From Escherichia coli (GTDB taxonomy: Bacteria > Pseudomonadota > Gammaproteobacteria > Enterobacterales > Enterobacteriaceae), in assembly GCF_030013205.1 (NCBI RefSeq), contig NZ_CP122648.1: DNA of 64,000 nucleotides. One strand, written 5' to 3'. The position numbers and the translations under genes are program-made. Below the pieces are notes generated by a model, which searched no databases, was not told the DNA's origin, and saw only the letters and a program-made list of their open reading frames with translations. Position 1 is the stretch's first letter, and every line of letters begins with the position of its first letter. Of this stretch, positions 1 to 64,000 are shown piece after piece.

Positions 1-1
1 C

Positions 2-493
2 TTCAGTATCACTGACAATCTGATGCTGGAGCCACAACTGCAGTACACCTGGCAGGGACTTTCCCTGGATGACGGCCAGGATAACGCCGGTTATGTGAAG
101 TTCGGGCATGGCAGTGCACAACATGTGCGTGCCGGCTTCCGTCTGGGCAGCCACAACGATATGACCTTTGGTGAAGGCACCTCATCCCGTGACACCCTGC
201 GCGACAGTGCAAAACACAGTGTGCGTGAACTGCCGGTGAACTGGTGGGTACAGCCTTCTGTTATCCGCACCTTCAGTTCCCGGGGTGACATGAGCATGGG
301 GACAGCCGCTGCCGGCAGTAACATGACGTTATCACCGTCACAGAATGGCACGTCACTGGACCTGCAGGCCGGACTGGAAGCCCGTGTCCGGGAAAATATC
401 ACCCTGGGGGTACAGGCCGGTTATGCCCACAGCGTCAGCGGCAGCAGTGCTGAAGGTTATAACGGTCAGGCCACGCTGAATGTGACTTTCTGA
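2..493 (+). CDS. Autotransporter C-terminal (beta-barrel) end, antigen 43/Flu-like; 5' part lies before the window
   Basis: ORF open to window edge, ends ...GQATLNVTF with stop at 491-493; terminal aromatic residue typical of outer-membrane barrels; resembles Ag43 C-terminus from memory. Confidence 0.6.
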   Translation, partial: FSITDNLMLEPQLQYTWQGLSLDDGQDNAGYVKFGHGSAQHVRAGFRLGSHNDMTFGEGTSSRDTLRDSAKHSVRELPVNWWVQPSVIRTFSSRGDMSMGTAAAGSNMTLSPSQNGTSLDLQAGLEARVRENITLGVQAGYAHSVSGSSAEGYNGQATLNVTF

Positions 494-515
494 TAATCAG
501 GTCACTCCCCTTCAG

Positions 516-545
516 GCCCCGGCCATCATGACCGGGGCTTTTTAC
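516..545 (+). terminator. Rho-independent terminator after autotransporter gene
   Basis: GC hairpin ccccgg/ccgggg followed by T-run. Confidence 0.5.
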
Positions 546-753
546 TTTCAGGGAGCAACAGATATGCCTGGTTGTACATCACGTTTATTGCCCGAAGGCC
601 CTTTTGCTGCCAAATGGCATCTGAATCGATCACAGTTTGACCGGTTATTACCCGATCCCGATGGGGTTATTGGGTGATCTCCTTCCATAAAAATACGCAG
701 CTCGCCAGTGAAGGGCTTCTCAGACAATAAACGTCATTCATTTCATCGGTCAG

Positions 754-786
754 GCCGCGTCTTCTCCGGGAGACGCGGCTTTTTCA
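754..786 (+). terminator. Second hairpin plus T-run upstream of DUF932-like gene
   Basis: gccgcgtct / agacgcggc stem followed by ttttt. Confidence 0.4.
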
Positions 787-820
787 TTTATACCGCTAAC
801 TCATTCATAAGGAGCAAATC

Positions 821-1639
821 ATGCGATTAGCAAGTCGTTTTGGTCATGTAAACCAGATACGCCGTGACCGTCCGCTGACACATGAAGAACTGATGCACTA
901 TGTACCCAGTATTTTTGGGGAAGATCGGCATACCTCCCGCAGTGAACGCTATGCGTACATTCCCACCATCACCGTACTGGAAAGCCTGCAGCGGGAAGGT
1001 TTTCAGCCATTCTTCGCCTGCCAGACCCGCGTGCGCGATCCGGGCCGCCGGGGATACACCAGACACATGCTGCGTCTGCGGCGGGCCGGGGAGATAACCG
1101 GACAACATGTCCCTGAAATTATTCTGCTCAACTCCCATGACGGTACCTCCAGCTACCAGATGCTGCCGGGTTACTTCAGATTCGTCTGCCAGAACGGCTG
1201 CGTCTGCGGTCAGTCTCTGGGGGAAGTCCGTGTGCCCCACCGGGGAAATGTGGTGGACAGAGTCATTGAAGGGGCTTACGAGGTAGTGGGCGTTTTTGAC
1301 CGGATTGAGGAAAAGCGTGATGCCATGCAGTCTCTGGTCCTGCCGCCACCGGCACGTCAGGCGCTGGCACAGGCGGCACTGACTTACCGTTATGGTGACG
1401 AACATCAGCCGGTCACCACCGCCGACATTCTGACGCCACGACGCAGGGAGGATTACGGTAAGGACCTGTGGAGTGCATATCAGACCATCCAGGAGAATAT
1501 GCTGAAAGGCGGGATTTCCGGTCGCAGCGCTAAAGGAAAACGTATCCACACCCGTGCCATTCACAGCATCGACACGGACATTAGGCTCAACCGCGCATTG
1601 TGGGTGATGGCAGAAACGCTGCTGGAGAGCCTGCGCTGA
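821..1639 (+). CDS. DUF932-family island protein (YfjQ/YafZ-like)
   Basis: 272-aa ORF with RBS aaggag; translation resembles K-12 cryptic-prophage YfjQ/YafZ proteins (recall). Confidence 0.65.
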   Translation: MRLASRFGHVNQIRRDRPLTHEELMHYVPSIFGEDRHTSRSERYAYIPTITVLESLQREGFQPFFACQTRVRDPGRRGYTRHMLRLRRAGEITGQHVPEIILLNSHDGTSSYQMLPGYFRFVCQNGCVCGQSLGEVRVPHRGNVVDRVIEGAYEVVGVFDRIEEKRDAMQSLVLPPPARQALAQAALTYRYGDEHQPVTTADILTPRRREDYGKDLWSAYQTIQENMLKGGISGRSAKGKRIHTRAIHSIDTDIRLNRALWVMAETLLESLR

Positions 1640-1730
1640 TGCTGTTTCCCTGAAAGTGCAGCCCTGACTCACGTCTGTACCAGTCCCCAGGCATTCTTCC
1701 ATTCATTTGCTTTTTATAAGGAATAATCTC

Positions 1731-2216
1731 ATGACAACCTCTTCGCATAATTCCACCACACCTTCTGTTTCCGTAACCGCTGCATCAGGGAATAACCAGT
1801 CTCAACTGGTTGCCACTCCCGTCCCTGATGAACAGCGCATCAGTTTCTGGCCGCAGCACTTTGGCCTCATTCCACAGTGGGTGACCCTGGAGCCCCGTAT
1901 CTTCGGCTGGATGGACCGTCTGTGTGAAGACTACTGCGGTGGTATCTGGAATCTGTATACCCTGAACAACGGCGGGGCATTTATGGCACCCGAACCGGAT
2001 GACGATGATGACGAAACATGGGTACTGTTCAATGCCATGAACGGTAACCGCGCTGAAATGAGCCCGGAAGCCGCCGGTATTGCCGCCTGTCTGATGACGT
2101 ACAGCCATCATGCCTGTCGTACGGAGTGTTATGCCATGACGGTCCATTATTACCGGCTGCGGGATTACGCCCTGCAGCATCCTGAATGCAGCGCCATTAT
2201 GCGCATCATCGACTGA
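1731..2216 (+). CDS. Antirestriction protein, KlcA/ArdB family (YfjX/YafX-like)
   Basis: ORF 1707-2216; start chosen at MTTSSH; acidic stretch DDDDDE; position before radC-like gene as in CP4-type islands. Confidence 0.6.
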   Translation: MTTSSHNSTTPSVSVTAASGNNQSQLVATPVPDEQRISFWPQHFGLIPQWVTLEPRIFGWMDRLCEDYCGGIWNLYTLNNGGAFMAPEPDDDDDETWVLFNAMNGNRAEMSPEAAGIAACLMTYSHHACRTECYAMTVHYYRLRDYALQHPECSAIMRIID

Positions 2217-2230
2217 GCCGGAGAAGCACA

Positions 2231-2707
2231 ATGCAACAACTTTCCTTTCTGCCCGGAGAGATGACAACCAGAGAGCGCAGTCTCATTCTGCGGGCCCTGA
2301 AAACCCTGGACCGCCATCTTCATGAACCCGGTGTGGCCTTCACCTCCACGCATGCGGCACGGGAATGGCTGATTCTGAACATGGCAGGACTGGAGCGGGA
2401 AGAGTTCCGGGTACTGTATCTGAACAACCAGAATCAGCTGATTGCGGGTGAAACCCTCTTCACCGGCACCATCAACCGCACGGAGGTCCATCCCCGGGAA
2501 GTGATTAAACGTGCCCTGTACCACAATGCCGCTGCCGTGATACTGGCACACAACCACCCGTCCGGTGAAGTCACTCCCAGTAAGGCAGACCGGCTTATTA
2601 CGGAACGTCTGGTACAGGCACTGGCCATGGTGGATATCCGGGTGCCGGACCATCTGATAGTCGGTGGCAGCCAGGTTTTCTCCTTTGCCGAACACGGTCT
2701 GCTTTAA
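2231..2707 (+). CDS. RadC-like JAB-domain protein (YeeS/YkfG/YfjY family)
   Basis: Motif HNHPSG...PS..D (JAMM-like) in translation; start at MQQLSFLPGE. Confidence 0.7.
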   Translation: MQQLSFLPGEMTTRERSLILRALKTLDRHLHEPGVAFTSTHAAREWLILNMAGLEREEFRVLYLNNQNQLIAGETLFTGTINRTEVHPREVIKRALYHNAAAVILAHNHPSGEVTPSKADRLITERLVQALAMVDIRVPDHLIVGGSQVFSFAEHGLL

Positions 2708-2775
2708 CCCGTCACCGTCACAACCACATCACACCTGTTTTCACTTTTATCTTCTGTCTTCAGAGGTATCCCACC

Positions 2776-2997
2776 ATGAAAATTATCACCCGTGGTGAAG
2801 CCATGCGCATTCACCGTCAGCATCCGGCATCCCGTCTTTTTCCGTTCTGCACCGGTAAGTACCGCTGGCACGGCAGCACTGAGGCATATACCGGTCGTGA
2901 AGTGCAGGATATTCCCGGTGTGCTGGCCGTGTTTGCTGAACGCCGTAAGGACAGTTTTGGCCCGTATGTCCGGCTGATGAGTGTAACCCTGAACTGA
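2776..2997 (+). CDS. YeeT/YkfH/YpjJ-family small protein (DUF987)
   Basis: 73-aa ORF MKIITRGEAMRIH... near-identical in my recollection to K-12 YeeT. Confidence 0.7.
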   Translation: MKIITRGEAMRIHRQHPASRLFPFCTGKYRWHGSTEAYTGREVQDIPGVLAVFAERRKDSFGPYVRLMSVTLN

Positions 2998-3015
2998 GTC
3001 AGGAAGGGAATTCTG

Positions 3016-3660
3016 ATGAGCAGAATTATCACCACCACCGTGTATACGCTGGATGAACTTTCCTGCCCGGCACGGGAAAAAGCCCGCGACGGGTACCGTC
3101 AGCATCATGCTGACAGCAACTGGTATGAAAACGTGTATGAAGACTTCAGGGAGGTCTGTGACATTTTCGGGATTAACCTCCGCCAGCGTGTTATCCGGCT
3201 CAGCAGTGGCAGGTTTATGGAAGAGCCGTGCATCTGGTTCAGCGGATTCTGCAGCCAGGGGGACGGAGCCTGTTTTGAAGGACGCTGGCACTGGCAGTCA
3301 GCAACAGCCAGGAGAATCCGGGAGTATGCCCCACAGGACCGTGAAATTCATCGTATCGCGGATGCCCTGCAGTCGGTACAGAAGCGTAACTTCTGGCAGT
3401 TACAGGCTGAAATCAGTCACCGGGGACGTTACTGCCATCCGTACAGCATGGATATCACCGTCACCCGGAACAGTCCGACTGGTCAGGTAATGACAACCGA
3501 TGCGGAAGCCGCTGTCAGCGAAGCCCTGCGCGACCTGGCCTTCTGGTTGTACCGTCAGCTGGAAAACGAGTACGACTGGCTGACCTCAGACGCCGCTGTG
3601 GATGAGGCCCTTCTCATCAACGAATACACCTTCACCGAAGCCGGTCTGCGCGCCGGCTGA
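3016..3660 (+). CDS. Hypothetical Cys/His-rich 214-aa protein, unassigned
   Basis: Clean ORF with RBS aggaagg 8 nt upstream of ATG; sits between yeeT-like and cbeA-like genes where K-12 clusters have no gene (recall). Confidence 0.5.
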   Translation: MSRIITTTVYTLDELSCPAREKARDGYRQHHADSNWYENVYEDFREVCDIFGINLRQRVIRLSSGRFMEEPCIWFSGFCSQGDGACFEGRWHWQSATARRIREYAPQDREIHRIADALQSVQKRNFWQLQAEISHRGRYCHPYSMDITVTRNSPTGQVMTTDAEAAVSEALRDLAFWLYRQLENEYDWLTSDAAVDEALLINEYTFTEAGLRAG

Positions 3661-3709
3661 CTCGTCATCGTTAAACTATCATTCACCGATTTTCTGTGAG
3701 GATTTTATC

Positions 3710-4078
3710 GTGTCAGACACACTCCATGAAACAAATTATCCCGACGACAACAACGACCGCTCCTGGTGGGGGCTACCCTGCACCGTGACGCCCTGTTTCA
3801 GGGCACGTCTGGTGCAGGAAGGGAACCGGTTGCATTACCTTGCAGACCGTGCCGGTATCAGAGGCCGGTTCAGCGACGCGGATGCGTACCATCTGGACCA
3901 GGCCTTTCCGCTGCTGATGAAACAACTGGAACTCATGCTCACCAGCGGTGAACTCAGTCCCCGCCATCAGCATACCGTCACGCTGTATGCAAAAGGGCTG
4001 ACCTGCGAAGCCGACACCCTCGGCAGTTGTGGCTACGTTTATATGGCTGTTTATCCGACGCCCGAAACGAAAAAGTAA
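3710..4078 (+). CDS. Type IV antitoxin, CbeA/YeeU/YfjZ/YafW family
   Basis: 122 codons from GTG 3710; translation closely matches K-12 CbeA (WWGLPCTVTPCF..., LYAKGLTC...) from memory. Confidence 0.75.
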   Translation: MSDTLHETNYPDDNNDRSWWGLPCTVTPCFRARLVQEGNRLHYLADRAGIRGRFSDADAYHLDQAFPLLMKQLELMLTSGELSPRHQHTVTLYAKGLTCEADTLGSCGYVYMAVYPTPETKK

Positions 4079-4167
4079 ATAATCAGAATAACCTTCTGCT
4101 CCGGCCAGGTGCTTTCACCACACCACTTTCCCATTTCTCATCTCTGCATATCAGGAAAATCTTCAGT

Positions 4168-4545
4168 ATGAAAACATTACCTGTATTACCCGGGCAGGCG
4201 GCCGGTTTACGCCCGTCTCCGGTTGAAATCTGGCAGACACTGCTTACCAGACTGCTGGACCAGCATTACGGCCTCACGCTGAATGACACGCCGTTTGCCG
4301 ATGAACGTGTGATTGAGCAGCATATTGAGGCAGGCATATCACTGTGTGATGCGGTGAACTTTCTCGTGGAAAAATACGCGCTGGTGCGTACCGACAAGCC
4401 GGGATTCAACGCCTGTACCCACTCTCAGTTAATAAACAGCATCGATATCCTCCGGGCCCGCCGGGCAACAGGCCTGATGACCCGCGACAATTACAGAACG
4501 GTGAACAATATCACCCGGGGTAAACATTCGGAGGCGAAACGATGA
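4168..4545 (+). CDS. Type IV toxin, CbtA/YeeV/YkfI/YpjF family (cytoskeleton inhibitor)
   Basis: MKTLPVLPGQAA... matches K-12 CbtA N-terminus and length (about 125 aa); directly downstream of the antitoxin. Confidence 0.75.
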   Translation: MKTLPVLPGQAAGLRPSPVEIWQTLLTRLLDQHYGLTLNDTPFADERVIEQHIEAGISLCDAVNFLVEKYALVRTDKPGFNACTHSQLINSIDILRARRATGLMTRDNYRTVNNITRGKHSEAKR

Positions 4546-5030
4546 AACTGACCCTGACACTGGAAGCCGACAGTATTAATGTGCAGGCACTGAACATGGA
4601 GCGAATTGTTGTTGACGTCGATGGTATTGAGCTCGCTGAACTGATTAATAAGGTCGCTGAAAACGGTTATTCACTCCGCGTGGTGGATGCTCCCGAACAG
4701 CAGACAACGGATTCTCCACCATCGTTTACGGCCCTTACCGGCATACGCTGCAGTACCGCACATATCACGGAAAAGGATAACGCCTGGCTGTACTCGCTGT
4801 CACACCAGACCAGTGACTTCGGTGAATCAGAATGGATTCATTTCACAGGTAGCGGATATCTGTTACGTACCGATGCGTGGTCATATCCGGTTCTGCGGCT
4901 TAAACGCCTGGGGCTGTCAAAAACGTTCCGTCGTCTGGTTGTCACACTCATCCAACGTTATGGCGTCAGTCTCATTCATCTGGATGCCAGCGCTGAATGT
5001 CTGCCGGACCTGCCCACTTTCGACTGGTAA
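4542..5030 (+). CDS. YeeW-like protein downstream of the toxin
   Basis: 162-aa ORF whose ATG overlaps the cbtA stop (ATGA); same position as yeeW in CP4-44-type clusters. Confidence 0.5.
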   Translation: MKLTLTLEADSINVQALNMERIVVDVDGIELAELINKVAENGYSLRVVDAPEQQTTDSPPSFTALTGIRCSTAHITEKDNAWLYSLSHQTSDFGESEWIHFTGSGYLLRTDAWSYPVLRLKRLGLSKTFRRLVVTLIQRYGVSLIHLDASAECLPDLPTFDW

Positions 5031-5041
5031 CCAGGAACAAC

Positions 5042-5239
5042 ATGAAATCATTAACCACAGAAACCGCACTGGATATTCTGATTGCGTGGCTACAAGACAA
5101 TATCGACTGCGAATCGGGAATTATCTTTGACAACGATGAGGATAGAACGGATTCGGCAGCACTGTTGCCCTGTATCGAACAGGCCAGAGAGGATGTCCGT
5201 ACCCTGCGTCAGCTGCAGTTTCTGCAACAGAACCGGTGA
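5042..5239 (+). CDS. Small acidic hypothetical protein (65 aa)
   Basis: ATG at 5042 preceded by aggaac; followed by a terminator. Confidence 0.35.
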   Translation: MKSLTTETALDILIAWLQDNIDCESGIIFDNDEDRTDSAALLPCIEQAREDVRTLRQLQFLQQNR

Positions 5240-5267
5240 GTCTTACTCACCAGACTTCATTCCACTG

Positions 5268-5300
5268 ACGCCAGCCTGAATACGGCTGGCGTTTTCGTTT
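5268..5300 (+). terminator. Rho-independent terminator
   Basis: acgccagcc / ggctggcgt hairpin followed by ttttcgttt. Confidence 0.5.
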
Positions 5301-5323
5301 ATCTGCAAAAAGGAATATCGATT

Positions 5324-6166
5324 ATGTCTGAAATCACAGCCTCTCGTCCGGAAGTGGTCAACGGGCATACGGACGTTATCTGCTCAACCAGTATCCGCCA
5401 CATTCTGGCTGTACGAAAGAGTACATTGCTGCAAATCGACACACTTATCCGGCAACTGGCTGAAATATCAGCAATGACAGAAAGTATTGGAGGTAAAACG
5501 GCTCTGGACTGGGCCATGAAACAGGATTTTCGCTGCGGTTGCTGGCTGATGGAGAAACCGGAAACCGCAATGAAAGCCATCACACGCAATCTTGATCGCG
5601 AACTCTGGCGTGATCTGATGCAACGTTCCGGGTTGCTGAGTCTGATGGATGCGCAGACCCGGGACACATGGTACAGGTCACTGGAATATGATAATTTTCC
5701 GGAAATCAGCGAAGCGAACATTCTGAGCACATTTGAACAACTGCACCAGAACAAAGATGAAGTGTTTGAACGGGGAGTGATCAACGTCTTCAAAGGGCTG
5801 AGCTGGGATTACAAAACCAACTCACCCTGTAAATTTGGCAGTAAAATTATCGTCAACAATCTGGTGAGGTGGGACCAGTGGGGATTTCATCTTATCAGTG
5901 GAATGCAGGCAGATCGCCTGGCTGACCTGGAAAGAATGTTGCATCTGCTCAGCGGTAAACCGATCCCCGACAACCGGGGGAATATCACCATTAATCTGGA
6001 TGACCACATACAGTCCGTTCAGGGTAAAGGACGCTATGAAGATGAGATGTTCATCATTAAATACTTTAAGAAGGGATCTGCACACATCACTTTCAAAAGG
6101 CTGGAGCTGATTGACAGAATTAACGATATAATAGCTAGGCACTTTCCTTCTGTGCTCTCAGCCTGA
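5324..6166 (+). CDS. Hypothetical 280-aa island protein (possibly DUF4942-like)
   Basis: ORF with RBS aaaggaa; last gene before the att repeat; family assignment is from memory only. Confidence 0.45.
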   Translation: MSEITASRPEVVNGHTDVICSTSIRHILAVRKSTLLQIDTLIRQLAEISAMTESIGGKTALDWAMKQDFRCGCWLMEKPETAMKAITRNLDRELWRDLMQRSGLLSLMDAQTRDTWYRSLEYDNFPEISEANILSTFEQLHQNKDEVFERGVINVFKGLSWDYKTNSPCKFGSKIIVNNLVRWDQWGFHLISGMQADRLADLERMLHLLSGKPIPDNRGNITINLDDHIQSVQGKGRYEDEMFIIKYFKKGSAHITFKRLELIDRINDIIARHFPSVLSA

Positions 6167-6276
6167 CCCCGAGTTTGATTCCCTTTCGATATCAAAAGGG
6201 ACTGCGGGTACAAAAGAGGGTACATCTTTCACCAAACCAAACAAAATAAACTAATATCAACATGATAGAAGCATTC

Positions 6277-6298
6277 TTCGATTCCGAGTCCGGCACCA
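6277..6298 (+). repeat. 3' fragment of tRNA-Phe (ttcgattccgagtccggcacca): island att direct repeat, not a full tRNA gene
   Basis: Matches T-arm/acceptor end of E. coli tRNA-Phe; no tRNA body upstream; accessory genes stop here and the K-12-like cadC upstream region follows. Confidence 0.7.
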
Positions 6299-6309
6299 AA
6301 TTCATATAA

Positions 6310-6340
6310 ACGGACCTCCACGGAGGTCCGTTTTTCGTTT
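6310..6340 (+). terminator. Rho-independent terminator (probably the native pheU terminator)
   Basis: cggacctcc / ggaggtccg hairpin followed by tttttcgttt. Confidence 0.6.
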
Positions 6341-6914
6341 CAGGACGCCACAATTTAAGCGTTCTGCCTAAAAATCATTTCTACCGAACTCAACCAAATT
6401 CTCCCCACAACACCAGCATTTTGCGGGTATATCCCAATTCGGGAAAATTTGTTCCTGAGCTATAGCGCTGACTGACGTGAAATGTCGTGCGACCCCGTGA
6501 TGCTGTTGAATGTCAAATGACGTCATCAGGAGCGTAACGCATCCATAAAGCACAACACCGGTCTGAACGCCGACTGATGAGATTTTCTGAATGAGAACAA
6601 AGAGAAATGTATCAGTCCGCTTGCTCATGCAAAGACTAACAATCCATAAAAATAGTAAGCGCGCCGGGCAATTTCCCATGGATTATTTTCTGAACATTTT
6701 TCTTTGGCAAAGATGATGAATTTTGATGATAAGGAATATTACTTCTGGTTCTCAGTAAAATCCTTTCGTAATACTATGTAATCAAGAAGTTTATGGCTGG
6801 TAAAAATAACGTCTTGCATTCACCAATAATATGTAAATAAAACCATCTATAGATGGTAAAAATAGGTTGTGGCAATTATCATTGCATCATTCCCTTTTCG
6901 AATGAGTTTCTATT

Positions 6915-8453
6915 ATGCAACAACCTGTAGTTCGCGTTGGCGAATGGCTTGTTACTCCGTCCATAAACCAAATTAGCCGCAATGGGCGTCAACTTACCCT
7001 TGAGCCGAGATTAATCGATCTTCTGGTTTTCTTTGCTCAACACAGTGGCGAAGTACTTAGCAGGGATGAACTTATCGATAATGTCTGGAAGAGAAGTATT
7101 GTCACCAATCACGTTGTGACGCAGAGTATCTCAGAACTACGTAAGTCATTAAAAGATAATGATGAAGATAGTCCTGTCTATATCGCTACTGTACCAAAGC
7201 GCGGCTATAAATTAATGGTGCCGGTTATCTGGTACAGCGAAGAAGAGGGAGAGGAAATAATGCTATCTTCGCCTCCCCCTATACCAGAGGCGGTTCCTGA
7301 CACAGATTCTCCCTCCCACAGTCTTAACATTCAAAACACCGCAACACCACCTGAACAATCCCCTGTTAAAAGCAAACGATTCACTACCTTTTGGGTATGG
7401 TTTTTTTTCCTGTTGTCGTTAGGTATCTGTGTAGCACTGGTAGCGTTTTCAAGTCTTGATACACGTCTTCCGATGAGCAAATCGCGTATTTTGCTCAATC
7501 CACGCGATATTGACATTAATATGGTAAATAAAAGTTGTAACAGCTGGAGTTCCCCGTATCAGCTCTCTTACGCGATAGGCGTGGGTGATTTGGTGGCGAC
7601 ATCACTTAACACCTTCTCCACCTTTATGGTGCATGACAAAATCAACTACAACATTGATGAACCGAGCAGTTCCGGTAAAACATTATCTATTGCGTTTGTT
7701 AATCAGCGCCAATACCGTGCTCAACAATGCTTTATGTCGGTAAAATTGGTAGACAATGCAGATGGTTCAACCATGCTGGATAAACGTTATGTCATCACTA
7801 ACGGTAATCAGCTGGCGATTCAAAATGATTTACTGGAGAGTTTATCAAAAGCGTTAAACCAACCGTGGCCACAACGAATGCAGGAGATGCTCCAGCAAAT
7901 TTTGCCTCATCGTGGTGCGTTATTAACTAATTTTTATCAGGCACATGATTATTTACTGCATGGCGATGATAAATCATTGAACCGTGCCAGTGAATTATTG
8001 GGTGAGATTGTTCAATCATCCCCAGAATTTACCTACGCGAGAGCAGAAAAAGCATTAGTTGATATCGTGCGCCATTCTCAACATCCTTTAGATGAAAAAC
8101 AATTAGCAGCACTGAACACAGAAATAGATAACATTGTTACACTACCGGAATTGAATAACCTGTCCATTATATATCAAATAAAAGCGGTCAGTGCTCTGGT
8201 AAAAGGTAAAACAGATGAGTCTTATCAGGCGATAAATACTGGCATTGATCTTGAAATGTCCTGGCTAAATTATGTATTGCTTGGCAAGGTTTATGAAATG
8301 AAGGGGATGAACCGGGAAGCAGCTGATGCATATCTCACCGCCTTTAATTTACGCCCAGGGGCAAACACCCTTTACTGGATTGAAAATGGTATATTCCAGA
8401 CTTCTGTTCCTTATGTTGTACCTTATCTCGACAAATTTCTCGCTTCAGAATAA
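6915..8453 (+). CDS. cadC: CadC, membrane-integrated ToxR-like transcriptional activator of cadBA
   Basis: 512 aa; N-terminal winged-helix DNA-binding domain, one transmembrane segment, periplasmic sensor; matches K-12 CadC. Confidence 0.95.
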   Translation: MQQPVVRVGEWLVTPSINQISRNGRQLTLEPRLIDLLVFFAQHSGEVLSRDELIDNVWKRSIVTNHVVTQSISELRKSLKDNDEDSPVYIATVPKRGYKLMVPVIWYSEEEGEEIMLSSPPPIPEAVPDTDSPSHSLNIQNTATPPEQSPVKSKRFTTFWVWFFFLLSLGICVALVAFSSLDTRLPMSKSRILLNPRDIDINMVNKSCNSWSSPYQLSYAIGVGDLVATSLNTFSTFMVHDKINYNIDEPSSSGKTLSIAFVNQRQYRAQQCFMSVKLVDNADGSTMLDKRYVITNGNQLAIQNDLLESLSKALNQPWPQRMQEMLQQILPHRGALLTNFYQAHDYLLHGDDKSLNRASELLGEIVQSSPEFTYARAEKALVDIVRHSQHPLDEKQLAALNTEIDNIVTLPELNNLSIIYQIKAVSALVKGKTDESYQAINTGIDLEMSWLNYVLLGKVYEMKGMNREAADAYLTAFNLRPGANTLYWIENGIFQTSVPYVVPYLDKFLASE

Positions 8454-8818
8454 GTAACTCCCGGGTTGATTTATGCTCGGCAATATTTGTTGTTGAGTTT
8501 TTGTATGTTCCTGTTGGTATAATATGTTGCGGCAATTTATTTGCCGCATAATTTTTATTACATAAATTTAACCAGAAAATATCCCGCAATCCATTGTAAA
8601 CATTGAATGTTTATCTTTTCATGATATCAACTTGCGATCCTGATGTGTTAATAAAAAACCTCAAGTTCTCACTTACAGAAACTTTTGTGTTATTTCACCT
8701 AATCTTTAGGATTAATCCTTTTTTCGTGAGTATTCTTAGCACCAGTTTGGTCTGGTCAGGAAATAGTTATACATCATGACCCGGACTCCAAATTCAAAAA
8801 TGAAATTAGGAGAAGAGC
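8454..8818 (+). promoter_or_regulatory. cadBA promoter region (Pcad) with CadC binding sites
   Basis: AT-rich 365-bp intergenic region between cadC and cadB; site positions not resolved. Confidence 0.5.
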
Positions 8819-10153
8819 ATGAGTTCTGCCAAGAAGATCGGGCTATTTGCCTGTACCGGTGTTGTTGCCGGTAATATGATGGGGAGCGGTATTGCATTAT
8901 TACCTGCGAACCTAGCAAGTATCGGTGGTATTGCTATCTGGGGTTGGATTATCTCTATTATTGGTGCAATGTCGCTGGCGTATGTATATGCCCGACTGGC
9001 AACAAAAAACCCGCAACAAGGTGGCCCAATTGCTTATGCCGGAGAAATTTCCCCTGCATTTGGTTTTCAGACAGGTGTTCTTTATTACCATGCTAACTGG
9101 ATTGGTAACCTGGCGATTGGTATTACCGCTGTATCTTATCTTTCCACCTTCTTCCCAGTATTAAATGATCCTGTTCCGGCGGGTATCGCCTGTATTGCTA
9201 TCGTCTGGGTATTTACCTTTGTAAATATGCTCGGCGGTACCTGGGTAAGCCGTTTAACCACTATTGGTCTGGTGCTGGTTCTTATTCCTGTGGTAATGAC
9301 AGCTATTGTTGGCTGGCATTGGTTTGATGCTGCGACTTATGCTGCTAACTGGAATACTGCGGATACCACTGATGGTCATGCGATCATTAAAAGTATTCTG
9401 CTCTGCCTGTGGGCCTTCGTGGGTGTTGAATCCGCAGCTGTAAGTACTGGTATGGTTAAAAACCCGAAACGTACCGTTCCGCTGGCAACCATGCTGGGTA
9501 CTGGTTTAGCAGGTATTGTTTATATCGCTGCGACTCAGGTGCTTTCCGGTATGTATCCGTCTTCTGTAATGGCAGCTTCCGGTGCTCCGTTTGCAATCAG
9601 TGCTTCAACTATCCTCGGTAACTGGGCTGCGCCGCTGGTTTCTGCATTCACCGCCTTTGCGTGCCTGACTTCTCTGGGCTCCTGGATGATGTTGGTAGGC
9701 CAGGCAGGTGTACGTGCCGCTAACGACGGTAACTTCCCGAAAGTTTATGGTGAAGTCGACAGCAACGGTATTCCGAAAAAAGGTCTGCTGCTGGCTGCAG
9801 TGAAAATGACTGCCCTGATGATCCTCATCACTCTGATGAACTCTGCCGGTGGTAAAGCATCTGACCTGTTCGGTGAACTGACCGGTATCGCAGTACTGCT
9901 GACTATGCTGCCGTACTTCTACTCTTGCGTTGACCTGATTCGTTTTGAAGGCGTTAACATCCGCAACTTTGTCAGCCTGATCTGCTCTGTACTGGGTTGC
10001 GTGTTCTGCTTCATCGCGCTGATGGGCGCAAGCTCCTTCGAGCTGGCAGGTACCTTCATCGTCAGCCTGATTATCCTGATGTTCTACGCTCGCAAAATGC
10101 ACGAGCGCCAGAGCCACTCAATGGATAACCACACAGCGTCTAACGCACATTAA
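8819..10153 (+). CDS. cadB: Lysine/cadaverine antiporter
   Basis: 444 aa APC-family transporter; matches K-12 CadB. Confidence 0.95.
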   Translation: MSSAKKIGLFACTGVVAGNMMGSGIALLPANLASIGGIAIWGWIISIIGAMSLAYVYARLATKNPQQGGPIAYAGEISPAFGFQTGVLYYHANWIGNLAIGITAVSYLSTFFPVLNDPVPAGIACIAIVWVFTFVNMLGGTWVSRLTTIGLVLVLIPVVMTAIVGWHWFDAATYAANWNTADTTDGHAIIKSILLCLWAFVGVESAAVSTGMVKNPKRTVPLATMLGTGLAGIVYIAATQVLSGMYPSSVMAASGAPFAISASTILGNWAAPLVSAFTAFACLTSLGSWMMLVGQAGVRAANDGNFPKVYGEVDSNGIPKKGLLLAAVKMTALMILITLMNSAGGKASDLFGELTGIAVLLTMLPYFYSCVDLIRFEGVNIRNFVSLICSVLGCVFCFIALMGASSFELAGTFIVSLIILMFYARKMHERQSHSMDNHTASNAH

Positions 10154-10232
10154 TTAAAAGTATTTTCCGAGGCTCCTCCTTTCATTTTGTCCCATGTGTT
10201 GGGAGGGGCCTTTTTTACCTGGAGATATGACT

Positions 10233-12380
10233 ATGAACGTTATTGCAATATTGAATCACATGGGGGTTTATTTTAAAGAAGAACCCATCCGTGAACTTCA
10301 TCGCGCGCTTGAACGTCTGAACTTCCAGATTGTTTACCCGAACGACCGTGACGACTTATTAAAACTGATCGAAAACAATGCGCGTCTGTGCGGCGTTATT
10401 TTTGACTGGGATAAATATAATCTCGAGCTGTGCGAAGAAATTAGCAAAATGAACGAGAACCTGCCGTTGTACGCGTTCGCTAATACGTATTCCACTCTCG
10501 ATGTAAGCCTGAATGACCTGCGTTTACAGATTAGCTTCTTTGAATATGCGCTGGGTGCTGCTGAAGATATTGCTAATAAGATCAAGCAGACCACTGACGA
10601 ATATATCAACACTATTCTGCCTCCGCTGACCAAAGCACTGTTTAAATATGTTCGTGAAGGTAAATATACTTTCTGTACTCCTGGTCACATGGGCGGTACT
10701 GCATTCCAGAAAAGCCCGGTAGGTAGCCTGTTCTATGATTTCTTTGGTCCGAACACCATGAAATCTGATATTTCCATTTCAGTATCTGAACTGGGTTCTC
10801 TGCTGGATCACAGTGGTCCACACAAAGAAGCAGAACAGTATATCGCTCGCGTCTTTAACGCAGACCGCAGCTACATGGTGACCAACGGTACTTCCACTGC
10901 GAACAAAATTGTTGGTATGTACTCTGCTCCGGCAGGCAGCACCATTCTGATTGACCGTAACTGCCACAAATCGCTGACCCACCTGATGATGATGAGCGAT
11001 GTTACGCCAATCTATTTCCGCCCGACCCGTAACGCTTACGGTATTCTTGGTGGTATCCCACAGAGTGAATTCCAGCACGCTACCATTGCTAAGCGTGTGA
11101 AAGAAACACCAAACGCAACCTGGCCGGTACATGCCGTAATTACTAACTCTACCTATGATGGTCTGCTGTACAACACCGACTTCATCAAGAAAACACTGGA
11201 TGTGAAATCCATCCACTTTGACTCCGCGTGGGTGCCTTACACCAACTTCTCACCGATTTACGAAGGTAAATGCGGTATGAGCGGTGGCCGTGTAGAAGGG
11301 AAAGTGATTTACGAAACCCAGTCCACTCACAAACTGCTGGCGGCGTTCTCTCAGGCTTCCATGATCCACGTTAAAGGTGACGTAAACGAAGAAACCTTTA
11401 ACGAAGCCTACATGATGCACACCACCACTTCTCCGCACTACGGTATCGTGGCGTCCACTGAAACCGCTGCGGCGATGATGAAAGGTAATGCTGGTAAGCG
11501 TCTGATCAACGGTTCCATTGAACGTGCGATCAAATTCCGTAAAGAGATCAAACGCCTGAGAACGGAATCTGATGGCTGGTTCTTTGATGTATGGCAGCCG
11601 GATCATATCGATACGACTGAATGCTGGCCGCTGCGTTCTGACAGCACCTGGCACGGCTTCAAAAACATCGATAACGAGCACATGTATCTTGACCCGATCA
11701 AAGTCACCCTGCTGACTCCGGGGATGGAAAAAGACGGCACCATGAGCGACTTTGGTATTCCGGCCAGCATCGTGGCGAAATACCTCGACGAACATGGCAT
11801 CGTTGTTGAGAAAACCGGTCCGTATAACCTGCTGTTCCTGTTCAGCATCGGTATCGATAAGACCAAAGCACTGAGCCTGCTGCGTGCTCTGACAGACTTC
11901 AAACGTGCGTTCGATCTGAACCTGCGTGTGAAAAACATGCTGCCGTCTCTGTATCGTGAAGATCCTGAATTCTATGAAAACATGCGTATTCAGGAACTGG
12001 CTCAGAATATCCACAAACTGATTGTTCACCACAATCTGCCGGATCTGATGTATCGCGCATTTGAAGTTCTGCCGACCATGGTAATGACTCCGTATGCTGC
12101 GTTCCAGAAAGAGCTGCACGGTATGACCGAAGAAGTTTACCTCGACGAAATGGTAGGTCGTATTAACGCCAATATGATCCTTCCGTATCCGCCGGGAGTT
12201 CCTCTGGTAATGCCGGGTGAAATGATCACCGAAGAAAGCCGTCCGGTTCTGGAGTTCCTGCAGATGCTGTGTGAAATCGGCGCTCACTATCCGGGCTTTG
12301 AAACCGATATTCACGGTGCATACCGTCAGGCTGATGGCCGCTATACCGTTAAGGTATTGAAAGAAGAAAGCAAAAAATAA
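10233..12380 (+). CDS. cadA: Inducible lysine decarboxylase
   Basis: 715 aa from MNVIAILNHMGVYF; PLP motif STHKLL; matches K-12 CadA. Confidence 0.95.
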   Translation: MNVIAILNHMGVYFKEEPIRELHRALERLNFQIVYPNDRDDLLKLIENNARLCGVIFDWDKYNLELCEEISKMNENLPLYAFANTYSTLDVSLNDLRLQISFFEYALGAAEDIANKIKQTTDEYINTILPPLTKALFKYVREGKYTFCTPGHMGGTAFQKSPVGSLFYDFFGPNTMKSDISISVSELGSLLDHSGPHKEAEQYIARVFNADRSYMVTNGTSTANKIVGMYSAPAGSTILIDRNCHKSLTHLMMMSDVTPIYFRPTRNAYGILGGIPQSEFQHATIAKRVKETPNATWPVHAVITNSTYDGLLYNTDFIKKTLDVKSIHFDSAWVPYTNFSPIYEGKCGMSGGRVEGKVIYETQSTHKLLAAFSQASMIHVKGDVNEETFNEAYMMHTTTSPHYGIVASTETAAAMMKGNAGKRLINGSIERAIKFRKEIKRLRTESDGWFFDVWQPDHIDTTECWPLRSDSTWHGFKNIDNEHMYLDPIKVTLLTPGMEKDGTMSDFGIPASIVAKYLDEHGIVVEKTGPYNLLFLFSIGIDKTKALSLLRALTDFKRAFDLNLRVKNMLPSLYREDPEFYENMRIQELAQNIHKLIVHHNLPDLMYRAFEVLPTMVMTPYAAFQKELHGMTEEVYLDEMVGRINANMILPYPPGVPLVMPGEMITEESRPVLEFLQMLCEIGAHYPGFETDIHGAYRQADGRYTVKVLKEESKK

Positions 12381-12391
12381 TTAGCTCGTAC

Positions 12392-12422
12392 AAGGGAAGT
12401 GGCTTGCCACTTCCCTTTTTTG
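12392..12422 (+). terminator. cadBA operon terminator
   Basis: gggaagtgg / ccacttccc hairpin followed by tttttt. Confidence 0.7.
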
Positions 12423-12438
12423 CTCATAAGGAGAACAC

Positions 12439-13896
12439 ATGAAAACACCCTCACAGCCGCGCGCGATATACTATATCGTGGCGATCCAAATCTGGGAGTA
12501 CTTCAGTTTTTACGGCATGCGTGCCTTACTCATTCTCTATCTCACCCATCAGCTTGGTTTTGATGATAACCATGCCATCAGCCTGTTCAGCGCATATGCA
12601 TCTCTGGTTTACGTTACCCCTATTCTCGGCGGCTGGCTTGCCGACCGCCTGCTCGGCAACCGCACTGCAGTGATTGCCGGCGCGCTGTTAATGACCCTTG
12701 GCCATGTGGTGCTGGGCATTGATACAAATTCAACTTTTAGCCTGTATCTGGCGCTGGCAATCATTATTTGTGGCTACGGTTTATTCAAATCAAACATCAG
12801 CTGTTTGCTTGGCGAGCTCTACGACGAGAACGATCATCGACGTGATGGCGGTTTTTCGCTGCTGTATGCTGCGGGCAATATCGGTTCTATCGCAGCCCCA
12901 ATCGCCTGCGGCCTGGCTGCTCAGTGGTATGGATGGCATGTTGGCTTTGCCCTTGCGGGTGGCGGCATGTTTATCGGTTTGTTGATTTTCTTAAGCGGTC
13001 ATCGTCATTTCCAGTCCACGCGTAGTATGGATAAAAAAGCGCTAACAAGCGTTAAATTTGCCTTACCAGTATGGAGCTGGTTAGTGGTGATGCTCTGTTT
13101 AGCCCCTGTATTTTTTACCCTGCTGCTGGAGAACGACTGGTCAGGATATTTGCTGGCGATCGTTTGCCTCATTGCCGCACAAATCATTGCCCGCATGATG
13201 ATCAAATTCCCCGAACACCGCCGTGCTCTTTGGCAAATTGTATTGTTGATGTTTGTCGGGACATTGTTCTGGGTACTGGCACAACAGGGCGGCAGTACCA
13301 TCAGCCTGTTTATCGATCGATTTGTGAATCGTCAGGCATTCAATATTGAAGTACCTACTGCACTATTCCAGTCGGTGAACGCAATTGCGGTGATGCTCGC
13401 TGGGGTTGTACTTGCCTGGCTGGCATCGCCAGAAAGCCACGGTAACTCAACATTGCGCGTCTGGCTGAAGTTTGCCTTTGGTTTACTGCTGATGGCTTGT
13501 GGCTTTATGTTGCTGGCATTTGATGCCCGACATGCAGCGGCTGACGGTCAAGCGTCAATGGGCGTGATGATATCCGGGCTGGCGCTAATGGGCTTTGCCG
13601 AACTCTTTATTGACCCGGTGGCGATTGCGCAAATCACGCGTCTGAAAATGTCTGGCGTATTAACCGGTATTTATATGCTGGCAACAGGCGCGGTCGCCAA
13701 CTGGCTGGCAGGCGTCGTGGCACAGCAGACGACAGAGTCGCAAATTAGCGGTATGGCAATTGCCGCTTACCAGCGATTCTTTTCTCAAATGGGAGAGTGG
13801 ACGTTGGCTTGTGTCGCGATCATCGTCGTATTGGCCTTTGCTGCCCGTTTTCTGTTTAGCACGCCGACGAATATGATACAGGAGAGCAACGATTAA
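12439..13896 (+). CDS. dtpC: Dipeptide/tripeptide:H+ symporter (POT family)
   Basis: 485 aa, polytopic membrane protein; matches K-12 DtpC (YjdL). Confidence 0.9.
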
Positions 13897-14132
13897 CTGT
13901 CGTAAAAACAATTGGTTATGAATAAATTAACTTTCAGTTTATCACACTAGTAAATTGAGATTAATAAGTCATTTAAACCATTTTTATGGTTATTTATTAG
14001 TGATATCAACTTGAGGTAAGCGTTAGTTTCGATAAGATAAACTGAGTTATTAATAGTCGAGGCAGATAATACAGTGTACCGATCTGTCTCTTTATCTACG
14101 CTAAATTGAAAGCTGGATTTAGAGGAACCAAA

Positions 14133-15650
14133 ATGTCTGAACAAGAAACACGGGGAGCCAATGAGGCTATTGATTTTAACGATGAACTGAGAAATCGCCG
14201 CGAAAAACTGGCGGCACTGCGTCAGCAAGGTGTGGCGTTTCCTAATGATTTTCGCCGCGACCATACCTCTGACCAGTTGCACGAAGAGTTTGATGCGAAG
14301 GATAACCAGGAACTGGAATCCTTAAACATTGAAGTCTCGGTTGCTGGCCGAATGATGACCCGTCGTATCATGGGGAAAGCCTCCTTTGTAACGTTGCAGG
14401 ATGTCGGTGGCCGTATTCAACTGTACGTTGCAAGAGATAGCCTGCCAGAAGGTGTTTATAACGATCAGTTTAAAAAATGGGATCTGGGTGACATTATCGG
14501 TGCCCGCGGTACGCTGTTTAAGACGCAAACCGGTGAGCTTTCCATTCACTGTACTGAGCTGCGCCTGCTGACTAAAGCACTACGTCCTTTACCAGATAAA
14601 TTCCATGGTCTGCAGGATCAGGAAGTCCGTTATCGTCAACGTTATCTGGACCTCATCGCTAACGATAAATCCCGTCAAACGTTTGTTGTCCGTTCAAAAA
14701 TTCTGGCCGCTATCCGTCAGTTCATGGTCGCGCGCGGCTTTATGGAAGTAGAAACCCCGATGATGCAGGTAATTCCAGGTGGGGCATCTGCTCGCCCGTT
14801 TATTACCCATCATAACGCTCTGGATTTAGATATGTACCTGCGTATCGCGCCGGAGCTGTATCTGAAACGTCTGGTTGTAGGCGGTTTTGAACGGGTATTC
14901 GAAATCAACCGTAACTTCCGTAATGAAGGTATTTCTGTTCGCCATAATCCTGAGTTCACAATGATGGAACTCTACATGGCGTATGCGGATTACCACGATT
15001 TGATTGAACTGACGGAGTCCCTGTTCCGCACCCTGGCACAAGAAGTTCTGGGTACCACTAAAGTCACTTATGGCGAGCATGTGTTTGATTTCGGCAAACC
15101 GTTTGAAAAACTCACCATGCGCGAAGCAATCAAAAAATATCGTCCAGAAACCGATATGGCCGACCTGGATAATTTTGATGCTGCTAAAGCATTAGCTGAA
15201 TCTATCGGAATTACGGTAGAGAAAAGCTGGGGGCTGGGACGTATTGTCACAGAGATCTTTGATGAAGTGGCAGAAGCACATCTGATTCAGCCAACCTTTA
15301 TTACGGAATATCCGGCAGAAGTGTCCCCGCTGGCGCGCCGTAATGATGTTAACCCGGAAATCACCGACCGTTTTGAATTCTTCATCGGTGGTCGTGAAAT
15401 CGGTAATGGTTTTAGCGAATTAAACGACGCAGAAGATCAGGCTGAACGTTTCCAGGAACAGGTTAACGCTAAAGCTGCAGGTGACGACGAAGCCATGTTC
15501 TATGACGAAGATTACGTGACTGCGCTGGAATATGGTCTGCCGCCAACCGCTGGTCTGGGTATTGGTATCGACCGAATGATTATGCTGTTTACAAACAGTC
15601 ATACTATTCGCGACGTTATTCTCTTCCCGGCGATGCGCCCACAGAAATAA
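14133..15650 (+). CDS. lysU: Lysyl-tRNA synthetase, inducible
   Basis: 505 aa from [12 protein letters not shown]; class II aaRS motifs. Confidence 0.9.
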
Positions 15651-15664
15651 ATTTCACTTAAATG

Positions 15665-15693
15665 AACGAAGCAGTCAGGCGACTGCTTCGTTC
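15665..15693. terminator. Hairpin between convergent lysU and ghoT
   Basis: gaacgaagcagtc / gactgcttcgttc 13-bp stem. Confidence 0.45.
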
Positions 15694-15768
15694 GTCGTTC
15701 CGCAAATCCAGTTATGAGGAGAGACGCTTCGTTTCAAGATAACCAGCGGGTCCACTCAACTACAGCTC

Positions 15769-15942
15769 CTAAAAGAGAGAAAAAAGTAATGCCACAGGCA
15801 GACTCATTGGCCAGGTTATTCCGACCAGGAATGCACTAAGTAAACGAATATGTGTTTTCTCATGTGAGATAAACCAGATAATGACAAAGGATATGTTCAC
15901 ACCAATCACATAAAAAATTAATATTTTAGAGAATAGTGCCAT
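15769..15942 (-). CDS. ghoT: GhoT, type V toxin membrane peptide
   Basis: Not in ORF track (57 aa); reverse complement translates to MALFSKILIFYVIGVNISFVIIWFISHEKTHIRLLSAFLVGITWPMSLPVALLFSLF. Confidence 0.8.
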   Translation of the reverse strand: MALFSKILIFYVIGVNISFVIIWFISHEKTHIRLLSAFLVGITWPMSLPVALLFSLF

Positions 15943-15969
15943 TTTTTATGTTCTTCTTATCCTTCCTGG

Positions 15970-16266
15970 CTACTTGTAAAACTGACGGAAATAATCATCA
16001 ACTGTCATAATGTTGAGGTCAAAGTCAATATCCGGTAAGTCTAAGCATTTAAGCCTGATTAAATCTTCGATTTCACTTGCGGCTAACGATGTCGTTATTG
16101 CGAAGGAGTTTTCATTCAATTGTCGTGGTATCCCATATTCATCAGCCACGATAGAGGAGAAATTCATATCATACATCAATGATCTTAACCTTAAGAACAC
16201 TGAGGAATAAGATGATGGATAATCAAAAGAAACAACATAAGTATTGAACTTGTTTTTACCTTCCAT
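15970..16266 (-). CDS. ghoS: GhoS, type V antitoxin endoribonuclease
   Basis: 98 aa MEGKNKFNTYVVSFDYPSSY...; directly upstream of ghoT on the same strand. Confidence 0.85.
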   Translation of the reverse strand: MEGKNKFNTYVVSFDYPSSYSSVFLRLRSLMYDMNFSSIVADEYGIPRQLNENSFAITTSLAASEIEDLIRLKCLDLPDIDFDLNIMTVDDYFRQFYK

Positions 16267-16492
16267 AATATGACTCCTATCAATATTGAACGCTCTGGGG
16301 ACGCAAAACTTATTAACCCCGATCGATGATTTTCATATAGGAGATATTCTTTTTTTTGCTCAGTAAAGGGGATGACTTGGGACAAAAAAACGCTCTCTCT
16401 GCCCATTCTTTGTGCATCCCCCTACCCTTCAGATGCTCTCCTGCATCACACCGCGGAGAGCATGAAAAATATCGTGACTCTGTACTCTCCCA

Positions 16493-16765
16493 TCAACTGC
16501 GAATATCATCATACTCCCGCGTTTTATCAAATTCGTGTTTCGCAAATGGGCATAGTGGGATAATTTTTCGTTTTTCCCGACGCATTTTTTCCACGACTTT
16601 CGCAACCAGCTGTTTACCAATCCCCTGCCCTTTCAGGCTTTCATCGACATCGGTATGTTCGATAATCGCTAAATTCTCTCCGGTCGGCACAAAGACAATT
16701 TCAGCGATTTGCTTGCCTTGTTCGTCATTAATGTAAAATTTATTGTGGCCTTCGCGTATTTCCAT
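16493..16765 (-). CDS. yjdJ: GNAT-family acetyltransferase
   Basis: 90 aa with Q/RxxGxG/A acetyl-CoA motif (GQGIGKQL). Confidence 0.8.
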
Positions 16766-16776
16766 TTTACCCTCGC

Positions 16777-17007
16777 TTATTTATGACGGTATTTCAGCGC
16801 GCCGCTCGGGCACGTATCAATCACTTTAACCACAGTGGTGACGTCAACTTCATCCGGCATGATCCACGGCTTTCGTTTGAGATTAAATAACTTGCCGTTG
16901 CCACGTACGCAATTGCCAGAATGCTGACATATCGCAGTGTTGAACCAGACATCGATCTTTTCGCCGGTATAGCAGCGATAACCACCGTCCAGTAGATCCT
17001 GATCCAT
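16777..17007 (-). CDS. yjdI: Small Cys-rich protein YjdI
   Basis: 76 aa from [13 protein letters not shown]; ORF track gives a longer upstream start. Confidence 0.7.
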
Positions 17008-17186
17008 GACCTTCCCCCTCTCATCAGTATGGTTTTCGCAATAAGCATAGCCCGGAATCTTCATACCGCACCGGCAGTTTCAGTTTCCAGAGCCTCTTCC
17101 CCTATATAGCCAATCATTCTTACTCCCTTTGAATTACCCGCCTCATCAGAGATAATGCTTAAGAAATTTGTCACACAAGGAAGCTG

Positions 17187-18818
17187 ATGAGACATTCATT
17201 GCCCTACCGCATGTTACGCAAACGTCCGATGAAATTGAGTACCACAGTGATCTTAATGGTCAGCGCGGTACTGTTCTCGGTGCTATTGGTGGTGCATCTG
17301 ATTTACTTCTCGCAAATCAGTGATATGACGCGAGACGGGCTAGCCAACAAGGCACTGGCGGTGGCGCGTACCCTCGCCGACTCGCCGGAAATCCGTCAGG
17401 GCTTGCAGAAAAAACCGCAGGAGAGTGGAATCCAGGCCATCGCGGAAGCCGTACGCAAACGCAACGATCTGCTGTTTATTGTCGTTACCGATATGCAAAG
17501 TCTTCGCTACTCGCACCCTGAAGCCCAGCGTATTGGTCAGCCATTTAAAGGTGATGACATCCTTAAGGCGCTGAATGGCGAAGAAAATGTCGCTATCAAT
17601 CGCGGTTTTCTGGCGCAGGCTTTACGCGTATTTACCCCCATCTACGATGAAAATCATAAACAAATTGGCGTGGTGGCGATCGGCCTTGAGTTAAGTCGCG
17701 TGACCCAACAGATCAATGACAGTCGCTGGAGCATTATCTGGTCGGTATTATTTGGCATGCTGGTCGGACTGATTGGCACCTGCATTCTGGTTAACGTACT
17801 GAAAAAAATTCTTTTTGGCCTGGAACCCTACGAAATCTCCACGCTGTTTGAGCAGCGCCAGGCCATGTTGCAGTCCATCAAAGAAGGCGTCGTTGCCGTG
17901 GACGATCGCGGCGAGGTCACGCTGATCAACGATGCCGCACAAGAATTGCTGAATTACCGTAAGTCGCAGGACGATGAGAAACTGTCGACGCTAAGCCACT
18001 CGTGGTCACAGGTGGTAGATGTCTCGGAAGTGTTACGCGACGGTACCCCGCGCCGCGACGAAGAGATTACGATTAAAGATCGGCTATTACTGATCAACAC
18101 CGTTCCGGTGCGCAGTAATGGCGTTATCATCGGTGCCATTTCAACCTTCAGGGACAAAACTGAAGTACGTAAACTGATGCAGCGACTCGATGGTCTGGTC
18201 AACTATGCTGACGCACTTCGTGAACGATCCCACGAATTTATGAATAAATTGCATGTGATTCTCGGATTATTGCATCTGAAGAGTTATAAGCAGTTGGAAG
18301 ATTACATTCTCAAAACAGCCAATAACTATCAGGAAGAGATTGGCTCTCTGCTGGGTAAGATCAAATCTCCGGTTATCGCTGGTTTTTTAATCAGCAAGAT
18401 TAACCGCGCGACCGATTTAGGCCATACGCTGATTTTAAACAGTGAAAGCCAGCTGCCAGACAGCGGTAGTGAGGATCAGGTCGCGACGCTGATTACCACG
18501 TTGGGAAATCTGATAGAAAACGCGCTGGAGGCATTAGGACCGGAACCCGGTGGCGAAATTAGCGTAACATTGCACTACCGTCACGGCTGGCTGCACTGCG
18601 AAGTTAACGATGATGGACCGGGGATCGCACCCGACAAAATCGATCACATTTTTGACAAAGGTGTCTCGACAAAAGGAAGCGAGCGAGGCGTCGGTTTAGC
18701 ACTTGTCAAACAACAGGTAGAAAATCTCGGCGGCAGCATCGCCGTGGAATCGGAACCCGGGATTTTCACACAATTTTTTGTCCAGATACCCTGGGACGGG
18801 GAGAGGTCGAACAGATGA
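17187..18818 (+). CDS. dcuS: C4-dicarboxylate sensor histidine kinase
   Basis: 543 aa; two transmembrane segments, periplasmic sensor, PAS and HATPase regions. Confidence 0.95.
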   Translation: MRHSLPYRMLRKRPMKLSTTVILMVSAVLFSVLLVVHLIYFSQISDMTRDGLANKALAVARTLADSPEIRQGLQKKPQESGIQAIAEAVRKRNDLLFIVVTDMQSLRYSHPEAQRIGQPFKGDDILKALNGEENVAINRGFLAQALRVFTPIYDENHKQIGVVAIGLELSRVTQQINDSRWSIIWSVLFGMLVGLIGTCILVNVLKKILFGLEPYEISTLFEQRQAMLQSIKEGVVAVDDRGEVTLINDAAQELLNYRKSQDDEKLSTLSHSWSQVVDVSEVLRDGTPRRDEEITIKDRLLLINTVPVRSNGVIIGAISTFRDKTEVRKLMQRLDGLVNYADALRERSHEFMNKLHVILGLLHLKSYKQLEDYILKTANNYQEEIGSLLGKIKSPVIAGFLISKINRATDLGHTLILNSESQLPDSGSEDQVATLITTLGNLIENALEALGPEPGGEISVTLHYRHGWLHCEVNDDGPGIAPDKIDHIFDKGVSTKGSERGVGLALVKQQVENLGGSIAVESEPGIFTQFFVQIPWDGERSNR

Positions 18819-19534
18819 TCAATGTATTAATTATCGATGACGACGCAATGGTCGCGGAGCTGAATCGCCGATACGTGGCACAAATCCCGGGCTTTCAATG
18901 CTGTGGAACGGCTTCGACGCTGGAGAAAGCCAAAGAGATTATCTTCAATAGCGATACGCCTATCGACCTGATATTGCTAGATATCTATATGCAAAAAGAG
19001 AACGGGCTCGATTTACTGCCTGTCCTGCATAACGCGCGTTGCAAAAGTGATGTGATTGTCATCTCCTCCGCAGCCGATGCGGCAACCATTAAAGATTCGC
19101 TGCATTACGGTGTCGTGGATTACCTGATCAAACCCTTCCAGGCTTCCCGCTTTGAAGAGGCGCTCACCGGCTGGCGGCAAAAGAAAATGGCGCTGGAAAA
19201 ACATCAGTATTATGACCAGGCCGAGCTTGATCAGCTAATCCACGGCAGCAGCTCCAACGAGCAGGATCCTCGTCGCTTGCCAAAAGGCTTAACGCCGCAG
19301 ACGTTACGCACGCTGTGCCAGTGGATTGACGCGCATCAGGACTATGAGTTTTCAACCGACGAGCTGGCTAACGAGGTTAACATTTCGCGTGTTTCCTGCC
19401 GTAAATACCTCATCTGGCTGGTCAACTGCCACATCTTGTTCACCAGTATCCATTATGGCGTCACGGGGCGTCCGGTTTACCGTTACCGTATTCAGGCAGA
19501 ACACTACTCACTGCTGAAACAATATTGCCAATAA
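18815..19534 (+). CDS. dcuR: C4-dicarboxylate response regulator
   Basis: 239 aa; receiver domain (DDD...D) plus HTH; overlaps dcuS stop. Confidence 0.95.
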   Translation: MINVLIIDDDAMVAELNRRYVAQIPGFQCCGTASTLEKAKEIIFNSDTPIDLILLDIYMQKENGLDLLPVLHNARCKSDVIVISSAADAATIKDSLHYGVVDYLIKPFQASRFEEALTGWRQKKMALEKHQYYDQAELDQLIHGSSSNEQDPRRLPKGLTPQTLRTLCQWIDAHQDYEFSTDELANEVNISRVSCRKYLIWLVNCHILFTSIHYGVTGRPVYRYRIQAEHYSLLKQYCQ

Positions 19535-20104
19535 CGGATCGCTGGTTATCTGTAAGTAATAATTATTACTGTAATGCAAAATATTCCTGGCACAAGTTAC
19601 ATTCTTCATCAGTAAAACTTGTGCCAGATCAAATATAATTATCCCTCCATCATCGTTAAAAATTAATATCTCTTCAGATGAACGGTGTTTTTAATTTCAA
19701 AACGCTAACAAAAGTTAATTAACTATTATGTCACCCGCATTATGTGTATTTTTACCCACAAATGGGTAGATCAGATTAATCTATAAACCTAATGATATCT
19801 GCCCTGAGAACAAAAAATAGACCGATAAATATCAATAAGATAACAGCAAACAAAACATTAACATCTGCGCAGTACAAACTATAAACCCATCGCCAGAGAG
19901 TTTTTCTCTCTGAAAAAGCCGCTTATCACAGTGCATAAATTTGCCGCTGCTTTAATCAGCCAATATTCACTGTGAGGTATTTGCTAAAGCCGGTAACGAC
20001 CAAACGGATATTTAGTCAGGCTCTGAAAACAGTTCATACAAAACAGAACGTGACTGTGATCTATTCAGCAAAAATTTAAATAGGATTATCGCGAGGGTTC
20101 ACAC

Positions 20105-21445
20105 ATGTTATTTACTATCCAACTTATCATAATACTGATATGTCTGTTTTATGGTGCCAGAAAGGGTGGTATCGCGCTGGGTTTATTAGGCGGTATCGGT
20201 CTGGTCATTCTGGTCTTCGTCTTCCACCTTCAGCCAGGTAAACCACCGGTTGATGTCATGCTGGTTATCATTGCGGTAGTGGCGGCATCGGCGACCTTGC
20301 AAGCTTCGGGCGGTCTTGATGTCATGCTGCAAATTGCCGAGAAGCTGCTGCGCCGCAACCCGAAATATGTCTCAATTGTCGCGCCGTTTGTGACCTGTAC
20401 GCTGACCATTCTTTGCGGTACGGGTCATGTGGTTTACACCATTCTGCCGATCATCTACGACGTCGCCATTAAGAACAACATCCGTCCGGAACGCCCGATG
20501 GCGGCAAGTTCTATCGGTGCACAGATGGGGATTATCGCCAGTCCGGTGTCGGTTGCAGTCGTGTCTCTGGTTGCGATGCTGGGTAATGTCACCTTTGATG
20601 GTCGCCATCTTGAGTTCCTCGACCTGCTGGCAATCACCATTCCATCGACGTTAATCGGTATCCTGGCGATCGGTATCTTCAGCTGGTTCCGCGGTAAAGA
20701 TCTGGATAAAGACGAAGAGTTCCAGAAATTCATCTCCGTACCGGAAAACCGTGAGTATGTTTACGGTGATACTGCGACGCTGCTGGATAAAAAACTGCCG
20801 AAAAGCAACTGGCTGGCAATGTGGATCTTCCTCGGGGCAATCGCTGTAGTCGCCCTTCTTGGTGCTGATTCGGACCTGCGTCCATCCTTCGGTGGCAAAC
20901 CGCTGTCGATGGTACTGGTTATTCAGATGTTTATGCTGCTGACCGGGGCGCTGATTATTATCCTGACCAAAACCAATCCCGCGTCTATCTCAAAAAACGA
21001 AGTCTTCCGTTCCGGTATGATCGCCATCGTGGCGGTGTACGGTATCGCATGGATGGCAGAAACCATGTTCGGTGCGCATATGTCTGAAATTCAGGGCGTA
21101 CTGGGCGAAATGGTGAAAGAGTATCCGTGGGCCTATGCCATTGTTCTGCTGCTGGTTTCCAAGTTTGTAAACTCTCAGGCTGCGGCGCTGGCGGCGATTG
21201 TTCCGGTCGCGCTGGCGATCGGCGTTGATCCGGCATACATCGTGGCTTCAGCACCGGCTTGCTACGGTTATTACATCCTGCCGACTTATCCGAGCGATCT
21301 GGCAGCGATTCAGTTTGACCGTTCCGGCACCACCCACATCGGTCGCTTCGTCATCAACCACAGCTTTATTCTGCCGGGGTTGATTGGTGTGAGCGTATCG
21401 TGCGTCTTCGGCTGGATCTTCGCCGCGATGTACGGGTTCTTATAA
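20105..21445 (+). CDS. dcuB: Anaerobic C4-dicarboxylate (fumarate/succinate) antiporter
   Basis: 446 aa polytopic membrane protein. Confidence 0.95.
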
Positions 21446-21455
21446 ATGCACTTTG

Positions 21456-21490
21456 CGTGCCGCCCGTGACTACGCGGCACGCCATTTTCG
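21456..21490 (+). terminator. Hairpin after dcuB
   Basis: gcgtgccgc / gcggcacgc stem then attttcg. Confidence 0.45.
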
Positions 21491-21522
21491 AATAACAAAT
21501 ACAGAGTTACAGGCTGGAAGCT

Positions 21523-23169
21523 ATGTCAAACAAACCCTTTATCTACCAGGCACCTTTCCCGATGGGGAAAGACAATACCGAATACTATCTACTCACTTCC
21601 GATTACGTTAGCGTTGCCGACTTCGACGGCGAAACCATTCTGAAAGTGGAACCAGAAGCCCTGACCCTGCTGGCGCAGCAAGCCTTTCACGACGCTTCTT
21701 TCATGCTCCGCCCGGCCCACCAGAAACAGGTCGCGGCTATTCTTCACGATCCAGAAGCCAGCGAAAACGACAAGTACGTGGCGCTGCAATTCTTAAGAAA
21801 CTCCGAAATCGCCGCCAAAGGCGTGCTGCCGACCTGCCAGGACACCGGCACTGCGATCATCGTCGGTAAAAAAGGCCAGCGCGTGTGGACCGGTGGCGGT
21901 GATGAAGAAGCGCTGTCGAAAGGCGTCTATAACACCTATATCGAAGATAACCTGCGCTATTCACAGAACGCGCCGCTGGACATGTATAAAGAGGTCAACA
22001 CCGGCACGAACCTGCCTGCGCAAATCGACCTGTACGCGGTAGATGGCGATGAGTACAAATTCCTTTGCGTTGCGAAAGGCGGCGGCTCTGCCAACAAAAC
22101 GTATCTCTACCAGGAAACCAAAGCCCTGCTGACTCCCGGCAAACTGAAAAACTTCCTCGTCGAGAAAATGCGTACCCTCGGTACTGCAGCCTGCCCGCCG
22201 TACCATATCGCGTTTGTGATTGGCGGTACGTCTGCGGAAACCAACCTGAAAACCGTCAAGTTAGCAAGCGCTCACTATTACGATGAACTGCCGACGGAAG
22301 GGAACGAACATGGTCAGGCGTTCCGCGATGTCCAGCTGGAACAGGAACTGCTGGAAGAGGCCCAGAAACTCGGTCTTGGCGCGCAGTTTGGTGGTAAATA
22401 CTTCGCGCACGACATTCGCGTTATCCGTCTGCCGCGTCACGGTGCATCCTGCCCGGTAGGCATGGGCGTCTCCTGCTCCGCTGACCGTAACATTAAAGCG
22501 AAAATCAACCGCGAAGGTATCTGGATCGAAAAACTGGAACACAATCCAGGCCAGTACATTCCACAAGAACTGCGTCAGGCCGGTGAAGGCGAAGCGGTGA
22601 AAGTCGACCTTAACCGCCCGATGAAAGAGATCCTCGCCCAGCTTTCGCAATATCCGGTTTCCACTCGTTTGTCGCTCACCGGCACCATTATTGTGGGTCG
22701 AGATATTGCACACGCCAAGCTGAAAGAGCTGATTGACTCCGGTAAAGAACTTCCGCAGTACATCAAAGATCACCCGATCTACTACGCGGGTCCGGCGAAA
22801 ACGCCTGCCGGTTATCCATCAGGTTCACTTGGCCCAACCACCGCAGGTCGTATGGACTCCTACGTGGATCTGCTGCAATCCCACGGCGGCAGCATGATCA
22901 TGCTGGCGAAAGGTAACCGCAGTCAGCAGGTTACCGACGCGTGTCATAAACACGGCGGCTTCTACCTCGGTAGCATCGGCGGTCCGGCGGCGGTACTGGC
23001 GCAGCAGAGCATCAAGCATCTGGAATGCGTCGCTTATCCGGAGCTGGGTATGGAAGCTATCTGGAAAATCGAAGTAGAAGATTTCCCGGCGTTTATCCTG
23101 GTCGATGACAAAGGCAACGACTTCTTCCAGCAAATCGTCAACAAACAGTGCGCGAACTGCACTAAGTAA
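21523..23169 (+). CDS. fumB: Class I fumarate hydratase, anaerobic
   Basis: 548 aa; Fe-S fumarase; C-terminal CANC motif. Confidence 0.95.
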
Positions 23170-23291
23170 CCTCTTCGGCCCAGCGCCTGGCAGCATGCTG
23201 CCAGGTGATCCCCCTGGGCCACCTCTTTTGCGATTGTAATTTCACGCTTGCTGGTGAATAGTCAGTATTTTCCCTGACTTGCGAACTCACC

Positions 23292-23942
23292 ATGACCCGC
23301 ACACTCAAGCCGTTAATTCTTAACACCGGCGCACTGGCGCTAACGTTAATCCTGATTTATACCGGCATTTCGGCCCGTGACAAACTCACCTGGCTGATGG
23401 AAGTGACACCGGTGATTATTGTCGTGCCGCTACTGCTTGCCACCGCTAAACGTTATCCGTTAACGCCGCTGCTCTATACGCTCATTTTCTTTCACGCCAT
23501 CATCCTGATGGTCGGCGGACAATACACCTACGCGAAAGTCCCCGTTGGTTTTGAGGTGCAGGAATGGCTGGGGTTGAGCCGTAATCCGTATGACAAACTG
23601 GGGCATTTTTTCCAGGGGCTGGTGCCTGCACTGGTGGCACGAGAGATCCTTGTGCGCGGGATGTACGTTCGCGGACATAAGATGGTGGTGTTTCTGGTCT
23701 GCTGCGTGGCGCTGGCGATAAGCGCGATGTATGAATTAATCGAGTGGTGGGCGGCGCTGGCAATGGGCCAGGGAGCGGATGATTTTCTCGGCACCCAGGG
23801 CGACCAGTGGGACACGCAATCCGATATGTTCTGCGCGCTGCTTGGCGCATTAACGACGGTGATATTCCTCGCTCGCTTTCATTGCCGCCAGCTACGGCGC
23901 TTTGGCTTAATCACCAGAGCGCCGGAAGCGATTACCCCTTAA
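23292..23942 (+). CDS. yjdF: Inner membrane protein YjdF, with a C-terminal tail that may differ from K-12
   Basis: 216-codon ORF; I recall K-12 YjdF as 209 aa; stop codon overlaps melA stop. Confidence 0.8.
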   Translation: MTRTLKPLILNTGALALTLILIYTGISARDKLTWLMEVTPVIIVVPLLLATAKRYPLTPLLYTLIFFHAIILMVGGQYTYAKVPVGFEVQEWLGLSRNPYDKLGHFFQGLVPALVAREILVRGMYVRGHKMVVFLVCCVALAISAMYELIEWWAALAMGQGADDFLGTQGDQWDTQSDMFCALLGALTTVIFLARFHCRQLRRFGLITRAPEAITP

Positions 23943-25294
23943 CGGTGCAACCAGCCAGGCAGCCAGTCGCCGTGGGCAGCAATCAAGTCGTCAACAAGAG
24001 CATATATTTCGTCAATGCCCAGCACGGCGGCAGTATGCGGGTCCATCATCGCGGCGTGGTAAACACGGTCGCGATTTTCCGTAAGAATGGCTTCGGTCAG
24101 CAGCGTCTGTACGTTGATGTTGGTTTGCATCAGGGCGGCCAGATGCGAAGGTAGCGTACCGACTTTGGTCGGCTGAATGCCATTAGCATCAACCAGACAG
24201 GCCACTTCCACACAACATCCTTGTGGCAGGTTATCAATCAATCCATCGTTACGGACGTTGCCGTAAATCACACTCGGCTCGCCAGTCCAGATAGCGTTCA
24301 TGATTGTGCTGGCATATTCCCGTGACGGTTTAATATCAATCCGGGAGGCGTTTTTATACTCCTCCAGCTCTTTATGCCAGTTCGCCAGCTGCTCGACGCA
24401 GCGTTTCGGGTACTCATCCAGCGGTACTTTATAACGCTCAATCAAATCCTCACGACCTGGCTTAATAAACCACGGTGTGTACTCAGCAAAATGTTCTGAC
24501 GATTCCGTGACGAAGTAGCCCAGCTTTTTGAACATTTCGTAGCGCACAATATTCTGGCAGCGAGTATTGCCATGAATATTCGGCTTCGGTGCCTGCCCTG
24601 CTTCATAAGCCGCCAGCAGTTCCGGGTAGAGATTCACGTAACTGCCGTCGGCGGTTTTGCGCTCCAGTTCCAGGTAAAACGCCATATGGTTGATACCTGC
24701 ACAACGGTAACGCAGCGTAGACGGGTCGATATTGAGGTCACGCGCCAGCTCTTCCGCCGTTCCCTGCACCGAATGGCACAGCCCTACCTGTTTGATATGC
24801 GGATAGCGGGCATACATCGCCCAGGTATTCATCGCCATTGGGTTAACATAGTTGAGCATGGTGGCATCGGGGCAGACTTCCGTCATGTCCTCGCAAATTT
24901 GCCACAGATGCGGAATGGTACGTAGCGCGCGCATAATACCGCCCGGCCCCAACGTATCGGCAATGGTTTGTTCCAGACCATGCCGCTTACAGACCTCGAA
25001 ATCAGTCACCGTGCAAGGTTCATAACCGCCAATCTGAAATGCCACCACGACAAAATCAGCATCCTGTAAGGCTTCTTTCTGTTGGGTGTGGCAGGTGATT
25101 TTGCCGCTGGCCCCTGCTGAATCCATCAGCTTACGCACCACAATGTGCGACTCTTCCAGGCGGGTGGGATCAATGTCCATCAGGGCAATATGCGCCGTTT
25201 TCAGCGCCTCGCGATGGAACACATCACCAAGAATATTTTTAACGAAAATCGTCGAACCAGCGCCGATAAATGTAATTTTGGGTGCAGACATCAT
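23939..25294 (-). CDS. melA: Alpha-galactosidase (melibiase)
   Basis: 451 aa MMSAPKITFIGAGS... ending GWLHR; NAD-binding GxGS motif. Confidence 0.95.
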   Translation of the reverse strand: MMSAPKITFIGAGSTIFVKNILGDVFHREALKTAHIALMDIDPTRLEESHIVVRKLMDSAGASGKITCHTQQKEALQDADFVVVAFQIGGYEPCTVTDFEVCKRHGLEQTIADTLGPGGIMRALRTIPHLWQICEDMTEVCPDATMLNYVNPMAMNTWAMYARYPHIKQVGLCHSVQGTAEELARDLNIDPSTLRYRCAGINHMAFYLELERKTADGSYVNLYPELLAAYEAGQAPKPNIHGNTRCQNIVRYEMFKKLGYFVTESSEHFAEYTPWFIKPGREDLIERYKVPLDEYPKRCVEQLANWHKELEEYKNASRIDIKPSREYASTIMNAIWTGEPSVIYGNVRNDGLIDNLPQGCCVEVACLVDANGIQPTKVGTLPSHLAALMQTNINVQTLLTEAILTENRDRVYHAAMMDPHTAAVLGIDEIYALVDDLIAAHGDWLPGWLHR

Positions 25295-25372
25295 GCAGAT
25301 CTCCTGGCTTGCTTGAATAACTTCATCATGGCAGGCGAATCTGCAGAAAACCTCCGGCTTCCAGGTTGAGCA

Positions 25373-25426
25373 TTCCCATAAACTCAGATCCTACGTGAAG
25401 CAGCAGTAAATCTGAGTTTATGGGAA
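25373..25426. promoter_or_regulatory. Inverted pair of MelR-type binding sites in the melR-melA divergent promoter
   Basis: ttcccataaactcagatc (25373-25390) and its inverted copy atctgagtttatgggaa (25410-25426). Confidence 0.6.
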
Positions 25427-25576
25427 TAAATTACCTGAAAAGCAGAGTTTTCGGCCTCAGAATGCTCGGACGGTCCCCTCGCCTCTCTGGGAAGAGAGTG
25501 AAAACCGTGCTCCCACTCGCAGTCATCCTCCCTCACTCCTGCCATAATTCTGATATTCCAGGAAAGAGAGCCATCC

Positions 25577-26485
25577 ATGAATAAAGATACGTTTATGTGC
25601 AGTAGCGACGAAAAACAGACCCGCAGCCCGCTATCGCTGTATTCGGAATACCAGCGGATGGAGATTGAGTTTCGCGCACCGCATATCATGCCCACCAGCC
25701 ACTGGCATGGTCAGGTCGAAGTGAATGTGCCTTTCGATGGCGATGTGGAATACCTGATCAACAATGAAAAAGTGAATATCAATCAGGGTCATATCACGCT
25801 GTTCTGGGCCTGTACACCGCACCAACTAACAGATACCGGAACCTGTCAGAGCATGGCGATTTTTAATCTGCCGATGCATCTGTTTCTCTCCTGGCCGCTG
25901 GATAAAGACCTGATTAACCACGTCACTCACGGTATGGTGATCAAATCACTGGCGACACAGCAACTTAGCCCGTTTGAAGTGCGCCGCTGGCAGCAGGAAT
26001 TGAACAGTCCGAACGAGCAAATTCGCCAGCTCGCCATTGATGAAATTGGCCTGATGCTCAAGCGATTTAGCCTCTCTGGCTGGGAACCGATTCTGGTCAA
26101 TAAAACCTCGCGCACACACAAAAACAGCGTCTCGCGCCATGCGCAATTTTATGTCAGCCAGATGCTGGGCTTTATTGCCGAAAACTATGATCAGGCGCTG
26201 ACCATCAACGATGTGGCTGAGCACGTCAAACTTAACGCCAACTATGCAATGGGGATATTCCAGCGGGTCATGCAATTGACGATGAAACAGTACATAACCG
26301 CGATGCGCATCAACCACGTTCGCGCGTTACTGAGCGATACCGATAAAAGTATTCTCGATATTGCCCTGACGGCAGGCTTTCGTTCAAGTAGTCGTTTTTA
26401 CAGCACGTTCGGCAAATATGTCGGCATGTCGCCGCAACAATACCGCAAACTTAGCCAACAGCGCCGCCAGACGTTTCCCGGCTAA
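25577..26485 (+). CDS. melR: Melibiose operon AraC-family activator
   Basis: 302 aa; C-terminal AraC-type HTH. Confidence 0.95.
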   Translation: MNKDTFMCSSDEKQTRSPLSLYSEYQRMEIEFRAPHIMPTSHWHGQVEVNVPFDGDVEYLINNEKVNINQGHITLFWACTPHQLTDTGTCQSMAIFNLPMHLFLSWPLDKDLINHVTHGMVIKSLATQQLSPFEVRRWQQELNSPNEQIRQLAIDEIGLMLKRFSLSGWEPILVNKTSRTHKNSVSRHAQFYVSQMLGFIAENYDQALTINDVAEHVKLNANYAMGIFQRVMQLTMKQYITAMRINHVRALLSDTDKSILDIALTAGFRSSSRFYSTFGKYVGMSPQQYRKLSQQRRQTFPG

Positions 26486-26680
26486 AGACGATATCAGTAT
26501 CAGCCAAAAAAATAGTTTAGCCGTCGATAATAAGCAGTGAGAATAATTTAAAATAATCACATAACCTATTGTTTATAAAAACAAATATTTTAAAAATGTT
26601 TGTTTTTCACGCGCTTTACAGCCCGAAAAGGCCGGAAGATACTTGCCCGCAACGAAGATTCCTTCATAACCGGGTAAGCA

Positions 26681-28951
26681 ATGATGAAAGTATTAATTGT
26701 TGAAAGCGAGTTTCTCCATCAAGACACCTGGGTCGGTAACGCCGTTGAGCGTCTGGCTGATGCTTTAAGCCAGCAAAATGTTACCGTGATTAAATCCACC
26801 TCCTTTGATGATGGTTTTGCCATTCTCTCTTCAAACGAAGCCATTGACTGCCTGATGTTCAGCTATCAAATGGAACATCCGGACGAACATCAAAACGTCA
26901 GACAATTGATCGGTAAGCTTCATGAGCGCCAACAAAACGTGCCGGTCTTCCTGTTGGGCGATCGGGAAAAAGCCCTCGCCGCAATGGACCGGGATCTGCT
27001 GGAGCTTGTCGATGAATTCGCCTGGATTCTGGAAGATACCGCCGACTTTATCGCCGGACGCGCCGTTGCCGCGATGACCCGCTACCGCCAGCAACTGTTA
27101 CCGCCACTGTTCAGCGCGCTGATGAAATATAGCGACATCCATGAATATTCCTGGGCAGCGCCAGGCCACCAGGGTGGCGTTGGTTTTACCAAAACACCCG
27201 CCGGACGTTTCTACCATGACTACTATGGTGAAAACCTGTTCCGCACCGACATGGGCATCGAACGAACTTCCCTCGGTTCTTTGCTTGACCATACTGGCGC
27301 ATTTGGCGAAAGCGAAAAATATGCCGCACGCGTATTTGGTGCCGATCGCTCCTGGTCGGTAGTCGTCGGTACTTCCGGCTCTAACCGCACCATCATGCAG
27401 GCTTGCATGACCGATAACGATGTCGTGGTCGTTGACCGTAACTGCCATAAATCCATCGAACAAGGCTTGATGCTGACAGGCGCGAAACCGGTCTACATGG
27501 TGCCAAGCCGCAACCGCTACGGCATTATCGGGCCAATCTATCCGCAGGAAATGCAACCTGAAACCTTGCAGAAGAAAATCAGTGAAAGCCCGCTGACCAA
27601 AGACAAAGCCGGGCAAAAACCGTCTTACTGCGTGGTGACCAACTGTACCTATGACGGCGTGTGTTATAACGCGAAAGAAGCGCAGGATCTGCTGAAAAAA
27701 ACCTCCGATCGTCTGCACTTTGACGAAGCCTGGTACGGCTATGCACGTTTCAACCCGATCTATGCCGATCACTATGCCATGCGCGGCGAACCTGGCGATC
27801 ACAACGGTCCTACCGTTTTCGCCACCCACTCCACCCACAAACTGCTGAATGCACTGTCACAGGCCTCTTATATTCATGTACGTGAAGGTCGTGGGGCGAT
27901 TAACTTCTCCCGCTTCAACCAGGCCTACATGATGCATGCCACCACCTCCCCGCTGTATGCCATCTGCGCATCCAACGACGTGGCAGTGTCGATGATGGAC
28001 GGCAACAGCGGCCTGTCACTGACGCAGGAAGTGATCGACGAAGCGGTTGATTTCCGTCAGGCGATGGCGCGGCTGTATAAAGAGTTCACCGCTGACGGTA
28101 GCTGGTTCTTCAAACCGTGGAACAAAGAAGTCGTCACCGACCCACAAACCGGCAAAACCTATGACTTTGCTGACGCACCAACTAAACTGCTGACCACCGT
28201 TCAGGACTGCTGGGTCATGCATCCGGGCGAAAGCTGGCACGGCTTCAAAGATATTCCGGATAACTGGAGTATGCTCGACCCGATTAAAGTCAGCATCCTT
28301 GCTCCGGGAATGGGTGAAGATGGTGAACTGGAAGAAACCGGTGTTCCGGCGGCGCTGGTCACAGCCTGGCTTGGTCGCCACGGCATTGTGCCTACCCGTA
28401 CCACTGACTTCCAGATTATGTTCCTGTTCTCTATGGGCGTGACCCGTGGGAAATGGGGGACTCTGGTTAACACCCTTTGCTCCTTCAAACGCCACTATGA
28501 CGCCAACACCCCGCTGGCGCAGGTGATGCCGGAACTTGTTGAACAATATCCTGACACTTACGCGAACATGGGGATTCACGATCTGGGTGACACCATGTTT
28601 GCCTGGCTGAAAGAAAACAACCCTGGCGCACGGTTGAACGAAGCCTATTCCGGCCTGCCGGTGGCGGAAATCACCCCACGTGAAGCGTACAACGCGATTG
28701 TCGACAACAATGTCGAACTGGTATCCATTGAAAATCTGCCAGGACGCATCGCGGCAAACTCAGTTATCCCGTATCCGCCAGGAATCCCGATGCTGCTGTC
28801 TGGTGAAAACTTCGGCGATAAAAACAGTCCGCAAGTAAGTTATTTACGCTCGCTGCAATCCTGGGACCATCATTTCCCTGGGTTTGAACACGAAACAGAA
28901 GGGACAGAAATTATTGACGGTATTTACCACGTTATGTGTGTGAAAGCGTAA
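26681..28951 (+). CDS. adiA: Biodegradative arginine decarboxylase
   Basis: About 755 aa (start at 26681 or 26684); fold-type I PLP decarboxylase; paralogue of cadA. Confidence 0.95.
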   Translation: MMKVLIVESEFLHQDTWVGNAVERLADALSQQNVTVIKSTSFDDGFAILSSNEAIDCLMFSYQMEHPDEHQNVRQLIGKLHERQQNVPVFLLGDREKALAAMDRDLLELVDEFAWILEDTADFIAGRAVAAMTRYRQQLLPPLFSALMKYSDIHEYSWAAPGHQGGVGFTKTPAGRFYHDYYGENLFRTDMGIERTSLGSLLDHTGAFGESEKYAARVFGADRSWSVVVGTSGSNRTIMQACMTDNDVVVVDRNCHKSIEQGLMLTGAKPVYMVPSRNRYGIIGPIYPQEMQPETLQKKISESPLTKDKAGQKPSYCVVTNCTYDGVCYNAKEAQDLLKKTSDRLHFDEAWYGYARFNPIYADHYAMRGEPGDHNGPTVFATHSTHKLLNALSQASYIHVREGRGAINFSRFNQAYMMHATTSPLYAICASNDVAVSMMDGNSGLSLTQEVIDEAVDFRQAMARLYKEFTADGSWFFKPWNKEVVTDPQTGKTYDFADAPTKLLTTVQDCWVMHPGESWHGFKDIPDNWSMLDPIKVSILAPGMGEDGELEETGVPAALVTAWLGRHGIVPTRTTDFQIMFLFSMGVTRGKWGTLVNTLCSFKRHYDANTPLAQVMPELVEQYPDTYANMGIHDLGDTMFAWLKENNPGARLNEAYSGLPVAEITPREAYNAIVDNNVELVSIENLPGRIAANSVIPYPPGIPMLLSGENFGDKNSPQVSYLRSLQSWDHHFPGFEHETEGTEIIDGIYHVMCVKA

Positions 28952-29068
28952 CCACTATTCCGCTGAAGGCGTAATTGTTAAATAACATTACGCCGCCTGG
29001 CTTAAGGCCTTTTAAGTATGGCAACGTTTTCATAAAAATTGCTGCAAACAAAAAATGTCATGCTTTTT

Positions 29069-29096
29069 GCGCGGTCCCACCCCGCGCTTTTTTTTG
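29069..29096 (+). terminator. Rho-independent terminator after adiA
   Basis: gcgcgg / ccgcgc hairpin followed by ttttttttt. Confidence 0.7.
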
Positions 29097-29286
29097 CCTG
29101 TTATTTATCCTTTTTTTAGCCTGTAAAAAAATATGTACATGAGAAATTACTATAAAAATTTGTAATATTAGTAAAACTCGTTATTTTTATGCATGTTTAT
29201 ATTCATCATACAATTATATAACCATTTCCCGGTATCGCTTTGCTTTAGCGAGAACTGGTCTTTTATTCGCACTCAGGAGTACATGT

Positions 29287-30048
29287 ATGAGGATTTGCAG
29301 CGACCAACCTTGTATTGTTTTATTGACTGAAAAAGATGTCTGGATAAGGGTGAATGGGAAAGAACCTATTAGCCTTAAAGCTAACCATATGGCGTTATTA
29401 AATTGTGAAAATAATATTATCGACGTCTCCTCTCTTAATAACACTTTGGTTGCTCATATTAGTCACGACATCATCAAAGATTACCTCCGGTTTCTGAATA
29501 AAGATCTCTCGCAAATACCAGTATGGCAACGTAGCGCTACGCCCATCCTCACTCTGCCATGCCTGACGCCAGACGTCTTTCGCGTTGCCGCGCAACACAG
29601 CATGATGCCCGCTGAAACTGAGTCAGAAAAGGAACGAACACGTGCATTATTATTCACTGTGCTATCCCGTTTTCTCGACAGTAAAAAATTCCTTTCACTA
29701 ATGATGTATATGTTACGTAATTGTGTAAGTGACAGCGTTTATCAAATTATTGAAAGCGATATCCACAAAGACTGGAATCTTAGTATGGTAGCCAGTTGTT
29801 TATGTCTTAGCCCGAGTCTGTTAAAGAAAAAGCTGAAAAGCGAAAACACCAGTTATAGCCAAATAATCACCACCTGCCGCATGCGTTATGCCGTAAATGA
29901 ATTAATGATGGACGGTAAAAATATCTCTCAGGTATCACAGTCCTGCGGCTACAACAGTACGTCGTACTTTATTTCTGTCTTTAAAGACTTCTACGGTATG
30001 ACGCCTCTGCATTATGTTAGTCAGCACAGAGAACGCACTGTCGCCTGA
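29287..30048 (+). CDS. adiY: AraC-family regulator of the adi system
   Basis: 253 aa; C-terminal AraC HTH. Confidence 0.9.
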   Translation: MRICSDQPCIVLLTEKDVWIRVNGKEPISLKANHMALLNCENNIIDVSSLNNTLVAHISHDIIKDYLRFLNKDLSQIPVWQRSATPILTLPCLTPDVFRVAAQHSMMPAETESEKERTRALLFTVLSRFLDSKKFLSLMMYMLRNCVSDSVYQIIESDIHKDWNLSMVASCLCLSPSLLKKKLKSENTSYSQIITTCRMRYAVNELMMDGKNISQVSQSCGYNSTSYFISVFKDFYGMTPLHYVSQHRERTVA

Positions 30049-30184
30049 TTTTTAACCTTAACGAAGAGCTATATTAATAACGGCATCAGCGATAACCTGG
30101 TCGATAATAATTCAACTATCGAATGCAGGCGTATGATATGACGTAATTTATTGTCACGAAGCTCGCCTTCGCAGGAGTTTAATT

Positions 30185-31522
30185 ATGTCTTCGGATGCTG
30201 ATGCTCACAAAGTGGGCTTAATCCCCGTCACCCTGATGGTGTCGGGGAATATTATGGGGTCAGGTGTTTTTCTGTTACCTGCAAACCTGGCCTCCACTGG
30301 CGGGATTGCCATTTATGGATGGTTGGTGACGATTATCGGTGCGCTGGGGCTCTCGATGGTATACGCCAAAATGTCGTTCCTCGACCCAAGTCCTGGTGGT
30401 TCTTACGCTTACGCCCGCCGCTGCTTTGGCCCGTTTCTCGGTTATCAAACCAACGTCCTCTATTGGCTGGCCTGCTGGATCGGCAATATCGCCATGGTGG
30501 TCATTGGCGTAGGTTATTTAAGTTACTTCTTCCCGATTCTGAAAGATCCATTGGTATTAACCATCACCTGCGTCGTGGTGCTGTGGATCTTCGTCCTGCT
30601 GAATATTGTCGGTCCGAAAATGATCACCCGCGTGCAGGCCGTTGCCACCGTGCTGGCGCTGATCCCCATCGTCGGGATTGCCGTATTTGGCTGGTTCTGG
30701 TTCCGTGGTGAAACCTATATGGCGGCATGGAACGTCAGCGGCCTGGGCACCTTCGGCGCGATTCAAAGTACCCTTAACGTTACGCTGTGGTCGTTCATCG
30801 GTGTGGAAAGTGCCTCCGTTGCCGCAGGTGTGGTGAAAAACCCGAAACGCAACGTCCCTATAGCCACCATTGGTGGGGTATTGATTGCCGCCGTTTGCTA
30901 TGTGCTCTCCACCACCGCGATTATGGGGATGATCCCTAATGCCGCACTGCGCGTTTCTGCCTCGCCATTCGGTGATGCCGCACGGATGGCGTTGGGTGAC
31001 ACCGCCGGGGCCATTGTTTCCTTCTGCGCAGCTGCGGGTTGCTTAGGTTCACTGGGCGGCTGGACATTGCTGGCGGGTCAAACGGCGAAAGCCGCTGCCG
31101 ATGACGGACTGTTCCCACCAATTTTTGCCCGTGTTAATAAAGCGGGTACACCAGTGGCGGGGCTGATTATCGTCGGTATTTTGATGACCATCTTCCAGCT
31201 CAGCAGCATTTCACCAAACGCGACCAAAGAGTTCGGTCTGGTTTCTTCCGTCTCGGTCATCTTTACACTGGTGCCATATCTTTACACCTGTGCGGCGTTA
31301 CTGCTGCTCGGCCACGGTCACTTTGGTAAAGCACGCCCGGCATATCTGGCAGTTACTACCATTGCCTTCCTCTACTGCATCTGGGCCGTGGTGGGGTCCG
31401 GGGCGAAAGAGGTTATGTGGTCATTTGTCACCCTGATGGTCATCACCGCCATGTATGCGCTGAATTACAACCGGCTGCATAAAAACCCGTATCCCTTAGA
31501 TGCACCAATAAGCAAAGATTAA
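30185..31522 (+). CDS. adiC: Arginine/agmatine antiporter
   Basis: 445 aa APC family; paralogue of cadB. Confidence 0.95.
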
Positions 31523-31545
31523 TTCCCCTTAATCCAGCAAACATA

Positions 31546-31587
31546 AAAGCCAACCTTAAGAACTTAAGGTTGGCTTAATTTTGCTTT
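31546..31587 (+). terminator. Terminator after adiC
   Basis: aaagccaaccttaag / cttaaggttggcttt stem then aattttgcttt. Confidence 0.65.
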
Positions 31588-31625
31588 GCGAGCATATGCG
31601 CACTTTGTTCGATGGAAACACCGTG

Positions 31626-33269
31626 ATGTTGAAGCGCCTACTAAAAAGACCCTCTTTGAATTTACTCGCCTGGCTATTGTTGGCCGCTTTTTATATCTCT
31701 ATCTGCCTGAATATTGCCTTTTTTAAACAGGTGTTACAGGCGCTGCCGCTGGACTCGCTGCATAACGTACTGGTTTTCTTGTCGATGCCGGTCGTCGCTT
31801 TCAGCGTGATTAATATTGTCCTGACACTAAGCTCTTTCTTATGGCTTAATCGACCGCTGGCCTGCCTGTTTATTCTGGTCGGCGCGGCTGCACAATATTT
31901 CATAATGACTTACGGCATCGTCATCGACCGCTCGATGATTGCCAATATTATTGATACCACTCCGGCAGAAAGTTATGCGTTGATGACGCCACAAATGTTA
32001 TTAACGCTGGGATTCAGCGGCGTGCTTGCTGCGCTGATTGCCTGCTGGATTAAAATCAAACCTGCCGCCTCGCGCCTGCGCAGTGTTCTTTTCCGTGGAG
32101 CCAATATTCTGGTTTCTGTACTGCTGATTTTGCTGGTCGCCGCACTGTTTTATAAAGACTACGCCTCATTGTTCCGCAACAACAAAGAGCTGGTGAAGTC
32201 CTTAAGCCCCTCTAATAGCATTGTTGCCAGCTGGTCATGGTACTCCCATCAGCGACTGGCAAATCTGCCGCTGGTGCGAATTGGAGAAGACGCGCACCGC
32301 AACCCATTAATGCAGAACGAGACACGTAAAAATTTGACCATCCTGATTGTCGGCGAAACCTCGCGGGCGGAGAACTTCTCCCTCAACGGCTACCCGCGTG
32401 AAACTAACCCGCGGTTGGCGAAAGATAACGTGGTCTATTTCCCTAATACCGCATCTTGCGGCACGGCAACGGCAGTTTCAGTACCGTGCATGTTCTCGGA
32501 TATGCCGCGTGAGCACTACAAAGAAGAGCTGGCACAGCACCAGGAAGGCGTGCTGGATATCATTCAGCGAGCGGGCATCAACGTGCTGTGGAATGACAAC
32601 GATGGCGGCTGTAAAGGTGCCTGCGACCGCGTGCCTCACCAGAACGTCACCGCGCTGAATCTGCCTGGTCAGTGCATCAACGGCGAATGCTATGACGAAG
32701 TGCTGTTTCACGGGCTGGAAGAGTACATCAATAACCTGCAGGGTGATGGCGTGATTGTCTTACACACCATCGGCAGCCACGGTCCGACCTATTACAACCG
32801 CTATCCGCCGCAGTTCAGGAAATTTACCCCTACCTGCGACACTAACGAGATCCAGACCTGTACCAAAGAGCAACTGGTGAACACTTACGACAACACGTTG
32901 GTTTACGTCGACTATATTGTTGATAAAGCGATTAATCTGCTGAAAGAACATCAGGATAAATTCACCACCAGCCTGGTTTATCTTTCTGACCACGGTGAGT
33001 CGTTAGGTGAAAATGGCATCTATCTGCACGGTCTGCCTTATGCCATCGCCCCGGATAGCCAAAAACAGGTACCAATGCTGCTGTGGCTGTCGGAGGATTA
33101 TCAAAAACGGTATCAGGTTGACCAGAACTGCCTGCAAAAACAGGCGCAAACGCAACACTATTCACAAGATAATTTATTCTCCACGCTATTGGGATTAACT
33201 GGCGTTGAGACGAAGTATTACCAGGCTGCGGATGATATTCTGCAAACTTGCAGGAGAGTGAGTGAATGA
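31626..33269 (+). CDS. eptA: Lipid A phosphoethanolamine transferase
   Basis: 547 aa from [12 protein letters not shown]; N-terminal transmembrane region plus sulfatase-like domain. Confidence 0.95.
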
Positions 33270-33934
33270 AAATTCTGATTGTTGAAGACGATACGCTGTT
33301 ATTGCAGGGATTGATTCTGGCGGCGCAAACCGAAGGCTACGCGTGCGATGGCGTGACAACCGCGCGGATGGCGGAACAAAGCCTTGAGGCCGGTCATTAC
33401 AGCCTGGTGGTACTGGATTTAGGGTTACCCGACGAAGATGGACTGCATTTTCTCGCCCGTATCCGGCAGAAAAAATACACCCTGCCGGTACTGATCCTCA
33501 CCGCTCGCGATACGCTGACCGACAAAATCGCCGGGCTGGATGTCGGTGCCGATGACTATCTGGTGAAGCCTTTTGCGCTGGAAGAGTTACACGCCCGTAT
33601 CCGCGCCCTGCTACGACGCCATAATAATCAGGGCGAAAGTGAGCTGATTGTTGGCAATCTGACGCTGAATATGGGTCGCCGTCAGGTATGGATGGGCGGT
33701 GAAGAGTTGATTCTGACGCCCAAAGAATATGCTCTGCTGTCACGGTTAATGCTCAAAGCAGGCAGTCCGGTGCATCGGGAAATTCTCTACAACGACATCT
33801 ATAACTGGGACAATGAACCCTCGACTAACACCCTGGAAGTGCATATCCACAATCTGCGCGACAAAGTGGGCAAAGCCCGTATCCGCACCGTGCGCGGATT
33901 TGGCTATATGCTGGTCGCGAATGAGGAAAACTAA
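33266..33934 (+). CDS. basR: Response regulator BasR (PmrA)
   Basis: 222 aa OmpR-family; overlaps eptA stop. Confidence 0.95.
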
Positions 33935-33943
33935 TTGAATCTG

Positions 33944-35035
33944 ATGCGTTTTCTGCGCCGACCAATATCGCTGCGCCAACGGCTGATATTGACCATTGGG
34001 GCCATTTTGTTGGTGTTTGAGCTGATCAGCGTCTTCTGGCTATGGCATGAAAGTACCGAGCAGATTCAGCTGTTTGAGCAGGCGCTACGCGACAATCGCA
34101 ACAACGATCGCCACATCATGCGTGAGATCCGCGAGGCGGTCGCCAGCCTGATCGTCCCCGGCGTCTTTATGGTCAGCCTGACGCTATTTATCTGCTATCA
34201 GGCGGTACGCCGCATCACCCGCCCGCTGGCGGAGCTGCAAAAAGAGCTGGAAGCGCGCACCGCCGACAACTTAACGCCCATTGCCATTCACAGCGCCACC
34301 CTCGAAATCGAAGCGGTGGTTTCGGCGTTAAACGATCTGGTCAGTCGCCTGACCAACACGCTGGATAACGAAAGGTTGTTTACCGCTGACGTCGCGCACG
34401 AACTGCGAACGCCACTGGCGGGGGTGCGTTTGCATCTGGAACTGCTGGCGAAAACGCATCACATTGATGTAGCACCGTTAGTGGCACGGCTTGATCAGAT
34501 GATGGAGAGCGTCTCCCAGCTGCTGCAACTGGCGCGTGCCGGACAGTCATTTTCTTCCGGTAATTATCAACATGTAAAACTGCTGGAAGATGTCATTCTC
34601 CCCTCGTATGACGAACTCAGTACCATGCTCGACCAGCGACAGCAAACCCTGCTATTGCCAGAGAGCGCCGCCGACATCACCGTTCAGGGTGATGCAACCC
34701 TGCTGCGGATGTTATTGCGAAACCTGGTAGAAAACGCCCATCGTTACAGCCCGCAAGGCAGCAACATTATGATTAAGCTGCAAGAAGATGGCGGAGCGGT
34801 CATGGCTGTTGAAGATGAAGGACCGGGTATTGATGAGAGTAAATGCGGGGAGTTGAGTAAAGCATTTGTACGTATGGACAGCCGTTATGGCGGGATTGGT
34901 CTGGGGTTAAGTATTGTCAGCCGCATTACACAGTTGCATCACGGGCAGTTTTTCCTGCAAAACCGGCAAGAGACTTCCGGCACGCGGGCCTGGGTACGGC
35001 TGAAGAAAGATCAGTACGTGGCAAACCAGATATAA
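33944..35035 (+). CDS. basS: Sensor kinase BasS (PmrB)
   Basis: About 363 aa; H-box ELRTPLA; ATG at 33944 (ORF track starts at TTG 33935). Confidence 0.9.
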   Translation: MRFLRRPISLRQRLILTIGAILLVFELISVFWLWHESTEQIQLFEQALRDNRNNDRHIMREIREAVASLIVPGVFMVSLTLFICYQAVRRITRPLAELQKELEARTADNLTPIAIHSATLEIEAVVSALNDLVSRLTNTLDNERLFTADVAHELRTPLAGVRLHLELLAKTHHIDVAPLVARLDQMMESVSQLLQLARAGQSFSSGNYQHVKLLEDVILPSYDELSTMLDQRQQTLLLPESAADITVQGDATLLRMLLRNLVENAHRYSPQGSNIMIKLQEDGGAVMAVEDEGPGIDESKCGELSKAFVRMDSRYGGIGLGLSIVSRITQLHHGQFFLQNRQETSGTRAWVRLKKDQYVANQI

Positions 35036-35100
35036 AGAAAGCTGCTGACCACCAGCACGCTGAACACGGTAGTTAAACTTTCATAAACACGGTTTTTCAT
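35011..35100 (-). CDS. pmrR: PmrR small membrane peptide (29 aa)
   Basis: Not in ORF track; reverse complement gives MKNRVYESLTTVFSVLVVSSFLYIWFATY; 3' end overlaps basS 3' end on the opposite strand. Confidence 0.75.
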   Translation of the reverse strand: MKNRVYESLTTVFSVLVVSSFLYIWFATY

Positions 35101-35103
35101 TGC

Positions 35104-35130
35104 ACTCTCCTCCGTTAACCTGGAGGAGAG
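35104..35130. terminator. Hairpin between convergent basS and proP
   Basis: ctctcctcc / ggaggagag stem. Confidence 0.45.
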
Positions 35131-35211
35131 TATGCGCGTCAGAGATTAAGTGAACCTTAAGACTTCAATTGGCCTGATAAGACAGCGTCACATCAGGCCA
35201 TCCGTTTCAGC

Positions 35212-36714
35212 TTATTCATCAATTCGCGGATGTTGCTGCACCAGGCGAGTACGTTTCGCCTGCAAATCGGCAATCTCGTGGTCAATATCATCGATTTTCT
35301 GCTCGATATTATCGTAATGCTCGACGAGAATTTCCTTCGCTTCCTGTATATCTGACGCCGCCGGTGTCGCACCTTTCAACGGACGATTCGCCGTCTCTTT
35401 CATGGTTACGCCGGTGATTAAACCAACCACCGCCACTACCATCAGGTAATAGGCAGGCATCATCAAATTCTGCGAGCTTTCGACCAGCCAGGCCGCCAGC
35501 GTTGGCGTCAGACCGGCAACCAGCACCGAAATATTAAATGCCGCCGCCAGCGCGCTGTAACGGATATGCGTCGGGAACATCGCTGGCAAGGTAGAGGCCA
35601 TAACGCCCGTAAAGCAGTTAAGGATCACCGCCAGCATCAGTAACCCGGCAAAAATCAGGCCGATGACGTTACTGTTAATCAGAATAAACGCCGGGATCGC
35701 CAACACAAACAGTGCAACACTACCAAGTAGCACAAACGGACGACGGCCAAAACGGTCACTCAGCAAGCCCATCACCGGCTGGACAAACAGCATACCGATC
35801 ATAATGGCGATAATAATCAGCACCCCGTGGTCTTCGGAGTAATGCAGGTTATGCGACAAATAACTCGGCATATAGGTCAGCAACATGTAGTAAGTCACGT
35901 TGGTGGCAATTACCAGACCAATACATGTCAACAGGCTGCGCCAGTATTTAGTGGCAATCTCTTTAAACGAGACTTTCGGGCCATCCTGCAAACCTTCGCG
36001 GTCGCCCTGCTCCAGTTTATCAACATGCTGCTGGAACGCCGGAGTCTCTTCCAGCGCATGGCGCAGGTAAAGCCCGATAATCCCTAACGGCAGAGCAATA
36101 AAGAACGGAATACGCCAGCCCCAGTCGAGGAAGTTCGCTTCGCCGACAATGGTCGAAATTAACACCACCACGCCCGCACCCAGCACAAACCCGGCAATAG
36201 AACCGAAGTCCAGCCAGCTGCCCATAAAGCCACGTTTACGGTCAGGGGAGTATTCCGCAACAAATATCGACGCCCCGGTATATTCACCGCCGACCGAGAA
36301 ACCTTGTGCCATCTTACAGATCAACAGCAGAATCGGTGCCCAAATACCAATCGTGTCGTAGGACGGTATTAAGCCAATACAGAACGTACTGATCGACATA
36401 ATCACAATAGTGATAGCGAGGATCTTCTGGCGACCATATTTATCGCCCAACATACCAAAGAAGAGTCCACCAAGCGGTCGAATCAGAAAGGGAACGGAGA
36501 AAGTGGCAAGTGCAGCAACCATCTGCACGCTGGGGTCAGCCCCCGGGAAAAAAACTTTACCTAATGCGTAAGCAACAAAACCATAAACACCAAAATCGAA
36601 CCATTCCATTGCATTACCCAGTGATGCTGCGGTAATGGCTTTACGCAGTTTACCGTCATCAATAATAGTGACATCACGAAGGGTAATTGGTTTTACTTTT
36701 TTCCTTTTCAGCAT
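35212..36714 (-). CDS. proP: Proline/glycine betaine osmoprotectant symporter
   Basis: 500 aa from MLKRKKVKPITL; MFS with C-terminal coiled coil. Confidence 0.95.
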   Translation of the reverse strand: MLKRKKVKPITLRDVTIIDDGKLRKAITAASLGNAMEWFDFGVYGFVAYALGKVFFPGADPSVQMVAALATFSVPFLIRPLGGLFFGMLGDKYGRQKILAITIVIMSISTFCIGLIPSYDTIGIWAPILLLICKMAQGFSVGGEYTGASIFVAEYSPDRKRGFMGSWLDFGSIAGFVLGAGVVVLISTIVGEANFLDWGWRIPFFIALPLGIIGLYLRHALEETPAFQQHVDKLEQGDREGLQDGPKVSFKEIATKYWRSLLTCIGLVIATNVTYYMLLTYMPSYLSHNLHYSEDHGVLIIIAIMIGMLFVQPVMGLLSDRFGRRPFVLLGSVALFVLAIPAFILINSNVIGLIFAGLLMLAVILNCFTGVMASTLPAMFPTHIRYSALAAAFNISVLVAGLTPTLAAWLVESSQNLMMPAYYLMVVAVVGLITGVTMKETANRPLKGATPAASDIQEAKEILVEHYDNIEQKIDDIDHEIADLQAKRTRLVQQHPRIDE

Positions 36715-36977
36715 AGCTTTCCTCGCAGAGTTGGCCCATTTCCGCAAACGCCAGAAAAATCAGCGCGACGGCCGCAAAAGGGGAGCGGGAATTGCAGGAT
36801 GCAATCTCTGTAACAAGCGTAGCGGGTTTGCTTACACCCTCCGGTTAAGGAATGTACAATCAAACCAGTTGACGCCTGAATTGGGCAGTTAATGACCTTT
36901 TTACCCTACCAGTGTTTAAATTTGTGATCAACTTCACACATGGATTTCGTTTAGGACTCATTGATGTAACTGATTAT

Positions 36978-37856
36978 TTACACCAAATTTACAGAGAAGA
37001 TTTCCTCGACCATTGCCCCCGCCAGACGCTGCGCTGAACAGAGTCGTGGCATCCCCAGCGCGACAGTTTGCCAGCGTTGGGTCACTGACCAGCAAACGGG
37101 TTGTTTATCTGCCGTGGTCCACTTTCCCAGCCAACTTAAAAAATCAGCATGATCCCCGCCCGTCGGAATGGTCGAAGAGGCAAACCACTGATGGTAATAG
37201 TGACGCGTGGTCGGTGCCGCATTGATACTCTCTGCCAGATGTTGTGTCGCTTTCTCGCGCAAATCACCCAGCAACAACGCCACCGCTTGCGGGCTTCCCA
37301 GACGGCAGGCATCGCCAAATGCCCCCCAGCGCAACTCCTCCAGAACGATAAAACAGCGCCCAGGCAACGACCAGGCGTTATACGCCCCAGCACGCCAGCG
37401 GGTAAAAATTTGCTCGCTCTGATCACCTGCCTGCACCAGTAGGCCTCGTTGCGTTAACGCCTTTTCCTTCCAGCGACAACGGGCTGAAAACCACTCATAC
37501 AAGGCGGCAATTTGCTGGGGGAGCTCCGGGAAAGCAGAGTGCTGGCGGTGATCCATTTTTTGCAGCAGCGCCAGATGTTGCGCGATCTGCGTCAGCGCCA
37601 GATGACCGGGATCCAGCATCGACGCCAGTTTTTCCACCAATGTCAGACGCAGGCTAAGCGGCGCATTTAACATCCCGCCGTTCGTCCATGCCTGAAGCTG
37701 CACACGCGCAAGAAGTTCCTGCATCAGTCGTTCACGAAACTGCTGCTGATGGGCTTGTGGATGGCGGGCATCATCGCCCTGCGCCAGATCCACTAAAAAG
37801 CGCGGATGAACCGACTCCAGCACGCGACCGGGGCCGTCCAGTAACGTCTTGATCAA
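36978..37856 (-). CDS. yjcZ: YjcZ
   Basis: 292 aa; start overlaps crfC stop. Confidence 0.85.
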   Translation of the reverse strand: MIKTLLDGPGRVLESVHPRFLVDLAQGDDARHPQAHQQQFRERLMQELLARVQLQAWTNGGMLNAPLSLRLTLVEKLASMLDPGHLALTQIAQHLALLQKMDHRQHSAFPELPQQIAALYEWFSARCRWKEKALTQRGLLVQAGDQSEQIFTRWRAGAYNAWSLPGRCFIVLEELRWGAFGDACRLGSPQAVALLLGDLREKATQHLAESINAAPTTRHYYHQWFASSTIPTGGDHADFLSWLGKWTTADKQPVCWSVTQRWQTVALGMPRLCSAQRLAGAMVEEIFSVNLV

Positions 37857-40081
37857 TATCGTTCTGCCGTGAAAAGTGTTTGAATATCATCGCGTAACAG
37901 CTGAGCGTCGATGTAAATCCAGCTGTGAGTCATCACAGCCTGCTGCAATTGCTGCTGCATCAGCCTGACCACCGATTCATTTTGTTGACGCAGAGCCAGG
38001 CTTTCGCGTAAACGCGTCTGTAATTCCGTCAAACATGAAGCGAACTCAGCGAAAAAAGTATTCATGCCTGCCGTAACAGATTCATCGACCTGCTCTGCCA
38101 AAACTTTAGCCATTTGTTGGCAATAAAGATCGACTTCTGCGCTTAATGCTCGTTGCAACACACTGTAATCAACCGTCTCTGTCGGGGATTTCTCATTTCC
38201 CCGTCCCCAGTCGGGCTGATTCAACCAGCGCGAAAAAGTCTCACGCACAACGCCTAAACGCGTGCTCTGCTCGTCCGTTGCTTCCTGGCGCGAAATGACT
38301 TCACTGAACAGCTGGCGAGTGTTGAAGTGGGGAACTGCGCCGTGAAAAACAGGAAAATGAAACCCAGGACGAAACCCTGACTCGCTCAATTCCATTTTGA
38401 TTTGTTGCTCAATGGGGCGAATAACATCGGTTAACACCCGGCAAAGGGTGGATTCCAGCTCGGCAAAACGCAGCGTAAAGTCGCGACTGATGGTGTTCTG
38501 CGCCGTCTGTAACAGTGTCTCACAGCGGGTACGAATCTCGCTTAACGGCTCCGAATCATCCTGAAACAAGGCGGCAAACTGCGCATTCAGCGCATCTTGC
38601 TGTTGACGCAGAAAGTGGTTGGCGGAGGTCAGGGCCAGCTCGATTTCATGTTTAATCTCGCCGCTCACCTGCGCCTGATTGAGTTGCAATAGCTGCAAAC
38701 TTTCTTCGACCTGATGGATATTTTGCCGCAATTGTTCACAAGCGACGTTTAACCCGTGCGCACGAAAATCCAGGTATTCCCGCGCCTGCTGCGCGTAATT
38801 CAACAGTTTATGCACGGCAGATCGCAGAGCATACAACGAGGCGTTAGCGTAAGCGGCATGAAGCAACGCCTGAATTGGCTGGGCGAACAGCGAATCTTCC
38901 CACAACTGATCGGCAGCATGACGAATATGTTCGAGGTCAGCCAGATCGGCATGACGCCAGCGCCTGCCGAGCGCGGCATGGGCAAAATCTTCCACCCAGC
39001 GTTGTTGCTCTGGCGGTGGTAACTTACCGTTGTTGGCTAACTCATGGCGCGCCCGATTCGCCAGGTAGCCCCACATCGACGACACCGGAAATATCTGCTG
39101 TGGCGTAATACAGCCTTTCATCAGCGTCCCGGAAATCAGTGCCCGCACCTGGTCGGCGTCGTCACTGTTACGATCCTGTTGATCGAACTTATTGACCAGC
39201 ACATACAGCGGCACCGATTGCCCCACCGCCAAAATCGCCTCACGGACCTCTTCATCGGAGATCGATTTCAGTTGCGTATAATCCAGCACCGCCAGTACCG
39301 CCGAGGCGCGTGCCAGCTGCTGGTTAAGCATTTTTTGCAGATGCGGTTGCCCGGCTTCATTTGGCCCGGGGGTATCCAGTAACGTCAATTGACCGGGATA
39401 ACTCTCCAGCCCCGCCAGATGGACAAACTCCACTTCAATCACGGGAATATGCTCAATGGCGGCGTAAGCAGAAAAAGGAAAATCGACGTCCAGCGCCTTC
39501 GCCAGTCGCACCAAATCATTCAAACTTTTCAGACAATGAAAAATAGGCTGGGCACCCAGATAATATTTTTCGAAAGCGACGCCATTTTCGATCCGCTGCA
39601 TAAGCGCACGCATATCTTTATCTATTTCCAGCACATCGGTCAGATGCTTAATATCGCAATCACGCAGGCGCTGTTGTAATTTTTGAATTAAACAATCGAT
39701 TGGCGCGACATGTGAAAAATGCAGTACCGGTTCCTTTTGCCCGGGCGTATGGCGAATAAGCGTCGGCAGCGCAGTCATTGGGCGATTACGATTAGGCAAA
39801 ACCTCCGTACCAACAATGGCATTAATGGTGGTTGATTTCCCTGCTTTCATGGTACCGACAATCGCCAGCACCATTTCCAGTCGGGAAATTTTACGCAACT
39901 CATTATTCAGCATCGCGTGACGTTCGGCGATATTAGGCTGACTCCAGGGTAAAGCCAGTTGTGGCGCATCGTCTCCGGGGACAGAGAGAGGCATTTTTTC
40001 CAGTAACTGCAACTGTTGGCGAGAAAGCTGTAACAGGCGTTCAGCCTCCTGACTTAACTCATACAGGGTCTGTGTGTACAT
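37853..40081 (-). CDS. crfC: Dynamin-like GTPase CrfC (YjdA)
   Basis: 742 aa from MYTQTLYELSQEAERL; P-loop GTMKAGKST; ORF track extension beyond 40081 runs into IS1 and is an artefact. Confidence 0.9.
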   Translation of the reverse strand: MYTQTLYELSQEAERLLQLSRQQLQLLEKMPLSVPGDDAPQLALPWSQPNIAERHAMLNNELRKISRLEMVLAIVGTMKAGKSTTINAIVGTEVLPNRNRPMTALPTLIRHTPGQKEPVLHFSHVAPIDCLIQKLQQRLRDCDIKHLTDVLEIDKDMRALMQRIENGVAFEKYYLGAQPIFHCLKSLNDLVRLAKALDVDFPFSAYAAIEHIPVIEVEFVHLAGLESYPGQLTLLDTPGPNEAGQPHLQKMLNQQLARASAVLAVLDYTQLKSISDEEVREAILAVGQSVPLYVLVNKFDQQDRNSDDADQVRALISGTLMKGCITPQQIFPVSSMWGYLANRARHELANNGKLPPPEQQRWVEDFAHAALGRRWRHADLADLEHIRHAADQLWEDSLFAQPIQALLHAAYANASLYALRSAVHKLLNYAQQAREYLDFRAHGLNVACEQLRQNIHQVEESLQLLQLNQAQVSGEIKHEIELALTSANHFLRQQQDALNAQFAALFQDDSEPLSEIRTRCETLLQTAQNTISRDFTLRFAELESTLCRVLTDVIRPIEQQIKMELSESGFRPGFHFPVFHGAVPHFNTRQLFSEVISRQEATDEQSTRLGVVRETFSRWLNQPDWGRGNEKSPTETVDYSVLQRALSAEVDLYCQQMAKVLAEQVDESVTAGMNTFFAEFASCLTELQTRLRESLALRQQNESVVRLMQQQLQQAVMTHSWIYIDAQLLRDDIQTLFTAERY

Positions 40082-40100
40082 AGAAAATTCTTCCTTAAAG

Positions 40101-40109
40101 CAAATTTTG
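40101..40109. repeat. Target-site duplication, left copy (caaattttg)
   Basis: Identical 9-mer immediately flanks both IS1 ends. Confidence 0.85.
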
Positions 40110-40164
40110 GGTGATGCTGCCAACTTACTGATTTAGTGTATGATGGTGTTTTTGAGGTGCTCCA

Positions 40165-40440
40165 GTGGCTTCTGTTTCTATCAGCTGTCCCTCCTGTTCA
40201 GCTACTGACGGGGTGGTGCGTAACGGCAAAAGCACCGCCGGACATCAGCGCTATCTCTGCTCTCACTGCCGTAAAACATGGCAACTACAGTTCACTTACG
40301 CCGCCTCTCAGCCCGGTACGCACCAGAAAATCATTGATATGGCCATGAATGGCGTCGGATGTCGCGCCAGTGCACGCATTATTGGCGTTGGCCTCAACAC
40401 GATTTTCCGCCACTTAAAAAACTCAGGCCGCAGTCGGTAA
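40165..40440 (+). CDS. insA: IS1 InsA
   Basis: 91 aa [23 protein letters not shown]... zinc-finger/HTH repressor. Confidence 0.95.
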
Positions 40441-40862
40441 CCTCGCGCATACAACCGGGCAGTGATGTGATTGTCTGCGCTGAAATGGACGAACAGTGGG
40501 GCTACGTCGGTGCTAAATCACGTCAGCGCTGGCTGTTTTACGCGTATGACAGGATGCGGAGGACGGTTGTGGCGCACGTCTTCGGTGAACGCACTCTGGC
40601 CACACTGGAGCGTCTTCTGAGCCTGCTGTCGGCCTTTGAGGTCGTGGTATGGATGACGGATGGCTGGCCGCTGTATGAATCACGCCTGAAGGGAAAGCTG
40701 CACGTTATCAGCAAGCGTTATACTCAGCGCATTGAGCGGCATAACCTGAATCTGAGACAACATCTGGCAAGGCTGGGACGGAAGTCACTGTCGTTCTCAA
40801 AATCGGTGGAGCTGCATGACAAGGTCATCGGGCATTATCTGAACATAAAACACTATCAGTAA
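40359..40862 (+). CDS. insB: IS1 insB frame; transposase InsAB' is made by -1 frameshift from insA
   Basis: 167-codon frame overlapping insA 3' end; slippery A6C at 40416-40422. Confidence 0.9.
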
Positions 40863-40877
40863 GTTGGAGTCATTACC

Positions 40878-40886
40878 CAAATTTTG
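40878..40886. repeat. Target-site duplication, right copy (caaattttg)
   Basis: See left copy. Confidence 0.85.
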
Positions 40887-41259
40887 TTACTTTTATTTAG
40901 CCAGATTGTTTTTGAGTTCTGTTTTCGGCTTTTATAATTACTGCAAGAAATAATTTTATATTTAGAGTGTTGTTTTTTATTAGAATAAATAACGTCTTCC
41001 GATACGTTTAAAACGTCAGAAAGATAAAAATATCATTTGAATTAAAAAAAGAACAAGTAGAGCATTAACCTTATCTTAAATAATAAATGGAGGCAAAAAG
41101 ATTATTTTCTTTTTGCGTTTCCTTTCAAATGAAAACGATCGTCGTCTAAAATCAGCAGTACCCCCGACAAACTCAGGGATTTTGTGTATAATTGCGGCCT
41201 TTTTCGGCAATCTGCCGTTTTTTGGCGCTTTTGCCCTGCTGACTTTTGAGGAAATCCAC

Positions 41260-41595
41260 ATGTCATTACCACACTGCCCAAAATGCAACTCCGAATACAC
41301 CTACGAAGATAACGGCATGTACATCTGCCCGGAATGTGCCTACGAATGGAACGACGCAGAACCTGCACAGGAAAGCGACGAGCTGATCGTTAAAGATGCT
41401 AACGGCAATCTGCTGGCTGACGGCGACAGCGTTACCATCATTAAAGATCTGAAGGTGAAAGGTAGCTCTTCGATGCTGAAAATTGGCACCAAAGTGAAAA
41501 ACATCCGCCTGGTTGAAGGCGACCATAACATCGATTGCAAAATCGACGGTTTTGGTCCGATGAAACTGAAATCTGAGTTTGTGAAAAAGAACTGA
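41260..41595 (+). CDS. yjdM: PhnA-family zinc-ribbon protein
   Basis: 111 aa from [13 protein letters not shown] with two CxxC pairs; longer ORF-track start rejected. Confidence 0.9.
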
Positions 41596-41609
41596 TTGTA
41601 TTGTGATCG

Positions 41610-41690
41610 GTAAGCCGGATAAGGCGCTCGCGCCGCATCCGGCAACGATGCCGACTGCCTGATGCGACGCTGACCGCGTCTTATCAGGCT
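41610..41690. repeat. REP/BIME-type extragenic palindromes
   Basis: gccggataaggcgctcgcgccgcatccggc and gcctgatgcgacgctgaccgcgtcttatcaggc. Confidence 0.7.
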
Positions 41691-41754
41691 TCCCTCTCAT
41701 CTGTATAAATTTCGAACTACACTTAACTGGCTTCTCTTAACTGAGGTCACCATC

Positions 41755-42198
41755 ATGCCGTTAAGTCCCTACCTCTCTTTTGCCGGTAACTGTGCCGACG
41801 CAATTGCTTATTATCAACGTACGTTGGGCGCTGAACTGATCTATAAAATCAGCTTCGGCGAAATGCCAAAATCAGCGCAGGACAGCGCCGAGAACTGCCC
41901 TTCCGGAATGCAATTTCCCGATACCGCCATCGCCCACGCCAATGTGCGCATTGCCGGAAGCGATATCATGATGAGCGATGCTATACCGTCAGGAAAAGCC
42001 AGCTACTCCGGCTTTACGTTAGTGCTCGATTCGCAACAGGTCGAAGAAGGGAAACGCTGGTTTGACAATCTTGCCGCCAACGGAAAAATCGAAATGGCCT
42101 GGCAGGAAACTTTCTGGGCGCATGGCTTCGGCAAAGTCACCGATAAATTTGGCGTACCGTGGATGATTAATGTCGTCAAACAACAACCAACGCAATAA
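41755..42198 (+). CDS. yjdN: Glyoxalase/VOC-family protein YjdN (PhnB)
   Basis: 147 aa. Confidence 0.85.
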   Translation: MPLSPYLSFAGNCADAIAYYQRTLGAELIYKISFGEMPKSAQDSAENCPSGMQFPDTAIAHANVRIAGSDIMMSDAIPSGKASYSGFTLVLDSQQVEEGKRWFDNLAANGKIEMAWQETFWAHGFGKVTDKFGVPWMINVVKQQPTQ

Positions 42199-42223
42199 TC
42201 CGCCGGGAGGCCCGCCCTCCCGC

Positions 42224-42290
42224 ACTGTCATCGAATTCCCGTTAACTCTTCATCTGTTAGTCACTTTTAATTAACCAAATCGTCACAATA
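42224..42290 (+). promoter_or_regulatory. phnC promoter region with candidate Pho box
   Basis: ctgtcat ... ctgttagtcac repeats upstream of phnC; Pho-regulon control is established, exact box not verified. Confidence 0.4.
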
Positions 42291-42330
42291 ATCCGCCACG
42301 ATGGAGCCACTTTTTTAGGGAGGCTGCATC

Positions 42331-43119
42331 ATGCAAACGATTATCCGTGTCGAGAAGCTCGCCAAAACCTTCAATCAGCATCAGGCGCTGCACGCGGTTG
42401 ATCTGAACATTCATCACGGTGAAATGGTGGCTCTGCTTGGGCCGTCGGGTTCCGGCAAATCCACCCTTTTACGTCACTTAAGCGGTTTGATTACCGGCGA
42501 TAAATCTGCCGGTAGCCATATCGAGCTGCTGGGTCGCACAGTCCAGCGCGAAGGCCGCCTGGCCCGCGATATCCGCAAAAGCCGCGCCAACACCGGCTAC
42601 ATCTTCCAACAATTCAACCTGGTGAATCGCCTGAGCGTACTGGAGAACGTGCTGATTGGCGCGCTCGGCAGCACGCCATTCTGGCGCACCTGTTTTAGCT
42701 ACTTCACCCGCGAGCAGAAACAACGCGCGTTACAGGCGCTGACCCGCGTTGGCATGGTGCATTTTGCCCATCAGCGCGTTTCCACCCTCTCCGGCGGGCA
42801 ACAGCAGCGTGTGGCGATTGCCCGCGCGCTGATGCAGCAGGCGAAGGTGATTCTGGCGGACGAACCCATCGCCTCGCTGGACCCGGAATCAGCGCGCATC
42901 GTGATGGACACCCTGCGCGACATCAACCAGAACGACGGCATTACCGTGGTCGTCACGCTGCATCAGGTGGATTACGCCCTGCGCTACTGCGAACGCATCG
43001 TCGCCCTGCGCCAGGGGCACGTCTTCTACGACGGCAGCAGCCAACAGTTTGATAACGAACGCTTTGATCATCTCTATCGCAGCATCAACCGCGTCGAAGA
43101 GAACGCGAAAGCTGCCTGA
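42331..43119 (+). CDS. phnC: Phosphonate ABC transporter ATPase
   Basis: 262 aa; Walker [10 protein letters not shown]. Confidence 0.95.
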
Positions 43120-43143
43120 CATCCCCATCATTGAGGAAAACGA

Positions 43144-44160
43144 ATGAACGCTAAGATAATTGCCTCGCTGGCCTTCACCAGCATGTTCAGCCTCAGCACC
43201 CTGTTAAGCCCGGCGCACGCCGAAGAGCAGGAAAAGGCGTTGAATTTCGGCATTATTTCAACGGAATCACAGCAAAACCTGAAACCGCAATGGACGCCGT
43301 TCTTGCAGGATATGGAGAAGAAGCTGGGCGTGAAGGTCAACGCCTTCTTTGCCCCGGACTACGCGGGCATTATCCAGGGGATGCGCTTCAATAAAGTGGA
43401 TATCGCCTGGTACGGCAATCTGTCGGCGATGGAAGCGGTGGATCGCGCCAACGGTCAGGTCTTCGCCCAGACGGTCGCGGCGGATGGATCGCCGGGTTAC
43501 TGGAGCGTGTTGATCGTCAACAAAGATAGTCCGATCAACAACCTGAACGATCTGCTGGCGAAGCGGAAAGATCTCACCTTCGGCAATGGCGATCCTAACT
43601 CCACCTCTGGCTTCCTCGTCCCCGGTTACTACGTCTTTGCCAAAAACAATATCTCCGCCAGCGACTTCAAACGCACCGTCAACGCCGGGCATGAAACCAA
43701 CGCGCTGGCCGTCGCCAACAAGCAGGTGGATGTGGCGACCAACAACACCGAAAACCTCGACAAGCTGAAAACCTCCGCGCCAGAGAAGCTGAAAGAACTG
43801 AAGGTGATCTGGAAGTCGCCGCTGATCCCAGGCGATCCGATCGTCTGGCGCAAAAATCTGTCCGAAACCACCAAAGACAAGATCTACGACTTCTTTATGA
43901 ACTACGGCAAAACGCCGGAAGAGAAAGCGGTGCTGGAGCGCCTGGGCTGGGCCCCGTTCCGCGCCTCCAGCGACCTGCAACTGGTGCCGATTCGCCAGCT
44001 CGCACTGTTTAAAGAGATGCAGGGCGTGAAAAGCAATAAAGGGCTGAATGAGCAGGACAAGCTGGCAAAAACTAGCGCCATTCAGGCGCAGCTGGATGAC
44101 CTGGACCGCCTGAACAACGCGTTAAGCGCGATGAGTTCGGTGAGTAAAGCGGTGCAGTAA
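43144..44160 (+). CDS. phnD: Phosphonate ABC transporter periplasmic binding protein
   Basis: 338 aa with signal peptide. Confidence 0.95.
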   Translation: MNAKIIASLAFTSMFSLSTLLSPAHAEEQEKALNFGIISTESQQNLKPQWTPFLQDMEKKLGVKVNAFFAPDYAGIIQGMRFNKVDIAWYGNLSAMEAVDRANGQVFAQTVAADGSPGYWSVLIVNKDSPINNLNDLLAKRKDLTFGNGDPNSTSGFLVPGYYVFAKNNISASDFKRTVNAGHETNALAVANKQVDVATNNTENLDKLKTSAPEKLKELKVIWKSPLIPGDPIVWRKNLSETTKDKIYDFFMNYGKTPEEKAVLERLGWAPFRASSDLQLVPIRQLALFKEMQGVKSNKGLNEQDKLAKTSAIQAQLDDLDRLNNALSAMSSVSKAVQ

Positions 44161-44220
44161 TGTGCTCGATCGGTCCCCTCTCCCACAGGGAGAGGGAGAA
44201 AACATTAAACGGAGCAATAT

Positions 44221-45000
44221 ATGCAAACCATCACCATCGCCCCACCCAAGCGCAGCTGGTTCTCGCTTCTGAGCTGGGCCATTGTTCTCGCCGTGCTGGT
44301 CGTCTCGTGGCAGGGCGCGGAAATGGCCCCGCTCACGCTGATTAAAGACGGCGGCAACATGGCAACCTTCGCCGCCGACTTCTTCCCGCCCGATTTCAGC
44401 CAGTGGCAGGATTACCTCACCGAAATGGCCGTCACGCTGCAAATCGCCGTCTGGGGCACCGCGCTGGCGGTGGTTCTCTCCATCCCCTTCGGTCTGATGA
44501 GCGCCGAAAACCTGGTGCCGTGGTGGGTTTACCAGCCCGTACGCCGCCTGATGGACGCCTGCCGCGCCATTAACGAAATGGTCTTCGCCATGCTGTTCGT
44601 GGTCGCCGTTGGCCTTGGCCCGTTCGCTGGCGTGCTGGCGCTGTTTATCCACACCACCGGCGTGCTCTCCAAACTGCTTTCCGAAGCGGTAGAAGCAATT
44701 GAACCCGGCCCGGTGGAAGGTATTCGCGCCACCGGTGCCAACAAGCTCGAAGAGATCCTCTACGGCGTGCTGCCGCAGGTGATGCCGCTGCTGATCTCCT
44801 ACTCCCTCTATCGCTTCGAATCCAACGTCCGTTCGGCCACCGTTGTTGGCATGGTCGGCGCTGGCGGGATCGGCGTCACCCTGTGGGAAGCGATTCGCGG
44901 TTTCCAGTTCCAGCAAACCTGCGCCCTGATGGTGCTGATTATCGTCACGGTCAGCCTGCTGGATTTCCTCTCTCAACGGTTGCGTAAGCACTTTATCTGA
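44221..45000 (+). CDS. phnE: Phosphonate ABC transporter permease, intact frame
   Basis: 259-codon uninterrupted ORF; two copies of a short gctggcg-type repeat at 44626-44643. Confidence 0.85.
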
Positions 45001-45020
45001 TAAGCGAGGCATTGATATCT

Positions 45021-45746
45021 ATGCACTTGTCTACACATCCGACCAGCTACCCAACACGCTATCAGGAGATAGCCGCAAAACTTGAGCAGGAGCTTCGTCA
45101 ACACTACCGCTGCGGCGACTATCTTCCCGCCGAGCAGCAACTGGCGGCGCGCTTTGAGGTGAACCGCCACACCCTGCGCCGCGCCATCGACCAACTGGTG
45201 GAAAAAGGCTGGGTACAGCGCCGTCAGGGCGTCGGCGTGCTGGTGCTGATGCGCCCGTTCGATTACCCGCTCAACGCCCAGGCGCGTTTTAGCCAGAACC
45301 TGCTGGATCAGGGCAGCCATCCCACCAGCGAAAAACTGCTGTCTGTGCTGCGCCCGGCCTCCGGTCACGTCGCTGACGCGCTGGGGATAACCGAGGGCGA
45401 GAACGTTATCCACCTGCGCACCCTGCGCCGGGTCAACGGCGTCGCGCTCTGTTTAATCGACCACTACTTTGCGGACCTCACCCTCTGGCCGACGCTGCAA
45501 CGCTTCGACAGCGGCTCGCTGCACGATTTTCTGCGCGAGCAAACGGGGATTGCGCTGCGCCGCAGCCAGACGCGGATCAGCGCCCGCCGCGCCCAGGCCA
45601 AAGAGTGCCAGCGTCTTGAAATCCCGAATATGTCGCCGCTGCTGTGCGTGCGCACCCTTAACCACCGTGACGGTGAAAGCAGCCCGGCGGAGTACTCCGT
45701 CAGCCTGACGCGCGCCGACATGATTGAATTCACTATGGAGCACTGA
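45021..45746 (+). CDS. phnF: GntR-family regulator of phosphonate use
   Basis: 241 aa from MHLSTHPTSY. Confidence 0.9.
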   Translation: MHLSTHPTSYPTRYQEIAAKLEQELRQHYRCGDYLPAEQQLAARFEVNRHTLRRAIDQLVEKGWVQRRQGVGVLVLMRPFDYPLNAQARFSQNLLDQGSHPTSEKLLSVLRPASGHVADALGITEGENVIHLRTLRRVNGVALCLIDHYFADLTLWPTLQRFDSGSLHDFLREQTGIALRRSQTRISARRAQAKECQRLEIPNMSPLLCVRTLNHRDGESSPAEYSVSLTRADMIEFTMEH

Positions 45747-46199
45747 ATGCACGCAGATACCGCGACCCGCCAGCACTGGATGTCCGTACTGGCACACAGC
45801 CAACCGGCTGAACTGGCAGCCCGCCTGAAGGCGCTGAACATCACTGCCGACTATGAAGTAATCCGCGCCGCTGAAACCGGCCTGGTGCAGATTCAGGCGC
45901 GGATGGGTGGCACCGGCGAACGCTTTTTTGCTGGCGACGCCACGCTCACCCGCGCCACCGTACGCCTGACTGACGGCACGCTCGGCTACAGCTGGGTGCT
46001 GGGGCGCGACAAACAGCACGCCGAACGCTGCGCGCTGATTGACGCGCTGATGCAGCAAACCCGCCATTTTCAAAACTTATCAGAAACCCTTATTGCCCCG
46101 CTGGACGCTGACCGTATGGCACGCATTGCCGCACGCCAGGCCGAAGTGAACGCCAGCCGGGTCGACTTCTTTACGATGGTTCGCGGAGATAACGCATGA
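45747..46199 (+). CDS. phnG: C-P lyase subunit PhnG
   Basis: 150 aa. Confidence 0.9.
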
Positions 46200-46780
46200 C
46201 CCTGGAAACCGCTTTTATGCTTCCTGTGCAGGATGCCCAGCACAGTTTTCGTCGCCTGTTAAAAGCCATGAGCGAGCCGGGCGTGATTGTCGCCCTGCAT
46301 CAGCTCAAACGCGGCTGGCAGCCGCTGAATATCGCCACCACCAGCGTGCTGCTGACGCTGGCCGATAACGACACGCCGGTGTGGCTTTCTGCGCCATTAA
46401 GTAACGATATCGTCAGCCAGAGCCTGCGTTTTTATACCAACGCGCCGCTGGTCAATCAGCCGGAACTGGCGACCTTCGCGGTAACGGATGAGGCGATTTC
46501 CAGCGAACAGCTTAACGCCCTTTCCAGCGGCACCGCTGTTGCGCCAGAAGCGGGCGCGACGCTGATTTTACAGGTCGTCAGCCTGAGCGGCGGGCGCATG
46601 CTGCGCCTTACTGGCGCGGGTATTGCCGAAGAACGAATGATCGCTCCGCAGCTGCCGGAGTGCATTCTGCACGAACTTACCGAGCGCCCGCACCCGTTCC
46701 CGCTCGGCATCGACCTGATCCTGACCTGCGGCGAGCGCCTGCTGGCTATCCCGCGAACCACTCATGTGGAGGTGTGCTGA
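46196..46780 (+). CDS. phnH: C-P lyase subunit PhnH
   Basis: 194 aa; overlaps neighbours. Confidence 0.9.
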
Positions 46781-47844
46781 TGTACGTTGCCGTGAAAGGG
46801 GGCGAAAAGGCGATCGACGCCGCCCACGCCCTGCAAGAGAGCCGACGCCGGGGCAATACCGATTTGCCTGAACTGAGCGTCGCCCAGATTGAACAGCAGC
46901 TTAATCTTGCAGTAGATCGCGTGATGACCGAAGGCGGCATTGCCGACCGCGAACTGGCGGCGCTGGCGCTGAAACAGGCCAGCGGCGATAACGTCGAAGC
47001 GATTTTCCTGCTACGCGCCTACCGCACCACGCTGGCGAAGCTGGCGGTAAGCGAGCCGCTCGACACCACCGGGATGCGTCTCGAACGGCGTATTTCAGCG
47101 GTTTATAAAGATATTCCCGGCGGCCAGCTGCTTGGCCCAACCTACGACTACACCCATCGCCTGCTCGATTTCACCCTGCTGGCAAACGGCGAAGCGCCGA
47201 CGCTGACCACAGCCGACAGCGAACAACAGCCGTCGCCGCACGTTTTCAGCCTGCTGGCGCGTCAGGGGCTGGCGAAGTTTGAAGAAGATAGCGGCGCACA
47301 GCCGGACGACATCACCCGCACGCCGCCGGTTTACCCCTGCTCACGCTCCTCCCGCCTGCAACAATTAATGCGCGGCGACGAAGGCTATTTGCTGGCGCTG
47401 GCCTACTCCACCCAGCGTGGTTACGGGCGCAATCACCCGTTCGCGGGCGAGATCCGCAGTGGCTATATCGACGTGTCTATTGTGCCGGAAGAGCTGGGAT
47501 TTGCGGTGAACGTCGGCGAACTGCTGATGACCGAATGTGAAATGGTCAACGGTTTTATCGACCCGCCGGATGAGCCGCCGCACTTCACGCGCGGCTACGG
47601 GCTGGTGTTCGGCATGAGCGAGCGCAAAGCGATGGCGATGGCGCTGGTTGACCGCGCTCTACAAGCCCCGGAGTACGGCGAGCACGCGACAGGCCCGGCG
47701 CAGGATGAAGAGTTCGTGCTGGCGCATGCCGACAACGTCGAAGCCGCAGGCTTTGTCTCGCACCTTAAACTCCCGCACTACGTCGATTTCCAGGCCGAAC
47801 TGGAGCTACTCAAACGTCTGCAACAGGAGCAGAACCATGGCTAA
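46779..47844 (+). CDS. phnI: C-P lyase subunit PhnI
   Basis: 354 aa from [13 protein letters not shown]; ATG overlaps phnH stop. Confidence 0.9.
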
Positions 47845-48682
47845 TCTGAGCGGCTACAACTTTGCCTACCTCGACGAGCAGACCAAGCGCATGATCCGCC
47901 GCGCCATCTTAAAAGCGGTGGCGATCCCCGGTTATCAGGTGCCGTTTGGCGGGCGCGAGATGCCGATGCCGTACGGCTGGGGAACTGGTGGTATCCAGCT
48001 TACCGCCAGCGTGATTGGCGAAAGCGACGTGTTGAAGGTGATTGACCAGGGTGCGGATGACACCACCAACGCCGTATCAATTCGCAACTTCTTTAAGCGC
48101 GTGACCGGGGTAAACACCACTGAACGTACGGACGATGCGACGCTTATCCAGACGCGCCACCGCATCCCCGAAACGCCGCTGACCGAAGATCAGATCATTA
48201 TTTTCCAGGTGCCGATCCCCGAACCGCTGCGCTTTATCGAGCCGCGCGAAACGGAGACCCGCACTATGCACGCGCTGGAGGAGTACGGCGTGATGCAGGT
48301 GAAGCTGTATGAAGATATCGCCCGCTTCGGTCATATCGCCACCACCTATGCCTATCCGGTGAAGGTGAACGGGCGCTACGTGATGGACCCGTCGCCGATC
48401 CCGAAATTCGATAACCCAAAAATGGACATGATGCCCGCCCTGCAGCTGTTCGGCGCAGGACGCGAGAAGCGCATCTATGCGGTGCCGCCGTTTACCCGCG
48501 TGGAAAGCCTCGATTTCGACGATCACCCGTTCACCGTTCAACAGTGGGATGAGCCGTGCGCCATCTGCGGATCGACCCACAGCTATCTCGACGAAGTGGT
48601 ACTGGATGACGCCGGAAACCGCATGTTTGTCTGCTCCGATACCGATTATTGCCGCCAACAGAGCGAGGCGAAAAGCCAATGA
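47837..48682 (+). CDS. phnJ: C-P lyase catalytic subunit PhnJ
   Basis: 281 aa from MANLSGYNFAYLDEQ; C-terminal Cys cluster CAICGS...C. Confidence 0.9.
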   Translation: MANLSGYNFAYLDEQTKRMIRRAILKAVAIPGYQVPFGGREMPMPYGWGTGGIQLTASVIGESDVLKVIDQGADDTTNAVSIRNFFKRVTGVNTTERTDDATLIQTRHRIPETPLTEDQIIIFQVPIPEPLRFIEPRETETRTMHALEEYGVMQVKLYEDIARFGHIATTYAYPVKVNGRYVMDPSPIPKFDNPKMDMMPALQLFGAGREKRIYAVPPFTRVESLDFDDHPFTVQQWDEPCAICGSTHSYLDEVVLDDAGNRMFVCSDTDYCRQQSEAKSQ

Positions 48683-49437
48683 ATCAACCGTTACTTTCGG
48701 TCAATAACCTGACCCACCTTTACGCGCCGGGCAAAGGCTTTAGCGATGTCTCTTTTGATTTATGGCCGGGGGAAGTGCTGGGCATCGTCGGGGAATCCGG
48801 CTCCGGGAAGACCACGCTGCTGAAATCAATCTCCGCGCGCCTGACGCCGCAGCAGGGGGAGATTCGCTATGAAAACCGCTCCCTCTATGGCATGAGCGAG
48901 GCCGACCGCCGTCGCCTGCTGCGCACCGAATGGGGCGTGGTGCATCAGCATCCGCTCGACGGCCTGCGCCGCCAGGTGTCGGCAGGCGGCAATATCGGCG
49001 AGCGGCTGATGGCGACCGGGGCGCGTCATTACGGCGATATTCGCGCCACCGCGCAGAAGTGGCTGGAGGAGGTGGAGATTCCCTCCAACCGGATCGACGA
49101 CCTGCCGACCACCTTTTCCGGCGGTATGCAGCAACGTTTGCAGATTGCCCGCAACCTGGTGACGCATCCGAAGCTGGTGTTTATGGACGAGCCAACCGGC
49201 GGGCTGGATGTATCGGTACAGGCGCGCCTGCTCGATCTGCTGCGCGGTCTGGTGGTGGAGCTGAATCTGGCGGTGGTGATTGTCACCCACGATCTGGGCG
49301 TCGCCCGCCTGCTGGCGGACCGTTTGCTGGTGATGAAACAGGGGCAAGTGGTGGAGAGTGGGTTAACCGACCGCGTGCTCGACGACCCGCATCATCCGTA
49401 TACCCAGCTGCTGGTGTCATCGGTTTTGCAGAATTGA
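48679..49437 (+). CDS. phnK: C-P lyase-associated ATPase PhnK
   Basis: 252 aa; Walker [10 protein letters not shown]. Confidence 0.9.
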
Positions 49438-49439
49438 GC

Positions 49440-49530
49440 CAGTGCCGGATACGGCGTAAACGCCTTATCCGGCCGACAAATGCGCTCCCCGTAGGTCGGA
49501 TAAGACGCGTCAGCGTCGCATCCGACACCC
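49440..49530. repeat. REP/BIME palindromes between phnK and phnL
   Basis: gccggatacggcgtaaacgccttatccggcc and cggataagacgcgtcagcgtcgcatccg. Confidence 0.7.
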
Positions 49531-49547
49531 GAACCACGAGGCGAAAA

Positions 49548-50228
49548 ATGATTAACGTACAAAACGTCAGTAAAACCTTCATCCTGCACCAGCAAAACGG
49601 CGTGCGCCTGCACGTCTTACAACGTGCCTCGCTCACCGTCAACGCAGGCGAATGCGTGGTACTCCACGGCCACTCCGGCAGTGGAAAATCAACCCTGCTA
49701 CGCTCGCTGTACGCCAACTATCTGCCCGATGAAGGTCAAATCCAGATCAAACACGGTGATGAGTGGGTAGACCTGATCACCGCGCCAGCCCGCAAAGTGG
49801 TGGAGATCCGCAAAACCACCATCGGCTGGGTGAGCCAGTTTCTGCGCGTCATCCCGCGTATTTCGGCACTGGAAGTGGTGATGCAGCCTCTGCTCGATAC
49901 CGGCGTACCGCGTGAAGCCTGCGCCGCTAAAGCCGCGCGTCTGCTCACCCGCCTGAACGTGCCTGAACGCCTGTGGCACCTGGCACCATCGACCTTCTCC
50001 GGCGGCGAACAGCAGCGCGTCAACATCGCCCGTGGCTTTATCGTCGACTATCCGATTCTGCTGCTCGACGAACCTACCGCCTCGCTGGACGCTAAAAACA
50101 GCGCCGCCGTAGTGGAACTGATCCGCGAAGCCAAAGCCCGCGGCGCGGCCATCGTCGGTATCTTCCATGACGAAGCCGTACGCAATGACGTCGCCGACCG
50201 CCTGCACCCGATGGGAGCCTCTTCATGA
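49548..50228 (+). CDS. phnL: C-P lyase-associated ATPase PhnL
   Basis: 226 aa from [11 protein letters not shown]; Walker [10 protein letters not shown]. Confidence 0.9.
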
Positions 50229-51361
50229 TTATCAATAACGTCAAACTGGTGCTGGAAAATGAAGTGGTGCACGGTTCACTGGAAGTACAGGATGGCGAAA
50301 TTCGCGCCTTTGCCGAAAGCCAGAGCCGCCAGCCGGAAGCGATGGACGGTGAAGGTGGCTGGCTACTGCCCGGACTGATTGAGCTGCATACCGACAACCT
50401 CGATAAATTCTTCACCCCGCGCCCGAAAGTCGACTGGCCCGCCCATTCGGCGATGAGCAGCCACGACGCGCTGATGGTGGCAAGCGGCATCACCACCGTA
50501 CTGGACGCCGTGGCGATTGGTGATGTGCGCGACGGCGGCGATCGGCTGGAGAATCTGGAGAAGATGATCAACGCCATCGAAGAGACGCAGAAACGCGGCG
50601 TCAACCGCGCCGAGCACCGCCTGCACCTGCGCTGCGAACTGCCGCACCACACCACGTTGCCGCTGTTTGAAAAACTGGTGCAGCGCGAACCGGTGACGCT
50701 GGTATCGCTGATGGACCACTCGCCAGGCCAGCGCCAGTTCGCCAATCGCGAGAAGTATCGCGAATATTATCAGGGCAAATACTCGCTCACCGATGTGCAG
50801 ATGCAGCAGTACGAAGAGGAACAGCTGGCGCTTGCCGCACGCTGGTCACAGCCGAATCGCGAATCCATCGCCGCCCTGTGCCGCGCGCGACAAATTGCGC
50901 TCGCCAGCCATGATGACGCCACGCACGCACACGTTGCCGAATCCCACCAGCTTGGCAGCGTGATCGCCGAATTTCCCACCACGTTCGAAGCGGCACAAGC
51001 CTCGCGCAAGCATGGCATGAACGTGCTGATGGGCGCGCCGAATATCGTGCGCGGCGGTTCGCACTCCGGCAACGTGGCGGCCAGTGAACTGGCGCAGCTT
51101 GGCCTGCTGGATATCCTCTCTTCCGACTACTACCCCGCCAGCCTGCTCGATGCGGCATTTCGCGTCGCCGATGACGAGAGCAACCGCTTTACGCTGCCGC
51201 AGGCGGTGAAGCTGGTGACTAAAAATCCGGCGCAGGCGCTTAATCTTCAGGATCGCGGAGTGATTGGCGAGGGCAAACGCGCCGACCTGGTGCTGGCGCA
51301 TCGCAAGGGCAACCACATTCATATCGACCACGTCTGGCGTCAGGGTAAAAGGGTGTTCTGA
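50225..51361 (+). CDS. phnM: PhnM, amidohydrolase-family triphosphate hydrolase
   Basis: 378 aa. Confidence 0.9.
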
Positions 51362-51918
51362 TGACGGGAAAACTGATTTGGTTAATGGGGGCCTCTGGCT
51401 CCGGAAAAGACAGTCTGTTGACGGAACTCCGCCAGCGGGAACAAACTCAGCTACTGGTAGCGCATCGCTACATCACGCGCGCCGCCAGCGCCGGAAGTGA
51501 AAATCATATCGCCCTGAGCGAGCAGGAGTTTTTTACCCGCGCGGGGCAGAACCTTCTGGCCTTAAGCTGGCACGCCAACGGCCTGTATTATGGCATCGGC
51601 GTCGAGATTGACCTCTGGCTGCACGCTGGATTTGACGTGGTGGTCAACGGCTCACGCGCCCATCTGCCGCAGGCGCGGGCGCGCTATCAATCGGCGCTGC
51701 TGCCCATTTGCTTACAGGTTTCGCTGGAGATCCTGCGCCAGCGCCTGGAAAACCGTGGCCGTGAAAACGCAAGTGAAATTAACGCCCGGCTGGCGCGCGC
51801 CGCCCGCTATACTCCTCAGGATTGTCTTACGCTCAATAATGACGGCAGCCTGCGCCAGTCGGTCGACACGCTGCTGACGCTGATTCATCAGAAGGAGAAA
51901 CACCATGCCTGCTTGTGA
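51361..51918 (+). CDS. phnN: Ribose 1,5-bisphosphate phosphokinase PhnN
   Basis: 185 aa; P-loop GASGSGKDS. Confidence 0.9.
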
Positions 51919-52339
51919 GCTTCGCCCGGCCACGCAGTACGATACCGACGCAGTTTACGCGCTGATTTGTGAGCTAAAACAGGCGGAGTTTGACCACCAC
52001 GCGTTTCGCGTGGGCTTTAACGCCAACCTGCGCGACCCGAACATGCGCTACCATCTGGCGCTGCTGGATGGCGAAGTTGTCGGCATGATCGGCCTGCATT
52101 TGCAGTTTCATCTGCATCATGTCAACTGGATCGGCGAAATTCAGGAATTGGTGGTGATGCCGCAGGCGCGCGGTCTGAATGTCGGCAGTAAATTACTGGC
52201 ATGGGCAGAAGAAGAAGCCCGCCAGGCCGGGGCCGAAATGACCGAGCTTTCCACCAACGTCAAGCGCCACGACGCGCACCGTTTCTATCTGCGCGAAGGC
52301 TATGAGCAGAGCCACTTCCGCTTCACCAAGGCGCTGTAA
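51905..52339 (+). CDS. phnO: Aminoalkylphosphonate N-acetyltransferase PhnO
   Basis: 144 aa GNAT. Confidence 0.9.
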
Positions 52340-52340
52340 C

Positions 52341-53099
52341 ATGAGCCTGACCCTCACACTTACTGGCACTGGCGGCGCACAGGGCGTTCCCGCATGGGGC
52401 TGTGAGTGCGTGGCCTGCGTCAGAGCGCGGCGCTCACCGCAGTATCGCCGCCAGCCATGCAGCGGCGTCGTGAAGTTTAACGACGCGATCACCCTGATCG
52501 ACGCCGGGCTGCACGATCTCGCCGATCGCTGGTCGCCCGGATCGTTCCAGCAGTTTTTGCTGACGCACTACCATATGGATCACGTGCAGGGGCTGTTTCC
52601 GCTGCGCTGGGGCGTGGGCGATTCGATCCCGATCTACGGCCCGCCGGATGAACAGGGCTGCGACGATCTGTTTAAACATCCGGGCCTGCTTGATTTCAGC
52701 CACACGATGGAACCGTTTGTGGTGTTTGATTTACAGGGGTTACAGGTCACGCCCCTGCCGCTCAACCACTCAAAACTGACCTTCGGTTATCTGCTGGAAA
52801 CGGCACATAGCCGGGTGGCGTGGCTGTCTGACACCGCAGGCCTACCGGAAAAAACGCTGAAATTTTTACGCAATAATCAACCGCAGGTGATGGTGATTGA
52901 TTGCAGCCACCCACCGCGCGAGGATGCACCGCGTAATCACTGTGATTTAAATACCGTGCTTGCGCTGAATGAAGTTATCCGCTCGCCGCGCGTGGTTCTG
53001 ACCCATATCAGCCATCAGTTTGATGCGTGGCTGATGGAGAACTTACTGCCGTCAGGGTTTGAGGCGGGGTTTGATGGGATGGAGATTGGGGTGGCGTGA
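52341..53099 (+). CDS. phnP: PhnP, metallo-beta-lactamase-fold phosphodiesterase
   Basis: 252 aa from [12 protein letters not shown]; HxHxDH motif THYHMDH. Confidence 0.9.
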
Positions 53100-53126
53100 G
53101 GGAAAATACCCGCGCCGGCCCCTATA

Positions 53127-53456
53127 TCAACGCCCATACTCATCTTCCATTCTCCGCTCTTCATCTTCTAGCTGCCGACGCTCCTGATCAAGCTGGCGCT
53201 GGCGATCGTCCAGCTGCCTGCGGCGATCTTCAAACTGGCGGCGGCGATCGTCATATTGTCTGCGCCGATCGTCGTTCACTTCACGCTGCCAGCCGTCGTC
53301 GCGCGAATCTTCATAGTCTCGCCCACGGTCAGGGTTATAAGCATCGTTAATCGCCTGCTGAATATTGCCAATGGTGTCGTCGATAATATCGGCCTGGGCC
53401 GGAACGGTGGACAGCGTGAGCAGGGTGAATAAAAGAAATAGCGGAAAGCGTTTCAT
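53127..53456 (-). CDS. yjdP: YjdP, secreted repeat-rich small protein
   Basis: 109 aa; signal peptide then charged DDRRRQ repeats. Confidence 0.8.
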   Translation of the reverse strand: MKRFPLFLLFTLLTLSTVPAQADIIDDTIGNIQQAINDAYNPDRGRDYEDSRDDGWQREVNDDRRRQYDDRRRQFEDRRRQLDDRQRQLDQERRQLEDEERRMEDEYGR

Positions 53457-53524
53457 TAGCCAACCTCAAAAAGAAACTCTATCCACATTAGTCATTACTC
53501 ATCCATGCAAGTAGTGGATGAATC

Positions 53525-53974
53525 TCAATTTCTCCGCTGCTCTATTGCCGTAATCGCCTCCACGCGTTGTTGATGACGACCGCCTTCGTACTGCGCGCCC
53601 AGCCACGCATCCACAATCATTTTTGCCAGTTCGAGGCCAACCACTCGTGAACCAAAAGCCAGCACGTTGGTGTCGTTATGCTGCCGCGAAAGTTGCGCGG
53701 AATAAGGTTCGCTACAAACGACCGCGCGAATTCCGGCAAACTTGTTCGCCGCTATCGAAATACCGACGCCAGTGCCACAAATCAAAATCCCGCCATCAGC
53801 CTCTCCGCCAGCAACGGCCAGTGCGACTTGACTGGCGTAATGCGGATAATCAGTACGCTCTGACGACCAGGTTCCTTTATCAATCACTTCAACGCCACGC
53901 TCAACTAAATGTGCCACTATTTCATGTTTTAAAATGAAACCGACATGATCACAGCCAAATGCAATCTTTTTCAT
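53525..53974 (-). CDS. rpiB: Ribose-5-phosphate isomerase B / allose-6-phosphate isomerase
   Basis: 149 aa. Confidence 0.9.
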   Translation of the reverse strand: MKKIAFGCDHVGFILKHEIVAHLVERGVEVIDKGTWSSERTDYPHYASQVALAVAGGEADGGILICGTGVGISIAANKFAGIRAVVCSEPYSAQLSRQHNDTNVLAFGSRVVGLELAKMIVDAWLGAQYEGGRHQQRVEAITAIEQRRN

Positions 53975-54332
53975 TCATCTTCCCCGCCCGCGCAAAAATT
54001 CACAATCAAAAAACATTTGTGATGTAAATGAATTAAAAACACCCAAAATCTATGAAATCCGCCTTCCAGATCTGTTTTACAGAGTTACATCTGACAGCGC
54101 AATAGCGTTAAAGACACTCACTATCCAGCAACATCTATCATCTAATAAACCAGGAAAACAAATAACATAATGTTTTTAAAGTGATTAAATGAAATGAAAT
54201 TTTAAGCCACTCTCCGTTATTCACAACAAAACAAACTTTATAAATTTTATTTTTTTGTGAAGTTGACAGCATCTTTTCTGTTCTTGCTGTGGTGATATAG
54301 TGGCGTCTTCAATTCAAGGACAAGAGAACGTG

Positions 54333-55223
54333 ATGAGCCAGTCAGAGTTTGATTCAGCGCTTCCGAACGGTATCGGGTTAGCGCCTTACCTGCGAATGAA
54401 GCAGGAAGGAATGACAGAAAACGAAAGCCGCATCGTGGAGTGGTTACTCAAACCCGGTAACCTGAGTTGTGCACCCGCAATTAAAGATGTCGCAGAAGCT
54501 CTGGCGGTATCTGAAGCGATGATAGTTAAGGTATCAAAGCTGCTGGGGTTTAGCGGCTTTCGTAACTTACGCAGTGCGCTGGAAGATTATTTTTCTCAGT
54601 CAGAACAGGTATTGCCTTCCGAGTTGGCTTTTGATGAAGCGCCGCAGGATGTGGTGAATAAGGTATTTAACATCACTTTACGCACCATTATGGAAGGTCA
54701 GTCGATCGTCAACGTTGATGAGATCCACCGTGCCGCCCGCTTTTTCTATCAGGCCAGACAGCGGGATTTGTACGGTGCCGGAGGATCAAATGCTATCTGT
54801 GCTGATGTACAGCACAAGTTTTTACGCATTGGCGTACGCTGCCAGGCCTATCCGGACGCTCACATCATGATGATGTCTGCTTCGTTGTTACAGGAAGGAG
54901 ATGTGGTGCTGGTGGTGACCCATTCCGGGCGAACCAGTGATGTAAAAGCGGCTGTAGAACTGGCAAAAAAGAACGGGGCAAAGATTATTTGTATAACGCA
55001 TAGCTACCATTCACCGATAGCGAAGCTGGCCGATTATATTATTTGCTCACCGGCCCCGGAAACACCGTTATTAGGTCGTAATGCCTCGGCAAGAATATTA
55101 CAACTAACTTTGCTGGACGCGTTTTTTGTCTCTGTCGCCCAGCTCAACATTGAACAAGCTAATATTAATATGCAAAAAACCGGCGCAATTGTTGATTTCT
55201 TCTCACCAGGCGCGCTGAAATAA
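54333..55223 (+). CDS. rpiR: RpiR-family repressor of the als operon
   Basis: 296 aa from MSQSEFDSALPNG; HTH plus SIS domain. Confidence 0.9.
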   Translation: MSQSEFDSALPNGIGLAPYLRMKQEGMTENESRIVEWLLKPGNLSCAPAIKDVAEALAVSEAMIVKVSKLLGFSGFRNLRSALEDYFSQSEQVLPSELAFDEAPQDVVNKVFNITLRTIMEGQSIVNVDEIHRAARFFYQARQRDLYGAGGSNAICADVQHKFLRIGVRCQAYPDAHIMMMSASLLQEGDVVLVVTHSGRTSDVKAAVELAKKNGAKIICITHSYHSPIAKLADYIICSPAPETPLLGRNASARILQLTLLDAFFVSVAQLNIEQANINMQKTGAIVDFFSPGALK

Positions 55224-55281
55224 GAAAAAGGTAATTCCGCCATCGCGGAGTTACCTATACCCTTACCGTGAGAACATGATT

Positions 55282-56217
55282 ATGAATAAATATCTGAAAT
55301 ATTTCAGCGGCACACTCGTGGGCTTAATGTTGTCAACCAGCGCTTTTGCTGCCGCCGAATATGCTGTCGTATTGAAAACACTCTCCAACCCATTTTGGGT
55401 AGATATGAAAAAAGGCATTGAAGATGAAGCAAAAACGCTGGGCGTCAGCGTTGATATTTTTGCCTCTCCTTCAGAAGGCGATTTTCAATCTCAATTGCAG
55501 TTATTTGAAGATCTCAGTAATAAAAATTACAAAGGTATCGCCTTCGCGCCATTATCCTCAGTGAATCTGGTCATGCCTGTCGCCCGCGCATGGAAAAAAG
55601 GCATTTATCTGGTTAATCTCGATGAAAAAATCGACATGGATAATCTGAAAAAAGCTGGCGGCAATGTGGAAGGTTTTGTCACCACCGATAACGTTGCTGT
55701 CGGGGCGAAAGGCGCGTCGTTCATTATTGACAAATTGGGCGCTGAAGGTGGTGAAGTCGCAATCATTGAGGGTAAAGCCGGTAACGCCTCCGGTGAAGCG
55801 CGTCGTAATGGTGCCACCGAAGCCTTCAAAAAAGCAAGCCAGATCAAGCTTGTCGCCAGCCAGCCTGCCGACTGGGACCGTATTAAAGCACTGGATGTCG
55901 CCACTAACGTGTTGCAACGTAATCCGAATATTAAAGCGATCTATTGCGCGAATGACACGATGGCAATGGGTGTTGCTCAGGCAGTCGCAAACGCCGGAAA
56001 AACGGGCAAAGTGTTGGTCGTCGGTACAGATGGAATTCCGGAAGCCCGCAAAATGGTGGAAGCCGGACAAATGACCGCGACGGTTGCCCAGAACCCGGCG
56101 GATATCGGCGCAACGGGTCTGAAGCTGATGGTTGACGCTGAGAAATCCGGCAAGGTTATCCCGCTGGATAAAGCACCGGAATTTAAACTGGTCGATTCAA
56201 TCCTGGTCACTCAATAA
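55282..56217 (+). CDS. alsB: D-allose periplasmic binding protein
   Basis: 311 aa with signal peptide. Confidence 0.9.
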   Translation: MNKYLKYFSGTLVGLMLSTSAFAAAEYAVVLKTLSNPFWVDMKKGIEDEAKTLGVSVDIFASPSEGDFQSQLQLFEDLSNKNYKGIAFAPLSSVNLVMPVARAWKKGIYLVNLDEKIDMDNLKKAGGNVEGFVTTDNVAVGAKGASFIIDKLGAEGGEVAIIEGKAGNASGEARRNGATEAFKKASQIKLVASQPADWDRIKALDVATNVLQRNPNIKAIYCANDTMAMGVAQAVANAGKTGKVLVVGTDGIPEARKMVEAGQMTATVAQNPADIGATGLKLMVDAEKSGKVIPLDKAPEFKLVDSILVTQ

Positions 56218-56344
56218 AACTGAATGATGCCGGATGATGATGCTAATGAAGAGTCTTATCCGGCCAACAAAATAACCTGAACGTAGACCTGATAAGTGTA
56301 GCCCATCAGGCAATAATACGATATTTCGTGCAGAGAGGTTATTT

Positions 56345-57877
56345 ATGGCCACGCCATATATATCGATGGCGGGGATCGGCAAGACCTTTGGTCCGGTTCA
56401 CGCATTAAAGTCGGTTAATTTAACGGTTTATCCTGGTGAAATACATGCATTACTAGGAGAAAATGGCGCGGGTAAATCCACGCTAATGAAAGTTTTATCC
56501 GGAATACATGAGCCGACCAAAGGCACCATTACCATTAATAACATTAACTATAACAAGCTGGATCATAAATTAGCGGCACAACTCGGCATCGGGATTATTT
56601 ATCAAGAACTCAGCGTTATTGATGAATTAACCGTACTGGAAAATTTATATATTGGTCGTCATCTGACGAAAAAAATCTGCGGTGTCAATATTATCGACTG
56701 GCGAGAAATGCGTGTCCGCGCCGCAATGATGTTATTACGCGTGGGCTTGAAAGTTGATTTAGATGAGAAAGTGGCGAATTTATCTATCAGCCACAAGCAG
56801 ATGCTGGAAATTGCCAAAACGCTGATGCTCGATGCCAAAGTCATCATCATGGATGAACCCACCTCCTCACTCACCAATAAAGAGGTGGACTATTTGTTTC
56901 TGATCATGAATCAGTTGCGTAAGGAGGGTACGGCTATCGTCTATATCTCGCATAAATTGGCGGAAATTCGCCGTATTTGCGACCGCTATACGGTGATGAA
57001 AGACGGCAGCAGCGTTTGCAGCGGCATGGTGAGCGATGTGTCAAATGACGATATCGTCCGTCTGATGGTAGGCCGCGAACTGCAAAACCGTTTTAACGCG
57101 ATGAAGGAGAATGTCAGCAACCTTGCGCACGAAACGGTTTTTGAGGTGCGGAACGTCACCAGTCGTGACAGAAAAAAGGTCCGGGATATCTCATTTAGCG
57201 TCTGCCGGGGAGAAATATTAGGCTTTGCCGGACTGGTCGGTTCCGGACGTACTGAACTGATGAACTGCCTGTTTGGCGTTGATAAACGCGCTGGCGGAGA
57301 AATCCGTCTTAATGGCAAAGATATCTCTCCACGTTCTCCCCTGGATGCCGTGAAAAAAGGGATGGCTTACATCACTGAAAGCCGCCGGGATAACGGCTTT
57401 TTCCCCAACTTTTCTATCGCTCAGAACATAGCTATCAGCCGCAGTCTGAAAGACGGCGGCTATAAAGGCGCGATGGGGTTGTTTCATGAAGTTGACGAGC
57501 AACGTACCGCTGAAGCCCAGCGCGAACTGCTGGCGCTGAAATGTCATTCGGTAAACCAGAACATCACTGAACTCTCCGGCGGTAACCAGCAGAAAGTCCT
57601 GATCTCCAAATGGCTGTGCTGTCACCCGGAAGTGATCATTTTCGATGAACCTACCCGTGGCATCGACGTTGGCGCGAAAGCCGAAATTTACAAAGTGATG
57701 CGCCAACTGGCGGACGACGGAAAAGTCATCCTGATGGTGTCATCTGAACTACCTGAAATTATCACCGTCTGCGACCGCATCGCCGTGTTCTGCGAAGGAC
57801 GACTGACGCAAATCCTGACCAATCGCGATGACATGAGCGAAGAGGAGATTATGGCATGGGCTTTACCACACGAGTAA
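56345..57877 (+). CDS. alsA: D-allose ABC transporter ATPase (duplicated ABC domains)
   Basis: 510 aa; Walker A GENGAGKST. Confidence 0.9.
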   Translation: MATPYISMAGIGKTFGPVHALKSVNLTVYPGEIHALLGENGAGKSTLMKVLSGIHEPTKGTITINNINYNKLDHKLAAQLGIGIIYQELSVIDELTVLENLYIGRHLTKKICGVNIIDWREMRVRAAMMLLRVGLKVDLDEKVANLSISHKQMLEIAKTLMLDAKVIIMDEPTSSLTNKEVDYLFLIMNQLRKEGTAIVYISHKLAEIRRICDRYTVMKDGSSVCSGMVSDVSNDDIVRLMVGRELQNRFNAMKENVSNLAHETVFEVRNVTSRDRKKVRDISFSVCRGEILGFAGLVGSGRTELMNCLFGVDKRAGGEIRLNGKDISPRSPLDAVKKGMAYITESRRDNGFFPNFSIAQNIAISRSLKDGGYKGAMGLFHEVDEQRTAEAQRELLALKCHSVNQNITELSGGNQQKVLISKWLCCHPEVIIFDEPTRGIDVGAKAEIYKVMRQLADDGKVILMVSSELPEIITVCDRIAVFCEGRLTQILTNRDDMSEEEIMAWALPHE

Positions 57878-58836
57878 AAAGCGAAGCGAGCGAGAAGAAA
57901 CCGTTCAACTTTGCGCTGTTCTGGGATAAATACGGCACCTTTTTTATCCTGGCGATCATCGTCGCCATTTTTGGTTCGCTGTCGCCAGAATATTTTCTGA
58001 CCACCAATAATATTACCCAGATTTTTGTGCAAAGCTCCGTGACGGTACTGATCGGCATGGGGGAATTCTTCGCTATCCTGGTCGCCGGTATCGACCTTTC
58101 GGTTGGCGCGATTCTGGCGCTTTCCGGTATGGTGACCGCTAAACTGATGTTGGCAGGTATTGATCCGTTTCTCGCGGCGCTAATTGGCGGTGTACTGGTT
58201 GGCGGCGCACTGGGGGCGATCAACGGCTGCCTGGTCAACTGGACGGGGCTACACCCGTTCATTATCACCCTTGGCACCAACGCTATTTTCCGTGGGATCA
58301 CGCTGGTGATCTCCGATGCCAACTCGGTATACGGCTTCTCATTTGACTTCGTGAACTTCTTTGCCGCCAGCGTAATTGGGATACCTGTCCCCGTTATCTT
58401 CTCGCTAATTGTCGCGCTCATCCTTTGGTTTCTGACAACGCGTATGCGGCTCGGCCGCAACATCTACGCACTGGGCGGCAACAAAAACTCGGCGTTCTAT
58501 TCCGGGATTGACGTGAAATTCCACATCCTGGTGGTGTTTATCATCTCCGGTGTTTGTGCAGGTCTGGCAGGCGTCGTCTCAACTGCACGACTCGGTGCCG
58601 CAGAACCGCTTGCCGGTATGGGGTTTGAAACCTATGCCATTGCCAGCGCCATCATTGGCGGCACCAGTTTCTTCGGCGGCAAGGGGCGCATTTTCTCTGT
58701 GGTGATTGGCGGGTTGATCATCGGCACCATCAACAACGGTCTGAATATTTTGCAGGTACAAACCTATTACCAACTGGTGGTGATGGGCGGATTAATTATC
58801 GCGGCTGTCGCCCTTGACCGTCTTATCAGTAAGTAA
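57856..58836 (+). CDS. alsC: D-allose ABC transporter permease
   Basis: 326 aa. Confidence 0.9.
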   Translation: MGFTTRVKSEASEKKPFNFALFWDKYGTFFILAIIVAIFGSLSPEYFLTTNNITQIFVQSSVTVLIGMGEFFAILVAGIDLSVGAILALSGMVTAKLMLAGIDPFLAALIGGVLVGGALGAINGCLVNWTGLHPFIITLGTNAIFRGITLVISDANSVYGFSFDFVNFFAASVIGIPVPVIFSLIVALILWFLTTRMRLGRNIYALGGNKNSAFYSGIDVKFHILVVFIISGVCAGLAGVVSTARLGAAEPLAGMGFETYAIASAIIGGTSFFGGKGRIFSVVIGGLIIGTINNGLNILQVQTYYQLVVMGGLIIAAVALDRLISK

Positions 58837-58846
58837 GGAATTAAAC

Positions 58847-60455
<1,609 letters not shown>

Positions 60456-60462
60456 GTAAAGC

Positions 60463-60500
60463 GTTGGCACAGTAGCGCAATGTCCCGCTGTGCCAACGAC
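60463..60500 (+). terminator. Hairpin after alsK
   Basis: cgttggcacag / ctgtgccaacg stem. Confidence 0.4.
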
Positions 60501-60727
60501 AGGTACAATATATATAATAATTACATAAAACAGCCCATATTATTCCCAGCAATGATAATTCTACTGTAATTTTCCCTCTTCAGCACAAATGCCTAATAAA
60601 ATGGCTCGTTCCGCTCACACTTCCACTTATTAAAGTCGAAATTTCCCAATTATGATAACGCCAGCTTTAAATGACGTATTTTGCATGGATTACATATTTA
60701 CAATACAAATGATAAATGGAGATTTAT

Positions 60728-62713
60728 ATGAATAACTCTCGGTTATTCCGTTTGAGCAGGATTGTTATTGCGTTAACTGCTGCCAGCAGCATGATGGTAA
60801 ATACCGCTAATGCGAAAGAGGAAGCGAAAGCCGCCACTCAATATACCCAACAGGTTAATCAGAATTACGCCAAATCATTACCGTTTAGCGATCGTCAAGA
60901 TTTTGACGATGCCCAGCGTGGATTTATCGCCCCGCTGCTGGATGAAGGTATTCTGCGTGATGCGAACGGTAAAGTTTACTACCGCGCAGACGATTACAAA
61001 TTTGATATTAATGCCGCTGCGCCGGAAACCGTAAACCCCAGCCTGTGGCGTCAGTCGCAAATCAACGGTATTTCTGGCCTGTTCAAAGTCACCGATAAAA
61101 TGTATCAGGTGCGCGGCCAGGATATCTCTAACATTACGTTCGTTGAGGGCGAGAAAGGCATTATTGTTATCGACCCGCTGGTGACGCCGCCTGCCGCAAA
61201 AGCCGCACTTGATCTTTACTTCCAGCATCGTCCGCAAAAACCGATTGTTGCTGTGATTTACACCCACAGCCACGCCGACCATTATGGCGGTGTGAAAGGC
61301 ATTATCTCTGAAGCGGATGTTAAATCCGGCAAAGTGCAGGTGATCGCTCCGGCAGGCTTTATGGACGAAGCCATCAGCGAAAACGTGCTGGCGGGTAACA
61401 TCATGAGCCGCCGTGCACTCTACTCTTACGGTCTGTTACTGCCGCACAACGCGCAAGGCAATGTGGGCAACGGCCTGGGCGTGACGCTGGCAACGGGCGA
61501 CCCGAGCATTATTGCACCGACTAAAACTATCGTCAGAACTGGCGAGAAGATGATTATCGACGGCCTGGAATTTGACTTCCTTATGACCCCTGGTAGCGAA
61601 GCGCCAGCCGAAATGCACTTCTATATTCCGGCCCTGAAAGCCCTGTGTACCGCCGAGAACGCCACGCATACCCTGCACAACTTCTACACTCTGCGCGGCG
61701 CGAAAACCCGCGATACCAGCAAGTGGACCGAGTACCTGAACGAAACGCTGGATATGTGGGGTAACGACGCGGAAGTACTGTTTATGCCGCACACCTGGCC
61801 GGTCTGGGGCAATAAGCATATCAATGATTATATTGGTAAATATCGCGATACCATCAAGTACATTCACGACCAGACCCTGCACCTGGCGAACCAGGGCTAC
61901 ACCATGAATGAAATCGGCGACATGATTAAGCTGCCGCCTGCGCTTGCCAATAACTGGGCCAGCCGCGGCTATTACGGTTCTGTCAGCCACAACGCCCGCG
62001 CGGTGTATAACTTCTATCTTGGCTATTACGACGGTAACCCGGCTAACCTGCATCCGTATGGTCAGGTGGAGATGGGTAAACGTTACGTGCAGGCGCTGGG
62101 CGGTTCTGCCCGTGTCATCAACCTGGCGCAAGAAGCGAACAAGCAAGGTGATTACCGCTGGTCGGCAGAACTGCTGAAACAGGTGATTGCCGCCAACCCT
62201 GGTGACCAGGTCGCGAAGAATCTGCAAGCGAATAACTTTGAACAGCTGGGCTATCAGGCCGAGTCCGCCACCTGGCGCGGTTTCTACCTGACCGGCGCGA
62301 AAGAGCTGCGCGAAGGGGTGCATAAATTCAGCCACGGCACCACCGGTTCCCCGGACACCATTCGCGGAATGTCGGTCGAAATGCTGTTCGACTTTATGTC
62401 CGTTCGCCTCGATAGTGCGAAAGCCGCGGGTAAAAATATCAGCCTGAACTTCAATATGAGCAACGGCGATAACCTCAACCTGACGCTGAACGATAGCGTG
62501 CTTAACTACCGTAAAACGCTGCAACCGCAAGCCGACGCCTCTTTCTACATCAGCCGTGAAGATCTGCATGCCGTGCTGACCGGACAAGTCAAAATAGTGG
62601 ATCTGGTAAAAGCGAAGAAAGCCAAAATTATTGGCAATGGCGCGGAACTGGAAGAAATTATTGCCTGTCTGGATAATTTCGATTTGTGGGTGAATATCGT
62701 AACCCCAAATTAA
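60728..62713 (+). CDS. yjcS: Alkyl/aryl sulfatase-like metallo-beta-lactamase-fold protein
   Basis: 661 aa from [11 protein letters not shown] with signal peptide; motif [10 protein letters not shown]. Confidence 0.9.
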
Positions 62714-62724
62714 TGCCACTCACT

Positions 62725-62752
62725 TTTGGGGGCCCTTAAGCCCCCAAAAGCA
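62725..62752 (+). terminator. Rho-independent terminator after yjcS
   Basis: cttttgggggc / gcccccaaaag hairpin. Confidence 0.65.
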
Positions 62753-62921
62753 TTTATTTAAAAAATATATACAGCAAATTAATACATAAAATATATAAGT
62801 TATGAATGCGGTGGCTGAATAAAGCTATTTTTATTCATCGAGAAAATAGCCATACTGACGCCTTCAATGGATATTGATATTCACTACAGATATTGTTCGC
62901 AGCAGACAGGATGTATTTAAT

Positions 62922-63197
62922 ATGCCAACAGTTCTCTCTCGCATGGCGATGCAACTCAAAAAAACAGCCTGGATAATTCCCGTCTTCATGGTTTCGGGAT
63001 GCTCATTATCTCCGGCAATCCCGGTGATCGGCGCTTATTATCCCAGCTGGTTTTTCTGCGCCATTGCCAGCCTTATTTTGACTCTCATCACGAGGCGAAT
63101 TATTCAGCGGACAAATATCAATCTGGCATTTGTCGGAATTATTTATACCGCCCTTTTTGCTCTCTACGCCATGCTGTTCTGGCTGGCATTTTTCTAA
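62922..63197 (+). CDS. ytcA: YtcA small lipoprotein
   Basis: 91 aa from MPTVLSRMAMQLKK; lipobox VSGC. Confidence 0.8.
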   Translation: MPTVLSRMAMQLKKTAWIIPVFMVSGCSLSPAIPVIGAYYPSWFFCAIASLILTLITRRIIQRTNINLAFVGIIYTALFALYAMLFWLAFF

Positions 63198-63215
63198 TCT
63201 ATTTGAGACGCGCTC

Positions 63216-64000
63216 ATGGAAAGTACGCCGAAAAAAGCTCCTCGCAGTAAATTCCCTGCTCTGTTAGTGGTTGCGTTGGCGCTGGTTGCCCTTGTTTTCG
63301 TTATCTGGCGCGTAGACAGTGCGCCATCAACTAATGACGCTTACGCGTCAGCAGATACCATTGATGTGGTGCCGGAAGTCAGCGGTCGCATTGTAGAACT
63401 GGCGGTCACCGACAACCAGGCGGTGAAACAGGGCGATTTGCTGTTCCGCATCGACCCGCGCCCGTACGAAGCCAATCTGGCGAAAGCCGAAGCCTCCCTC
63501 GCGGCGCTGGATAAGCAAATTATGCTCACCCAGCGTAGCGTTGACGCACAACAGTTTGGTGCCGACTCGGTTAATGCCACGGTAGAAAAAGCCCGTGCCG
63601 CTGCAAAACAGGCCAGCGATACATTACGCCGCACCGAGCCATTACTGAAAGAAGGTTTTGTCTCAGCGGAAGACGTTGACCGTGCAAAAACGGCGCAGCG
63701 CGCCGCAGAAGCCGATCTTAACGCCGTTTTATTACAGGCGCAGTCAGCCGCCAGCGCCGTCAGCGGCGTGGATGCATTAGTTGCCCAGCGTGCGGCAGTG
63801 GAAGCGGATATTGCGTTGACCAAACTGCATCTGGAAATGGCGACCGTTCGCGCACCGTTTGATGGCCGGGTCATTTCCCTCAAAACCTCCGTCGGGCAAT
63901 TTGCTTCTGCCATGCGCCCTATTTTCACCCTAATCGACACTCGTCACTGGTACGTGATCGCCAATTTCCGCGAAACTGATCTGAAAAATATTCGCTCAGG
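63216..64000 (+). CDS. mdtN: MdtN multidrug efflux membrane-fusion protein; 3' end beyond window
   Basis: Not in ORF track because it is open at the window edge; ATG 63216 translates MESTPKKAPRSKFPALLVVALAL... Confidence 0.85.
   Translation, partial: MESTPKKAPRSKFPALLVVALALVALVFVIWRVDSAPSTNDAYASADTIDVVPEVSGRIVELAVTDNQAVKQGDLLFRIDPRPYEANLAKAEASLAALDKQIMLTQRSVDAQQFGADSVNATVEKARAAAKQASDTLRRTEPLLKEGFVSAEDVDRAKTAQRAAEADLNAVLLQAQSAASAVSGVDALVAQRAAVEADIALTKLHLEMATVRAPFDGRVISLKTSVGQFASAMRPIFTLIDTRHWYVIANFRETDLKNIRS

Follow-up and report, generated by a model that had tools for sequence, protein, structure and literature searches.

An intact two-copy phnE allele in a complete phnC-phnP operon of Escherichia coli

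In the 64-kb stretch of Escherichia coli DNA analysed here (64,000 nucleotides; the window), the phosphonate utilisation genes phnC to phnP are all collinear on the plus strand, full length and free of internal stop codons (Table 1), which bears out the complete 14-gene operon announced in a preliminary description of this DNA. The 13 K-12 Phn proteins other than PhnE align end to end and without gaps with the products of the window genes, from 42331, where phnC starts, to 53099, where phnP ends. Identity to the K-12 Phn proteins ranges from 94.6 to 100%, and a start and a stop codon are present in each gene. When positions 41607-53099 were compared with K-12, the sole indel located inside a coding sequence was one of 8 bp in phnE; the remaining indels are confined to two spacers, yjdM-yjdN and phnD-phnE.

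Table 1. Genes and other features of the phn locus, with positions in the window; percentages are identity to the K-12 protein.
Feature	Position	Strand	Product or nature	Match or remark
pho box (putative)	42254..42286	+	putative PhoB-binding site in the phnC upstream region, CTGTTAGTCAC TTTTAATTAAC CAAATCGTCAC	by reference to the K-12 phnC promoter
phnC	42331..43119	+	phosphonate ABC importer ATPase, 262 aa	98.5%; NF007438, 606 bits, 1-262 of 262
phnD	43144..44160	+	periplasmic phosphonate-binding protein, 338 aa	99.4%; TIGR03431, 376 bits
hairpin	44176..44196	+	perfect 9-bp stem in the phnD-phnE spacer, CCCTCTCCC-ACA-GGGAGAGGG	-24 kcal/mol, z = -4.25
phnE	44221..45000	+	phosphonate ABC importer permease, 259 aa	single ORF from ATG to TGA, intact
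8-bp repeat	44626..44641	+	two tandem 8-bp units, GCTGGCGT then GCTGGCGC (also written GCTGGCGc)	phnE codons 136-141; K-12 frameshift site
phnF	45021..45746	+	GntR-family regulator, 241 aa	100%; NF007486, 518 bits
phnG	45747..46199	+	C-P lyase core subunit, 150 aa	97.3%; PF06754, 178 bits
phnH	46196..46780	+	C-P lyase core subunit, 194 aa	95.4%; PF05845, 202 bits
phnI	46780..47844	+	ribose 1-methylphosphonate 5-triphosphate synthase subunit, 354 aa	99.4%; PF05861, 513 bits
phnJ	47837..48682	+	radical-SAM C-P lyase, 281 aa	99.3%; PF06007, 502 bits; Gly32, Cys241/244/266/272
phnK	48679..49437	+	ABC-type ATPase subunit of the C-P lyase complex, 252 aa	98.8%; PF00005
phnL	49548..50228	+	ABC-type ATPase subunit, 226 aa	97.8%; PF00005
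phnM	50225..51361	+	ribose 1-methylphosphonate 5-triphosphate diphosphatase, 378 aa	97.9%; amidohydrolase domain
phnN	51361..51918	+	ribose 1,5-bisphosphate phosphokinase, 185 aa	94.6%, full length
phnO	51905..52339	+	aminoalkylphosphonate N-acetyltransferase, 144 aa	100%; GNAT domain
phnP	52341..53099	+	phosphoribosyl cyclic phosphodiesterase, 252 aa	95.6%, full length; metallo-beta-lactamase-fold domain

The continuous 259-codon frame that had been claimed for phnE held up on re-translation, which gave no frameshift, and the predicted protein covers nearly the whole of the NCBIfam equivalog model TIGR01097 (score 311.3 bits, cutoff 216.7; residues 16-258 aligned with profile positions 8-251 of 252). 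A GGAG motif lies 8 nt 5' of the ATG. Assignment to the PhnE family is further supported by gene context, as the two genes directly upstream on the same strand, phnC and phnD, encode its partner ATPase and binding protein, and both products pass their own equivalog models. At the DNA level, phnE of the window is 100% identical to the annotated phnE of strain K_EC180, and the 780-bp gene was matched in 5,394 of the 5,426 complete E. coli genomes in RefSeq. On the minus strand, a 296-codon ORF (44122-45012) runs antisense over all of phnE; most likely this ORF is no gene and merely reflects the high G+C content of the coding strand.

Within phnE, the preliminary description had placed two copies of a short repeat at 44626-44643. 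Two units are indeed found at that site, with the true end of the second at 44641, 2 nt less than claimed. The strictly periodic part of the tract comprises 15 nt (44626-44640), the first unit corresponds to positions 406-413 of the ORF, and the tract is read in frame as A136-G137-V138-L139-A140-L141 (AGVLAL). The frame is open because the GCTGGCGT unit is present twice: simulated insertion of 8 or 16 bp into the window gene led to a stop at codon 160 or 166, and since one or two extra units produce premature stops, slippage at this site would be expected to turn the transporter off. We also considered whether the repeat is remarkable in itself and rejected this idea. The 64-kb window contains four period-8 repeats in which 7 or more bases match, versus 2.8 ± 1.8 in shuffled sequence, and Tandem Repeats Finder did not report the phnE 8-bp repeat even at its lowest score threshold. 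As the count of such tracts is at chance level, the repeat is not notable alone, and the significance of the two-copy tract lies only in its location at the site of the K-12 lesion.

The K-12 frameshift had been put down to an extra copy of this repeat, and both alignment and annotation of the K-12-lineage reference, strain DH1, confirm this. In DH1, phnE is a 788-bp feature flagged as 'frameshifted', and the alignment places exactly one additional 8-bp unit at the window repeat site (three copies versus two). Removal of one unit from the K-12 gene yields a 259-aa frame with V21I as the sole difference from the window protein; the unrepaired K-12 frame meets a stop at codon 190. In total, the two phnE genes differ at 27 nucleotides and their products at one residue. 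A K-12 revertant has been reported to have lost 5'-GCTGGCGT at phnE ORF positions 407-414 (PMC6469041), a site one base of register apart from the first unit in the window, so that the window repeat can be equated with the unit behind the K-12 lesion, as had been supposed. This 8-bp deletion in K-12 was ascribed to slippage between direct repeats and arises at high frequency (PMC4759930). K-12 has likewise been described as phosphonate-deficient through an 8-bp duplication, which is no longer present in proficient mutants (PMC3463581), and the cryptic operon of K-12 with its frameshifted phnE, phn(EcoK0), is attributed to Makino et al. 1991, as cited in PMC6469041 and PMC3463581. The window has the same locus and gene order as phn(EcoK0), and the repeat unit and the codon at which it sits are shared as well; whereas phn(EcoK0) carries three units in a 788-bp gene that stops at codon 190, the window carries two units and an open frame. 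With two copies, no third GCTGGCGT copy and an open frame, the window phnE is not a cryptic K-12-type allele.

The region upstream of the operon is also conserved, as the 132 bp 5' of phnC (42199-42330) are identical to K-12 at 131 positions. We take this region to contain the PhoB-dependent promoter, and presume by reference to the K-12 phnC promoter that the element listed in Table 1 is its pho box. Between phnD and phnE, the window has 60 bp (44161-44220) where K-12 and REL606 each have 105 bp, those of K-12 with a different sequence. The hairpin in this spacer, for which no second such match was found in the window, may serve as an RNA stabiliser or an attenuator within the operon; alternatively, it may be a small repeat element of another kind. 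An approximately 100-bp repeat between yjdM and yjdN is present in five tandem copies in K-12 (5944-6425 of the comparison locus) and as a single copy in the window (41607-41689), and a related copy in the opposite orientation (~78% identical) occupies positions 49439-49522 of the 110-bp phnK-phnL spacer. Both are probably REP/BIME-type elements.

Further upstream, between crfC and yjdM, a 768-bp IS1 element at 40110-40877 lies approximately 20-28 bp upstream of the point where crfC starts and is flanked by a 9-bp target duplication, CAAATTTTG, at 40101-40109 and 40878-40886. This insertion is not present in K-12 or REL606, and at least 12 porcine O139:H1/ETEC genomes carry it with 100% identity; crfC-rdcB or yjdM could be expressed differently as a result. 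A 5.5-kb segment that runs from the end of crfC through phnE (39600-45100, IS1 included) has matches of 100% identity in at least 12 complete porcine E. coli genomes, a set that includes K_EC180, W13-16 and P15-25 (both O139:H1) and several ETEC isolates. All close relatives of the window strain have a two-copy phnE.

Outside this lineage, a counterpart of the window allele is found in E. coli B, the classical strain proficient in phosphonate use. The phnE of REL606 has two repeat copies, 780 bp and 259 codons, and its product is identical to that of the window at 258 of 259 residues, with I21 in the window and V21 in B as the difference. The operon of this strain, phn(EcoB), has been described as proficient for growth on phosphonates (PMC3463581), and it shares with the window the two 8-bp units and the same 14 genes in the same order. 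The two loci differ in the phnD-phnE spacer, which in phn(EcoB) has the 105-bp form and in the window the shorter form with a different hairpin, and in the IS1 element between crfC and yjdM, which only the window strain carries.

From the intact frames, the conserved promoter region and the near-identity to PhnE of E. coli B, we infer that the phosphonate pathway is functional in this strain, in line with the preliminary description. It is conceivable that the operon is intact in sequence and nevertheless non-functional, through an amino acid substitution or through a defect outside the window, in the PhoBR regulon. The 14 Phn proteins do show 59 amino acid differences from K-12, concentrated in PhnH (9), PhnM (8), PhnN (10) and PhnP (11). 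In every phn gene, however, nucleotide differences from K-12 far exceed amino acid changes (for example, 27 nucleotides and one residue in phnE, and 39 nucleotides and two residues in phnI), as expected if purifying selection acts on working genes. Moreover, Pfam or NCBIfam models for PhnC, PhnD, PhnF, PhnG, PhnH, PhnI and PhnJ are matched over nearly their full length; Pfam was used for PhnI and PhnJ because NCBIfam holds no useful model for either. PhnJ retains Gly32, Cys241, Cys244, Cys266 and Cys272 at the expected positions. Of these catalytic residues, Cys241, Cys244 and Cys266 belong to the 4Fe-4S cluster. Since the segment from 39600 to 45100 has in addition been kept without change in at least 12 independent porcine isolates, we regard a non-functional operon as improbable.

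The frequency of each allele in the species was estimated with a 98-nt query of the K-12 three-copy type against the complete E. coli genomes in RefSeq, in which matches of at least 95% identity were counted as three-copy and alignments with an 8-base gap as two-copy. Approximately 1,009 records, roughly 19% of these genomes, carried three copies, and approximately 3,900 records aligned with the 8-base gap. A whole-gene search agreed with the three-copy share, as the 788-bp form of phnE was found in 8 of 40 evenly spaced matches. With an 82-nt query aimed at one-copy alleles, three-copy records were matched in two pieces and occupied the top of the match list, and a one-copy allele was not identified. 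Three-copy alleles also occur outside laboratory strains, in isolates from dog, pig, human and seawater. At least 12 complete genomes, of human, chicken, pig-farm and wastewater origin, have four copies (+16 bp, frameshifted); in one of them, YZ22PE244, the 796-bp phnE is annotated as a frameshifted pseudogene. These counts make the intact two-copy phnE the majority state, at ~80%; an intact phnE is the species norm and K-12 the exception.

Since deletion from three copies to two is frequent in K-12 under selection (PMC4759930, PMC6469041), the two copies in the window could reflect a recent phase-ON revertant of a three-copy (OFF) ancestor and not the ancestral state of the lineage. This is very unlikely, as the window gene is 27 nucleotides away from that of K-12 and K-12-type flanks (at least 99% identity) surround 994 of the 1,009 three-copy alleles, whereas the flanks in the window differ; the uniform two-copy state of the close relatives and of most of the species argues in the same direction. 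The shared flanks also suggest that three-copy alleles are mostly inherited clonally and would not flip frequently. That the copy number is an artefact of assembly or sequencing, with the repeat collapsed, can be set aside, since short tandem repeats are miscountable in principle but this 16-bp tract is far below any read length, the 5.5 kb that span it are identical in at least 12 complete genomes with assemblies independent of each other, and thousands of genomes have the same two-copy state.

We are confident that the window phnE is an ordinary 'ON' allele in a complete phnCDEFGHIJKLMNOP operon, in which a third or fourth copy of the unit would truncate the protein. The mechanism expected for such an operon is that of the established pathway. 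Under phosphate starvation, PhoB would activate the phnC promoter, and PhnCDE would bring in phosphonates as well as phosphate. PhnGHIL, PhnM, PhnJ, PhnP and PhnN would together convert alkylphosphonate and ATP to PRPP and an alkane, by way of ribose-linked intermediates and a radical-SAM cleavage of the C-P bond, while PhnO would acetylate aminoalkylphosphonates and PhnF would serve as the repressor. A unit could be gained at the two-copy tract by replication slippage, and the transporter thereby switched off; this would be the reverse of the well-documented reversion from three copies to two in K-12. Import of phosphate by PhnCDE has been described (PMC6469041).

Phase variation of phnE by slippage at a short tandem repeat is credited to Iqbal et al. 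2004, and one title cited in this connection speaks of reversible phase variation. The window allele resembles that system in having the same 8-bp intragenic tract, of which natural genomes hold alleles with two, three and four units, and differs from it in being ON with the minimum number of tandem copies. Judged by its sequence, the tract has the form expected of a phase-variable locus, as it is an intragenic tandem repeat whose copy number differs among strains and toggles the reading frame. The potential slippage hotspot named in the preliminary description keeps that status: slippage is established for the step from three copies to two in K-12, and the existence of two-, three- and four-copy genomes is consistent with it. 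The two-copy tract is a weaker slippage substrate than the three copies of K-12. The tract might function as a genuine contingency switch in natural E. coli populations, beyond a peculiarity of K-12, a reading that we consider somewhat less likely than not. If it were one, loss of uptake through PhnCDE would be recurrently selected in some niches, and the porcine lineage would be in the ON state and able to switch.

To go by cited titles and the accounts in later papers, the intact phnE, the repeat and its slippage are already known, having been described since 1991 and 2004, and the allele reported here has little importance beyond correct annotation. It does make plain that K-12 is unsuitable as the reference state for phnE. 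A by-product of the analysis is the census of the repeat over ~5,400 complete genomes, with two copies in roughly 80% of them, three in 19% and four in a handful. For the strain itself, the two-copy allele predicts phosphonate use, and phosphate uptake through PhnCDE, with no need for the reversion on which K-12 depends.
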